Shown one piece after another: positions 1-52,150 of a stretch of 52,150 nucleotides of DNA; positions within the stretch are counted from its first letter, which is position 1; each line of letters begins with the position of its first letter. The notes below the pieces were generated by a model that had not been told where the DNA came from, searched no databases, and worked only from the letters and a program-made list of their open reading frames with translations. Source of the DNA: Chloroflexota bacterium (GTDB lineage: Bacteria; Chloroflexota; UBA11872; UBA12225; JAJDUF01); contig JAJDZR010000290.1 in NCBI GenBank assembly GCA_022824545.1, positions 1 through 52,150 of the forward strand, given 5' to 3'. The translations under genes were made by a program, and so were the position numbers.

Positions 1-85
1 CACAACACTTATGACAGCAGACCTCCCCCCCCTCACTACCGCTCGGGGTGGGCGTGGGGGCGGGGGGGTGCGGCCGAGTCTACGC

Positions 86-1546
86 CTAGCCCTTGAAGCT
101 GGCTTGGAACTTCTCGATGTCAACGTTGATGGCGTTGGCCACCTCGTCCAGCGTGTCCTTGATGGACACGTTGGGCGTCTTGAAGGCTTCGCCCATTGCG
201 CCGGCCACCGCCCGGTAGTGCGTACCGAGATTCGGATGCCAGGGCCGGTACCCGTACTTCAGCACGGCGTCAACGAACGTCTGGAACTGCGGCACCTCCT
301 GCTGGAGCGCCTTCCACTTCATCGTCTCGAAGATGGACTGCCGCGCCGGCAGGAACGCAATACTCGCCACGTAGTGCGCGTTCTGCTCCGTCGAGGTCAG
401 CCAGCGCGTCAACTCCCACGCCGCCTCCTGGCGCTCCGGCGTTGACTTGTAGATCAGCCAGTTCCGCCCGAAGTTGCCGGCAAAGGCCTGCTTCTTCGTC
501 GGCGACGGCGTGACGTACATGTTCTGTAGGCCGCCGATGTCCTCCGCCCACGTCTTGATCCGCAGAGCACTCGTCTCGTAGAACATGCTGATCTGGCCCT
601 GCCGGAAACTCGGATTGTCTATCCCGCGCTCTTTGAGCACGTCGCGGTGCAGCGCGTGGACCTCATGCTTGTACATCAAGTCGTGGATGTACTGGCCGGC
701 CTCGACCCCCTCGGGCGTGTTGAACACGGCCTTGGTGGCATCCGCGTTGTAGATCTCACCACCGTTCTGCAGCAACAGGTTCCAGAACTGCACCTGGTTG
801 GTCATACCCCCCATCGCCCACTTGTTGGTCTCTACACCTACACCATGGGTCGTTTGCAGACCCTTGAGGTACTCCACCAGGTCGTCCCAGGTGTACCCCA
901 GCTCCAGCGGTTGCAGTCCCGACTCCTTCACGTGGGCCAGGTTGGTGTACGGCAGGTCGGCGTTCGTGTACCAGGGGAGACTCCAGAACTGCCCGGCCCA
1001 GGAGCTGGTCTCCAGCAGGAACGGGAAGTAGTCCGCCAGCGAGTCGGCATACTCCTTGTCCGACTTGATGAAGTCGTTCATGTCCACCAGCATGCCGTTC
1101 TGCCCGAAGCGACCCGAGTCCATATAGTTCGGATCGTAGAAGTCCGGCCCCTGATTGGCCGCGTAGGCGGTGATGATCTTGTCGGGTGTGCCCTGCCCGC
1201 CAATCTCCGCATAGACGTGGCTGCCGGACTGGTTCCACTGGTCGAACAGCTGCTTCAGACCGATGATCCGCTCACCGGTCGTGCCCTCACCGCGCCAGCC
1301 AAACCAGGTGCCCCACAGCGTGACGGTCACCGGCTCCTTCGCTGCCGCTCCCTGAGCGCCCTGGGCACCTGTGACGCCTTGGGCACCGGTCTCACCCTTC
1401 GCGCCGGCTGGCCCGGCTGGGCCGGCCGGCCCGGCCTGTGGCTGCCCGACGTACCGCACCGTCGGCTCACCGCACGCCGCTGCCAGCAAACCGCCAAATA
1501 CGGCGGCACCCCCGGCGAGCGACTGTCGTCTACTGATGCGTGCCAT
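86..1546 (-). CDS. ABC transporter substrate-binding lipoprotein (family-1 extracellular solute-binding protein) with Tat signal and collagen-like Gly-X-Y linker
   Basis: 486-aa ORF. ATG at 1546 is preceded by AAGGAGG (rc of 1554-1560). N-terminus MARISRRQSLAGG...LLAAAC gives a twin-arginine motif plus a lipobox Cys. Ten uninterrupted GXY triplets run from G39 to G66. The remainder looks like a sugar-type SBP. Confidence 0.85.
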   Translation of the reverse strand: MARISRRQSLAGGAAVFGGLLAAACGEPTVRYVGQPQAGPAGPAGPAGAKGETGAQGVTGAQGAQGAAAKEPVTVTLWGTWFGWRGEGTTGERIIGLKQLFDQWNQSGSHVYAEIGGQGTPDKIITAYAANQGPDFYDPNYMDSGRFGQNGMLVDMNDFIKSDKEYADSLADYFPFLLETSSWAGQFWSLPWYTNADLPYTNLAHVKESGLQPLELGYTWDDLVEYLKGLQTTHGVGVETNKWAMGGMTNQVQFWNLLLQNGGEIYNADATKAVFNTPEGVEAGQYIHDLMYKHEVHALHRDVLKERGIDNPSFRQGQISMFYETSALRIKTWAEDIGGLQNMYVTPSPTKKQAFAGNFGRNWLIYKSTPERQEAAWELTRWLTSTEQNAHYVASIAFLPARQSIFETMKWKALQQEVPQFQTFVDAVLKYGYRPWHPNLGTHYRAVAGAMGEAFKTPNVSIKDTLDEVANAINVDIEKFQASFKG

Positions 1547-1667
1547 GCCGCGTCCTCCTTAAGTGGTTACGGGTACCTAACCCGTGCCATGCCTCAGCCG
1601 CCAACTTTCCGCTGGCGTACCAACGCCCAACGTCCCGCCGGCCACGAGCATTGCCGACGGTGCAGCC

Positions 1668-1697
1668 ATTCTATTGCTCACTTGTCAGGAGTGTCAA
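1668..1697 (-). promoter_or_regulatory. Candidate promoter TTGACA-18-TAGAAT for the first SBP gene
   Basis: On the minus strand, TTGACA is 1697-1692 and TAGAAT is 1673-1668. A second TTGACA lies at 1708-1703. Confidence 0.4.
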
Positions 1698-1771
1698 GTG
1701 GCTGTCAAGGGGCAACGGCTGCGGTAACGGCGCAGCTTGATTCGGTTTTACCACCCTCCTTAAAACGTCAA

Positions 1772-1801
1772 CCCTCCCCCATGCTGACGCACAGGGGAGG
1801 G
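1772..1801 (-). terminator. GC hairpin (CCCTCCCCC ... AGGGGAGGG) just downstream of the second SBP gene; terminator-like and related to repeat family A
   Basis: The arms are 1772-1780 and 1792-1801. On the minus strand the hairpin is followed by TTGACGTTTT. Confidence 0.35.
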
Positions 1802-1829
1802 CCTCTGCGACTTCCGACTGCGGCGGTGG

Positions 1830-3266
1830 CTACCCGCCCAGGGTCGCCCAGTCCTTGTCCACCAGCGCTTGGAGCGTAGCCTGCGTATCGGTCAGCCAGG
1901 CCTTTACGCCGATCTCGCCCTTCATAATCGGGGAGATGTCGCGCCCAACGCGATTGATCTGGTTCCCCGAGGGGATGCCGGGATAGCGCCAGCCATATGG
2001 CGCCATCTCCACGAACCCCTTCATCTGCTCGTCGGTCTGCATGTAGTCCTGCAGGGTCTGAGACTCCAGCGCGCCCCGGCTCACCGGGATCGAGGTGGCC
2101 CGAATGCACGCCTGTGCTTGCGGCTCCGGTGAGTTCATCCACATACACACCAGCGCCGCGGCCTCCTGCCTCTTCGGATCGGTGCCGGGACCCTTGAAGA
2201 CGGCCATGTTGTGCCCGCCGTTCTGCGCGAACACCTCCCGCTTGCCGGGGTGTACCGGCGTATGGAGCACCCCGAAATCGGGCGCATTGTTCGCCCGCAG
2301 CGTCGGGATGCGGAACGGCCCCTGGTGCTCGAAGGCGATATTGTTCTTCGCCTCGCGGTACAACTCCCCGGCACCGTCCGGCGGGCTGAACCCACCCTTG
2401 AGGATGCTCTGCAGGAAGTCAATCGTCTCCACCGACTCCGGCCGGTCAATCGTGATCTTCCGCCCGTCATCGGTAATCACCCGCGCGCCCAGCGTGCCCA
2501 GGAACCAGAACCAGCGCGTCCAGCGGAACGCGAACGCGAACTCGATCCCGTCTTGCTGCTGCATTCTGGCCAGGTCTTCCTTGAAGCCGTCCCAATCGTA
2601 CTGCCCCTGGCCGCTGCCGTCCCACTCCGGGAATGGCACCCCGGCCTGCTGCAGCCGCCCCTTGTTGTAGATCAGGCCGGCGTTGTTCGTGTACACCGGC
2701 ATCCCGGCCAGCTTGCCTCCCCACATGCTGCTCTCGAGCATCCGCGGGAAGATGTCTGCTCGCTGCGGCCCCCAATCCTTGTTGGCCTTGAGCAGTTGAT
2801 CCAGGTCGGCTGTCGCGCCGCTGGCAAAGATGTTGACCGAGTCGAAGTAGCTCAGGAAGGCCACGTCCGGCGGCGTCCCACCCGCGGACATCGTCTTGTA
2901 CTTGTCCAGGTTTGTGCTGGCCCGGCCTCCCGACTCCAGGTCAACGCGGATGTTGAGCTCGTTTGTCTTGTTGAACTCCTCCAAGTTGGCAATCCGCGCC
3001 GCTCCCTCGGGATGCGTCTCCGGCAGGTTCGACAGGTAGAAGAGGAAGACCGGTGCCTCGGCTGCCTTCCCGGCTGCGCCCTGGGCACCCGTGGCGCCTT
3101 GGGCGCCCGTCTCACCCTTCACGCCAGCCGGCCCGGCCGGCCCGGCCGGCCCCGGCTGTGGCTGCCCGACGTACCTCACGGTCGGCTCGCCACACGCCGC
3201 CGCCAACAACCCACCGACTACCGCTGCACCTCCTGCAAGCGACTGCCTTCTACTGATGCGTGCCAT
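1830..3266 (-). CDS. ABC transporter substrate-binding lipoprotein, paralog with the same Tat/lipobox/collagen-like N-terminal cassette
   Basis: I trimmed the ORF-track frame 1830..3467 to the internal ATG at 3266 (residue 68). That ATG starts the same MARISRRQSLAGG...AAAC leader as the neighbour and has an AAGGAGGG RBS (rc of 3273-3280). The mature domain differs from the neighbour. Confidence 0.85.
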   Translation of the reverse strand: MARISRRQSLAGGAAVVGGLLAAACGEPTVRYVGQPQPGPAGPAGPAGVKGETGAQGATGAQGAAGKAAEAPVFLFYLSNLPETHPEGAARIANLEEFNKTNELNIRVDLESGGRASTNLDKYKTMSAGGTPPDVAFLSYFDSVNIFASGATADLDQLLKANKDWGPQRADIFPRMLESSMWGGKLAGMPVYTNNAGLIYNKGRLQQAGVPFPEWDGSGQGQYDWDGFKEDLARMQQQDGIEFAFAFRWTRWFWFLGTLGARVITDDGRKITIDRPESVETIDFLQSILKGGFSPPDGAGELYREAKNNIAFEHQGPFRIPTLRANNAPDFGVLHTPVHPGKREVFAQNGGHNMAVFKGPGTDPKRQEAAALVCMWMNSPEPQAQACIRATSIPVSRGALESQTLQDYMQTDEQMKGFVEMAPYGWRYPGIPSGNQINRVGRDISPIMKGEIGVKAWLTDTQATLQALVDKDWATLGG

Positions 3267-3369
3267 TGCGCTCCCTCCTTGTGATTGCGGTGGTCCCTGC
3301 ATTCCCTCCGTGGGTCGCAGGCGTTGCACCGACTCGCCACTGTCTGGTGACTCCACCGACAGCGCCCCA

Positions 3370-3398
3370 ATTTTACAACCACAATGAACGGCAAGCAA
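3370..3398 (-). promoter_or_regulatory. Candidate promoter TTGCTT-17-TAAAAT for the second SBP gene
   Basis: On the minus strand, TTGCTT is 3398-3393 and TAAAAT is 3375-3370. The patch is AT-rich. Confidence 0.35.
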
Positions 3399-3528
3399 GT
3401 CATCAATCTTTCGGACGCATGTATTTCCAGGGACAAGAGCCGGACAACGCCGCCGACTGGCCCACAACGCTCCCTCGTCAAGCTGCTACAGTCCCTCCCT
3501 GACCAACCGGCCGCTATGGAGGTGGAGC

Positions 3529-4545
3529 ATGGCGTTACAGCTGGTGACCCCCGACGATCCCCGGTTGAGTTGGCACGGGCATATCTCCCTGCAGCACACC
3601 GCCGACTGGGCGATGCCCTGGCGCATTCCCTACCGGGAGCGAGCGCTGTTCCCACCCGCTGCGTTCGCCGCCTCCGACCGGCAGTCGCGCGCAGCGATGC
3701 CGGCCGGCGTGCGCCTCGCCTTCCATAGCGACACGACCGTCGTTGCCGGCCGGATCGTCGCGCAGCCGGAGGCCAGTCCCCTCGATCTCGCCTGCGATGG
3801 ACAGGTCTACGGCTCCGTGGCGCTCACGGGCCAAGAGCAGTTTCGCTTTGCAGACCTGCCGCCCGGCGAAAAGCTGATCGAGCTATGGCTGCCACAGCAC
3901 GGTGAGTTCCGGCTGCGGTCACTGGAGCTGAGTGGAGGCGCGAGCCTGACTCCCTATGCCGACCCTCGGCCGCGCTGGGTGACGTATGGCAGCTCCATTA
4001 CGCACTGCCGCACGGCCGCGCGACCCACCGAAACCTGGCCCGCGCTCGTCGCCAGAGCCAGTGACCTGAGCCTGACCTGCCTGGGCTATGGCGGCAACTG
4101 CCACCTGGAACCGATGGTGGCCCGCATGATCCGCGACCGGCCCGCCGACCTCCTCTCCATGAAGGTCGGCATCAATGTCCATAACCACGGCAGCCTGAAC
4201 GCGCGTACCTTCCGTCCGGCGATCATCGGGTTTGTCCGCATCGTCCGCGAGCGCCACCCGGACGTGCCCTTTGCCGTTGTGTCACCTATCTATGCCGCCT
4301 GGCGCGAAACCCAGCCAAACGAGGTCGGCTTCACCATCGCCGCCATGCGCGAAGAGGTCGCCGCTGCCGTCGCCGCCCTTCAAGCGCACGGGGACCGCCA
4401 CCTCCACTATGTAGACGGCCTGGAGATCTTCGGCCCGCAGCACACACACCTGCTCCCCGACGACCTGCATCCCAGCGCCGAGGGCTACAAAGTGCTCGCT
4501 CAGAACTTCCTGCGTGTCGTCATGCCCCATCTCCTGACCGGTTGA
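3529..4545 (+). CDS. SGNH/GDSL-family hydrolase (esterase) with N-terminal beta-rich domain
   Basis: 338 aa. Block I reads YGSSITHC and block V reads DDLHPS (DxxH), both typical of SGNH hydrolases. About 150 aa of extra N-terminal domain precede them. Confidence 0.7.
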   Translation: MALQLVTPDDPRLSWHGHISLQHTADWAMPWRIPYRERALFPPAAFAASDRQSRAAMPAGVRLAFHSDTTVVAGRIVAQPEASPLDLACDGQVYGSVALTGQEQFRFADLPPGEKLIELWLPQHGEFRLRSLELSGGASLTPYADPRPRWVTYGSSITHCRTAARPTETWPALVARASDLSLTCLGYGGNCHLEPMVARMIRDRPADLLSMKVGINVHNHGSLNARTFRPAIIGFVRIVRERHPDVPFAVVSPIYAAWRETQPNEVGFTIAAMREEVAAAVAALQAHGDRHLHYVDGLEIFGPQHTHLLPDDLHPSAEGYKVLAQNFLRVVMPHLLTG

Positions 4546-4565
4546 GTCCGCCGGAATTCAGCACC

Positions 4566-4590
4566 GTAGGGGTATCCCTTGTGGGCACCC
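4566..4590 (+). repeat. Family E element GTAGGGGTATCCCTTGTGGGCACCC
   Basis: It is intergenic. It matches 14981-15005 at 24 of 25 positions in the same orientation. Confidence 0.7.
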
Positions 4591-4700
4591 TAGCCACGGC
4601 TAGATGCTATCCGAAGCCGACACCGAACCGTGCAGCCCGCTCGTCTCGGTGGTAGGATGCCCCGCAGTACCCGCTGCACAGGCAAAGGAGACCGTTCCAC

Positions 4701-5972
4701 ATGGCCTACACCCTCATCCGCAACGGCACGCTCATTGACGGTACCGGCGCGCCGCCGGTCGCGCACGCCGCCGTGCTGCTCCGCGACAACCGCATCCACG
4801 CCGTCGGCACACCCGATACCATTCCCGTCCCGGACGACACGATCTCGGAGCTTGACGCCGCCGGCGGCTACATCCTCCCCGGCTTCATTGACGCGCACGT
4901 CCACTTGACAACCGAAGGCCCCGGCGTCGAAAAGCTGTTGAGTACGCCCTTCTCCCTCCACTTCTATCAGATGGTGGGCCGCCTGCGCCGCACCATCGAG
5001 GCCGGCGTAACCAGCGTCCGCGACGCGGCCGGCGCCGATCTCGGCGTCAAACAGGCGGTCGAGACGGGACTGGTCGTGGGGCCGCGCCTCCAGATCGCCA
5101 TTACGATGCTCTCACCCACCGGCGGACACGGTGACGGCTGGCTCCCGTCCGGCATTGAGCTGCGCCTTCCGCCCTATCCGGGACGACCGCATGGGCGGTG
5201 TAACGGCGTGGAGGAGGTCCGCGCCAAGGTGCGGGAGGTCCTGCGCGCCGGTGCCGACGTGGTGAAAGTCGCCACGACCGGCGGCGTGTACAGCGCCACC
5301 ACCGAGCCGACGCATACGAAGTTTTCGCCCGATGAATTGGCGGTGATCGCCCAGGAGGCCGCCTACTGCGACGGCACCAAGGTGATGGCCCACGCCCACG
5401 GCGCGGAGGGTATCAAGAACGCGGTGCGCGCCGGCTTCCACTCCATCGAGCACGGTACCTACATAGACGACGAGGCCATCGAGCTGATGTTGGAGCGCGG
5501 CACCTTCCTCGTCCCCACCCTGGCGGTCCACCTAGCCACGCTGGAGGCGGCCGAAAGCGCCGAAAAGCCGGCCGAATGGGCCATCCGTAAGGGCCGCGAA
5601 ATCACCGACATCCACCGCGAGAACATCGCCAACGCCTATCGCGCCGGTGTGCGGATTGCCATGGGCACCGACACCGCGATTGCCCGGCACGGCACCAACC
5701 TCCGCGAGCTAGGGCTGATGTGCGACATTGGCATGTCACCTATGGAGGCCATCGTCGTCACGACCAAGGTCGCCGCCGAGTGTCTGGGCTGGGAAGATAG
5801 CGTCGGCACACTCGAAGCCGGCAAGCTCGCCGATATTGTCATCACCAAGACCGACCCGCTGGCCGATATCCGCTCGCTGGAGCAGGTCGAGAACATCGCC
5901 GTCGTCATCAAAGACGGCCAAATCATCAAGGACCGCCGGGGTATGGTACCCGTAGAAGGAGGGGCAGGATAG
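4701..5972 (+). CDS. Metal-dependent amidohydrolase family protein
   Basis: 423 aa. Motifs seen: GFIDAHVHL, HAHGAEGI, SIEHGTY, MGTDT. RBS AAAGGAG lies upstream. Confidence 0.85.
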   Translation: MAYTLIRNGTLIDGTGAPPVAHAAVLLRDNRIHAVGTPDTIPVPDDTISELDAAGGYILPGFIDAHVHLTTEGPGVEKLLSTPFSLHFYQMVGRLRRTIEAGVTSVRDAAGADLGVKQAVETGLVVGPRLQIAITMLSPTGGHGDGWLPSGIELRLPPYPGRPHGRCNGVEEVRAKVREVLRAGADVVKVATTGGVYSATTEPTHTKFSPDELAVIAQEAAYCDGTKVMAHAHGAEGIKNAVRAGFHSIEHGTYIDDEAIELMLERGTFLVPTLAVHLATLEAAESAEKPAEWAIRKGREITDIHRENIANAYRAGVRIAMGTDTAIARHGTNLRELGLMCDIGMSPMEAIVVTTKVAAECLGWEDSVGTLEAGKLADIVITKTDPLADIRSLEQVENIAVVIKDGQIIKDRRGMVPVEGGAG

Positions 5973-6022
5973 CGGGGGTGAAGGATGAGTAGGGGGCCGC
6001 GGCGTCGCCGTGGGCCGGCGCG

Positions 6023-6074
6023 TTCCCTCCCCTGTCGCAACGGGGGAGGGCGAGGGTGGGGGCCGGTGGGGGCC
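6023..6074 (+). repeat. Family A palindromic element (TTCCCTCCCC-loop-GGGGGAGGG-yTAGGGTGGGGGCCGG)
   Basis: The sequence is ttccctcccctgtcgcaacgggggagggcgagggtgggggccggtggggg. It lies between convergent stops. Confidence 0.7.
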
Positions 6075-6085
6075 GCTCTACACCT

Positions 6086-7024
6086 CTACTCTGTGCTCTC
6101 TGTGTGCTCTGCGGCTAAGGCCGCCTGCCGCTCCCACTGTCGGAAGGAGCGCGTCTCCGCTGCCGACAGGGTGTGGCCGGCGCGCCCTTTCCAGAAGCCC
6201 TCTTTGACGCGCTGTATCGTGCGCTCATACCGCTCCGCCATCGCGGCGGGCTGCTCCGCCATGTACTCGCGTTCCGCCTCGCGCGCCGCCGCCTCCGACG
6301 GGAGCACCGGCAGCTCTACCGCTGCCGTCGTGATCTGATCGCAACCCCACTTGTAGCCCACCACCTCGCCCTTGCTGAGAATCAGGGTGTTCCCCACGTT
6401 CGCCTGCACCACCGGCACACCGTTCTCCCGTGCCCGCGCCGTCACGATGGCATTCTGGGACTTCTTCCTCGTGCCATACGACGGAATCAGCAGACAGCGT
6501 GCGCCGTCCAGCACCAGCGTGCGGGAAATCTTCGGGTTGGACCGGTCGTTGCAGATGACCATGCCCATCCGCCCCAGCGGCGTATCGAACGCCCGAATCC
6601 GCCGCCCAACCCGGTCGAAGTACCAGGTTGAGTGCGTGCCTTCCGCTAGTTGCGTCTTGTGGTAGTGCCCGCAAATGTCCCCGCCCTGGTCAATGAAGAT
6701 GCCCGCGTTGTAGACCTCCTCGCCAATCCGCTCCGCAAAGCCGAAACAGAGACAGGTGCGGAGCTCTTGAGCCAGCCGCTGGAAGCGCCGGATATAGGGA
6801 CCGTCTAGCGGCTCCGCGATCTCCACCATGGCACGCCCACGCTCCGGATTCCGAATGACATCCATCGCCACGTAGCCTTCCAGGATGCCCTCCGGAGCGA
6901 TGATGAGATCGGCCTGCTCCCGCGCTGCCCTGCGGAAATAGGTCTCCAGCTTCTCCGCGTTGTAGTCCTTGTCCCACTTCTTGGGCTTGAGCGAGATGGC
7001 CGTCACCGTAATCGTCGTATACAT
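6086..7024 (-). CDS. Carbon-nitrogen hydrolase (nitrilase superfamily)
   Basis: The Glu-Lys-Cys triad context is present (IIAPEG, HYHKTQL, MVICND). I moved the start to ATG 7024 (MYTTITV...), which has a GGAGGAAAC RBS. About 70 aa of extra C-terminal helical tail follow. Confidence 0.8.
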   Translation of the reverse strand: MYTTITVTAISLKPKKWDKDYNAEKLETYFRRAAREQADLIIAPEGILEGYVAMDVIRNPERGRAMVEIAEPLDGPYIRRFQRLAQELRTCLCFGFAERIGEEVYNAGIFIDQGGDICGHYHKTQLAEGTHSTWYFDRVGRRIRAFDTPLGRMGMVICNDRSNPKISRTLVLDGARCLLIPSYGTRKKSQNAIVTARARENGVPVVQANVGNTLILSKGEVVGYKWGCDQITTAAVELPVLPSEAAAREAEREYMAEQPAAMAERYERTIQRVKEGFWKGRAGHTLSAAETRSFRQWERQAALAAEHTESTE

Positions 7025-7226
7025 CGTTTCCTCCACCCCAGCTGCACCATCAGGAAGCGGGAGCACGAGCGCCCTTCCACCTCAGCCTCCAGTGCACACC
7101 CTGCTGCTACCTGCCTGGCCCCGGCAGCGCTCGTGTGTCGGGCGCTCAGGGCGTATACTCGGCACAAGGGTTGTGAGGCGCAGAGCACCCATGCATGGGT
7201 AGACGCCGCAGAAAGGAGCTGGTGCT

Positions 7227-8591
7227 ATGACCGAACCGATGATCTACCGTCTTGGAGAGCAGGACATCCCGGAGGCCTGGTACAACATCATCGCCGATCT
7301 GCCGGCGCCTCCTCCGCCGGTGCTGCACCCCGGCACGGGGCAGCCCGTCGGACCGGATGACCTGGCACCTCTGTTCCCCATGGGGCTTATCCTGCAAGAG
7401 GTGTCCGGTGATCGGTGGATCGAGATTCCCGAGCCGGTGCGCGAAGTCTATCGCCTCTACCGTCCCGCACCGCTCCACCGGGCGCGGCGCTTGGAGCAGG
7501 CACTGGATACGCCGGCCCACATCTACTACAAGTACGAAGGTGTCAGCCCGGCCGGCTCGCACAAGCTGAATACCGCCATTGCCCAGGCCTACTTCAACAA
7601 GGCCGAGGGGACGAAGCGCCTCGCCACGGAAACCGGCGCCGGGCAGTGGGGCAGCGCTTTGGCCATGGCCTGCCAGTTTGTCGGTCTCGACTGCACGGTG
7701 TATATGGTCAAGGTGTCCTATCAGCAGAAGCCCTACCGTCGCTCGATGATGCAGGTATTCGGCGCCGAGGTCATCCCCAGTCCCAGCGACCGGACCCAGG
7801 GTGGCAGCAAGGTGCTGTCCCAGGAGCCGGACTCGCCGGGGTCGCTAGGCATCGCTATCTCGGAGGCAGTGGAGGACGCCGCTACCCATGACGATACACA
7901 CTACTCCCTCGGCTCGGTGCTCAACCACGTGCTGTTGCACCAGACCGTCATCGGCTTGGAAGCCAAGCGCCAAATGGAGCTGGCCGGCGAAGAGCCGGAC
8001 GAGGTGATCGGCTGCGTCGGTGGGGGCAGCAACTTCAGCGGTCTGGCCTTTCCGTTTGTGCAAGACAAGCTCACCGCCGGCAAGCAAACTCGCATCCTGG
8101 CCGTGGAGCCGGCGGCCTGTCCCACCCTGACCCGCGGCTCCTACGCCTACGACTTCGGCGACACCGTCGGTCTGACCCCGCTCGTCAAGATGTACACCTT
8201 GGGCCATACGTTTGTGCCGCCCGGCATCCACGCCGGTGGCCTGCGCTATCACGGCGACGCGCCGCTGCTCTGTCAGCTCGTCGAGCACGGTGCGGTCGAG
8301 GCGGTGGCCTACCCACAAAACCCCGTCTTTGCCGCCGCTGTCCAATTCGCGCAGAGCGAAGGGATTATCCCGGCGCCGGAGTCCGCTCACGCCGTCAAAG
8401 CGGCGATAGACTCGGCGCTGCAAGCGAAAGCGGAAGGCCGCTCGCGGGCAATCCTCTTCGGCTTGTCCGGACACGGCCACTTCGATATGGGCGCGTTCGA
8501 TGCCTACCTCGGCGGCGACCTGGAGGACTACGAATACCCGGCGGAGAAGGTCCAGGCCGCCCTCACCGAGCTACCACAGGTGGCGGGCTAG
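7227..8591 (+). CDS. trpB2: TrpB-like PLP-dependent enzyme (tryptophan synthase beta chain 2)
   Basis: 454 aa. It has the long TrpB2-type N-terminus ([13 protein letters not shown]...), PLP lysine context [10 protein letters not shown], and [19 protein letters not shown] is present. No other trp genes lie nearby. Confidence 0.85.
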
Positions 8592-8627
8592 GGTGGTAGC
8601 CCTACGCACCGAACCCACTGGCAAACC

Positions 8628-9899
8628 GTGCTGAACCGAGTTGATCCGCCCCGCGTTCTGTGGTCAACGGCCGAGCGGGAGCTACGGGCGTACATTGACG
8701 CCCTCGGCAGCTTTTCGCGCAACGCTCGGCTCTACCTCTGGGTGGCCTTTCTCGGCGGCTTCACCGTCGGCGTCACGCGAATCATCTTCAACCTCTATAT
8801 CCAGGCGCTCGGCTTCGACGCCGCGTTCCTGGGCCAGCTGCTCGCCGTAACGACGGCCGCCGCCGGGATCACCGCGCTGCCCGCCGGCCTCCTCACCGAC
8901 CGCTGGGGCACCAAGCGATCGCTCGTTTGGGGCAGCGTGGGCGTCGGCTGCGGCGTTTTCGGTCAGCTGGTGCTCACCACGCCGCTCCTGCTGCTCGTCA
9001 GCGGCGCGCTGGCCGGGGCCGGCGGCGCCATTGCCTTGGCCGCGCAGGCGCCGTTCTTGGCGCACCATAGCTCCCGGCGCGAGCGCACCTACCTCTTCAG
9101 CACGATGGCGGCGCTCTTTCTGGTCAGCACCATCGTCGGCAATCTGCTCGGTGGGCACGTCCCGCAATGGCTGCAAGACTCGCGGCTGGCGCTCTCGGAG
9201 GTGTGGTCCTACCGCGCCACGCTACTGGCCGCCGGCGCCGCCTCGGCCTTCACCCTGCCCGTCCTGTTCCTACTGCGCGAAACCTATCAACCGCCGGAGA
9301 CCCGGCGCTGGACTTTGACGCGCCGCAGTGCGACGGCGCTGGCCAAGCTCATCACCACCGACGGTCTCATCCGCTTGGGCGCCGGGTTGTCAATCCCCTT
9401 CCTGAATGTCTTCTTCGTGCAGGAGCTGGGTACCTCCGCCGCCTTCTTCGGCACGATGAGCGCCGTATCGCTGGGGCTGCGCGTGGTGGCCACGCTGGGC
9501 GCGCCCATCCTGGCAACGCGGCTCGGCCCGGTCCTGAGCATCGCCCTGACCCAGCTCGCCTCGGTGCCGCTGTTGCTCCTGATCGGGTTTCCACCGGCGC
9601 TGGGATTCGCCGCTGCTGCCTATGTGACGCGCAACTCGCTGATGAACATGGCCTTTCCGGTGCGCGATAGTTTCGCCATGACCATCGTGGACCGGTCGAG
9701 CCGCGCCACGGTGACGGCGGCGCTGCTGCTGACCAACAACCTGGCGGCGGCCTTGAGCACCGCCGTCGGCGGCCAGCTGATTAGCGCCTTCGGCTACCGC
9801 CCCGGCTTCCTCGGAACGGCGCTCCTCTACGTGCTCGCGGCGACCGCGTTCGCGCTACTCTTCCGCGGCCAGGCCGCGCAGCCCGCGCCGGAGAGATGA
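8628..9899 (+). CDS. MFS transporter
   Basis: 423 aa with a GTG start. It is a multi-pass hydrophobic protein with an MFS-like loop (LTDRWGTKRS). Confidence 0.75.
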   Translation: MLNRVDPPRVLWSTAERELRAYIDALGSFSRNARLYLWVAFLGGFTVGVTRIIFNLYIQALGFDAAFLGQLLAVTTAAAGITALPAGLLTDRWGTKRSLVWGSVGVGCGVFGQLVLTTPLLLLVSGALAGAGGAIALAAQAPFLAHHSSRRERTYLFSTMAALFLVSTIVGNLLGGHVPQWLQDSRLALSEVWSYRATLLAAGAASAFTLPVLFLLRETYQPPETRRWTLTRRSATALAKLITTDGLIRLGAGLSIPFLNVFFVQELGTSAAFFGTMSAVSLGLRVVATLGAPILATRLGPVLSIALTQLASVPLLLLIGFPPALGFAAAAYVTRNSLMNMAFPVRDSFAMTIVDRSSRATVTAALLLTNNLAAALSTAVGGQLISAFGYRPGFLGTALLYVLAATAFALLFRGQAAQPAPER

Positions 9900-9903
9900 C
9901 GCA

Positions 9904-9995
9904 GGCCCCCTATGGCCCTCCGCTGCGGCGGGGGGACGGCATGTTCCCTCCCCCGTCGCAACGGGGGAGGGTTAGGGTGGGGGCCGGGGGTTAGG
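9904..9995 (+). repeat. Composite element: family B (reverse) + family A, filling the whole convergent intergenic gap
   Basis: The sequence is ggccccctatggccctccgctgcggcggggggacgg-catg-ttccctcccccgtcgcaacgggggagggttagggtgggggccgggggttaggtc. Confidence 0.75.
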
Positions 9996-10475
9996 TCAGA
10001 CGCGCCCCTCATAACCCTCGTCCGCCGGTAGGTCCGGCTGCCCGGCGGCGGCCTTGGCCAGCTCGTCGCAGCGCTCGTTCTCCGGGTCGTTGGCGTGGCC
10101 CTTCACCCAGCGGAACGTAACGTCGTGCTCCGCGCAAAGCGTCAGCAGCCGTGCCCACAGGTCGGGGTTCTCGGCGCGGTCCCGCTTGTTGCGCTTCCAG
10201 CCGTTCGCCCGCCACTTCGCCGCCCAGCCCTGCTCCACGGCGTCAACCACGTACTTCGAGTCGCTCAAAAGCCTGACCCGACAGGGCTGCTTCAGCGCCT
10301 CCAGCGCCACTATCGCGGCCAATAGCTCCATGCGATTATTCGTCGTCAGCCGAAAGCCACCGGATAGCTCCTTCCGGCGGTTGCCGTGGATGAGCACGAT
10401 GCCGTAGCCCCCAGGCCCAGGATTGTCAAAACAGGCCCCGTCGGTGTAGATCACGACGTACTTGGTCGGAGTCAT
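9996..10475 (-). CDS. rnhA: Ribonuclease HI
   Basis: 159 aa. Motifs seen: [30 protein letters not shown]. It starts 9 nt after the stop of the upstream YfhO-like gene. Confidence 0.9.
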
Positions 10476-10484
10476 ATTCGCTCG

Positions 10485-13136
10485 TTAGGAGTGTAGTCGT
10501 CGCCGCCGGCCGAGCAGCCCGGCCAGCACGAGGGCCGCGCCGAGCACGCCCCATGCGGCACCGCTCACGGTCCGGCCGGTGGCGTAGCCGGGTGGATCAT
10601 AGCTGAAGACAACCTCATGCCGGCCGGCCGGCACGGCCACCGCCCGGACGAGATAGTTCGCACGCAGTACGGGCGTGGGTGCGCCATCGAGCGTCGCCGT
10701 CCAGCCGGGAAACCAGGCGTCGGCGAGCACCAGCCAGGCATCCGTTGCCGCCTCGACCGCAATCGCTATCCGCTGCGGCCGGTCGCTCGTCAGCCGCGCC
10801 AAGCTAGGAGTGCTTTGATTGCTGGCTGGCCGGGAGCGTGTTCCCTCCCCTGGAGCTTGCTCCGGGGGAGGGCTAGGGAGGGGGCCGGATGCTACCCCCT
10901 CCAACACCACAATCCGACGCGGGTTGAAACTCGGCGCGGCGACCGCTTCCCAGGCAGCCTCCGCCGAGCCGACGGTACGCGCGGCCGGGACGAGGTAGGC
11001 CCGCGGCTGCGCGCGGCTATTGACCCACACCTCCATCGAGCCGGCGTTCGGGCCGCTATCCAGGGGACGCCAACGATGCATGTCCAGGTGCGGCTTCTTC
11101 AGCGCGTCGCGGGAGAGCACCAGATACCGGACGGCCAGCGCCTCCAGCAGTCCTTGTGGCAGCTGCCCCGGCGCAAACTGGGGCTGCGGGAGCCGTACCG
11201 GCACCGCCCGCTCCGAGTGTATCGCGGCGGACAGCACCGCCTGGCGCACCGACAGTAAGTTTTCGTAGCCAGCGAGCTGCGGCACACGCGCAGCCAGCCC
11301 CCAGTTCGGCGTCACGCCGGCGCGCTGCAACGCAAATGTGGCGGCCGGCGCATTGCCCTGCGCCGCGAGCGTGGCGAGGTTCAGCTCATACGCCGCCGCC
11401 CGCAGCTTCCAGCCCACCACGCGGGCAGTGCCCTCACGGAGACCGGGCAGCGCTGCAACCTGTGCCAACTCATCAACGCCGGCACTGGACGGGACCGTGG
11501 GAAAACGCGACCACATGAACAGCACCAGCGGCACGCTGACGACGGCCAGCATGACGACCGGCTGTCCGCGTCGTGCCCGCGTCCGCTGCGACCATAACCA
11601 CCACCACACCACCGCCACGAGACCGGCCAGCGGACCTAGTACCGCAAGCTGGCGGGGGTCGAGGGCGCGTTGTGCTCCGGTCAGATAGGCAGCAAACGTG
11701 GTCGCATAACGCTCGGCGCTGAAGGTGCGGGTCGGATCGTCGGCCAGGCGTTGGGCGAGCGGCTGTCCGACCTGCTCCAGCAGGATGTCACGTCCGAATA
11801 CGAGCGCGCCGGTGCCGACGAGATGCCCGACCACGATCAGGACCACTGCCAGCAGTGCCAGCCGCGACCACCAGCCGCGGCCGCGGGAGGAAACCGCCTG
11901 TGCTGCCTTCCCGGACGCACGCCACGCATCGTAGCCGTCCGCAGCGAGCAGCGCAGCGGCGAACACCCAGAGAATGAGCCAGCGCGTCGGGTCGCGGAAG
12001 AGCGCAAAGCCGGGCACCTTGAGCAGCAGCGGGTAGAGCGGTGTGAAGCTACCGCAGGCCAAGATGAGGCCAGCACCGCCGAATACCAGCAGCAAGACCG
12101 TCCGGCCAGGAAAATCGCTCGTTCGCCAGCGCCACACCGCATAGCCGGCGAGCACCAGCGGCACGAGGCCGACATAGGCAACCCACGTCGGCGAGAGCAC
12201 CGGCAGCACCTCCAACCCCGGCAGCACCAGCCCGGCGGCCAGCGCCCATGGCGCGGCGGAGCCGACCGCCGCCGCCACGACCTCCAACCCCTGCCCACGC
12301 GGCGAGAGCGCGGCCACTTCGAGCGTGGGCACGATACGGATCGCTGCCAGCGGCAGGGCCGCCAATCCCGCGGCCAGCAAAGCCACCGGCGCTATCCATA
12401 TGCGCCACACCGCCACTCGCGGCTCGTGGCTGGTGGCCGCTGACCGCTGGCCGCTGACCACTGACCACTGGACTGCGGCCGTCGTGACTACGGCGTAGGC
12501 TCCAGCGCCAACGCACACCAGCACGACCAACTGTGGGTGCCCGGAGAGGGTGATGAGACCGACCGCGGCTGCGGCAAGCAGCCCGCGGAGTAAGAGCGGC
12601 CGCCAGGCGACTCGGTCCGCGTTTGCGGCGGCGCGGCGCAGGCCATCCGCGCACCAGCAGAGGAATGGCAGCGCCCAGAACACCGTCCCGAAGTTCAGGA
12701 GCGCGGCGCCGCCGGCCACAGTCCCACTCAGTTGATAGATAGCGCCGGCGATCCCGGCAGCGGCCGGGGACCGGCCCCACGACCGCGCCAACCCGTAGGT
12801 CGCAATGCCCGCCGCCGCCGCGTGTAATGCGACGGATACCCAATAGCCGCGCGGACCGGGTGCGGCGAGCAGCGCCAACCAGGTGGGCGGGTAGAGCCAG
12901 CCGTACTCGGTAAAGGCCAGCGGGAAGCCGGTGAGCAAGTGCGGCGTCCACAGCCACAGTTCACCCGTCCGTAGCCCATCGGCCAGCCAGAGGTGGGCCG
13001 GGAGATAGGCCAGGAAGACGTCGGCATTGACCGAGAGCCGGTCGAAAAGCAGTAGCGGCGCGTAGGTGATGATGGCCAGTCCCACAAAGCCGCCAGCCGC
13101 CAGCACACCCGGTCGAATCGGGATGGCACTACTCAC
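10485..13136 (-). CDS. YfhO-like polytopic membrane glycosyltransferase (GT-C type)
   Basis: I trimmed the ORF-track frame 10485..13466 to GTG 13136 (VSSAIPIRPG...). That GTG overlaps the upstream stop as GTGA. The protein has many TM helices and the YfhO-type C-terminal signature (FPGWTATLDG...ANYLVRAVAVPAGRHEVVFSYDPPGY). It contains an in-frame repeat element at 10840-10888. Confidence 0.7.
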   Translation of the reverse strand: MSSAIPIRPGVLAAGGFVGLAIITYAPLLLFDRLSVNADVFLAYLPAHLWLADGLRTGELWLWTPHLLTGFPLAFTEYGWLYPPTWLALLAAPGPRGYWVSVALHAAAAGIATYGLARSWGRSPAAAGIAGAIYQLSGTVAGGAALLNFGTVFWALPFLCWCADGLRRAAANADRVAWRPLLLRGLLAAAAVGLITLSGHPQLVVLVCVGAGAYAVVTTAAVQWSVVSGQRSAATSHEPRVAVWRIWIAPVALLAAGLAALPLAAIRIVPTLEVAALSPRGQGLEVVAAAVGSAAPWALAAGLVLPGLEVLPVLSPTWVAYVGLVPLVLAGYAVWRWRTSDFPGRTVLLLVFGGAGLILACGSFTPLYPLLLKVPGFALFRDPTRWLILWVFAAALLAADGYDAWRASGKAAQAVSSRGRGWWSRLALLAVVLIVVGHLVGTGALVFGRDILLEQVGQPLAQRLADDPTRTFSAERYATTFAAYLTGAQRALDPRQLAVLGPLAGLVAVVWWWLWSQRTRARRGQPVVMLAVVSVPLVLFMWSRFPTVPSSAGVDELAQVAALPGLREGTARVVGWKLRAAAYELNLATLAAQGNAPAATFALQRAGVTPNWGLAARVPQLAGYENLLSVRQAVLSAAIHSERAVPVRLPQPQFAPGQLPQGLLEALAVRYLVLSRDALKKPHLDMHRWRPLDSGPNAGSMEVWVNSRAQPRAYLVPAARTVGSAEAAWEAVAAPSFNPRRIVVLEGVASGPLPSPPPEQAPGEGTRSRPASNQSTPSLARLTSDRPQRIAIAVEAATDAWLVLADAWFPGWTATLDGAPTPVLRANYLVRAVAVPAGRHEVVFSYDPPGYATGRTVSGAAWGVLGAALVLAGLLGRRRRLHS
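10840..10888 (+). repeat. Family A element inside the YfhO-like CDS (in frame)
   Basis: The sequence is gttccctcccctggagcttgctccgggggagggctagggagggggccgg. It is translated as SGPLPSPPPEQAPGEGT. Confidence 0.65.
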
Positions 13137-15037
13137 AGTACGTACTCGATCTGCGCTTCCAACGGAGCGGCGAGCAGCCGCCGCGGGAATTCGAGGTGGC
13201 GCACGTTGCCATGCACCGCCGGCCGGGCGTCTGCCAGCGCGGCCGGCTCGGTGTGCAGCGCCCTCGCCGCTGCCGGTACTGCATAGAGCAGGCGGCGCAA
13301 CGGCGCCTCTACCGAGATCACCTCCCGCACTCGCACGGCGCCGTTCTCGACGGAGACTTGGCGCCGCACGGTCACGCCTGCGAGCGGCTCGCCGTCGCGC
13401 CGTGCCGGCCGGACCGTGCCTTGCACCCCGTCCGGTAGCAGCGTCGGCGCGGCGTCGAGCGCCCAATGCGTTGCATAGACCTCATCCCAAGCGTGCCAAA
13501 GGGGGCGTAGCCAGCCGCGCCAGAGCGTGCGGACCGCCGCGCGAAACGCTCTCTGTCGCCGGCGGATGCGGACAACGAAGAGCCATTGGCGTAGCTCCCG
13601 GCCGGGATGATTGGCCGCCAGGAACGCCCGCACGGCCGCCCGCCTCCGGCGCCGCCGCGGCCAGCACGTCAGATTGCCGGGGCTGATGGGCGCCTCCCGC
13701 GCCGGCGCAATCATGTCCTCCCAGCCGCCGGACGTGTGACCGGCGTAGAGCAAGCTCCCACCGCCGACACCACCGCCATACAGCACATTGGCCGGCCGCT
13801 TGCGTGTCCGCAGCAGCGCCACCGTCTCGGCCGTCTGAAGACGCACCAGTCCAGCCTCCGCAAACACACGCACCCGCCGCGACTCCCCTTCCCTGAAGGG
13901 AAGGGGCCGGGGGTTAGGTCCAACGCCCCCGTCAGAGCCGGGCGGCGCCAAGATCAGTGCAGCCAGCCACGCGGCATCGGCAGCGTGGAAGTCCGGGCAG
14001 ATGAAATCGTCGCGGCCGGCCGGCGCCCGACAGGCCAGCACCATATTCGCTAGATGCTGCCGCCAGACGGCATATGCCTGCTCCGCCAGCGTCTTCAGGG
14101 AGTTGTCCGCAAACTGTGCCGCGCCGTGCAGCAGCGCGTACATGTCGAGCGGGTGACTCCCGACTTCATGCGGGCCGGCCCAGAACCAGCGCTTACCCTC
14201 CAGCGCCGCGCATTTTGTCCCGGTGGGCGTATACGTCGCTGCCAGGAAATCCAGGCCGCGGCGGAGGGCTGCCAGCGTTGGCCCGCAGACCGTGCCTGCA
14301 TCTTCACCGAGCATCGCCAGGGCGTGCCACAGATAGGTCAGTATCCGCGCCTGGTAGTAGACTGAAACGTCCGCCGCGCCGGGGTGGAGACCGAAACGGT
14401 CCGGCTCCGGGTGATAGGGAAATGATCCATCGGTGTGCTGCTCCGTGAGGGACCGCTCGATACTCGCGTGTACGGCGGCAAACCAGGTCGGCTCGCCCAG
14501 CGCACGCGCCGCGGTCGCCAGGCCCATCGCCCCCCACAGCCGTTGATTGGTGACCTCTTTCGTCACCGCCGCGTCGGCGAGGTAGGTGGTCGCATTGCGG
14601 CGCAGTGCCTCTACCAAAAGCTCCCGCAGCGTAGCGTCGAGCATATCGTCAGCATGGAGCAGCAAGGTGCCTAAGCAACGGGCACACTCGCCGCTGTCAA
14701 TGACGTTGTTGGAGCAGTTATAGGGGTCCAGACGCCCCGGCGCGAAAATCCACGCGCCGTGCTCCGGGTCACGCACCAGGCGTGCGACCACGCGCCGAGC
14801 GCGCCGCTGCGCCCGCTCCCAATAGCGGCCCTGGCCGGTGATCCGCTGGAGCGCCAAGTCAACGACGATGGAAGTGGCGGTGCGCGCCGTGTGCTCGACC
14901 CCGTGGACAGCACAGCGCGTCTCGCCACTAGGTACCGTCCGCTGCACCCAGTAATCGGAGACGCACGCCAGCACCGGCCGGTAGGGGTATCCCTTGTGGG
15001 TGCCCTGTTCAGCACGGTCGGACGCTGGCGCGGTCAC
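13133..15037 (-). CDS. Hypothetical protein, 634 aa, no confidently recognised family (helical N-terminal half, beta-rich C-terminal half)
   Basis: The frame is long and open with a protein-like composition. The start is ambiguous: GTG 15037 (GTGA overlap with the upstream stop), ATG 15070, or GTG 14974 downstream of the repeat at 14981-15005. It contains an in-frame repeat element at 13885-13920. Confidence 0.55.
   Translation of the reverse strand: MTAPASDRAEQGTHKGYPYRPVLACVSDYWVQRTVPSGETRCAVHGVEHTARTATSIVVDLALQRITGQGRYWERAQRRARRVVARLVRDPEHGAWIFAPGRLDPYNCSNNVIDSGECARCLGTLLLHADDMLDATLRELLVEALRRNATTYLADAAVTKEVTNQRLWGAMGLATAARALGEPTWFAAVHASIERSLTEQHTDGSFPYHPEPDRFGLHPGAADVSVYYQARILTYLWHALAMLGEDAGTVCGPTLAALRRGLDFLAATYTPTGTKCAALEGKRWFWAGPHEVGSHPLDMYALLHGAAQFADNSLKTLAEQAYAVWRQHLANMVLACRAPAGRDDFICPDFHAADAAWLAALILAPPGSDGGVGPNPRPLPFREGESRRVRVFAEAGLVRLQTAETVALLRTRKRPANVLYGGGVGGGSLLYAGHTSGGWEDMIAPAREAPISPGNLTCWPRRRRRRAAVRAFLAANHPGRELRQWLFVVRIRRRQRAFRAAVRTLWRGWLRPLWHAWDEVYATHWALDAAPTLLPDGVQGTVRPARRDGEPLAGVTVRRQVSVENGAVRVREVISVEAPLRRLLYAVPAAARALHTEPAALADARPAVHGNVRHLEFPRRLLAAPLEAQIEYVL
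13885..13920 (+). repeat. Family A-like element inside the 634-aa CDS (in frame)
   Basis: The sequence is ccccttccctgaagggaaggggccgggggttaggtc. It shares the ggggccgggggttaggtc tail with 9978-9995. It is translated as GPNPRPLPFREG. Confidence 0.6.
14981..15005 (+). repeat. Family E element GTAGGGGTATCCCTTGTGGGTGCCC
   Basis: It lies in the 5' end region of the 634-aa gene and bears on the choice of start codon. Confidence 0.7.
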
Positions 15038-16410
15038 TTGCGGTACACGGCCAATTGGAGTTTGCTCCACGGTTCGAGCAGCCGGTGTAATGGCCGAGTG
15101 AGGCTGTAGAGCGTCTGGACCGGATACTGCGCGTAGGCGAGCGGCGGACGCAGTGCTCGTACCCGATGCCGGGCCTCGTCCTCCGGCGGCAGCGGGAAAT
15201 GGCTGGCTCCACGCTCGCGGCGGAAGCCCACGTTGGCCAGCCCCCGCATCACGTCGCGCGGGGCCAACGGCACAAACGGACCGAGCGATGGGTCGGTCCC
15301 CAGGACGTATTGCACGTCGCGTCGGCCCAGGAGCCAGCGGATCGGTTGCATCAACGCGAAGTACGAGTGCCGACTGATGTGTGCGAGGATCAAGGCCCCG
15401 CCCGGCCGCAGCACGCGATGGGCCTCGGTGAGCAGCCGCAGCCGCTCCGGTGGGGGCAGATTTTCGAGGCGGAAGATGCAGGTCACCACGTCCACGCTGG
15501 CATCCGGCAGGTCAATCCGTCCATCGTAGTGGTGCGATTGGGCCGGGCGCGGCAATCGGCGCTGGGTAAACTGGGCGGTCTGCTCGGTCAGCTCGATGAA
15601 GTGAACGTCGGCATCGGGCGCTGCCGGCATCAGCTGCTCCAGGTACAGACCGGTGCATGGCAGCAGATCGAGCCACACACGCGGATTCTCCATACGTAGG
15701 GCTTCCTGCCCGAACCGGGTCACGACCTCGAACTCCGAGCGGATCGGCTTATTGTATTTCGGTCCGGCGCGAATGCGGGCTTGCTGATAGTCGGCGACCT
15801 GAGCCAGGGTCCAGTCGCGCGGATTGGGTGACGATGGCAGGCGTGGGCGGGGATGATACTGCTCCCAGTGCGTCATATGCGAGGGATCGCGCCGCGCCGG
15901 TGCCCCCGGCTGCTCGGCCGGGTACCCGAAGAGCACCGTGGCCAACACCTCTACGTCGTCGGGCAGGCGCAGGACCGCGTGCAGCTTGGCGCGGTCATGG
16001 ATGGTGGCCTGCCAAAAGCCGCCGAGACCGAGCGAATGGCCCTGGAGCAGCATGTTCATGATGGACGCCGACGCGCCCTGAATATGGGCAAAGCTGCCCT
16101 CGGAGAACCGCGTGTTGTAGCAGACGAAGATCAGCACTGGCGCCTGGGTGGCGAACGGCACGGCATCTTCGAGCTGCTGCCGCGTCGCCTCGTTGGTGAC
16201 AACGACGAAATCCCACAGCTGCATGTTGCACGCGGACGGCGCCCAGAGGGCCGCTTCGAGGAGTTCGTTGATGAGTTCTTCCCGCACCGGCCGGTCCGGC
16301 AACCAGCTCCGGATTGTGCGCCGGGTGCGGATGGCATCGCCGACGCTCATGGGCGGCCCATTGGCCCGTGCGGTAGTCTCCGGTGTCACGGATTCGACTG
16401 TGGCACTCAT
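15034..16410 (-). CDS. Fusion protein: nitroreductase-fold flavoprotein domain + class I SAM-dependent methyltransferase domain
   Basis: The N-terminal half has RTIRSW, WAPSACNMQLWDF and LFGYP, typical of the nitroreductase family. The C-terminal half has VVTCIFRLENL and LRPGGALILAH, typical of the methyltransferase fold. I chose the start at ATG 16410 (MSATVES) because GAAAGAAGGG lies 9 nt upstream. The ORF track begins at 16446. Confidence 0.75.
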   Translation of the reverse strand: MSATVESVTPETTARANGPPMSVGDAIRTRRTIRSWLPDRPVREELINELLEAALWAPSACNMQLWDFVVVTNEATRQQLEDAVPFATQAPVLIFVCYNTRFSEGSFAHIQGASASIMNMLLQGHSLGLGGFWQATIHDRAKLHAVLRLPDDVEVLATVLFGYPAEQPGAPARRDPSHMTHWEQYHPRPRLPSSPNPRDWTLAQVADYQQARIRAGPKYNKPIRSEFEVVTRFGQEALRMENPRVWLDLLPCTGLYLEQLMPAAPDADVHFIELTEQTAQFTQRRLPRPAQSHHYDGRIDLPDASVDVVTCIFRLENLPPPERLRLLTEAHRVLRPGGALILAHISRHSYFALMQPIRWLLGRRDVQYVLGTDPSLGPFVPLAPRDVMRGLANVGFRRERGASHFPLPPEDEARHRVRALRPPLAYAQYPVQTLYSLTRPLHRLLEPWSKLQLAVYRK

Positions 16411-16603
16411 CGCGGCAACCCTTCTTTCGCCAGGATGACTGGCCAAAATCGCAGAATATAATCGTCACCGCTGCGCTGCGGTTTTGACCAGCCAGAACGA
16501 CGGCCGGCCGGCCGATGCCGAGCGACACGCTCTTGTTGCACTGGTCGCTCTACACCTACCCGCCGGTCGCCTCCATCATAGCATGGCGCATCCACCTCAA
16601 CCT

Positions 16604-16701
16604 CCGGCCCCCTCCCTAACCCCTCACAGGGGTAGTTTTTTGTGTGGGCCTATGTACCTCCCCGCGTCCCCCTGCTGCAGCGGGGGGACCATAGGGGGGC
16701 C
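16604..16701. repeat. Mosaic: family A tail (reverse) + family C (CACAGGGGTAGTTTTTTGTG) + family B
   Basis: The sequence is ccggccccctccctaacccc / cacaggggtagttttttgtg (16625-16644) / cgcgtccccctgctgcagcggggggaccataggggggcc. Confidence 0.7.
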
Positions 16702-16743
16702 AGAGGCGAACAGGCGCAGCGACTGCTCGTGGGCCGCGGCACT

Positions 16744-18396
16744 CTACGTTTCTAACGCTGGCGGCCGCGCGGCGATAGCTTCCAGCGCCTGCACAGCTGC
16801 CGTGTCGCCCCGGCGGTCGAAGACCTCGCGGTAAAGCTCTAGGTGCAGCTCGGCGACACGCTCCCAGCCGTGCCACCGCTCGACCCACGCCCGTGACTGG
16901 GCGCCGACGGCCGCGCGTCGCTCGGCGCTCCCGGCGAGCGCCACTAACCGCCCATAGATCTCCGGCGTGGTGAGCGCGGACTGAAGGGGGGGATTCTCCT
17001 CCAAGCACCACTCGTGGACCTGTGGGTTGAAGTACATGATGACGGGCCGGGCGCAAGCCATCGCCTCCACCGTCACCGTGCCGAAGCTCCCGACGGCATC
17101 GTGAAACTGATCGAGCACAATATCGGCAGCGCGGTAGTACTCCAGCAGGCGCATTTTGTGCATCGGGTGACGCCAGACCACCCGCCCCTCGATGCCAAGC
17201 TCCCGACAAAGCTGCTTACTGGCCCGCACGTCAGTACCCCACTCGGTAAGCACGAGTGCCGCCGCCGGCAATCCCGCCGGCTCGGCCTCGCGCACATAGC
17301 GGCCAAAGGCGCGGATCACGCGGTCGCTGCGCTTGCTGTCCGACCCATTGCTCCACTCGTGGCGGCTGGGGCAGAAAAAGATCAACGGGACCCGGAGTTC
17401 GCGGCGCAGTTCATCGGCGAGAGGTGTCTCGCCGGGGCAGTATTTCGTCTCGTCCACCGGATGCGGAATGAACCGATAGTGCCGCAGCCCCAGACGCTTT
17501 GCGGAGCTAACCACGTCCGGGTTGGTGATGATGCAGGCCTCGGCCAGTTGGTAGCCGATCGCCAGCAGCCGCCCTTGCAGCGTGTCCTCGAAAGGCAGTG
17601 TCCGCATGGTCCCGTGCTCGAAGGCAATGTATGGGCGATCCGGTGGCAGCAACGCGGCCTTGGTCACTTCCGGCCCGTAGAGCACGGTGAGATCGTAGTC
17701 CTGGACCAGCGGCCGGAACGAGCGCCAGCAAACCAGATCGGTATAGTCGAGGGAGCGCAGACGACGACCAAGCCGCGCGATATGCGAATCAACGCTGATC
17801 TCGCGCATATCGGCGCGCATCTCCCGCAGCCGGTCATTTAACAGCAACCCCGTCTGTACCCGCCATGCCCACACGTAGTTCATGGCTAGGCGCGCCAACC
17901 GCAGAACATATAGTTCAAGCCGCTCCGAGGTGTTCGGCTGACCCTGACGGGCGAGGGTAGCGTATCTATGGCCAGCGGACCTGATAAGCCGCCGGGGCGT
18001 CATCGCGAGCGACACCTCTTGGCCGGCGCCGCCGCCATTGCCCGGCACCGCCGTCCACACCCGACCCGTATCGAGGAGCTGACCGGAGAGGCCGCTGTGG
18101 CTACTCGCCTCGTCATAGGTTGCATAGCCGTAAGGGCACCGGCGGCCGCTGAGGTATTTGGCCCAGGATGGGCGCAGATAGCCATTGGTGAACGGCACCG
18201 CCCGCCAGTCGGGCGGCTGAAAGAGGCTGAGGCGGGCATCGAAGTCGGCGTCCTCCCATTCGGGATGGCCAAAGACGAACTCGAAAGGGTAGTTGTACGA
18301 ATCTGCTGCCAGTCCTAGACGCCGCTGGAACTTGGCGTTGCTATAGGCATTGTTGGCGATGTTGCCCACGTGAGCGATACGCGGCGAGCTGGTCAT
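16744..18396 (-). CDS. GT-B fold glycosyltransferase (group 1/GT4-like) with enlarged N-terminal domain
   Basis: I trimmed the ORF-track frame 16744..18729 to ATG 18396 (MTSSPRIAHVGN...), which overlaps the upstream stop as ATGA. The C-terminal half has a typical GT1 motif (GSFGTVTVEAMACARPVI). Confidence 0.75.
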   Translation of the reverse strand: MTSSPRIAHVGNIANNAYSNAKFQRRLGLAADSYNYPFEFVFGHPEWEDADFDARLSLFQPPDWRAVPFTNGYLRPSWAKYLSGRRCPYGYATYDEASSHSGLSGQLLDTGRVWTAVPGNGGGAGQEVSLAMTPRRLIRSAGHRYATLARQGQPNTSERLELYVLRLARLAMNYVWAWRVQTGLLLNDRLREMRADMREISVDSHIARLGRRLRSLDYTDLVCWRSFRPLVQDYDLTVLYGPEVTKAALLPPDRPYIAFEHGTMRTLPFEDTLQGRLLAIGYQLAEACIITNPDVVSSAKRLGLRHYRFIPHPVDETKYCPGETPLADELRRELRVPLIFFCPSRHEWSNGSDSKRSDRVIRAFGRYVREAEPAGLPAAALVLTEWGTDVRASKQLCRELGIEGRVVWRHPMHKMRLLEYYRAADIVLDQFHDAVGSFGTVTVEAMACARPVIMYFNPQVHEWCLEENPPLQSALTTPEIYGRLVALAGSAERRAAVGAQSRAWVERWHGWERVAELHLELYREVFDRRGDTAAVQALEAIAARPPALET

Positions 18397-19271
18397 GAGC
18401 GTCCTTCTTCTACTCCAGACTGGACGAGCGGCTTCGTGCCCCGCATATGGACTGCGCCGCCGCATTCGCCATTGGCCCACACCACTTTCGGATCGGTGTA
18501 GCGCACCGGATGGGTGAGCGTGATGTCCACGAAGCCGGCATCGCCAAACCACTCCCGGACCTCGCGCCAGGTATGGACATGGTTCCAACGCGGGGAGTAA
18601 GCATCGTAGGCATCGAACTGCATCGCTGCGAGGTCGTACTGGGCGGAGGTCTGGGTCCCATCGTAAACCTTGAGCAAGTGTTGGAGGTAGAAAACGAGCT
18701 CCGAGTTCTTGATAATCAGATACTTGCACACATGGTAGCGCTGCTCTTCAGGGAGTTGGCGGAGCACCAGCCGCAGTGCATCCGTCAACAGGTGCTTGGC
18801 ACGGTTGGTCCATTCGTAGACCATGACGTACAGCACGCCACCTGGCCGCACCAGCGGCACCAGGCGCTCGAAGCTGCGCAGCGTATTCGGTGTATGATGC
18901 AGCACCCCCCAGGCCATAACGAAATCGAATGACTCAGGCGGTAGCGGCAGGCTACCAACGTTGGCCTGGACGACATGCCCCGCAGCGTATGGCTCTAGCA
19001 CCCGACGGGTAGCGTGACACCCGGCCGCCGTGAGGTCGAGCGCCGTCACGTGGGCACCTAGCTCGGCGAGCGCGTAGCTCCATCGTCCGGTACCGCAGCC
19101 GACGTCAAGGGCATCCTTGCCGGGAAACCATGTCGCCGGCAGCTGCACATCGCCAAGGAGCTGAGTGACGAGGCCTGGCTGGATATCGAGCAGGCGCGAT
19201 TCGCGGGCGCGGCGGTGCTCATAGTCGAACACGCGCTGCACGTGACGCTCCCCGCTTGTCAACGTAGACAT
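18393..19271 (-). CDS. Class I SAM-dependent methyltransferase (copy 1)
   Basis: 292 aa. Motif I is DVGCGTGRWSYALAELG and the post-I region is VTALDL. An AAGGA RBS is present. Confidence 0.85.
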   Translation of the reverse strand: MSTLTSGERHVQRVFDYEHRRARESRLLDIQPGLVTQLLGDVQLPATWFPGKDALDVGCGTGRWSYALAELGAHVTALDLTAAGCHATRRVLEPYAAGHVVQANVGSLPLPPESFDFVMAWGVLHHTPNTLRSFERLVPLVRPGGVLYVMVYEWTNRAKHLLTDALRLVLRQLPEEQRYHVCKYLIIKNSELVFYLQHLLKVYDGTQTSAQYDLAAMQFDAYDAYSPRWNHVHTWREVREWFGDAGFVDITLTHPVRYTDPKVVWANGECGGAVHMRGTKPLVQSGVEEGRS

Positions 19272-19292
19272 GGGACTAATCCTTGTTATTTT

Positions 19293-20171
19293 TCACACGT
19301 TGCCGACATGGGCGATATGCGGTTCGGCGGTCATCGTGCCGCGCATATGGACCACGCCGCCACAATCGCCCTTGACCCACACCACTCTCGGATCGGTATA
19401 GCGCACTGGATGGGTAAGCGTGATGTCCACGAAGCCGGCATCGCTAAACCACTCCCGGACCTCGTGCTGGGTGTGGACGTGGTTCCAGCGCGGGGAGTAA
19501 GCATCGTAGGCATCGAACTGCATCGCTGCGAGGTCGTAATGGGCGGTAGCCTTGGTTCCATTGTAGACTTTGAGCCAAGGGTGGAGGCAGACGGCGAGCC
19601 ACGAGTTCTTGATGATGAGATACTTGCATAGGCGGTAGCGCTGCTCGTCAGAAAACTGACGCAGCACCAGCCGCAGCGCATCCGTCAATAGATGCCTAGC
19701 GCGGTTGGTCCATTCGTAGACCATGACGTACAGCACGCCACCCGGTCGCACCAGCGGCACCAGCCGCTCGAAGCTATGCCGAGTGTTTGGTGTATGGTGC
19801 AGCACTCCCCAAGCCATGACGAAGTCGAATGACTCAGGCGGGAGTGGCAGGCTCCCAACACTGGCTTGGACGACGTGCCCCGCAGCGTATGGCTCCAGCA
19901 CCCGACGGGTAGCGCGACACCCGGCCGCCGTGAGGTCGAGCGCTGTCACGCGGGTACCTAGCTCGGCGAGCGCGTAGCTCCATCGTCCGGTACCGCAGCC
20001 GACGTCAAGGGCATCTTTGCCGGGAAACCATGTCGCGGGTAGCTGCACGTCGTCGAGGAACTGAGTGATAAGGTGTGGCTGGATGTCGAGCAGGCGCGAT
20101 TCGCGGGCACGGCGGTGCTCGTAGTCGAACACGCGCTGCGTGTGGTGCTCACCGCTGGTCAGCGTAGACAT
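19293..20171 (-). CDS. Class I SAM-dependent methyltransferase (copy 2, tandem paralog)
   Basis: It aligns without gaps to copy 1 over about 272 aa, with about 37 substitutions by eye. I set the start at ATG 20171 (MSTLTSGE), matching copy 1. The ATG at 20180 lies inside the RBS. The C-terminal 13 aa derive from a glycosyltransferase 5' fragment. Confidence 0.8.
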   Translation of the reverse strand: MSTLTSGEHHTQRVFDYEHRRARESRLLDIQPHLITQFLDDVQLPATWFPGKDALDVGCGTGRWSYALAELGTRVTALDLTAAGCRATRRVLEPYAAGHVVQASVGSLPLPPESFDFVMAWGVLHHTPNTRHSFERLVPLVRPGGVLYVMVYEWTNRARHLLTDALRLVLRQFSDEQRYRLCKYLIIKNSWLAVCLHPWLKVYNGTKATAHYDLAAMQFDAYDAYSPRWNHVHTQHEVREWFSDAGFVDITLTHPVRYTDPRVVWVKGDCGGVVHMRGTMTAEPHIAHVGNV

Positions 20172-20261
20172 GGGACTCATCCTTGCTGTGGAGGCCCGGG
20201 GCCGAGGATGACTCGCCGGTGGTCCCGTACCATCTGCTACTCAATGCTATACTGCGCTGCC

Positions 20262-21098
20262 ATGACCTGGCAATATCTGGGAGAGCGCCCGGACGAGCGC
20301 CCGCTGCTCGTGCGCTTGGTTGGCGTTGCCCGGCACCTCCAGGCGTGGCGAGCCATCGCGGAGCGCGAGTTGCGCTTGCGCTACGTCGGCTCGACGCTCG
20401 GCTTGGCTTGGGCAGTGGTCCATCCGCTGCTATTCGTCGCCGCGTACACCTTCATCTTTGCGTTTGTCTTCCGGGCACGCCTCGCGCCCGATGCACCCCG
20501 CGACCAGTATGCACTGTACGTCGTGCTTGGTCTCCTGCCTTGGGTAGCAGTGACGGATGTCGCCACGCGCGCGACCGAGGCGATGGCGAGCCACCGGTCG
20601 CTCGTGAAGCACGTGCGCTTTCCCTTGGAGGTGGTCCCGCTGTATTCGCTGGCAGCCAGTCTACTCTCGCTGCTCATTGGACTACTCGTGCTCTTGCCGG
20701 TACTGGCGTGGCGCCAAGGCGGGCTGCCGTGGGGTGCAGTCGGGCTGCCGCTGATCTTGTTGGCACAGATCGCCTTCACCGTCGGGTTAGCGTGGCTGCT
20801 GGGGGCCGTGGGTGCCTTTCTCCGCGATATCAAAGAGCTGGTCCAGATCACCTTCATGGTTGGGATGTTCCTGACCCCCATCTTTTATGTAGAGTCCGTG
20901 CTGCCGGACCTGCTCCGCCCCATCATCTGGCTGAACCCCCTCGCCCACCTCGCCACGCTCTACCGCGGTGCGCTGCTGACCGGGATGCCGTTCAGTGTCT
21001 TGCCGGTCGCGGCCTTTGGCCTGGCGGCCCTCGTCATCTTGGTCGGAGGGTTTGCAGTCTTTGACCGTGCGCGACGGTTACTCGCGGACATTCTGTAG
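20262..21098 (+). CDS. ABC-2 type polysaccharide/teichoic-acid export permease (Wzm/TagG-like)
   Basis: I trimmed the ORF-track frame 20073..21098 to ATG 20262 (MTWQYLGE...). The protein is 278 aa with six predicted TM segments and an ELRLRYVGSTLG ABC-2 N-terminal motif. Confidence 0.8.
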   Translation: MTWQYLGERPDERPLLVRLVGVARHLQAWRAIAERELRLRYVGSTLGLAWAVVHPLLFVAAYTFIFAFVFRARLAPDAPRDQYALYVVLGLLPWVAVTDVATRATEAMASHRSLVKHVRFPLEVVPLYSLAASLLSLLIGLLVLLPVLAWRQGGLPWGAVGLPLILLAQIAFTVGLAWLLGAVGAFLRDIKELVQITFMVGMFLTPIFYVESVLPDLLRPIIWLNPLAHLATLYRGALLTGMPFSVLPVAAFGLAALVILVGGFAVFDRARRLLADIL

Positions 21099-21127
21099 GG
21101 ACGCCACATGTGTAGGGGCGAAAAAGG

Positions 21128-21157
21128 TGTAGAGGCGCAACATGTTGCGCCTCTACA
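21128..21157. repeat. 30-bp perfect palindrome TGTAGAGGCGCAACA|TGTTGCGCCTCTACA (family F)
   Basis: I checked it base by base. It lies between the wzm-like stop (21098) and the preferred wzt-like start (21195). Confidence 0.85.
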
Positions 21158-21194
21158 GGAGACAGCACCACCGGCGCAGCCCGACCGGCCAGTG

Positions 21195-22436
21195 ATGATC
21201 TCGGTCCGGCAAGCGGGCAAGGTCTATAAGGTCTACGCGCGGCAGGAGGACCGCCTATGGGAATTGGTGCGGCGGCGGTCGCTACACCAGCAGCGCTGGG
21301 CCGTGCGTGATGTCGCCTTCGACATCCATGCTGGTGAAGTCATCGGTATCATCGGCCGGAACGGCGCGGGAAAAACGACCCTCCTGCGCCTCATCTCCGG
21401 CGTAGCTCCGCTCGACGCCGGCACGATCCAAGTTAACGCCTCGCTCCGGACTATTCTGGAGCTAGGTACGGGCTTCCACCCGGAGTTCACCGGCCGCGAG
21501 AACGTCTATCTAGGTGGTGCCCTGCTTGGCCTCAGCCGGCGCGACATTGACGCGCGATTCGACGAGATCGCTGCCTTTGCGGAGCTTGGCGACTACCTGG
21601 AGTTCCCGTTCAAGACCTACTCGCTGGGGATGCAGGCCCGGCTGACCTTCTCGCTGGCGATCTCGGTCGAGGCCGATATTCTGATCGTTGATGAGGCACT
21701 CTCCGCTGGCGATAGCTACTTCCTGGCCAAATGCTTCGACCGCATTCGCACCATCTGCGAGAGCGGCAAGACGGTCCTGTTTGTATCGCACAATCTTTCG
21801 CTCATCCAGCGCCTTTGCACCCGCGTCCTCTGGCTGGATGCTGGGCAACTCATCGCCGACGGCGCGCCGCTAGAGGTCTGCTCGCAGTACGAGGCCTCGG
21901 TGCGCCAGCAGGAAGCCGAGCGGCTGGCTCAGGAGGATAGCACCGAACCTCTCGGCGACGGCCGCCGCTACGGTACTCAGGAAGCCCGAATTGAGAGAGT
22001 CGAAATCATCGGATCGCAGGGGAAACCAACGCAGCTACTCACCAGCAACGAACTGGCCTCCATTCGGCTCTACTACGCGAGCCACGCCGCCTACGATGAT
22101 CTCGTGGCAGTCGTGACCATCACGCGTGTGGATGGCGTGGTGGCCTGTAGCCTGACGAGCGACGAACAGGGCTTTCCCACGTTGGATTTGCAGGGATACG
22201 GTTGTATGGAGATTACGCTTGATCCGGTGTTGCTCGGCCCCGGCGAGTATTATCTCTCGCCACATATCTACCGCGATCACCCGCTCCCGCGACGCGATGA
22301 CGTGATGGACTATCATGACCGCCTGTATCGTGTGCGGGTCGTGCGGTCCGGCCGGGACTATGACGTGGCCATGGAGCAGCCGGCCCGCTGGCGGCTGCTC
22401 CCCTGGGACGGAGCGCCGCCCGCCGGCAGTGCCTAG
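21195..22436 (+). CDS. ABC exporter ATP-binding protein (Wzt/TagH-like) with C-terminal extra domain
   Basis: Walker A is GRNGAGKTT, the signature is YSLGMQARL and Walker B is ILIVDEAL. About 160 aa of beta-rich C-terminal extension follow. I preferred the start at ATG 21195 (MISVRQAGKVY). The ORF-track start at 21108 would translate a 30-bp palindrome. Confidence 0.8.
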   Translation: MISVRQAGKVYKVYARQEDRLWELVRRRSLHQQRWAVRDVAFDIHAGEVIGIIGRNGAGKTTLLRLISGVAPLDAGTIQVNASLRTILELGTGFHPEFTGRENVYLGGALLGLSRRDIDARFDEIAAFAELGDYLEFPFKTYSLGMQARLTFSLAISVEADILIVDEALSAGDSYFLAKCFDRIRTICESGKTVLFVSHNLSLIQRLCTRVLWLDAGQLIADGAPLEVCSQYEASVRQQEAERLAQEDSTEPLGDGRRYGTQEARIERVEIIGSQGKPTQLLTSNELASIRLYYASHAAYDDLVAVVTITRVDGVVACSLTSDEQGFPTLDLQGYGCMEITLDPVLLGPGEYYLSPHIYRDHPLPRRDDVMDYHDRLYRVRVVRSGRDYDVAMEQPARWRLLPWDGAPPAGSA

Positions 22437-22507
22437 CACCAAGTTGGCCCATAGACACCCTATAGGGATTTGGAAGCCGATCAGAGGCAGGATACGTTGT
22501 AGATATT

Positions 22508-23623
22508 ATGACGAAGAAATCCGGCGTGCCACAGGTCGCCGTCGTCGGCTCCGGCTATTGGGGGCCTAATCTTACCCGTAACTTCGCCGAGCTACCCGGC
22601 CGTCCCTTGGCCGCCGTGTGCGATCTGCGACCGGACCGCGTGCAGGCCATGCAGCAGCGCTATCCGTGGATACAACCGTTCACGTCTCTCAATGCGCTAC
22701 TGGCCGCTCCCGGTATTGACGCGGTGGCTATCGCCACCCCGGCAGAAACCCACCACGCTCTGGCACGGCAAGCACTGCTGGCCGGCAAGCACGTGCTGGT
22801 GGAAAAGCCGCTGGCGACGTCGCCCGCCGAGTGTGCCGAGCTGGTGGAGCTGGCCCACCGGCAGGGACTGACCCTGATGGTCGGGCACACCTTTCTGTAT
22901 AACCCCGGCCTGCGCTATATTCGCCGCTTGATTACGAGCGGCGAGCTAGGTGACCTGCTCTACGTCACCTCGCGGCGCCTGAACCTGGGGCAGGTGCGTC
23001 AGGATGTCAACGTCGTGTGGAACCTGGCCCCCCACGACATCGCCATCATTCTGCACCTGCTCGGGCAGCGGCCCACGCGCGTGATCGCGCAAGGTCTGCA
23101 CCTGCTCCGCAGCACCATCGCAGACGTGGCCTTCTTGCACTTCGAGTTCGCGGCTGGATCGGGGGCCGCTGGCCCACCGGCAGCGCAGGTCCACGTCAGT
23201 TGGCTCGATCCGCGCAAGGTGCGCGAGGTCGTCGTGGTCGGAACCCGCAAGATGGTGGTCTTCGACGACGTGAACCTCGACCAGCAAGTACAGGTCTACG
23301 ACAAAGGCGTCGAGTGGGTCGGACCGGATGGGAACGGCCGGCCGGCCGGCCGCTGGGATCAGTTCGAGAGTTATGGTGAGTATCAACTGTTGATGCGTAG
23401 TGGCGATCTTGTGGTGCCGCGGATCCGGCAGGCCGAGCCGCTGCGGGAGGAGACGGCGCATTTCCTCGATTGCATTCGCCAGGGGTCCCAACCGTTGAGC
23501 GACGGCATCAATGGCTGGGAGGTCGTCAAGGTGCTGGCGGCGGCTTCCGCCAGCATGGCCGCCGGTGGCGCCGCCAGCACGCTCGACTGGAGCGACGAGC
23601 CGACGTCAGTGGTGAGTGGCTAG
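22508..23623 (+). CDS. Gfo/Idh/MocA family NAD-dependent oxidoreductase (nucleotide-sugar dehydrogenase-like)
   Basis: 371 aa. It has the Rossmann motif VAVVGSGYWG and an EKPLA motif. Confidence 0.85.
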   Translation: MTKKSGVPQVAVVGSGYWGPNLTRNFAELPGRPLAAVCDLRPDRVQAMQQRYPWIQPFTSLNALLAAPGIDAVAIATPAETHHALARQALLAGKHVLVEKPLATSPAECAELVELAHRQGLTLMVGHTFLYNPGLRYIRRLITSGELGDLLYVTSRRLNLGQVRQDVNVVWNLAPHDIAIILHLLGQRPTRVIAQGLHLLRSTIADVAFLHFEFAAGSGAAGPPAAQVHVSWLDPRKVREVVVVGTRKMVVFDDVNLDQQVQVYDKGVEWVGPDGNGRPAGRWDQFESYGEYQLLMRSGDLVVPRIRQAEPLREETAHFLDCIRQGSQPLSDGINGWEVVKVLAAASASMAAGGAASTLDWSDEPTSVVSG

Positions 23624-23661
23624 TAGCGAGTGGCGAGTTTGGGGCAGAGAAGGATCATCAC

Positions 23662-24327
23662 GTGGCTGATACTCCGCAGACGACATTCCGGCTGTATCCG
23701 GCCGTATACCTGGGCGCCGGCTGCACCATTGGCGATTTCGTCATCATCGGCGAGCCGCCGCAAGGCGCCGCCCCGGGGGCGCTCGCCACGTATATCGGAC
23801 CAGCAGCCACGATCCGGTCCCACACCGTCATCTATGCCGGTAACACCATTGGCAGTGGCTTTCAGACCGGCCATGGCGCACTGCTCCGCGAGAGCAATAT
23901 CATCGGCGATGCCGTCTCCGTCGGCAGCCATAGCGTGATCGAGCATCACGTGGTCATCGAGGATGGGGTCCGCATCCACTCGCAAGCGTTCGTGCCGGAA
24001 TACACCATCCTCAAGACCGGCTGTTGGATTGGTCCGCGTGTCGTGCTGACGAACGCTCCCCATCCGCGCTGCCCGGAGATTTCCCGCTGTATCAAGGGGC
24101 CAACCATCGAGCCGGGGGCGAAGATCGGCGCCAACGCGACCGTACTGCCGGCAATCACGATTGGACGCAACGCGGTCGTCGGCGCCGGCGCGGTGGTCAC
24201 GCAGGACGTGCCGCCGGAGACGGTCGTGGTCGGCAATCCCGCCCGCGCCGTCAAGGGCATCAGCGCCCTGACCTGCCCCTACGATTTCATCGCCGGCCCC
24301 TATGCACACTTGCCAAGCAGCGGCTAA
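23662..24327 (+). CDS. Left-handed beta-helix (hexapeptide repeat) acyl/acetyltransferase
   Basis: GTG 23662 lies in the ORF-track frame 23470..24327 and has an AGAAGGA RBS. The sequence shows repeated [LIV]G-x4 hexapeptides and NPARAV near the C-terminus. Confidence 0.8.
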   Translation: MADTPQTTFRLYPAVYLGAGCTIGDFVIIGEPPQGAAPGALATYIGPAATIRSHTVIYAGNTIGSGFQTGHGALLRESNIIGDAVSVGSHSVIEHHVVIEDGVRIHSQAFVPEYTILKTGCWIGPRVVLTNAPHPRCPEISRCIKGPTIEPGAKIGANATVLPAITIGRNAVVGAGAVVTQDVPPETVVVGNPARAVKGISALTCPYDFIAGPYAHLPSSG

Positions 24328-24405
24328 CCCCCCACCGGCAGCCCGATGGACACATCGTCCGGTTGCCGCTTCCCGCTGCTCATCCAAGTGCATCAGGAGG
24401 TAGTC

Positions 24406-24639
24406 ATGAAAAAGTGGCTGAGGCGCATCCGCGGTCCGGTCGGGATGGTCCTGACCTGGACGGCCGCAGGGGCGCTCGTTGGTGCGCTCATAGAATTGGG
24501 CAATGACGCCGTGTCCGGTGGTCTTCCAATGGGGTCGCTCGTTGATGTCTGGCCACCAGTGCTGGCGCTAGCCGGCTTCCTCGGCGGTGTGCTCTATGCC
24601 GCGGTGCGTGGGTTTGCCGGGCGCCGTCGCACCCAATGA
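24406..24639 (+). CDS. Small membrane protein, two predicted TM helices (hypothetical)
   Basis: ATG 24406 is preceded by CAGGAGG. Two hydrophobic stretches are present (GMVLTWTAAGALVGALI and VWPPVLALAGFLGGVLYAAV). Confidence 0.45.
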   Translation: MKKWLRRIRGPVGMVLTWTAAGALVGALIELGNDAVSGGLPMGSLVDVWPPVLALAGFLGGVLYAAVRGFAGRRRTQ

Positions 24640-24706
24640 CTGCCGCGTCCCCGCTTCGCCCCCCGCCCCCCGCTGCACGCTGACTGGGGGAGGTACTGGC
24701 CAAGCC

Positions 24707-24730
24707 GTAGGGGCGCAACATGTTGCACCC
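24707..24730. repeat. Family F related copy (GTAGGGGCGCAACATGTTGCACCC)
   Basis: It shares the GGCGCAACATGTTGC core with 21128-21157. Confidence 0.6.
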
Positions 24731-24764
24731 GTCCCCCCGTCCCGACGGGGGGACCATAGGGGGC
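24731..24764. repeat. Family B element
   Basis: The sequence is gtccccccgtcccgacggggggaccatagggggc. Confidence 0.7.
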
Positions 24765-24848
24765 ACTCACCCACCCCGACACATCCCCCATCCTGTCCAT
24801 CCATGTGAATACCTACCCCCGTCAGGGTGGGGGTGAGGTCAAGCACGC

Positions 24849-27140
24849 CTAGAACAGGCTAGGCTGGACCAGGCGCTTGCGCGGGTCCTCGGCGGCCTTG
24901 AGGCGCGGGAACAGCCGGTCGAACTCGGCCTTGTCCGGGCACAGCACGGCAAACCGCCGCGCCATATCGTGCAGACGGCGGAGCAGATAGTCGCGGTCCT
25001 CGTCGTCGTTATAGGCGCCGGTCGGTGCCAGTGAGCCGTCACGCCGCTGGTAGACGGTAATCTGCTGACCGATACTCGCCCCCCGTGCGGCCTGGGCCAG
25101 CCGCCGGAGGCTCGGGTTCTCGAAGGTCCGTCTGGTGATGCTCTCGCGTCGCGCGAAGTCCTCCACGCCCAACTCCCCGGCGCGAATGGTCTCGGCAGCT
25201 CGGATGTACAGCTCGCTCACGTCGTCGAGCGAGCCGTCAATCAGGGCCAGCGTCGCGTGCTCGGCAAAACGGCGCAAGTACGGCTCATCGCGCCGACTCC
25301 GCAGGCTGCTGCCCGTCGTTACCAAGGCCCGGTCGTAGGTGACCAGCACGTAGGTCTTCTGCTTCAGCGAGAGCATCCCCAGATAGCGGCCGTCGTGCGC
25401 CAAGTGGATACCCGACGGAAGCCGGCTACCGACCGCCTCGATCAAGGCTTCTTCCGCCGCCTCGTCCCGCACCTCCGGCGGCGGCACAAAGTAGACGCCG
25501 TCGGTGTCCACTTCGATCACCTGGCAGCCGTGCTCTTCCAGCCACTTGAGCACCTGTTTGATGAGCCGCTGTCCGGTCGTGGTAATCTGCCGCGACGCCT
25601 CGTAGTCGTTGAAATTGGCGCGGCCGTAGCCGAGATAGCCGAAGAACGAGTTGATGAGAATTTTGAAGCTGCCCTGAATGGCGTCCCAATAGGTTCGGTC
25701 GGCACCGTGAGCGGCGCGCATCCGCTGTTTTGCGTCGAGACGGCGGCGCGTAAGCTCGTCCAGCAGCGGCAAGAACACGCCGAGATGATCCGACCGCGGC
25801 GTGATGCGGTAGTGCAGCATGATGGCGGGATACAGGCTCTCCACGTCGCACTTGACGACCGGCCGGAAGACGCCCGTCGCCCGCACCTCGGTATAGCCCC
25901 CGGGGTAGGGCTGCGGCTGCTCCGGTCGCGGGACGCCGTAGCCGGCGGCGAGGTAGGCGCGGATCAGCAGCGCGTTGATCTTCTCACCCGTGCCGCCGCC
26001 GGCGACATCCTGAAAGCTCCGGGGGATCAGCTGCGTCTGATAAAACTGCGTCGGTGTCACGACGGCGCTCAGGTCGCGCACGTCGCGGACGTCGTCGAGC
26101 GCGTAGGCCCGCAGCCGCTCCGGGTCGCGCCGCCACATGTCGGCAATCTCCGCGCGATCCACGTAGACCCGGCCCGGCCGTTCGAGACCTAGCCCTGGGA
26201 TCACCGCCTTGAGACCGTAGCTTTCCAACGCCCCGGCGGTATCGTATTGTTGCACTTGCTGATACGTGTCAATGATGTGCCGTCCGTGGATATGCACCCG
26301 CGTCGTCGGCAGCAGCCGGGCGCCGACCTTGTACCGATCCGTGCGTTGCCCGACCCGGATGGCCGAGCGGTCCCGTCCCCAGCGGAGTGGTACCCGCAGG
26401 CGTTTTGCGCGCGTCGCCAGATAGGGCAGATCGAAATCGAAGCAGTTGTGTCCCTCGATCACGTCGGGGTCCAGATCGCGTATCCGCTCGGTGAGGGCGT
26501 GGAGCAAGGCCGCTTCCGAGCCGCGTTGGTCCGTGAGCACCTCCTCGCAGCCCCGGTTGTCGGTCAGCGCCACCATCAAGACCTGCGCCTCGGGCGCCTC
26601 CGGCTGGAGTGACGTGGTCTCGATGTCCAGCTGCAAGCGGTGGAGGTCCTCGAAGGTCATGCTGCCAAAGAGCGTCCGCCCTCGCCGCACCAGGTACTGG
26701 CTCACCAGCGAGGGCGGACTGACGTAGTCCACCTGCCGCGCACGCAGCTCGGCCAAAGCGTGGGTCAAGTCCGACCAGCGGGCGAACGTGACCAAGTGGT
26801 CCAAGCCACCACCGCGCAGCGCCTCAACCTGCCGCTCGCCGGTAGCCAGCAGTGGCAGCGTCGCGGCGGCAACCAGCACCCAGGGACGGAACTCGTCCGG
26901 CTCAGTGATGATGGGTGCTGCGGACTGGCCGGCCCCGTCACGGACCGGCCGCCGGTAGAGCGTGACGGACCCGGGGCCGGCCGGCTCCACGGCCACAATG
27001 CCGGGCAGCGGATCGTGGCCATAGAGCAGCGCCTGCACGTCTGACGTGCCAGCCGCGCACGATGGCGCCAGATGTGGTGCGCGGCCGGCGCCGTCATCCG
27101 ACGCGCCACTGCTCCCGCCGCGCGCCGTAGTCTCAGCCAT
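24849..27140 (-). CDS. polB: Family B DNA polymerase (Pol II-like) with intact 3'-5' exonuclease motifs
   Basis: 763 aa. Exonuclease motifs: Exo I LDIETTS, Exo II GHNCFDFDLPYL, Exo III YALDDV. Polymerase motifs: Pol A DVESLYPAIM, Pol B KILINSFFGYLG, Pol C VDTDGVYF. Confidence 0.85.
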   Translation of the reverse strand: MAETTARGGSSGASDDGAGRAPHLAPSCAAGTSDVQALLYGHDPLPGIVAVEPAGPGSVTLYRRPVRDGAGQSAAPIITEPDEFRPWVLVAAATLPLLATGERQVEALRGGGLDHLVTFARWSDLTHALAELRARQVDYVSPPSLVSQYLVRRGRTLFGSMTFEDLHRLQLDIETTSLQPEAPEAQVLMVALTDNRGCEEVLTDQRGSEAALLHALTERIRDLDPDVIEGHNCFDFDLPYLATRAKRLRVPLRWGRDRSAIRVGQRTDRYKVGARLLPTTRVHIHGRHIIDTYQQVQQYDTAGALESYGLKAVIPGLGLERPGRVYVDRAEIADMWRRDPERLRAYALDDVRDVRDLSAVVTPTQFYQTQLIPRSFQDVAGGGTGEKINALLIRAYLAAGYGVPRPEQPQPYPGGYTEVRATGVFRPVVKCDVESLYPAIMLHYRITPRSDHLGVFLPLLDELTRRRLDAKQRMRAAHGADRTYWDAIQGSFKILINSFFGYLGYGRANFNDYEASRQITTTGQRLIKQVLKWLEEHGCQVIEVDTDGVYFVPPPEVRDEAAEEALIEAVGSRLPSGIHLAHDGRYLGMLSLKQKTYVLVTYDRALVTTGSSLRSRRDEPYLRRFAEHATLALIDGSLDDVSELYIRAAETIRAGELGVEDFARRESITRRTFENPSLRRLAQAARGASIGQQITVYQRRDGSLAPTGAYNDDEDRDYLLRRLHDMARRFAVLCPDKAEFDRLFPRLKAAEDPRKRLVQPSLF

Positions 27141-27266
27141 CGTGTCTACCCGTCACCATAGATCGTAGCAGCCGGCTGCGCTGCTAGACTGAACCATAGC
27201 GCCGGCCAGCAAGCTGACCGCTGCCGGCTAACGGCTGACCACTAAAAGCTGAAAGCTACAAACACC

Positions 27267-28415
27267 ATGAGCGCCGGTTTGGCGGAGCGTGTCAAGGCCT
27301 TGGCGCAAGAGGTCGGTTTCGACCGCGCCGCAATCAGCGACGCGCAGCCGCTGCACGAAGCCGAGCGTCGCATCAAAGCCAGCATCGCCGCCGGCTATCT
27401 GGACGGGCTGCACTGGTTCACGACCGAGCGAGCGCAGCGAGCCACCTACCCCACTGAGCTACTGCCGGGCGCCCGGTCCATCCTCGTCCTCAGCGCCAGC
27501 TACCTGGCCCGGATGACCCCGCCGGAGCCGGAGCCGGGGCGCCCGCGCGGCCGCATCGCGCGTTACGCCTGGGGCGCCGACTACCACGATGTCCTGCGGG
27601 ACATGGCCCGCGCGCTCGTCGAGCGGCTGCCCGCGGTGGCCGGCCGGTCGGTGCAGAGTCGGATTTTCGTGGACAGCAGCCCACTCGCCGAACGGCCCGT
27701 CGCCCAACGTGCCGGGCTGGGTTGGTTCGGGAAGAACACGAACATTCTGCTGCCCGGCGCCGGGTCCTGGTCGTTCCTGGCGGCTGTCATCCTCGACCTC
27801 GACCTGGAACCGGATCAGCCGTTACGCAAGACCTGTGGCGCGTGTACACTCTGCCTCCAGGCCTGCCCCACCCATGCCCTGCCCACCGCCTACGTGCTCG
27901 ACGGTCCCAAGTGCATCTCGTTTCTGACCATCGAGCTGCGGGCGGCCATTCCCCGCCCCCTGCGGCCCCGGATGGGTGCTTGGGTTTTCGGCTGCGACGA
28001 TTGCCAGGAGGTGTGTCCGGTCAATCGCAAAGCGCCAACGGCGCGGCTCGCCGCGCTGCGGCCCCGCACCGTGGATGACGCCTACCCGGAGCTACTGCCG
28101 CTGCTAACCCTTGACACCCAAGGCTTCCGTGCCCGCTACCGTGGCACGCCGATCACACGCCCCAAACTGTGGGGCTTTCAGCGCAACGTATGCGTGGCCC
28201 TAGGCAATGCCGGCGATCCGGCGGCCGTGCCGGATCTCGGCAGCGTGCTGGCAGACAACGACCGCCACCCGCTCGTCCGGGGCCACGCCGCCTGGGCGCT
28301 CGGCCGCCTCGGTGGCGGCACGGCCCGGCGTGCGCTCACCGCCACCGTCAGCAGTTCGCTCGACCGGACCGTCCAGGCCGAGGTGACGGCTGCCCTAGCG
28401 ATGCACCAAGGCTAG
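27267..28415 (+). CDS. queG: Epoxyqueuosine reductase
   Basis: 382 aa. Two 4Fe-4S clusters are present ([12 protein letters not shown] and CDDCQEVCP), with CISFLTIE and a C-terminal HEAT-like repeat ([11 protein letters not shown]...[13 protein letters not shown]). Confidence 0.85.
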
Positions 28416-28436
28416 AGCGCGCCTCCCCCGGCCGCC

Positions 28437-28461
28437 GTCATTCCCGCGCCAGCGGAAATCT
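28437..28461 (+). repeat. Family D hairpin GTCATTCCCGCGCCAGCGGAAATCT
   Basis: It lies downstream of the queG stop and is related to 45749-45775. Confidence 0.6.
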
Positions 28462-28497
28462 GGCGCCTGTGCGCTATCATTCGGTAGAGGTCAAGCC

Positions 28498-28788
28498 ATG
28501 GAGCCTGCTGCACTGCTCAAGAAGCACCGCGAGGCGATCCTCCGTCTCGCGGCCCGCCACGGCGCCTCGAACGTGCGCGTATTCGGCTCCGTCGCCCGCG
28601 GCGAGGCCGATGAGGCAAGCGACATTGATTTCCTTGTTGATCTAGCACCGGACCGCAGCCTCCTCGATCTTGGTGGCCTCTGGTGGGACTTGAACGACCT
28701 CTTGGGCGGCAAGGCAGATGTCGTCACGGAACAGGGCCTCCGGGATCACATCCGCGAACAGGTCTTGCAAGAGGCGGTTATGCTGTGA
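28498..28788 (+). CDS. mntA: Nucleotidyltransferase-fold antitoxin (MntA-type)
   Basis: 96 aa. It carries the [18 protein letters not shown] (GSx10DxD) minimal nucleotidyltransferase motif. Confidence 0.8.
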
Positions 28789-29126
28789 GAGATGACCGCA
28801 AACGCCTGGTGCATATCCTACAGGCTATCGAGCGAGTCGAGAGATATGCGGCTCGTGGAGAGCAGGCTTTTCGGCGAGATGAGTTGATCCAGACGTGGAT
28901 GGTACGAAACATCCAGGTGATTGGTGAAGCGGCGCGTGCTCTGTCGCAGGGGTTGCGCGACGACCATCCAAACATCCCTTGGTCGAGTGTCATTGGTATG
29001 CGCCATGTGCTGGTGCATGACTACTTCGAGGTTGATCTTGACATTGTGTGGCGAGTCATCGAGCGAGACGTACCTACGCTCAAACGCAATATCCGGAATC
29101 TCCTCGCGACGCTCGATACGCGCTGA
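28785..29126 (+). CDS. hepT: HepT-type (DUF86) toxin
   Basis: The GTG start overlaps the mntA stop as GTGA. The Rx4HxY motif is present as RHVLVHDY. 113 aa. Confidence 0.8.
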
Positions 29127-29154
29127 TTGCGGCACAGGTCGGAGAGATTACACC

Positions 29155-29445
29155 GTGCAGCCCTCGAAGTTGGTGCGCGAGAAACGCCACGACATTCTGC
29201 GGATAGCGGCCCGCCACGGCGCCTCGAACGTGCGCGTATTCGGCTCCGTCGCCCGCGGCGAGGCCGGCCCCGGCAGCGACCTCGATCTCCTGGTCTCATT
29301 GGCCCCCGGGCGCAGCCTGCTGGATCACGTAGCCCTCTGGCAGGACCTGGAAGACCTGCTGCACTGCAAGGTGGATGTGGTCAGTGAGCAGGCCCTGCAC
29401 TGGTACATCCGCGAGCGAGTGCTGGAGGAGGCAACGCCCCTGTAA
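29155..29445 (+). CDS. Second MntA-type nucleotidyltransferase, no cognate HepT
   Basis: GTG 29155 lies in the ORF-track frame 28921..29445. The motif is [18 protein letters not shown]. It shares a 60-nt perfect identity tract with mntA. Confidence 0.75.
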   Translation: MQPSKLVREKRHDILRIAARHGASNVRVFGSVARGEAGPGSDLDLLVSLAPGRSLLDHVALWQDLEDLLHCKVDVVSEQALHWYIRERVLEEATPL

Positions 29446-29466
29446 CGGACAATCGGCCGGCCGCGG

Positions 29467-31215
29467 CTATTGCGCGCGGGGCAGCGGGACCGGCGGGGGT
29501 GTGCCGGAGGCCATAGGAGTCGAAGCCGTGGTGCCAGTGTTCCCCGACGGCGGCGGTGACGGTGTTATTGCCGGCGGATACGTCTCTTGCTCGATGTTGG
29601 ACACCTGCTCGATGTCGGGGACAACCGGCGGATATGCCAGCCCACCGCGCCCACCGCCCGCCGTAGCCTCGCCGGCCGCGACGTTCAAGAACATGGTCCG
29701 CGGCGCGTCCGTGCTAAACCGCCGCGCGAGTGGCGCCCCGGATAAGGCTGCTCCTCGCAGGTCACGTGCGCCGCGACCGAGGCGCAACATGTACTCGGTG
29801 GCCGGTGCCAGCGGCAGGGTGGGCACGATCAGCAATCGCGTCGCGTCGTTCTGCCACTCGTAGCGCATCGGTACCGGTGGCTCGAACTCTAGCGCCGCCT
29901 CCACGGAGGCCGCATCCATCGAGGCACTGAAGCGCAGCTCCAACTCCGGCTGGACAGTCACCCCGCGAGCACCGTCAGGCGGTGAGGCCTCGATCACCCG
30001 GGGCGCCGCCGGATCGAGCACCCCGACCAGCAGCCACGCGCCCGCCAGTTGCCCGGCCATGAGCACGACCGCGACCACACTCAGCACTGCGGTTGTCAGG
30101 CGCAGCAGCGGCGTGGCAGCGAGCCGCAGTAGTGCAGCGGCCGCCGCTGCGGGCCACCCGCTTGGCCGCGGCGGACGAGACGTTTCGGGAACGAACGTCA
30201 CATTGGCCAACGCACTCGCGTTGCTCGGCGTCGTGATCGCCGGCACTGCGGTCGGAGCCGGGTCTGCATCAACGGGCGCCAGCGCGGCGGGCGGCGCCTC
30301 CGGCAGCGACCACGAGGGCGGCGAATCGGTCACGCTCCCCTCGGCGGCGACGGTAGCGACGGCCTCCGTCAGTGCCGCTCCCGACTGGTACCGATCCTCG
30401 GGGCACTTCGCCAAGCCTTTCGCCAGCATGTCGCCGGCACTCGGCGGCAAGCCGGGGGCCAGGTCATGCACCGACGGCGGCGGCTGGTGGAGGTGTGCCA
30501 ACGCCGTAGCCATCGGAGTGTCCGCAGCGAACGGCACCCGGCCGGCGAGAATCTCGTACAGAACGACAGCGAGCGAATAGAGGTCCGAGCAGCCGGTTAC
30601 GGACCCACCCTCGATCTGCTCCGGTGAGCTGTAGTGCGGGCTGCCCCAGAAGTCCCCCGGCTGCGTGACCCGGATGGTGGCCTCGCGGACCTGCGCCAGA
30701 CCGAAATCGGCCAGGATCAGTCGGCCCGTCTCGGTGAGCAGGATGTTGCTGGGCTTGACATCACGGTGGAGCACGCCCTGCCGATGCGCGTAGTCGAGCG
30801 CACTTCCCATCGCTCGCGCCGTTGTCAGCGCGAGACGCAGCCGCTCTACCGGCTCGCGGTGCCCACGCAGTTGGTCGGCGAGCGTGCCACTGGTTACAAG
30901 CTCGGTGACAAGATACGGCAGATCGTCAACCTCACCGGCATCGAAGATTTCAAGGATATGTGGATGGCGCAGGGACGCCACCGACCAGGCTTCCTGCTGC
31001 AGGCGCGTGCGCGCGACCGTATCGGCTGCGACAACGGCCGGCAGAATCTTGATCGCTACCGCCCGCCCCAGCATGACGTGGACGGCCCGGTACACGTAGG
31101 CCATGCCCCCCCGCGCCAAGAGTGCCTCAATGCGATACGCGCCAATGCGGCGGCCCGGCCGGAGGGGGCTGGCGGCCCAAGGCTGCCACAGCCGGGTCTG
31201 ATCGCTGGCACTCAC
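29467..31215 (-). CDS. Hanks-type Ser/Thr protein kinase with one TM helix, extracellular Ig-like domain and Pro-rich tail
   Basis: Kinase motifs seen: AIKIL, HRDVKPSNILL, DFGLA. A TM helix lies around LSVVAVVLMAGQLAGAWLLVGVL. The C-terminal part is a beta-rich domain. Confidence 0.85.
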   Translation of the reverse strand: MSASDQTRLWQPWAASPLRPGRRIGAYRIEALLARGGMAYVYRAVHVMLGRAVAIKILPAVVAADTVARTRLQQEAWSVASLRHPHILEIFDAGEVDDLPYLVTELVTSGTLADQLRGHREPVERLRLALTTARAMGSALDYAHRQGVLHRDVKPSNILLTETGRLILADFGLAQVREATIRVTQPGDFWGSPHYSSPEQIEGGSVTGCSDLYSLAVVLYEILAGRVPFAADTPMATALAHLHQPPPSVHDLAPGLPPSAGDMLAKGLAKCPEDRYQSGAALTEAVATVAAEGSVTDSPPSWSLPEAPPAALAPVDADPAPTAVPAITTPSNASALANVTFVPETSRPPRPSGWPAAAAAALLRLAATPLLRLTTAVLSVVAVVLMAGQLAGAWLLVGVLDPAAPRVIEASPPDGARGVTVQPELELRFSASMDAASVEAALEFEPPVPMRYEWQNDATRLLIVPTLPLAPATEYMLRLGRGARDLRGAALSGAPLARRFSTDAPRTMFLNVAAGEATAGGGRGGLAYPPVVPDIEQVSNIEQETYPPAITPSPPPSGNTGTTASTPMASGTPPPVPLPRAQ

Positions 31216-31249
31216 TGATGCATCCTCTCAAAACGCGAGGCACAGTGTA

Positions 31250-33343
31250 CTAGCTGCGCTCGATGACGACCATCCCCTCTTCGAGGCCATCGAGGATTTC
31301 GACAATATCGTCGCCGACGATCCCTAGTTCCACGTTGCGCGTGCGCTTGACACCATCCTCCAACGTTTCAACGTAGCGGCGGCGCCCGGTGCTATGGATC
31401 ACACGGGTTGGCACGACCAATGTGTCTTCTCGATGCTGAATAGCGATCTCCAGCCGGGCGCGCATGTCTGCCTCGGCGCCTGCCTTGGGCCACTCCACCT
31501 GGAAGATCGCGCTGTTGTCGCTAATATCGGCTTGGGCAGTCGCGTATTGGGCCGGCAGCCCAACCAGCACTCCATCCAGGATCACCCCCGGAAAATCGTT
31601 AATGGTGATCTTGGCCGTCTGACCGAGTGCCAGTTTCGGAATATCGCTCGCCGAGAGGCCGGCGCGAATGACCAACTCGTCCTGGTTGGAGACCCTGATG
31701 ATCGGTTGGAAGGCATTGACGTTCTTGACCGGACGCACCTCGATCCGGGCAATCACCCCGTCGAAAGGAGCGAAGATCTGCGCTTTTGCTATCTGCTCAT
31801 CCACCCAGGCGAGGTCCATCGCCGCCACCTCGGCGCGACGCTCCGCTTCAAGGATTGCCAAGTCGTTCGCTTTCACGGCTTGCTCCGCCGCGCGCTCCGC
31901 TTGTGCCAGACGGATGACGGCGGCGTTATGGGCGCTTTCCGCTACTTGGAACCGGTAGCGGGCTTGCTGGTACTCCGCGTCAGCCGCCGCACCTTCCTTT
32001 AGTTCAGCACGGCGGAGCTTGGCAGACTCCAGGGCCACCTCGGCGCTGGGAAAGGCCGCCTCGACAGCCGCCACCGCCCGCTGCCGCTGCGCGATCTGGT
32101 GCCGCAAGCGCCGGATGGCGTCCTCGGAGGGTCCCTCCTGCGCGGCGGCAAGGTTGGCCTGCGCCTGCTCGACGACCAGCTCCGCCACACGGATGTCCAG
32201 CGGCTGCACCTGCTGGAGCTTCTGCAGCGCATTTTCCGCGCCCAGCACCGCGAGCTCCTGCAGCCGCATGGCCCACGGTGTCGGACCGCCAGCGAGCACT
32301 TTGGCCAGGCTATTCTGCGCCGCCTCCAAGGCCAGTTGCGCCAACCGGACGCTCGCCTCGGCCTGCAGGCGCTCCTTCTCGGTCCGGCCCCCGCGCTCGG
32401 CCGCTGCCCGATCCAGATTGACTTGGGCCTGCTCGACGGCGAGGCGGGCTACGTTGACATCCGCCTGGTCCACCGGCGGCGCGTCCCGGAGCTGGCTCAA
32501 CCTGGTACGCTGCACGTCGAGCGCGATCTCCGCCGACCGGATTGCCTCCGCGCTCGTGCCGGCCTGGGTCTTGGCCAGTTGCAGTTGCGCTTCTTCCAGT
32601 TGGCGCTCCGTGGCCGCGACCGCCTGCGGGTCCGGACCGGCCCACGCGGCTGCCAATGTCGCCTGCGCGGCTTCAAGTGCAATCTGGCGAGTAACAAGAT
32701 CGTTGGTCAGCCGGTCGAGATCGGCCTGCGCCTTCGCCACGGCGGCCTCGGCTGACCGCAGGGCAACCACGTCCTGCCCCTGCTCGAACGACTCCAGTTC
32801 CGACCGTGCCAGCTCCATTCTGATGCGTGCGGCCTCGGCCTCGGCCGCTTCTCTGGTGGTATCCGTGCTGACCTTCTTGGCGCGAGCCTGATCGAGCTGC
32901 ACCTGTGCCCGCTCCACGGCCTCCAGCACCTTGAGCCGCTGGTGCTGCAACCCCTCGGTATCCAGCTCGGCCATTAGGGTCCCGGCTTCAACCTGCTCCT
33001 TGGTGTCCACGTACATCGTCGTCATTTGCCCGCTCGACAGGAAGTACAGCGTCTGCTCCAACGACGGAGCCACGCGCCCACTCGACCGCAGGATTTGCGT
33101 GATCGGGCCGCGCTCCACCTTGACCGTCTTCGCCCCCGACTGCGGAGTGGGTTGTGCCTCCACCTCGCGCTGTACGGTCTCGTCGGGCGGCAGGACAACT
33201 TCAGTTTCCTGCTGTAACACGGGTAGCTCGATGTCACACCCCGTCAGGGCAATCAGCACGGCCAAGCACATGCCCGCCACTACGCCAACGCCCGGCGACA
33301 GGCAACGGCCCCCTCGCAGCACCGCCTCGGAGATGTATCGCAT
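31250..33343 (-). CDS. HlyD/membrane-fusion-protein family lipoprotein with an unusually long coiled-coil region
   Basis: A lipobox is present (IALTGC). About 395 residues are Ala/Gln/Glu-rich helical repeats. A C-terminal beta-barrel motif is present (FAPFDGVIARIEV...LGQTAKITINDFPG). I preferred the start at ATG 33343. The ORF track uses TTG 33352. Confidence 0.7.
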   Translation of the reverse strand: MRYISEAVLRGGRCLSPGVGVVAGMCLAVLIALTGCDIELPVLQQETEVVLPPDETVQREVEAQPTPQSGAKTVKVERGPITQILRSSGRVAPSLEQTLYFLSSGQMTTMYVDTKEQVEAGTLMAELDTEGLQHQRLKVLEAVERAQVQLDQARAKKVSTDTTREAAEAEAARIRMELARSELESFEQGQDVVALRSAEAAVAKAQADLDRLTNDLVTRQIALEAAQATLAAAWAGPDPQAVAATERQLEEAQLQLAKTQAGTSAEAIRSAEIALDVQRTRLSQLRDAPPVDQADVNVARLAVEQAQVNLDRAAAERGGRTEKERLQAEASVRLAQLALEAAQNSLAKVLAGGPTPWAMRLQELAVLGAENALQKLQQVQPLDIRVAELVVEQAQANLAAAQEGPSEDAIRRLRHQIAQRQRAVAAVEAAFPSAEVALESAKLRRAELKEGAAADAEYQQARYRFQVAESAHNAAVIRLAQAERAAEQAVKANDLAILEAERRAEVAAMDLAWVDEQIAKAQIFAPFDGVIARIEVRPVKNVNAFQPIIRVSNQDELVIRAGLSASDIPKLALGQTAKITINDFPGVILDGVLVGLPAQYATAQADISDNSAIFQVEWPKAGAEADMRARLEIAIQHREDTLVVPTRVIHSTGRRRYVETLEDGVKRTRNVELGIVGDDIVEILDGLEEGMVVIERS

Positions 33344-33480
33344 CGTTTCCAACGTTAGTTAAACCAACTCACCCTACATGGTATCGCCTAGAGCATGGTA
33401 GCTGCAACGTATCGCCCTATCTACGAGCTGATAGAGAGGCGGGAATGCTAAGTGCTGGGAGGTAGTAGCAGCCTTCCGTA

Positions 33481-34431
33481 TCAGGGCCGTAGCCCCGCCA
33501 GGATGGCCTCCGCCAGCTCCATCGTCTTGACCGCCTCGTCCAGATTGCAGGCCGGCGGCTCCACGCGAGCACCGCTCTTGACGCAGTCCAGGAAATAGCG
33601 ATCTTCCTCCTCGGTACCGCCCGTTTGTGGACGCGGTAGCTCGCGGCGCTCCCCGTCACAGAACACGACGGCCTGGTTCACACCCTCCAGATACGCCGAG
33701 ATGTCCCGCCCATGAATCTCGTACCGCTCCAGCCGGGCATCACTGGTCCAATTGAAGATCAGATTGGCCAGACAGCCGTTCTCGAACAGCACCAGCGCGC
33801 CGAAGACATCTTTGTACTTGTGCAAGGCGCGGCGGACCACGCTATGCACCTCCGCGACCTCGCTTTGGGCCATGGCACGCACCACGTCTACCGAGTGGTT
33901 GATCGACTCCCACATCATGTTGTCCAAGAACGAGTCGGAATACTTGCCCCGTCGCTCGAAAGCGGTCAGGCTCTTGTGGAATTCCCCGACCAATTGCACG
34001 ACGGGGCCACGCTCCCGGACCAACTCCTGTGCCTGCACGATCAGCGGATGCATCCGGCGATTCCAGCCGACCATCCCCTGCACGCCCGTGCGCGCAGCGG
34101 CGTCACGCAGGCCGCTCGTTTCCGCGGCGCTCATGCCCGGCGGTTTTTCCAGAAACGTGTTGACGCCGTGCTCCAGGCAGGGCAGCGCCACGGCGGCGTT
34201 GAGATGCGGTGGCGGCGCGATCCAGGCAGCGTCGAGCGACTCGGCAACGAGCAACTCGTTGACATCGGCATAGCGACGAGCAATGCCATGTTTGTCGCCC
34301 AACGCCTCGCGAGCCGCCCGTACCGGGTCGCAGACCGCCACAAGCTCCACGTCATCGCAGGACGCCAGAACGCCCGCGTGCTGGCCCCCTTTGGGACCAC
34401 AGCCCACGACAGCCACCCTCACACGCTCCAT
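33481..34431 (-). CDS. Gfo/Idh/MocA family oxidoreductase
   Basis: I trimmed the ORF-track frame 33481..34530 to ATG 34431 (MERVRVAVVGCGPKG). The rejected N-terminal extension is a translated repeat element. An EKPP motif is present. Confidence 0.8.
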   Translation of the reverse strand: MERVRVAVVGCGPKGGQHAGVLASCDDVELVAVCDPVRAAREALGDKHGIARRYADVNELLVAESLDAAWIAPPPHLNAAVALPCLEHGVNTFLEKPPGMSAAETSGLRDAAARTGVQGMVGWNRRMHPLIVQAQELVRERGPVVQLVGEFHKSLTAFERRGKYSDSFLDNMMWESINHSVDVVRAMAQSEVAEVHSVVRRALHKYKDVFGALVLFENGCLANLIFNWTSDARLERYEIHGRDISAYLEGVNQAVVFCDGERRELPRPQTGGTEEEDRYFLDCVKSGARVEPPACNLDEAVKTMELAEAILAGLRP

Positions 34432-34498
34432 GACCACACCTCCCACGTAACGCTGCGAGCCTACCCGCCCGGCCCTCGCTACCCCCGCTCTGCCGGCT

Positions 34499-34568
34499 CC
34501 CCCGTCCCCCCGTCGCAACGGGGGGGCCATAGGGGGGCGAACTCCTCACAAGGGTAGCTTTTTCGTGG
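34499..34568. repeat. Family B + family C modules
   Basis: The sequence is cccccgtccccccgtcgcaacgggggggccataggggggcg followed by cacaagggtagctttttcgtg (34547-34567). Confidence 0.7.
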
Positions 34569-34574
34569 ACGGCC

Positions 34575-35657
34575 TCAATACTCGCGCACCGCCAACCGGT
34601 CAACCAGCTCCAGCAAGGCCTCCCGCGCAGCGCTCAAGGGCAGCGGCGCGAGGGCTGCACGCGCCCGGTCCGAGAAGTCGTCTACCTGCTGCTGTGCCTG
34701 TTCTATGCCTCCTATACGCTCGATGACCCGGCGCGCATCATCGAGTTGCGTAGCGGTAGGCTGGGCGGCTGCAAAGCAGCGTTGGAGGGTCCTGCGCTCT
34801 AAGCCGCGAGCATGGGTGAAGGCATAGACCACCGGGTACGTCTTCTTGCGCCGCGCTAAGTCCGCCCCTACCGGCTTACCGGTAAGCTCCGGCGAGCCCC
34901 ACAGGCCCAGAATATCGTCGCAGATTTGGAACGCGATCCCCAACGCCTCACCATACCGCTCCAGACTCACGACCTCCTGCGCCGTCCCGCCGCCCAGGCG
35001 CGCACCGATGCCAGTAGCGCAACGAATGATCGCGGCCGACTTGCGGGCGATCATGTCCAGGTAGTCGGCGGTCGTGATGTTCGTCCGCTCCTCGTATTCC
35101 AGGTCCAGGTGCTGCCCCTCGGTGATACGCAAGCTCGTCTCGGTGAGTAGCCGGAAGATTTCGAGCACCGTATGTGCGTCGGCATGGCTGCGCGTCAAGT
35201 CCAGCAGCGCGCTGTAGGCCAGCACATGCATACCGTCGCCAGCGTTGATCGCCTGCGGAGCGCCCCAGAGATACCACAGCGTCGGCCGATGGTGGCGGTA
35301 CTCGTCCGCGTCCTCGATGTCATCGTGAATGAGCGTGAAGTTGTGGAGTAGCTCCAGCGCCGCCGCCGCCGGCAGCGCCGCCTCGATCTCGCCACCGACC
35401 GCCCCGCACGCCAGCAAGCAGACCAACGGGCGCGTGCGCTTGCCGGTCGGCTCCTTCGCCGGGCGCAACCGCTCATCGGCCCAGCCCAAGTGGTAATGCA
35501 TCATGCCGTAGTACACCGCCGGTGCCGGGCGCGATTCGACCACGCGGCGCATGGCGTCCTCGATGAGCGGTACCAGCTCGCTTGTGGCCCCCTCCAGAGC
35601 GAGCTGCTGCGCGCTCGGTACCGCGCCAGTCTCGTCGCCGATGCTGGGCACGTTCAC
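34575..35657 (-). CDS. Polyprenyl diphosphate synthase (trans-isoprenyl diphosphate synthase family)
   Basis: 360 aa. The first Asp-rich motif is LIHDDIED and the second is ICDDILG. GTG start overlaps the galU stop as GTGA. Confidence 0.85.
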   Translation of the reverse strand: MNVPSIGDETGAVPSAQQLALEGATSELVPLIEDAMRRVVESRPAPAVYYGMMHYHLGWADERLRPAKEPTGKRTRPLVCLLACGAVGGEIEAALPAAAALELLHNFTLIHDDIEDADEYRHHRPTLWYLWGAPQAINAGDGMHVLAYSALLDLTRSHADAHTVLEIFRLLTETSLRITEGQHLDLEYEERTNITTADYLDMIARKSAAIIRCATGIGARLGGGTAQEVVSLERYGEALGIAFQICDDILGLWGSPELTGKPVGADLARRKKTYPVVYAFTHARGLERRTLQRCFAAAQPTATQLDDARRVIERIGGIEQAQQQVDDFSDRARAALAPLPLSAAREALLELVDRLAVREY

Positions 35658-36586
35658 GCTTGCTCCTTGCTCGCGCCAGTAGCATTGCCCGCCGCCATGG
35701 CGGCGAGAGTCTCCCGCAGAAAGGCCGCGAATGCCGGGCCGATGTCCGGCCGGTCCAACGCCATGCTGACGTTCGCTTGCAGATGGCCCAGCAATTGACC
35801 ACAGTCGAAGCGGCGCCCGGTGAACTCGTACCCGTACAGCGGTTGCTCCGCGAGCAAGAGCCGGAGAGCATCCGGTAGCTGTATTTCGCCGCCATACCCC
35901 GGTGGTGTCTGCTCGATCAGGGGAAAAATGCGCGGCGGCAGCACGTAGCGCCCGACAATCGCCAGCGTCGAGGGCGCCTCCGCCGGATCCGGCTTCTCTA
36001 CGAGGTCCACGATCCGATGCAGCACTCCGGCGCCAGGCGGCCTCTCACCCGCACCCACCGGCTCCGTTGCCACAATGCCATAGCGGTCGGTTTCCGCGCG
36101 CGGCACCCGCTGGAGCGCAATCACGCCGGCGTTGTGCGCCGTTGCCACGTCGAGCAACTGCCGCGTACACGGCACTGCGCCGCAGATCATGTCGTCGGGG
36201 AGCACGACCACGAACGGCTCGTCACCGACGAGCGGCGCCGCGGCCAAAACGGCATCCGCCAGCCCCCGTGGCTCATGCTGTCGGACGGACATGACCGTTG
36301 CCAGTTCCGTCGCCTGGCGCACTGCCTCCAGCAAATCCTGCTTCCGCTCGGCGGCCAGCGTGGCCTCCAGCAACGGTACAGCGTCAAAGTGATCCTCAAT
36401 CGCCTGCTGGCCGCTCGCCGTCACCAGGACGACCTCGTTCACGCCGGCGGCCACCACCTCTTCAACGCCGACCTGAATCAGCGGACGATCCACGACGGGA
36501 AGCAGGACTTTGGGCAGGGCTTTGGTGGCCGGGAGCATGCGCGTGCCGCGCCCGGCGACCGGAAAGACGGCCCGGCGCACCTTCAT
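35654..36586 (-). CDS. galU: UTP-glucose-1-phosphate uridylyltransferase
   Basis: 310 aa. The N-terminus is AVFPVAGRGTRMLPATKALPKVLLPV. A CAGGAG RBS is present. Confidence 0.85.
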   Translation of the reverse strand: MKVRRAVFPVAGRGTRMLPATKALPKVLLPVVDRPLIQVGVEEVVAAGVNEVVLVTASGQQAIEDHFDAVPLLEATLAAERKQDLLEAVRQATELATVMSVRQHEPRGLADAVLAAAPLVGDEPFVVVLPDDMICGAVPCTRQLLDVATAHNAGVIALQRVPRAETDRYGIVATEPVGAGERPPGAGVLHRIVDLVEKPDPAEAPSTLAIVGRYVLPPRIFPLIEQTPPGYGGEIQLPDALRLLLAEQPLYGYEFTGRRFDCGQLLGHLQANVSMALDRPDIGPAFAAFLRETLAAMAAGNATGASKEQA

Positions 36587-36752
36587 CGGGCGCTACGCTC
36601 CTGGGGAGTAGGGCAACCGACCGACCCGCACCATCGGAGAGATGCTGCACTGACCCGGCGCGGCAGTCGGCCGGCGGCCAACGGCTCATCTCGGCTGCAC
36701 ATCGCAGGCATTATAAGCAACGCAGCAACGCGCAATCAGCAGCCATCCATGT

Positions 36753-37097
36753 TTACCGCACCCGCACTCGCCGATCGGTGACGACGATAAACTGATCCAA
36801 TTGGTCAGCGTAGTGGGTGAGGACGTGGTTGAGGCGCTCAATCCGGTCTGCCAGCACGGTAGTACCGAGTCGGAAAAAGATGACACCTGCGTGTGGACGT
36901 TGCTGGCGGAACACTAACTCGCCAAAATCACGATCATCCGTAATCAGGGCACGCCCCTCAGCGTGGGCGACGGCCAAGACTTTCTCATCGGCTAATCCTG
37001 GCCCATGGCTCCGGGCGACCAGTATGGCATCGTAGCCCAAGGCGATCAAGTGGGCAACTATACGGGCGTCCGCACTTTCATCCACTAGGAACATCAT
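36753..37097 (-). CDS. PIN-like (DUF5615/Mut7-C-type) putative toxin
   Basis: 114 aa. The pattern is MMFLVDESAD...ITDDRDFGEL. The ATG overlaps the upstream DUF433 gene's stop as ATGA. Confidence 0.6.
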   Translation of the reverse strand: MMFLVDESADARIVAHLIALGYDAILVARSHGPGLADEKVLAVAHAEGRALITDDRDFGELVFRQQRPHAGVIFFRLGTTVLADRIERLNHVLTHYADQLDQFIVVTDRRVRVR

Positions 37098-37381
37098 GCT
37101 CTAGCAGGACCAGCCGTCACCAACTCCAGTTGTCCTGCCCGTTCTTGTGCCTGCGTGATGGTGGCATGAGCGTAGGCGAGGCAGGCCTTGACATCATCAA
37201 GGGTCAGGTGAGGGAACGCCTGAAAGAGATCGTCGAGGTCAGGGTTCTCAGCGAGGTGCTGGATAACCCGTTCCACTGGGATTCTCGTCCCCTTGACGAC
37301 AGGTTTACCCACCATAATCGCGGGGTCCTGGATAATACGGTCAAGATCGCGTCGCCGCTCCATCTTCATAGCCGGATTCAC
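37094..37381 (-). CDS. DUF433-domain putative antitoxin
   Basis: 95 aa. The pattern is GKPVVKGTRIPVERVIQHLAEN...FPHLTLDDVKACLAYA. Confidence 0.65.
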   Translation of the reverse strand: MNPAMKMERRRDLDRIIQDPAIMVGKPVVKGTRIPVERVIQHLAENPDLDDLFQAFPHLTLDDVKACLAYAHATITQAQERAGQLELVTAGPARA

Positions 37382-37489
37382 CTCTGCCCAAGATTCCCTG
37401 CCCGACGATCAGTATTATCGCAGGTGAGCAGGACCGGCCGCTCGCCGGCCTCCGACTCCACCGATCTCCGTGCCGGGAGCCGACTACCG

Positions 37490-38149
37490 ATGTCCAACCG
37501 CGGTCGGACGACACCGCAGGAATGGCGTCTCTTTATCGCCTTGGGGCTGCCCGAGGTGCTACGCACTGCCCTCACGCACGAGCAGGAGCGGTTGCAGGCC
37601 GCGGGGCTGCACGCCGCCTGGGTGCGACCACCGGGGATGCATCTGACGCTGCACTTCCTCGGAGACACGCCCGTCACCGCGCTTGAGCGCATCGCGGCAG
37701 TGTGTATGCCGGCGGCGGCCGGCGTACCGCCCCTCCGGCTCCTGGCGGAAGGGCTGCGCTGCTTTCCGTCCGTCCGCCGGCCGCGCGTCCTCGTCACCAA
37801 CGTCCAGGGCGACGTGCAGCAGCTGCAGCGCCTCCACCAACGGCTGGCCCGGCGGCTGGGCCGCTTGGGTGTCCGCCTCGACAGTCGTCCCTACCGCCCA
37901 CACGTCACCATCGGTCGGTTCCGCCGGCCGCTCCGCGGCGCGCCGCTCGCCGTCCTGCAACGGGCACTCGCCGCGCCGTCGGTGTCCTACGGCGATTTTG
38001 TCGCCGACGCGGTAGAGCTGTTTCGCAGTGAGCTGCGCCCCGGCGGCGCGGTCTATACGTCGCTGGCCACGGCTGCACTGCAAGGACAGCCGGCATCGCG
38101 TGCCTCCCAGGATGACAGCGGCGATACTGGGCCGCACAGCACACGTTGA
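37490..38149 (+). CDS. thpR: RNA 2',3'-cyclic phosphodiesterase / 2'-5' RNA ligase family (2H phosphoesterase)
   Basis: ATG 37490 lies in the ORF-track frame 37130..38149. Two HxTx motifs are present: HLTLHF and HVTIGR. Confidence 0.75.
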   Translation: MSNRGRTTPQEWRLFIALGLPEVLRTALTHEQERLQAAGLHAAWVRPPGMHLTLHFLGDTPVTALERIAAVCMPAAAGVPPLRLLAEGLRCFPSVRRPRVLVTNVQGDVQQLQRLHQRLARRLGRLGVRLDSRPYRPHVTIGRFRRPLRGAPLAVLQRALAAPSVSYGDFVADAVELFRSELRPGGAVYTSLATAALQGQPASRASQDDSGDTGPHSTR

Positions 38150-38175
38150 CACGCGCCGCAGCCCGGTGCTACACT
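38146..38175 (+). promoter_or_regulatory. Candidate promoter TTGACA-18-TACACT upstream of hypothetical/rhodanese genes
   Basis: TTGACA is at 38146-38151, overlapping the thpR stop. TACACT is at 38170-38175. Confidence 0.4.
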
Positions 38176-38315
38176 ACGCAGCGTTATAGCTGAGTAATCT
38201 GGTATATTTACTCAACTATAGCGACAGGTGCTAATAGCTGTCGCCCATCCCCGGCGAGTTGAAGCGATGCGGCATAATGCGGTCGGCAGCTTTGGGTGTT
38301 GGGGGGCAGAAGACG

Positions 38316-38699
38316 ATGGCGGCCAAGAACGACGCGGTAGCAGCCCAGCGGTTGGTGTTCTACCGCCGGTTGTTGTCCGGCAACCGGCTAGAGTTGGCCC
38401 AAGTGTGGTTCGACGCGGCGGTGCTGGCGCCATACCGCACGCGACCGGGCTATAAGCTCTTTCGCAGCGATACGATGGGCCTGCTGCAAGGACCGCAGTG
38501 GCGGCTCGACTTCGGCATCGCTGCCGACGACACCTTGTTGCACCTGTCCGTTGCCGCCCTGCGCGACCAGCTCCCGGAGCGCGAGCGTGAGCACTGGCTC
38601 GCGCACCTGTACTCGCCGCCGGTCAGCCGCTCCTATCTGGTGACGCAGCTCACCCGCGGCGCCTGCCTGGGAGATGGGGAAATCCGCGTTTGGGAGTAG
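38316..38699 (+). CDS. Hypothetical protein (127 aa)
   Basis: The ORF-track frame is 38259..38699. I preferred ATG 38316, which has a G-rich stretch 9 nt upstream. I recognise no motif. Confidence 0.45.
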   Translation: MAAKNDAVAAQRLVFYRRLLSGNRLELAQVWFDAAVLAPYRTRPGYKLFRSDTMGLLQGPQWRLDFGIAADDTLLHLSVAALRDQLPEREREHWLAHLYSPPVSRSYLVTQLTRGACLGDGEIRVWE

Positions 38700-38767
38700 T
38701 CGAGGTCGTTGAAGCTCACGTACACTGTGCGCGTGGCGTGTCAACGTCCGAGAGAAGGAGAAGGAAG

Positions 38768-39613
38768 ATGGCCGAGTACGCTAATCCCGATGTCGTGGTG
38801 AGTACGGACTGGGTTGCCGAAAACCTGGACAATCCCAACGTGCGCCTCGTGGAGGTGGACGTGGATACCGAAGCCTACGCCGCCGGTCACATCCCCGGCG
38901 CCGTCGGCTGGAACTGGACCACCCAGCTCGAAGCCCAAGTGCAGCGCGACATTCCCTCCCAGGAGGATTGGCAGGAGCTGCTGCGCGCCTCCGGCATCGG
39001 CAACGACACCAAGATCGTCCTCTACGGCGATAACAACAACTGGTTTGCCACCTTCGCCTACTGGCTCGCACGCATGTTCGGTCACGAGGATGCCGTGATC
39101 GTCAACGGCGGGCGTAAGAAGTGGGAGCTGGAAGGTCGTCCGCTCGTGACCGATGTTCCGGCGGTGGAGCGCACCGACTACCAGGCGGGGAGCCTGGATG
39201 AAGGCCGGCGAGCATTATACGATGACGTGCGCGAGCACATTCGGCAGGCGGGTGCCGCGCTCGTGGACGTGCGCTCTCCGGCGGAGTTCACTGGCGAGAT
39301 CATCGCGCCGCCGGGCCTCCCCGAGACGGCCCAACGCGCCGGGCGCATCCCCGGCGCCACCAACGTCCCGTGGCTCTCGGCGGTCAACGAGGAGGACGGG
39401 ACCTTCAAGTCGGCAGACGAGCTACGCGAGGTCTACGAAGGCAAAGGGATGACCGCCGACCGCGACATCGTGGTCTATTGCCGGATCGGCGAGCGCTCCT
39501 CGCACTCCTGGTTCGTCCTCAGCGAGTTGCTGGGCTACGACAAGGTTCGCAACTACGATGGCTCCTGGACCGAGTGGGGCAATATCATCCGCGCCCCCAT
39601 CGAGAAGGGCTAA
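38768..39613 (+). CDS. Thiosulfate sulfurtransferase (two-domain rhodanese)
   Basis: ATG 38768 has a GAAGGAGAAGGAAG RBS. The active-site loop is CRIGERSSHSW. 281 aa. Confidence 0.85.
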   Translation: MAEYANPDVVVSTDWVAENLDNPNVRLVEVDVDTEAYAAGHIPGAVGWNWTTQLEAQVQRDIPSQEDWQELLRASGIGNDTKIVLYGDNNNWFATFAYWLARMFGHEDAVIVNGGRKKWELEGRPLVTDVPAVERTDYQAGSLDEGRRALYDDVREHIRQAGAALVDVRSPAEFTGEIIAPPGLPETAQRAGRIPGATNVPWLSAVNEEDGTFKSADELREVYEGKGMTADRDIVVYCRIGERSSHSWFVLSELLGYDKVRNYDGSWTEWGNIIRAPIEKG

Positions 39614-39638
39614 ACGCAGCGTCCCCAGCATTCCCGCG

Positions 39639-39722
39639 CCCCCCACCCCAGCCCTCCCCCGTCGGGACGGGGAAGGGAATATACCGTCCCCCCGCCGCAG
39701 CGGGGGGACCATAGGGGGGCGG
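39639..39722 (-). repeat. Composite A+B element, reverse orientation relative to 9904-9995
   Basis: Its reverse complement aligns module by module with 9904-9988. Confidence 0.75.
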
Positions 39723-39728
39723 GTAGCC

Positions 39729-40499
39729 TTACGCCGGCTCGACCTCGATCACCTCGTCCTGAATGACACTTACGAGGTGCCCATCGGGGTCGGCAAAGTG
39801 GGCGACGGTGCCGACGCCGGGAACGGGCGTGATTGCGCCGACGGTCGTGGCGCCGAGGCTCTGCGCCTTGCTCAGGGATGCCCGGACATCATCCACCTGC
39901 ACGTAGAACGTGAGGTAGTTGGGCGTACCGTTCCCGGTCTGGAAGATGCCGCCGTCAATGCCGTCCGTGGCGCCGGTATGCACCACGCCGTAACCGTGCG
40001 GGTTATTGGTATCAACCTGCCAATCGAAGAGCGCCGTATAGAAGCCGTGCAGTCGCTTGGCGTTCGCCGTGCCGATCTCCCAGTGGACGACCGGGTTGCC
40101 GTCGCGCTCCTCCCGCGCCTGGTTGCCGGCCTGCTCGTCCCAGTCCGGCGGCGGCTCGATGAGGCCGATGAGGTGACCTTCCGGGTCGGTGATCTGGGCG
40201 AAAGTACCCACGTTCGGAATAGGCGTGGGTGGGACGCAGGTCTTGGCGCCCATACTCTCCGCCTTGCTTAGGGATGCCTGGAGGTCCTCGACCGACACGT
40301 AGAACGTGACGTATGGCGGCGTACTGGCCTCCACATCCATCATGCCGCCGTCAATGCCCCCCTTGCCGCCGGTAAAGACGGCCCGGTAATCCATGAACGA
40401 CTGCTTCTCGATGCGCCAGTCGAAAAGGCTGGTGTAGAACTGATGCAACCGCTCGGCGTCGTGCGAGCTTAACTCCCAGTGAACTACAGCGTTAGCCAT
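39729..40499 (-). CDS. Two-domain VOC (glyoxalase/bleomycin-resistance/dioxygenase) family protein
   Basis: 256 aa. It contains an internal duplication of a VVHWE...FY..LFDW...GGI module. A GAAGGAG RBS is present. Confidence 0.75.
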   Translation of the reverse strand: MANAVVHWELSSHDAERLHQFYTSLFDWRIEKQSFMDYRAVFTGGKGGIDGGMMDVEASTPPYVTFYVSVEDLQASLSKAESMGAKTCVPPTPIPNVGTFAQITDPEGHLIGLIEPPPDWDEQAGNQAREERDGNPVVHWEIGTANAKRLHGFYTALFDWQVDTNNPHGYGVVHTGATDGIDGGIFQTGNGTPNYLTFYVQVDDVRASLSKAQSLGATTVGAITPVPGVGTVAHFADPDGHLVSVIQDEVIEVEPA

Positions 40500-40835
40500 G
40501 CTGGTACTCCTTCTTTCGTCGGTAAGATCGTGGTGTAGTGCCGTGCGCTCGTCCCGGCTGCCTTGTCACATCGCCTGAATGTGCTGTCTCCCCTCTCATC
40601 GGCGTGGTCGCGGTCGCAACGAGCGACGGAGGGTCCGGGCCACGCCGCCCCGCCACCGCCCCGGTTGACTGACGCCGTTGTCTGCGTTCCCCGCCGCCGC
40701 TACGGCCGCCTCTCATCTTAGAACGTATGGTCTACACTAGGGTTGCGCGGCGGTGGGCCGGAGGCACGTCCGTTGGCGCAGAGGGGATAAGGACGATGCT
40801 CCGTACATGCCTGAAACGCCGGCGGCGGAGCGACG

Positions 40836-40882
40836 GTTGCGACAGGGGAGGAAACATGCCGTCTCCCCGCCGCAGCGGGGGG
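40836..40882 (-). repeat. Truncated composite element (half of A + B)
   Basis: The sequence is ggttgcgacaggggaggaaacatgccgtctccccgccgcagcggggggc. Confidence 0.55.
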
Positions 40883-40912
40883 CTGTCACCAGGCCAGGCG
40901 GGTGGGCGCTCA

Positions 40913-40955
40913 CGTCCCCGTCCCCCCGTCGGGACGGGGGGACCATAGGGGGGCC
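40913..40955. repeat. Family B element
   Basis: The sequence is cgtccccgtccccccgtcgggacggggggaccataggggggcc. It lies immediately downstream of the mutL stop. Confidence 0.7.
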
Positions 40956-40966
40956 AGCAACACAAC

Positions 40967-42760
40967 CTACCGCCAGTCGAAGCGCCGCCCGAGGTCATCG
41001 CCGGCCAGGGCGAGGACGAGGGGCTGACCATGCGGGCAGACCTGCACGGGATCGTCGCCAGCCAAGGCGGCCAGCCGGTCCAATAAGGTGCGCGCCGCGT
41101 CGTCGGATAGCAATGTGCCGCGGCGGACGGCGCTGCGGCAGGCGATGTCAACGCAAAGGGCGCGCTCCCAGGTAGCCCGGTTCGACGTGGGACTCGCCGC
41201 CGCCAGCGCGTCGCGGATGGCCGGGCCGAGGCGAGGTACGTCCGCGAGCGTCGGGACGGCGCGCACGGCAAAAGCATCGGGACCGAACGGCTCGCACACG
41301 ATGCCCAACCTCGCCAGCGCCTCCAAGTGCGTATGCAGGGCCGGCGCGTGCGCCGCACCGACTTGGAGCACCAGTGGCTCCAACACGGTTTGCGCCGCCT
41401 GTTGCTCCCCGGCGGCCGACACGAGCTGCGCGAAGATTGCCTGCTCGTGGGCACGGTGCTGATCCACCAGCCAGAGGCCCACCGGCCCCTCTACCACCAG
41501 GAGCGTGTCGTGGATTTGGCCTACGAGCCGCGCCGCGCCGAGGTCGCGCCCGCGCACAATCCACTCACCCGCCGCGCCGGCCTCCAGCCAGGCCGGTCGA
41601 GCCGCGTCTCCGGCCGCCGGCGTCGCCGTCACCCACCCCGGCTGTCCGTGATCGGGTGCTCGCTCGCGAATGCGCCGGCGGCCCAGGCCGGCCAGCGGCT
41701 CCGTGTGCGGACCGAGCAGGTGGCTGGCCAGCGCGGCGCCCGTGTCGGCCCGGCCGGCCACCGGCTCAACGGCGGCGCGCGCGGCTTCGCGCAGGAGCGC
41801 CGCGGCCTCCTCCCCGTCGTGCAGCCGTACCGTGGCCTTGGTCGGGTGGACGCTCGCATCGAGGTCGGCCGGCGGTACCTGGAGATGCAAAAACAGGAGT
41901 GGATGACGACCGCGCGGCAGGAAGTCGCGGTAGCCGGCTTCGATAGCTGCGCGGAGCTGCGGATGGTTGACTAGGCGACCGTTGACGAACAGGGTCACCT
42001 CGCGTCGCGTCGCGTAGGTGCAATGCGGTCCGGCGGCCAAGCCGCTGCATCGCCGGCCGGCTTGGTCGCGCCGCGGCGCCAGCACCGCCGCTCCCGCCGC
42101 CACCGCGCCGTGTAGCTCGGTTGCCGTGACCGCCAGGTCGCCGCTCCCGCTGGTCGCCAGCGTCGGCCGACCGTGCGTAGTAAGCGTGAAGGCAACGGCC
42201 GGGTAGCCCAGCGCGTAGCGCCGGACCAAGCGGCTGATGGCCGCATTTTCCGCTGGCGCCGCGACCAGGGCGGATAGCCGCGCCGGCAAGTCCCGAAAGA
42301 GGTGCCGGGCCGTGACGGTGGTGCCCGGCGCCCGTGCGGCCGGACCGCGCCGACGCACACGGCCCTGCGCGACGACGATCTCGGTAGCCCGCCCGGACGC
42401 GGGGGCGCTGATGATGGTCAGGTCGGCGGCAACCGCCACGCTCGCCAGTGCCTCACCCCGGAAGCCCAACGTCCGCACCGCCAGCAGGTCATCGGCGGCG
42501 TCAATCTTGGACGTGCTGTACCGCTCGACGGCTAGCCGCAAGTCGCGGCCGGCGATCCCGCACCCGTCGTCGGCGACCGTGATGCGCGCGCGCCCGCCAC
42601 CCTCCACCTCGACGGCAATGCGTCGCGCACCGGCATCGAGCGCGTTGTCCAGCAGCTCGCGCACGACGGACAGCGGGCGCTCAATCACTTCACCGGCGGC
42701 AATACGCGCGGCGACGGCCGGTGGCAGTGTGTGTATCCGTGCCGGCGCAACGTCCACCAT
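40967..42760 (-). CDS. mutL: DNA mismatch repair protein MutL (endonuclease type)
   Basis: The N-terminal GHKL ATPase is present (AAGEVIERPLSVVRELLDNALDAGA). The C-terminus has DQHRAHE, ACRSAV and CPHGQP motifs. Confidence 0.9.
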   Translation of the reverse strand: MVDVAPARIHTLPPAVAARIAAGEVIERPLSVVRELLDNALDAGARRIAVEVEGGGRARITVADDGCGIAGRDLRLAVERYSTSKIDAADDLLAVRTLGFRGEALASVAVAADLTIISAPASGRATEIVVAQGRVRRRGPAARAPGTTVTARHLFRDLPARLSALVAAPAENAAISRLVRRYALGYPAVAFTLTTHGRPTLATSGSGDLAVTATELHGAVAAGAAVLAPRRDQAGRRCSGLAAGPHCTYATRREVTLFVNGRLVNHPQLRAAIEAGYRDFLPRGRHPLLFLHLQVPPADLDASVHPTKATVRLHDGEEAAALLREAARAAVEPVAGRADTGAALASHLLGPHTEPLAGLGRRRIRERAPDHGQPGWVTATPAAGDAARPAWLEAGAAGEWIVRGRDLGAARLVGQIHDTLLVVEGPVGLWLVDQHRAHEQAIFAQLVSAAGEQQAAQTVLEPLVLQVGAAHAPALHTHLEALARLGIVCEPFGPDAFAVRAVPTLADVPRLGPAIRDALAAASPTSNRATWERALCVDIACRSAVRRGTLLSDDAARTLLDRLAALAGDDPVQVCPHGQPLVLALAGDDLGRRFDWR

Positions 42761-42764
42761 GCCA

Positions 42765-45542
42765 CTATGTCAAGTCGGCAGCCGGCGGTGACGCTGTCGT
42801 CCCTACCAACCGCCGGGCGCGCTCTTGCCACGCCGCGAGCACGTTGAGCGCCGCCAGCGGCGTGAGTGCGCCCACGTCCACTGCCAATAGCTCGTCAACC
42901 AGGCCGGTCAAAGCGTCGGAGCCGTCCTCCTCACCGTGCAGCGGCAGCTGCCACAGGCGCGGCGCGGCAGCATGGCCGCCTCCCGTCGCGGCCCCGTTCG
43001 TGGGACGCAGAGATACCGCTTCCAGCTCGGCCAGCAACTGGGCGGCCCGCGCAATCGTCTCCAGGGGCAGCCCGGCGAGACGCGCCACCTCGATGCCGTA
43101 GCTCCGACCGGCAGCGCCGAGCAAGACGCGGTGCGGGAAGATCAGCCGGCCCGCTTCCTCGACAACGTCAAAGCGCTGATTGACCACCCGCGGCAGCATC
43201 CGTTCGAGCGCGGTCAGCTCGCGTAAGTGGGTGGCAAAGAGCGTCCGCGAGCGCGTGCCCTCGTGCAACTGCTCCACCACGGCCCGCGCCAGCGCCAGCC
43301 CGTCATACGACCCGGTGCCGCGCCCGATCTCGTCCACGATGACCAGGCTGCGGGCCGTCGCGCGATGCAGGATGCGCGCCGTTTCGGTCATCTCGACCAG
43401 GAAGGTGCTGGCGCCGCCAGCGAGATCGTCGTGCGCGCCGACGCGCGTGAAGATGCGATCCACCAGTCCGATCCGGGCCTTGGTCGCCGGGACGAAGCTC
43501 CCGATCTGCGCCAGTAGCACGATCAGGCCCACCTGCCGGAGGTACGTGGACTTGCCGGCCATGTTGGGACCGGTCAGGAGGATGATCTGCCGGTCCTCCG
43601 CAGCCAGCGTGCAATCGTTGGGCACGAAGTCGCCGGGCGGCAGCGCCGCCTCGACGATGGGGTGCCGCCCCGCTTCGATGTCGAGCGTCTTGTCAGCCAC
43701 CAAGTCCGGCCGGCAGTACCCGCGCGCAGCGGCTACGTGGGCCAGCGCCTGCGCCACGTCGAGCACGGCGAGGGCGCGTGCCGTCCGGCGCAGTATCGCG
43801 GCGTAGCCGGCAACCTGCCGCCGGAGATCATCGAAGAGCTGGCGCTCCAGCGTAGCGATGCGCCCGGACGCGGCCGCCAGCTCCGCCTCGCGCTCCTTGA
43901 GGGCCGGTGTGACAAATCGCTCGGTGTTGGTCAGAGTCTGGCGCCGCTCGTAGTCACTGGGGACGCCGTGCGTGCGCTGCGCCGCGCGGGTCAGCTCGAT
44001 GTAATAGCCGAAGACGCGATTGTACCCGACCTTGAGCGAGCGGATGCCGGTGCGCTCGCGCTCGACCGCCTGCAACTCGGCAATCCAGGTCCGCGCCGCT
44101 TCGATAGAGGCCACCACTGCGTCGAGGTCGGCACTATAGGCCGGGCGAAACACCCGCGGTAGCCCGTCGGCCACACCGCTGTCCTCGCCGGGGCTGCCGG
44201 GTGCATCGAGCAGCGCCCTACCGATGAGCGCCGTGACCGCCCCACATGGGTCGAGACCGGCACACACGTCCACCAGCTCACCGGCCTCGCCCGGCTCCTG
44301 GGCGTCGGTTGGCGCGTCCGGTTGCGCCAGAGCGGCGTGTACCTCGGCCGCCGCCAGCAGACCGGCCCGTAGGCTCTGGAGTTCGCGCGGCAAGGCCGTG
44401 CCGTGCTGCACACGGACGATCAGGCGCTCCAGATCGCCGATACGCTCCAGGATCAGCCGCAGCCCGCTCCGCAGTGCCGGCGCCGCGACGAGCCGCGCGA
44501 CGGCGTCGAGGCGCCGGTTGAGCGCGGCGCGGTCATCGAGCGGCGTGAGCAGCCGTTCGCGCAGCAAGCGCGAACCCATCGGCGTGACGGTGCTGTCCAG
44601 CACCTCCAGCAGGGACCGCACCCCGCGACCGTCGGCTGCACCGCGCCGCCGCGAGGCCGGCAGCACGTCGAGGTGGCGCAGCGTGGTCCCGTCCAGCGGC
44701 ACATGCCCCGGCCGGTCGAGACGCACCGGCGCTTGCACCGCGGATATGAGGGCGGCGTTGGTTGTTCGCAGGTAGCTCAAGAGGCCGCCGGTAGCGGCCA
44801 GCGCCAGCGTCAGCCGGTCACAGTCGAACGCGGCGAGAGACCGGAGGTCCAGTAGCTCGCACAACTCCGCTCGCCCGGTACTCGCGTCGAACGCCGCGGC
44901 GTCCACAACGGTGAGCGAGGGCTGCACGCCCGGCGCAGTGGCCCGCCCGGATGGACCGTGTCGGCCGGGTAAGTCGGTGCGTGGCGGGAGCACGCACTCC
45001 GCCGGGGTCAGTCGGGCCAGGGCCGCCGCGGCGGCCTCCTCGCTCCCGGTCCCGTGCCATTCGCCGAGACGCAGCGCGCCGGTGCTGACCTCCACGGACG
45101 CGATGCCCCACCCCGGACGCCGCTTGGGTGCTGCCATGACCGCAGCCAGGTAGTTCGGCCGCGCTGCCGCCAGCAGCTCCGGCTCGGCCACCGTCCCCGG
45201 CGAGAGCACTTTCGTCACCTGGCGGTCCACCAGCCCGTGCCCGGCCTCCGAGACCTGCTCACAGATGGCAACCCGGTGCCCGCGGGACAGCAGCCGGCGC
45301 ACGTAATGCTTGAGCGCGTGGATCGGCACGCCGGCCATCGGCACTCGCCCGGAACGACCGAACTCGCGGGAAGTCAGCGTGACGTGGACCGCGCGGGCCA
45401 GCACCCGGGCGTCTTCATCGAACGTCTCGAAGAAATCGCCCATCTGGAAGAGCAGCAGTGCCTCCGGGTGCTGCTCCTTGATCGAGAGATACTGCCGCCG
45501 CGCCGGCGTCTCTCCCGCGCTGGTACGACTCTTGGTTGCCAC
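42765..45542 (-). CDS. mutS: DNA mismatch repair protein MutS
   Basis: 925 aa. Motifs seen: FQMGDFFETF and Walker A LTGPNMAGKST. Its stop lies 4 nt upstream of the mutL start. Confidence 0.95.
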   Translation of the reverse strand: MATKSRTSAGETPARRQYLSIKEQHPEALLLFQMGDFFETFDEDARVLARAVHVTLTSREFGRSGRVPMAGVPIHALKHYVRRLLSRGHRVAICEQVSEAGHGLVDRQVTKVLSPGTVAEPELLAAARPNYLAAVMAAPKRRPGWGIASVEVSTGALRLGEWHGTGSEEAAAAALARLTPAECVLPPRTDLPGRHGPSGRATAPGVQPSLTVVDAAAFDASTGRAELCELLDLRSLAAFDCDRLTLALAATGGLLSYLRTTNAALISAVQAPVRLDRPGHVPLDGTTLRHLDVLPASRRRGAADGRGVRSLLEVLDSTVTPMGSRLLRERLLTPLDDRAALNRRLDAVARLVAAPALRSGLRLILERIGDLERLIVRVQHGTALPRELQSLRAGLLAAAEVHAALAQPDAPTDAQEPGEAGELVDVCAGLDPCGAVTALIGRALLDAPGSPGEDSGVADGLPRVFRPAYSADLDAVVASIEAARTWIAELQAVERERTGIRSLKVGYNRVFGYYIELTRAAQRTHGVPSDYERRQTLTNTERFVTPALKEREAELAAASGRIATLERQLFDDLRRQVAGYAAILRRTARALAVLDVAQALAHVAAARGYCRPDLVADKTLDIEAGRHPIVEAALPPGDFVPNDCTLAAEDRQIILLTGPNMAGKSTYLRQVGLIVLLAQIGSFVPATKARIGLVDRIFTRVGAHDDLAGGASTFLVEMTETARILHRATARSLVIVDEIGRGTGSYDGLALARAVVEQLHEGTRSRTLFATHLRELTALERMLPRVVNQRFDVVEEAGRLIFPHRVLLGAAGRSYGIEVARLAGLPLETIARAAQLLAELEAVSLRPTNGAATGGGHAAAPRLWQLPLHGEEDGSDALTGLVDELLAVDVGALTPLAALNVLAAWQERARRLVGTTASPPAADLT

Positions 45543-45695
45543 AACGACTCTCCACCGGAGACAGGAGGCGAAATCAACAGGTCACCTGGCGGCGATTGTA
45601 GCACGCCCTCCCAGCACACCGGCGCGGGCGCCTATTGACACTGCCCGCCGCCCGGTCGTAGACTCGTAGAGTTGGGTAGTGTTTTGGCCCCCACC

Positions 45696-45809
45696 ATCAC
45701 AAGAGTATTTTTTTGTGTAGCGGCGCGATTTATCGCGCCCAGGCGCTCGTCATTCCCACGAAAGCGGGAATCTACTCCCCCTCTCTATCGCTCCGCGATG
45801 GAGAGGGGG
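45696..45809. repeat. Stack of four modules upstream of secA: family C (45698-45717), GGCGCGAT-tt-ATCGCGCC hairpin (45722-45739), family D (45749-45775), 33-nt hairpin CCCCCTCTC...GAGAGGGGG (45777-45809)
   Basis: I read the modules directly from the sequence. The arms check out by reverse complementation. Confidence 0.7.
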
Positions 45810-45846
45810 GCGGGGGGTGAGGGCAGTCAATAGCGAGTAGGCGATC

Positions 45847-48663
45847 ATGGTCAGTCTGTTTTCCCCCACCACCGCCAAAGCCGTCACTGGCGCCAACCGT
45901 TTCTGGCGAGGCGTATCGCGCTGGGTTGCCGGGACCGACCGACAGCTCAAGCGCCTGCGGGCAACGGCCGCAGAGATCAATGCCTTGGAGCCGGACATGG
46001 AGGCCCTGTCCGACGTTGCCTTGCGCGACAAGACGGACGAGCTCCGCGACCGCTTGGCAGCCGGCGAGACGCTCGATGACCTGCTCGTAGAGGCTTTCGC
46101 CGTCGTGCGCGAGGCCGGCAAGCGCACCCTCGGTCAGCGCATGTACGACGTGCAGCTCATGGCCGGCATGGTCCTCCACAGCGGCAAGATCGCCGAGATG
46201 CGGACCGGTGAAGGGAAAACCCTGGTCGCCACCTTGCCCCTCTACCTCAATGCGCTGACCGGCAAGGGCTGTCACCTGGTCACGCCGAACGATTACCTCT
46301 CGCGCATTGGCGGCGGCTGGATGGGGCCGATCTATCACGCGCTCGGCATCTCGGTCGGGGTCATTGCCCACGAGTTCGGCGGCCGCTACGACCCGGACTA
46401 CCAGGACCCGCAGCAGCACGGCGATCCGCGCCTCGACCACTGGCGCCAAGTGTCGCGCCAGGAAGCCTACGCCGCCGACGTGACCTACGGGACCAACCAC
46501 GAGTTCGGCTTCGATTATCTGCGCGACAACATGGTCTTGTCGCTGTCGCAAATGGTCCAGCGTCCGCTGCACTATGCCATCGTGGACGAGGTGGACAACA
46601 TCCTCGTTGATGAGGCCCGCACGCCGCTCATCATCTCCGGTCCCGCCGAAGAGCCGCCCGACACCTACTACAAGTTCGCCCGTATCGTGAATACGCTGGC
46701 CGAGGATCGCGATTTCACCGTTGACCTCAAGCTGAAGGCCGTGTCGCTCACCGACGAGGGCATTGATCGCGTCGAGCGGCAGGTCGGGGTGGACAATATC
46801 TATGGCGAGGGCAACTATCACCTGGTCCACTACCTGGAGCAGGCGCTGAAGGCCAAGGTGCTGTTCCAGCGCGATAGCGAGTACGTGCTGTGCCGTGACG
46901 GCCGCGTGCTCGACGGCAACCGCCGCGACGCCAACGCCGACGTCGTGATCGTGGACGAGTTCACCGGCCGGCTGATGCATGGCCGCCGCTATTCGGAGGG
47001 GCTGCACCAGGCCATCGAAGCCAAGGAAGGTGTCCGCATTCAGCGCGAAAACCTGACCATGGCCACGATTACGTTCCAGAACTACTTCCGGCTCTATGAC
47101 AAGCTCGCCGGCATGACCGGCACCGCTGCGACCGAGGCCGAAGAGTTCCGCAAAATCTACAACCTCGACGTGACCCAGATTCCGACGCACCGCCCTATGG
47201 TCCGCCAGGACTTTGCCGATCAGGTCTACAAGCACGAGCAGGCCAAATACGAGGCCATCATCCGCGAGATCGAGTTGATGCAGGACCTCGGGCGGCCGGT
47301 GCTCGTCGGCACGACCTCGGTGGAGAAGTCGGAGCAGCTCGCCCTCATGCTCAACCGGCGCGGCATTAGCCATCAGGTCCTGAATGCCAAGCAGCACGAG
47401 AGTGAAGCGCTGGTCGTCGCGCAAGCGGGCAGCAAGCAGGCCGTCACCATCGCCACGAACATGGCCGGCCGTGGCACCGACATCATCCTCGGCGGCAGTC
47501 CGCCCGACGCGGCGGCGACCGAGGCGGTCCGTGGCGCCGGCGGCCTCCACATCATCGGCACCGAGCGCCACGAGGCACGGCGCATTGACAACCAGCTCCG
47601 CGGTCGCGCCGGCCGGCAGGGTGACCCCGGCTCGTCGCGGTTCTACCTCTCCCTCGACGACGATCTGATGCGCCGCTTTGTCGGCTCCGAGCGGATCGCC
47701 GGAATCATTGACCGCCTCGGCCTCGAAGACGATCAGCCCATTGAGCACGGCCTGGTGACGAAATCCATCGAGACGGCGCAGACGAAAGTCGAGGGCTACA
47801 ACTTCGACATTCGTAAGTACACCGTCGAGTACGACGACGTAATGAACCGGCAGCGCGAGGTGATCTATGGCCAGCGGCGCCGGCTGCTTGCAGCGGAATC
47901 CATCAGCGAGGTCATCGGCGACCTGATCGGCAACGAGCTGGACAAGCTAGTCGCGGCCTACTGCACCTCGGATCGGCAGGAAGAATGGGATCGCGAGGGG
48001 TTGTGGAGCGCCTTCAGCACGCTGTTGGCCCTCCCGACCACTGAAGTACCCGCCGACTCCGATGCCCGCTCACTCCCTGCTACGCTGGATGGCCTGATGA
48101 CCGCCGACGGCAATGATCTCAGCACAGTCATGCGCGACCTGACGCTGGAAGACCTCAAGGACAGCGAGGAGATCAAGGAAACGCTACATGCATTGGCGTT
48201 GGACCTCGCTACGGCCCGCGAGCAGGTGGTCGGCACCGCGCTGATGGCGCAAGTCCAGCGGCAAGTGGCGCTCCAAGTCATTGACGGCTTGTGGGTGGAG
48301 CACCTCACGGCTATCGAGGACATGAAGCAGGGGATCGGGCTGCGGGCCTATGGCCAGCGCGATCCCCTGACCGAGTACAAATCCGAAGCGTATCGCCTAT
48401 TCCAGTCGCTCATGGAAAACGTGCAGCACAGCATCGTGCGGACGCTCTTCCACCTGCCGCTCCCAACGGGCGGCACCAACGGGGCGGCGGCGCTCGACGA
48501 GGCCAATCGCCGGCCGCGACAGATGTTCACCAACAGTCCGGTCGAGCAGGTTGCCACCCAGGCGCCGGCGACCGTGCGGAGCGGCCGGCGCAAGAAGATC
48601 GGTCGCAACGCTCCGTGCCCGTGCGGCAGCGGCAAGAAATACAAGCGCTGCCACGGCCGCTGA
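45847..48663 (+). CDS. secA: Preprotein translocase ATPase SecA
   Basis: 938 aa. Motifs seen: MRTGEGKTLVA, DEVDNILVDEARTPLIISG and the C-terminal zinc motif CPCGSGKKYKRCHG. Confidence 0.95.
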   Translation: MVSLFSPTTAKAVTGANRFWRGVSRWVAGTDRQLKRLRATAAEINALEPDMEALSDVALRDKTDELRDRLAAGETLDDLLVEAFAVVREAGKRTLGQRMYDVQLMAGMVLHSGKIAEMRTGEGKTLVATLPLYLNALTGKGCHLVTPNDYLSRIGGGWMGPIYHALGISVGVIAHEFGGRYDPDYQDPQQHGDPRLDHWRQVSRQEAYAADVTYGTNHEFGFDYLRDNMVLSLSQMVQRPLHYAIVDEVDNILVDEARTPLIISGPAEEPPDTYYKFARIVNTLAEDRDFTVDLKLKAVSLTDEGIDRVERQVGVDNIYGEGNYHLVHYLEQALKAKVLFQRDSEYVLCRDGRVLDGNRRDANADVVIVDEFTGRLMHGRRYSEGLHQAIEAKEGVRIQRENLTMATITFQNYFRLYDKLAGMTGTAATEAEEFRKIYNLDVTQIPTHRPMVRQDFADQVYKHEQAKYEAIIREIELMQDLGRPVLVGTTSVEKSEQLALMLNRRGISHQVLNAKQHESEALVVAQAGSKQAVTIATNMAGRGTDIILGGSPPDAAATEAVRGAGGLHIIGTERHEARRIDNQLRGRAGRQGDPGSSRFYLSLDDDLMRRFVGSERIAGIIDRLGLEDDQPIEHGLVTKSIETAQTKVEGYNFDIRKYTVEYDDVMNRQREVIYGQRRRLLAAESISEVIGDLIGNELDKLVAAYCTSDRQEEWDREGLWSAFSTLLALPTTEVPADSDARSLPATLDGLMTADGNDLSTVMRDLTLEDLKDSEEIKETLHALALDLATAREQVVGTALMAQVQRQVALQVIDGLWVEHLTAIEDMKQGIGLRAYGQRDPLTEYKSEAYRLFQSLMENVQHSIVRTLFHLPLPTGGTNGAAALDEANRRPRQMFTNSPVEQVATQAPATVRSGRRKKIGRNAPCPCGSGKKYKRCHGR

Positions 48664-48666
48664 CCG

Positions 48667-48684
48667 CCCGCTCCGGGGAGCGGG
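48667..48684 (+). terminator. Short hairpin after the secA stop (CCCGCTC-cggg-GAGCGGG)
   Basis: It has a 7-bp stem and a 4-nt loop, 4 nt after the TGA. No U-tract follows, so terminator function is uncertain. Confidence 0.25.
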
Positions 48685-48779
48685 TACCCTTACCCAGGCT
48701 CTCAGAGCATCTTTGTGCTACCCCCTTGCCGCACTCAACACGGCAAAGCCAACGACAACCACACTGCGGAGGCAGAGCG

Positions 48780-49911
48780 ATGACAGTGAACACCACCGAC
48801 GTAAGCGCCCGGCTCCACACGCTCGCGGACCGGCTCCAGCACTTCGCGGTGCGTCTTTGACCTCGCCAGCAAGCGTACCGAGCTAGTACGCCTCGAAAAA
48901 CAGGCCGCCGCGCCCGACTTCTGGTCCGACGTTGGCCCGGCCCAGGAGACCATGCGCCGGCTCTCCGGCCTGCGCGACGAGCTGGAGACGTGGGAGCGGC
49001 TGGACGGCGAGCAATCCGAACTGGCCGAGCTGTACGAGTTAGCCGCAGCTGAGGCGGATCAACAAGTCATCGCCGAGATCGCGGCGGACGTGGGGCGGTT
49101 GCACGAGCAGTTGGACGCCCTCGAATCCCGGCTCGCGCTCAGTGGCCCCTACGACGACCGCACGGCTATCGTGTCCGTCCATGCCGGCGCCGGCGGCACC
49201 GAGTCCCAGGACTGGGCGGAGATACTGCTACGGATGTATTTGCGCTGGGCCGAGCAGCGCCGGTACCGCGCCGACATCCTCGAACGCTCCGACGGTGAAG
49301 AAGCGGGTATCAAGAGCGCCACGCTGGCCTGCGCCGGTCGCCACGCTTACGGCTACCTGAAGGCCGAGCGCGGCGTCCACCGCCTCGTGCGTATCTCCCC
49401 TTTCGACGCCTCACGGCGCCGGCACACCTCGTTTGCGCTGGTCGAGGTCGTCCCCGAAATACCGGATGACCGCACTGTGACGATCAACCCGGACGACATC
49501 GAAGTAGACACCTTCCGGTCCAGCGGCGCTGGCGGCCAGCACGTCAACAAGACTTCCTCGGCGGTGCGAATGCGGCACAAGCCGACCGGCATTGTCGTCA
49601 CGTGCCAGAACGAGCGGTCACAGTTCCAAAACCGCGACGTCGCCATGCGCCTGCTGCGCGCCAAGCTGTTGGAGCGCAAGCTGCAAGAGCAGGAAGCCGC
49701 CCAGGCGAAGCTGCGCGGCGAGCCGGTGTCGGCAGGATGGGGCAACCAAATCCGCAGCTACGTGCTGCACCCCTACACCATGGTCAAGGACCTGCGGACA
49801 AGCGTGGAGACCAGCAACGCTCAGGCCGTTCTCGACGGCGATCTCGATGCCTTCATCGAGGCGTGGCTACGCAGCCAAATCGGCGCCAACGCCGATACGG
49901 CGGCGAGATAG
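48780..49911 (+). CDS. prfB: Peptide chain release factor 2, requires programmed +1 frameshift at 48858
   Basis: Frame 0 reads ATG 48780...CTT TGA (48855-48860), 26 codons. The +1 frame continues as [16 protein letters not shown]... into ORF 48952..49911. SPF (RISPFDA) and GGQ (SGAGGQHVN) motifs are present. A GGAGG RBS lies upstream of 48780. Confidence 0.9.
48855..48861 (+). other. prfB +1 programmed frameshift site CTT TGA C
   Basis: The heptamer is the canonical CUU UGA C. The upstream SD-like element is weak (GCGGTG, 3 nt before CTT). Confidence 0.85.
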
Positions 49912-49976
49912 CCCCGCCACAGCGCGCATCCCCTAGGCAAGTGGAGTGTGAGACTATGAACGAACGACCGTAACGG

Positions 49977-50156
49977 TCATTTCTTGGGTGGTCCGGTGCG
50001 TCTCCAGGTTCGACCTGGCTTTTGGGTCGGAGGCAAAGGCCTATCTCCAGGCTCAATGGTGACCCTGCGAGGGCGCGACACCTTGCCCCCTCTCTGCCCC
50101 CGTTCCTCGTACTCACCGGGCCTCGCGGGAGTCTCGCCTGGCTTTTGCAAAGGCAT
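49977..50156 (-). CDS. Small basic protein, 59 aa, YjzC-like (not in the ORF track)
   Basis: I translated the minus strand by hand: MPLQKPGETPARPGEYEERGQRGGKVSRPRRVTIEPGDRPLPPTQKPGRTWRRTGPPKK, then TGA. AAGGAG lies 6 nt upstream of the ATG and a consensus promoter lies upstream of that. The residue pattern resembles the YjzC small-protein family, recalled from memory. Confidence 0.7.
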   Translation of the reverse strand: MPLQKPGETPARPGEYEERGQRGGKVSRPRRVTIEPGDRPLPPTQKPGRTWRRTGPPKK

Positions 50157-50174
50157 AGTTAACTCCTTTATATC

Positions 50175-50203
50175 ATTATAGACATGATGATCCTGGGTGT
50201 CAA
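50175..50203 (-). promoter_or_regulatory. Consensus sigma-70-type promoter TTGACA-17 nt-TATAAT for the 59-aa gene
   Basis: On the minus strand, TTGACA is 50203-50198 and TATAAT is 50180-50175, exactly 17 nt apart. AAGGAG (50168-50163) follows. The region is a local AT-rich island in a GC-rich context. Confidence 0.75.
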
Positions 50204-50344
50204 CCCGTAGGCTCTTCTCATGCCCGCCCCCTTTTTGATGTACGCCCAGTCACCTTACGCCCTGGGACGCTAGCACAAGACGGTCCTGGGCGAAGGCATC
50301 GTGCCATCGCAAACCCTGGACACATCTCCGTGTGCGACCACGGG

Positions 50345-50602
50345 TCATGCCGACAGGATCAATAGCTCATCACGGCGCGTCAAATGCTCCACCAAGCCCT
50401 GCCCCTGGGGGACTCCCATTGCTCGAAGGCCGCTTAACACCTGCTCCACCGTCGGAGCGGTGTCCACCACCTGCTCGTTGAAGATCACCACCCACTGCTC
50501 CGGATACCTGTCGAGCAGTTCTGCACGGTGGGCCTCGTAGTAATCAATGTCCCGCTGAAAACGCTGTAGTCGCTGGGAAACGCTGTCCTGTTCCCGGATC
50601 AT
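50345..50602 (-). CDS. Hypothetical small protein, DUF5678-like
   Basis: I trimmed the ORF-track frame 50345..50641 to ATG 50602 (MIREQD...), which has a GGGAGAGGGG RBS. The motif RYPEQWVVIFNEQVV resembles DUF5678. The assignment is weak. Confidence 0.45.
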   Translation of the reverse strand: MIREQDSVSQRLQRFQRDIDYYEAHRAELLDRYPEQWVVIFNEQVVDTAPTVEQVLSGLRAMGVPQGQGLVEHLTRRDELLILSA

Positions 50603-50728
50603 CGTACCCCTCTCCCTAGTCAAGAAAGCCGGCCAGCCCATGGATAGTATTGCATAGCCCGCAGGTGACGCGCTGAACTCCTAGCGGTGTATGACCACTC
50701 ACTCCGGCCCAAGTCCGCTGGCACTATA

Positions 50729-50746
50729 TATAATAATGTGTATAAT
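50729..50746 (+). promoter_or_regulatory. Two overlapping -10-like boxes (TATAAT) immediately upstream of the comF-like ATG
   Basis: TATAAT occurs at 50729-50734 and at 50741-50746. The ATG is at 50753 and there is no SD in between. Confidence 0.35.
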
Positions 50747-50752
50747 AGTAGT

Positions 50753-51523
50753 ATGACAGCAAGTCGCATTGATAATCCGCGCCCTATCGAATCCGCCCAC
50801 GTTCGGGCAGTCCGGCCCCACCGGCACGGGCCACAAGCGTCCAGACGCCGAGGCGCACGGGCGCTTCAGTCGCTGTCGGCGGGTCTGAGCGGACTGTTCG
50901 ATCTCCTCTTCCCGCCACGCTGCCCCGGCTGCGGTGTCGTCTCCGACACCTTCTGCGCGGCGTGTCGGGCCACCATGCGACCGCGCTACGACTCCGTCCC
51001 GCTTCCCAGCCGGCGCCCGGTGCTGGCGGCCCTGTGGAGCGCCGGAGCCTATTCCGGTCAGCTACGCACCGCCATCCAGCGGTTCAAGTACCGCGGGCGG
51101 ACCGACCTCGCCCGGCCGCTGGCCCGGCTCCTCGCCGATACATGGGCCGCCGGTCGCGGCGCCGCAGATGTGGTTGTGCCCGTGCCCCAGCACCCGGCCC
51201 GCACTCGCCAGCGCGGCTCGACGCCCGCCACCCTCCTCGCACGGGCGCTGGCTACGCCGGCCGGTCTCCCATGTGCGGACCAGGCGCTGGTCCGCGTCCG
51301 TGATACGCCGCCACAAGTCGGGCTGTCGGCCCGCGCCCGCTGGCTGAACGTGCAGGATGCGTTCGGCCCCGGGCCGGACAGCACCCTGCTCCAGGGACGG
51401 ACGGTGCTGCTCGTTGACGACGTGAAGACCACGGGTGCTACCCTCTGCGCCAGCGCGACTGCGTGTCGCGCTGCCGGCGCGCGCCGGGTAGTGGGGCTGG
51501 TGGTCGGTCACGAGCGCGCCTGA
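50753..51523 (+). CDS. ComF family protein (phosphoribosyltransferase domain, ComFC-like)
   Basis: ATG 50753 lies in the ORF-track frame 50687..51523. An N-terminal zinc-finger pair (CPGCG...CAAC) and a PRTase motif (VLLVDDVKTTGATL) are present. Confidence 0.75.
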   Translation: MTASRIDNPRPIESAHVRAVRPHRHGPQASRRRGARALQSLSAGLSGLFDLLFPPRCPGCGVVSDTFCAACRATMRPRYDSVPLPSRRPVLAALWSAGAYSGQLRTAIQRFKYRGRTDLARPLARLLADTWAAGRGAADVVVPVPQHPARTRQRGSTPATLLARALATPAGLPCADQALVRVRDTPPQVGLSARARWLNVQDAFGPGPDSTLLQGRTVLLVDDVKTTGATLCASATACRAAGARRVVGLVVGHERA

Positions 51524-51601
51524 CAGGCCAGCGTCTAAGTGCGGAATGGCCTACAATATCAGCGCACTGCAAGCAGGAAGCGGGAAGAGGGGAGGTACGG
51601 A

Positions 51602-52012
51602 ATGCTAACCGGCATTCATCACGTGGGCTATGTCTTTGGCGAGCTGGAGCCGCACGTCGCATTCTATCGCGAGCGCCTGGGTCTGGAGCCGACCGCGCAC
51701 GTTGACGCCACGGAGACGATGGGCATTGAGCTAGTGGTCTATCGCCTAGGCGATGGCTCCAGCGGCCTGGAGCTTATCAGGCCCACGCGCGAGGAAGGGC
51801 CATTTTGGGAGTTCCTGCAGCGCACCGGCGGCGGGCTGCACCACGTGGCCTACGGGACGGATGCGGAGCTTGCCGAGGTAGCCGGTGAGCTGCCGGGTCG
51901 CGGTTTCACTGTCACGACCAACGGGGCGGAAGATAGCCCCGCCGGCTGGCGCATCATCAACGTGGACCCGGCGATCAGCATGGGGCTGCTCACGCAGCTT
52001 GCCGAGCGTTAG
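51602..52012 (+). CDS. VOC family protein (methylmalonyl-CoA epimerase/glyoxalase-like)
   Basis: ATG 51602 has a GGGGAGG RBS. The sequence MLTGIHHVGYVF...GGGLHHVAY is typical of the VOC fold. Confidence 0.7.
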   Translation: MLTGIHHVGYVFGELEPHVAFYRERLGLEPTAHVDATETMGIELVVYRLGDGSSGLELIRPTREEGPFWEFLQRTGGGLHHVAYGTDAELAEVAGELPGRGFTVTTNGAEDSPAGWRIINVDPAISMGLLTQLAER

Positions 52013-52048
52013 GAAGGCATCTGGCGAGCCACGTGGCCGGGGGAGGCA

Positions 52049-52084
52049 GCCCCCCTGTGGTCCCCCCCGGCGGCGGGGGGGCGG
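52049..52084. repeat. Family B element (reverse orientation)
   Basis: The sequence is gcccccctgtggtcccccccggcggcgggggggcgg. Confidence 0.55.
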
Positions 52085-52150
52085 TGTTTACGGCGCTGCG
52101 GCGGCAGTTGGTCTGGGCTGTTACCACCCCCCACGCAACCGGGGCGGGTT

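Follow-up and report, generated by a model that had tools for sequence, protein, structure and literature searches.

A BoxC/PIT-type repeat read in frame within a predicted disordered loop of a YfhO-like gene in Chloroflexota

Dispersed repeats of the BoxC/PIT/triplex-motif (TM) type have been known since the 1990s, and to our knowledge neither a function nor a means of spreading has been established for them. They contain intrastrand triplex motifs (Hoyne and Maher 2000, as introduced in Holder et al.; Holder et al. 2015, PMC4666352). The triplex of the TMECO motif was shown in vitro, whereas in vivo it was not detected even in E. coli (PMC4666352). The G-quadruplex-hairpin-duplex switch motifs HPG1 and HPG2 were likewise described in E. 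coli (Kaplan et al. 2016, PMC5100583). Two other kinds of small repeats are found within coding sequences. Rickettsia palindromic elements (RPEs) are about 100-150 bp long, specific for the AT-rich Rickettsia genomes, and characterized by a conserved peptide module each (PMC10969869). GTAG/CGTC-tagged REPs occur as 20-40 bp units or dimers in frame in ORFs, often in replication or repair genes, and Thauera, Opitutus terrae, and Xanthomonas are named among the species that have REPs inside genes, repair genes included (Di Nocera et al. 2013, PMC3733652).

The window analysed here, i.e. the whole stretch of 52,150 nt from a Chloroflexota bacterium, has a G+C content of 0.66. At positions 10840-10888 its plus strand reads gtt-ccctcccc-t-ggagc-tt-gctcc-gggggaggg-cta-gggaggggg-ccgg (49 nt, loop subfamily TGGAGCTTGCTCC), which was recognized by the family patterns, the triplex scan, and an intergenic twin (see below). 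The pyrimidine C-stem CCCTCCCC(T) at 10843-10851 pairs with the purine G-stem 1 GGGGGAGGG at 10864-10872, with 0 mismatches over the 7-nt stems of the triplex scan; sequence, tail pattern, and triplex scan agree on G-stem 1. The intervening loop 1 (GGAGC-TT-GCTCC, 10852-10863) lengthens the hairpin, as judged from sequence and folding. Loop 2 (CTA, 10873-10875), a variable site of the family, is followed by G-stem 2 GGGAGGGGG (10876-10884), which mirrors G-stem 1 exactly, as expected of a third strand. Together, the two G-stems provide four G-tracts. The earlier note had described a palindrome with a G-rich tail; both are present, but the description was incomplete in that the tail mirrors the right arm, as in BoxC/PIT/TM motifs.

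The general plan of the family runs from a C-stem CCCTCCCC through a first loop to a G-stem GGGGGAGGG, which is followed by a YYA loop and the mirror G-stem GGG(A/T)GGGGG. A pyrimidine stem, a loop, and a complementary purine stem, followed by a mirror purine stem, are the parts of a triplex motif, and judged by its sequence we assign the repeat to the G/C-rich class II intrastrand triplex motifs (BoxC/PIT/TM), although it may also be read as a G4-hairpin switch. The 3-nt loop 2 lies within the 1-6 nt loop limit of the published finder, whereas loop 1 of the in-gene copy (12-16 nt, part of which lengthens the hairpin, compared with about 8 nt in the intergenic copies) lies outside it. The stems (CCCTCCCCC, GGGGGAGGG, and GGGWGGGGG) differ at one or two positions from those of TMECO (CCCTCNCCC, GGGNGAGGG, and GGGNGAGGG), and the third stem is a mirror, whereas that of TMECO is a direct repeat. 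The strict TMECO pattern CCCTCNCCC N3-6 GGGNGAGGG N3 GGGNGAGGG had no match in the window. Dispersed and highly conserved copies, inverted pairs of two motif types, an association with local sequence instability, and the lack of a known linked transposase are common to BoxC/PIT/TM and the present family; the hosts differ, i.e. Proteobacteria for the former and Chloroflexota here. HPG1 and HPG2 share with the repeat four short-looped G-tracts after a complementary C-rich segment, and they are also reported to be conserved across bacteria and to lie near the 3′-ends of genes (PMC5100583). In contrast, they are described only from intergenic regions, and a G-quadruplex would not need the mirror order of the G-tracts (5-3/3-5).

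The pattern CCCTCCCC-N4-24-GGGGAGGG matched four times in the window, as did the tail pattern (three exact, one with three mismatches), compared with none in dinucleotide shuffles in both cases. A triplex scan by the mirror rule found ten motifs in the 52 kb, compared with 0.03 per shuffled window, and the in-gene copy had 0 mismatches. Copies that have both arms and the G-rich tail in common with the in-gene copy lie on the plus strand between convergent genes at 6022-6066 (loop GTCGCAAC) and 9943-9987. The latter forms a pair with a degenerate family-B-like copy in inverted orientation (9906-9942). The sequence at 10840-10888 is thus a true copy of this intergenic repeat, as the earlier note had claimed. 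Family B, a triplex motif of the form TCCCCCC-loop-GGGGGGA-CCAT-AGGGGGG, is represented at 39682-39720 (plus strand; pattern and triplex scan), with further copies at 16662-16700, 24727-24765, 34500-34538, and 40916-40954, while the triplex scan alone found a looser, family-B-like match at 52049-52081 of the minus strand. Seven of the eight intergenic copies are situated directly 3′ of a stop codon, and in nine of the ten motifs the G-rich strand is on the same DNA strand.

In all copies read, the 5′-end is (G/A)TTCCC and the 3′-end is GGGGGCCGG. Terminal inverted repeats, a criterion for MITEs, are absent apart from the central hairpin. A spacer of a related genome (L130, 6564-6603) contains an intergenic twin with an identical stem and loop, and the similarity between the two copies starts and stops at approximately the boundaries proposed earlier. 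Inspection of the flanks of these two copies by eye revealed no direct repeat, and nesting or deletions at the gene site could have erased any duplication.

The repeat is not lineage-specific, since a 29-base family pattern matched at least 120 DNA stretches from many phyla, with exact matches among them. In 126 of the 128 copies compared from other bacteria, T (77 copies) or A (49 copies) occupies the free third-strand position; of the other two, one has C and one has G. Loop 2 of the copies from other bacteria is mostly pyrimidine-pyrimidine. An avoidance of stop codons as the cause of this bias (TT, TC, and CT would give stops on the other strand) was considered and rejected, as a plain pyrimidine preference, CC included, fits the counts. 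A composite repeat is also shared with a Chloroflexota MAG. The exact 30-nt stem and loop of the in-gene subfamily had no match in the JGI metagenome collection, and a search of the whole window with all Rfam families at the gathering thresholds gave no match.

The repeat at 10840-10888 lies within the minus-strand ORF 10485-13466 and is translated as GPLPSPPPEQAPGEGT; its G-rich strand, the plus strand of the window, is antisense to the gene. The gene encodes a YfhO-like membrane protein of about 891 aa (10485-13160, minus strand), the start codon of which is uncertain, as the ORF is open up to 13466. The Pfam family YfhO (PF09586) matches residues 892-968 of the long ORF, downstream of the repeat, with an E-value of 3e-8 and 32.9 bits (gathering cut-off 28.5). 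Among 26 close orthologs, 24 have a precomputed PF09586 assignment, and the 23 near-full-length proteins have 863-970 aa. One partial ortholog bears the label Dehalococcoidia.

A gene broken at the repeat, i.e. a pseudogene or a pair of ORFs separated by a spacer that holds the repeat, could be suspected from the hmmscan result, which gave a strong YfhO match for the C-terminal part only. However, PF09586 is found in full-length orthologs, and reading at the DNA level revealed an unbroken frame through the site in the window as well as in ten orthologs. For the 103 codons that follow the repeat, dN/dS was 0.10-0.30, and for the part of the gene ahead of it 0.15-0.22. In addition, the AlphaFold model (pLDDT 81.8, pTM 0.86) has one confident fold across the site. 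The gene is therefore intact, in line with what the earlier note had said, and under purifying selection on both sides of the repeat; a broken gene, contradicted by these results, is very improbable. The dN/dS values also suggest that translation proceeds through the repeat.

The model places the repeat-encoded segment in a loop of the C-terminal domain, between the beta strands 750-754 and 787-794 and before the last transmembrane helix. Residues 755-786 are without secondary structure, and residues 762-783 have pLDDT values below 50. The surrounding hypervariable, repeat-filled linker comprises approximately positions 10800-10905 (minus strand; residues about 753-787 of 891). By this prediction, the repeat peptide is a floppy surface loop outside of the membrane domain and probably extracytoplasmic, which agrees with the tolerated linker position that had been proposed.

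To characterize the site, the alleles of the orthologs were compared; about 0.2 Mb of the lineage were covered, as parts of genomes. All 26 close orthologs have some small repeat at the site, and the alleles fall into classes, i.e. the triplex motif in antisense orientation, the other loop subfamily in sense orientation, and an ATTCCCGC/GCGGGAAT hairpin. An ortholog alignment had been proposed to look for an indel bounded exactly by the repeat. No clean filled-versus-empty pair was present among the 26 orthologs. The insertion event itself is thus one that we infer, as no empty-site allele was found for the motif at this site. In-frame expansions and deletions were observed, e.g. multiplications of the tail and a 39-nt deletion. 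L129 retains “gattcc” before the motif and L006 retains gcgggagtagggccgggg after it, and these remnants argue for a nesting of elements. On a tree calculated from the flanking sequence, without support values, the allele types are interleaved. By these sequences, the site is a hotspot for repeats, in which elements are nested and alleles of three or more classes occur, rather than one simple insertion. The unit of 49 nt is not a multiple of three, so that the original event needed a compensation that can no longer be reconstructed. An in-situ inversion as the source of the sense and antisense alleles was rejected, as the alleles differ in loop subfamily and intergenic copies of either subfamily are present at other loci (L130, 6564; L007, 17574).

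Could the resemblance have arisen by chance or convergence in Pro/Gly-rich coding sequence of a genome with 66% G+C? The peptide is of low complexity and the G+C content is high, but the absence of matches in shuffles (compared with four in the window) and the intergenic copy with identical stem and loop in the related genome are at odds with this explanation. Moreover, orthologs with another sequence at the site lack the peptide, and the amino acid changes in the repeat peptide coincide with the variable nucleotides of the family. The probability of a chance origin, contradicted by these results, is practically negligible.

The conservation of the element was quantified for the six motif-bearing alleles. 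Of 2550 aligned columns, 25.5% vary, whereas the 30-nt hairpin core has a single variable site. Only 0.04% of the 30-nt windows of the gene are equally conserved, and conservation within the gene peaks at this core, synonymous sites included. Loop 2 reads TAG, TAA, or TCG on the gene strand of the orthologs and gives Ser, Asn, or Arg, while the peptide core PPPEQAPGEG is invariant within the motif-bearing alleles. Because the hairpin core is near-invariant and the varying positions are those that are free across the family, the element appears from these alignments to be kept at the nucleic-acid level rather than for the sake of the encoded peptide. Alternatively, the near-invariance could reflect a recent recombination of the segment between strains.

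A selected function of the nucleic acid within this gene would be a further step, e.g. an mRNA hairpin for translation pacing or 3′-end stabilization, or a DNA triplex or G-quadruplex with a role in replication or transcription. Such a function would fit the conserved core, the hairpins predicted by folding (13 bp on the plus strand, 12-13 bp on both strands), the location of most intergenic copies just 3′ of a stop codon, which is typical of REP-like roles at the RNA level, and the strand bias of the G-rich strand. However, the RNA folding energies did not stand out from those of shuffles (z about −1.2 to −1.4), since C-rich plus G-rich shuffles all fold well, and PIT elements had neither promoter nor terminator activity in E. 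coli (PMC4666352). In addition, there are working orthologs whose site holds the oppositely oriented motif or an unrelated hairpin, and therefore no orientation-specific role is required in the YfhO-like gene. We thus regard a selected function within this gene as unlikely.

The loop could also be an adaptive diversity module, in which the instability of the motif varies an exposed loop of an envelope-glycan enzyme, e.g. under phage or host pressure. The allele diversity at this one site is indeed extreme, with at least four classes and 40-75 residues between fixed anchors in orthologs that are 75-92% identical. The gene belongs to a surface-polysaccharide-type cluster (Wzm/Wzt-like ABC transporter, glycosyltransferases, methyltransferases), and its upstream neighbour has a similar hypervariable site, with 57-nt in-frame palindromic insertions and both filled and empty alleles. 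Holder et al. have speculated that the instability is adaptive (PMC4666352). Several observations are not in favour of this explanation. In the model, the loop is disordered and distant from the conserved core, and the motif-bearing alleles do not vary in the peptide core. Furthermore, comparable inserts occur in cytoplasmic housekeeping proteins, where a diversification of the surface would be senseless: the AspRS of relatives has a 33-nt in-frame insertion with filled and empty alleles, and in unrelated bacteria the triplex motif is present in frame in ThiC, PolA, and the E2 acyltransferase, with Pfam domains on both sides, and probably also in UvrB. Taken together, an adaptive module seems quite improbable.

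The filled and empty alleles of the upstream gene and of AspRS reveal that in-frame colonization by small palindromes recurs in this lineage, so that the proposed parallel to Rickettsia holds in substance. A second triplex-type repeat in the window, CCCCTTCCC-TGA-AGGGAAGGGG-CC-GGGGGTTAG at 13885-13917 (plus strand), is likewise in frame; it is antisense in the gene 13133-15070 (minus strand) and encodes GPNPRPLPFREGES. E. coli BoxC/PIT copies, in contrast to these two, are “always intergenic” (PMC4666352), and a literature search on triplex-motif terms retrieved no report of coding copies. The repeat shares with RPEs an in-frame position in functional genes and an extra peptide at a tolerated position (PMC10969869). 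Its length of 49 nt, its G/C-rich sequence, and the mostly intergenic location of its family set it apart from RPEs as these are described, and by this comparison it works like an RPE, which does not make it one. GTAG/CGTC-tagged REPs prefer, like the present family, spaces between convergent or unidirectional genes (PMC3733652), whereas the family has a mirror G-rich tail instead of a GTAG or CGTC tag beside the palindrome. In view of the REPs inside genes, the statement that no equivalent had been described for GC-rich genomes does not hold. The locus illustrates well an event of a known kind and does not represent a new kind of system, and its novelty had been overstated.

We consider it probable that the dispersed triplex-motif repeat at 10840-10888 landed in an older hairpin repeat within a loop and was tolerated and translated in frame. 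G/C-rich triplex-motif repeats reside mostly directly 3′ of genes in this Chloroflexota lineage, and one copy would have entered the older ATTCCCGC/GCGGGAAT hairpin repeat that was already present in the surface loop of the YfhO-like protein. Most frames of the element are free of stops and give a Pro/Gly/Ser-rich peptide, and, because of this and of the disordered loop at the host position, alleles with a length that is a multiple of three would be tolerated and translated. The site would be continually remodelled by motif-linked local instability or by gene conversion with dispersed copies, and selection would act only as a filter for an open frame. The element could also fold as a hairpin or G-quadruplex. 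The peptide would be functionally neutral, and we infer the way in which copies spread as well as the formation of a triplex, G4, or hairpin in vivo.

Several consequences follow for the family. A stem variant of BoxC/PIT in a Chloroflexota lineage can be translated in frame, and three or more different small repeats have entered a single loop of one protein, documenting such repeats as a source of in-frame variation in protein length. No protein-constrained part of the gene evolves as slowly as the hairpin core, which makes the locus a concrete way to ask about nucleic-acid-level selection on BoxC/PIT repeats. For annotation, Pro/Gly-rich segments in otherwise conserved bacterial proteins, e.g. 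PSPPP..GEG or DSRxRGND, should be treated as repeat-derived. A more tentative possibility is that BoxC/triplex repeats may form an element that is found across phyla, spreads actively, favours existing hairpin repeats, and is kept intact by nucleic-acid selection or conversion even inside essential coding sequence (YfhO, ThiC, PolA, E2, and possibly UvrB). If this is true, a conserved host factor or element-encoded factor would recognize the 36-49 nt structure, and the in-frame copies would be a natural experiment on peptide versus DNA/RNA constraint.

The copy at 10840-10888 reads gtt ccctcccc t ggagc tt gctcc gggggaggg cta gggaggggg ccgg. Its left arm (G)TTCCCTCCCC, right arm GGGGGAGGG and tail NNAGGGNGGGGGCCGG are shared with the intergenic copies at 6022-6066 and 9943-9987, and the loop alone differs, in agreement with the earlier note. 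The arm pattern has four matches in the window, as has the tail pattern (three exact, one with three mismatches), versus none for either in dinucleotide-preserving shuffles; the match is thus better than expected by chance, and chance resemblance can be practically dismissed. The tail, which the earlier note had described only as G-rich, is G-rich indeed, but it is more than that: GGGAGGGGG (10876-10884) is the exact mirror of the right arm (10864-10872), with 3 nt in between. This is the order of the G/C-rich intrastrand triplex motif, i.e. C-stem, loop 1, G-stem, loop 2 and mirror G-stem. Because the stems are asymmetric here, the third stem can be recognized as mirrored rather than directly repeated. 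The mirror arrangement is a requirement of an antiparallel third strand, and a G4 does not need it.

When one genome per species was scanned, a 29-base pattern of the family matched at least 120 DNA stretches, and the matches listed include Alpha-, Beta-, Gamma- and Deltaproteobacteria, Nitrospirae, Planctomycetes, Acidobacteria, Bacteroidetes, Chloroflexota, and others. Among the 128 distinct copies in the matches listed, T occupies the free position of the mirror stem 77 times, A 49 times, and C and G once each (background A+T content 39%), and loop 2 is mostly two pyrimidines followed by A. A triplex scan based on the mirror rule yielded 10 motifs in the 52-kb window versus 0.03 per shuffle, and its matches include a second family, TCCCCCC-loop-GGGGGGA-CCAT-AGGGGGG. 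No Rfam family matched the repeat in a search of the window. The E. coli triplex motif gives a stable triplex in vitro, has 3610 copies among 262 proteobacterial genomes, lacks both promoter and terminator activity, and is associated with local genomic instability (Holder et al., PMC4666352); the same elements have been described as a G-quadruplex-hairpin-duplex switch that is confined to intergenic regions (Kaplan et al. 2016, PMC5100583). The strict regular expression of the E. coli consensus (TMECO) has no match in the window, the stems here being slightly different. Furthermore, the copies of E. coli MG1655 are “always located intergenically” (Holder et al., PMC4666352), whereas the copy at 10840-10888 lies in frame in a gene.

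Close inverted pairs of the two motif families, one antisense and one sense, are present at 9906-9987 and 39636-39720, and also in L008, a Chloroflexota MAG locus (4446-4524), and in the further locus L082 (2647-2726). They form a composite of ~80 nt with 86-90% identity to the Chloroflexota MAG copies (78% in one of four pairings), which resembles the inverted pairs of type A and type B in E. coli (Holder et al., PMC4666352). The G-rich strand is on the plus strand in nine of the ten window motifs (binomial p about 0.02); the GC skew of the window is slightly negative (-0.04), and the minus strand holds more coding sequence. Among the eight intergenic copies, seven are located directly downstream of a stop codon, four of these seven between convergent genes. 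An extension GGGGCCGGGGGTTAGGTC.. after the triplex part, with 81% identity between 9974-10016 and 13897-13939, suggests that the modular unit is longer; in the copy at 13897, the extension overlaps with the third stem. A hairpin CCCTCCCCC-ATGCTGACGCAC-AGGGGAGGG between two minus-strand genes (1772-1801) has the family arms without the mirror G-rich tail. The window also contains long direct repeats with 72-86% identity, 657-1720 nt apart (18434-18733/19334-19633, 28523-28775/29180-29432 and 1329-1560/3049-3280), the first pair in neighbouring ORFs, each about 300 codons long, that we take to be putative tandem paralogs.

The in-gene copy is antisense within the minus-strand ORF 10485..13466, where it is translated as GPLPSPPPEQAPGEGT, and a Pfam YfhO match follows downstream of it (residues 892-968 of this ORF; 32.9 bits versus a cut-off of 28.5), so that the unbroken, in-frame reading proposed from the sequence holds. 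We found 26 close orthologs with 72-92% identity (near-full-length: 75-92%), one of them partial and labelled Dehalococcoidia; 24 of the 26 have a precomputed PF09586 match. The probable placement of the lineage in Chloroflexota is based on this partial ortholog and on the composite repeat in common with the Chloroflexota MAG. Comparison of the window gene with six orthologs gave dN/dS values of 0.15-0.22 upstream of the repeat site and 0.10-0.30 over the 103 codons downstream. Low values on both sides of the repeat argue that the frame is read through it, and a broken gene is highly improbable. An AlphaFold2 model of the gene 10485-13160, built from 41 sequences (mean pLDDT 81.8, pTM 0.86), has a helical membrane domain, a C-terminal beta-rich domain (strands 677-854), and a final transmembrane helix (857-888). 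Residues 758-774, which are encoded by the repeat, fall in a segment without secondary structure (755-786; pLDDT <50 at 762-783) between strands 750-754 and 787-794. The repeat-encoded peptide is therefore predicted to be a disordered surface loop, which bears out the suggestion of a tolerated linker position.

In the protein alignment, hypervariability is seen between ..VVLEGV and ..ARLTSDRPQR, with anchor-to-anchor lengths of 40 to 75 residues. Reading the DNA of ten orthologs revealed three allele types. The motif is antisense in the window and in L006, L007, L128, L129 and L130, and in sense orientation in L003 (gttccctcccc-tggtagctcaatcc-ggggagag-ccagggtgggggcc). L001, L002, L004 and L005 have a different hairpin, gATTCCCGC-N4-GCGGGAATgac, with a (G/A)GTAGGGCCGGGG-type tail that is multiplied in L004; it is translated DSR(F/E)(R/S)GND... 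We rejected inversion as the source of the two orientations: the loops represent different subfamilies, each also found intergenically elsewhere, i.e. the stem and loop of the window copy at L130 6564-6603 and the L003 loop at L007 17574-17614. “Gat tcc” is retained directly before the motif in L129 and gcgggagtagggccgggg after it in L006, and L007 equals L006 minus 39 nt (13 codons), evidence that an older ATTCCCGC hairpin element would harbour the antisense motif, with trimming as a later step. In a neighbour-joining tree built from the flanking protein sequence (without support values), alleles of different types are intermingled, a pattern consistent with recombination or recurrent turnover. 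In more distant homologs (30-37% identity), a short, unrelated linker occupies the site. The comparison proposed in the earlier note, for an indel with exactly the repeat boundaries, found no empty allele among the close orthologs; with at least three repeat types turning over, the site is a repeat hotspot rather than the place of one single insertion. An adaptive diversity loop would also account for hypervariability, and we consider it unlikely.

Of 2550 aligned nucleotide columns in the six alleles with the motif, 25.5% are variable; a single variable site falls in the 30-nt hairpin core ccctcccccggagcaagctccaggggaggg, and only 0.04% of the 30-nt windows in the gene are equally conserved. 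The substitution at the A/T position of the mirror stem changes Leu to His, the loop 2 variants tag/taa/tcg lead to Ser, Asn or Arg, and other substitutions are confined to the element ends; the same positions are variable in copies of the family throughout bacteria. This pattern points to constraint or homogenization that acts on the DNA or RNA rather than on the peptide; alternatively, the near-invariant hairpin could result from recent exchange of the segment between strains by recombination. A nucleic-acid function of the element's own inside the gene would be compatible with the conserved core, and we give it a small chance; hairpins of 12-13 bp are predicted on either strand, with unremarkable folding z-scores.

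Further in-frame repeats were found in the about 0.2 Mb examined for this lineage. A second triplex-type repeat (13885-13917) is antisense and in frame in the minus-strand ORF 13133..15070, a gene without Pfam match upstream of the YfhO gene, and encodes GPNPRPLPFREGES. The site is hypervariable among orthologs, and L005 has two ATTCCCGC hairpins there (translated FPRKRES and DSRFRGNDGG). Orthologs of this upstream gene contain three in-frame, long-stem palindromic insertions of 57 nt (19 codons) with clean boundaries, in one genome each (ETTPDAHNQMGIGGARLARP in L004, LTTPEAHAGARCGALQARH and MNDDPKLPPSTLGTGSLGA in L003), two of which belong together as a family, their stems differing by compensatory changes. 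A 33-nt ATTCCCGC-GCAC-GCGGGAAT hairpin is in frame in the aspartyl-tRNA synthetase genes of L003 (16778-16797) and L128 (16677-16696), translated VDSRARGNDE.. in the same frame as at the YfhO site; the L001 gene is without it. In L004, the YfhO gene has another ATTCCCGC-type hairpin at a second site (11070-11089). The ATTCCCGC-N-GCGGGAAT hairpin also occurs at the unrelated locus L091 (4210-4229) and in L008 (3056-3075), the Chloroflexota MAG that shares the composite repeat, and may thus extend beyond close relatives.

The element would have arrived by whatever process spreads the motif family, to which no transposase has been linked in the literature, and would have landed inside a pre-existing hairpin repeat. 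It could persist because stop codons are absent from most of its frames, which encode a flexible Pro/Gly-rich peptide, and because selection eliminates only frame-breaking alleles; in-frame indels may result from motif-associated instability or gene conversion. Taken in its entirety (family member, in-frame read-through, predicted loop, turnover, arrival, landing in the hairpin, persistence and indels), this explanation seems probable to us.

Several of the 129 pan-bacterial motif matches listed are in frame in conserved genes of unrelated bacteria (loci L048, L100, L106, L026, L088 and L118). The motif is flanked by Pfam domains on both sides in ThiC, where it separates the two domains, in DNA polymerase I, where it falls within the 3'-5' exonuclease domain, and in an E2 acyltransferase, where it falls within the catalytic domain; in a PMT_2-type membrane protein the Pfam match is only N-terminal to it, and in a UvrB-like ORF of two genomes it lies in a C-terminal extension (identified by eye). 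The earlier note knew of no equivalent description, but REPs inside genes, often repair genes, have been reported for several species (Di Nocera et al. 2013, PMC3733652), and in-frame fusions of the type of the Rickettsia palindromic elements are summarized in a 2024 review (PMC10969869). Both the repeat family and the in-frame colonization of genes by small palindromes are therefore already known. With respect to the literature found, it is new that the triplex motif occurs with variant stems in a probable Chloroflexota lineage, that copies lie in frame within coding sequence both in this lineage and in other phyla, that one protein loop has received several repeat types, and that the hairpin is more conserved than the surrounding codons.
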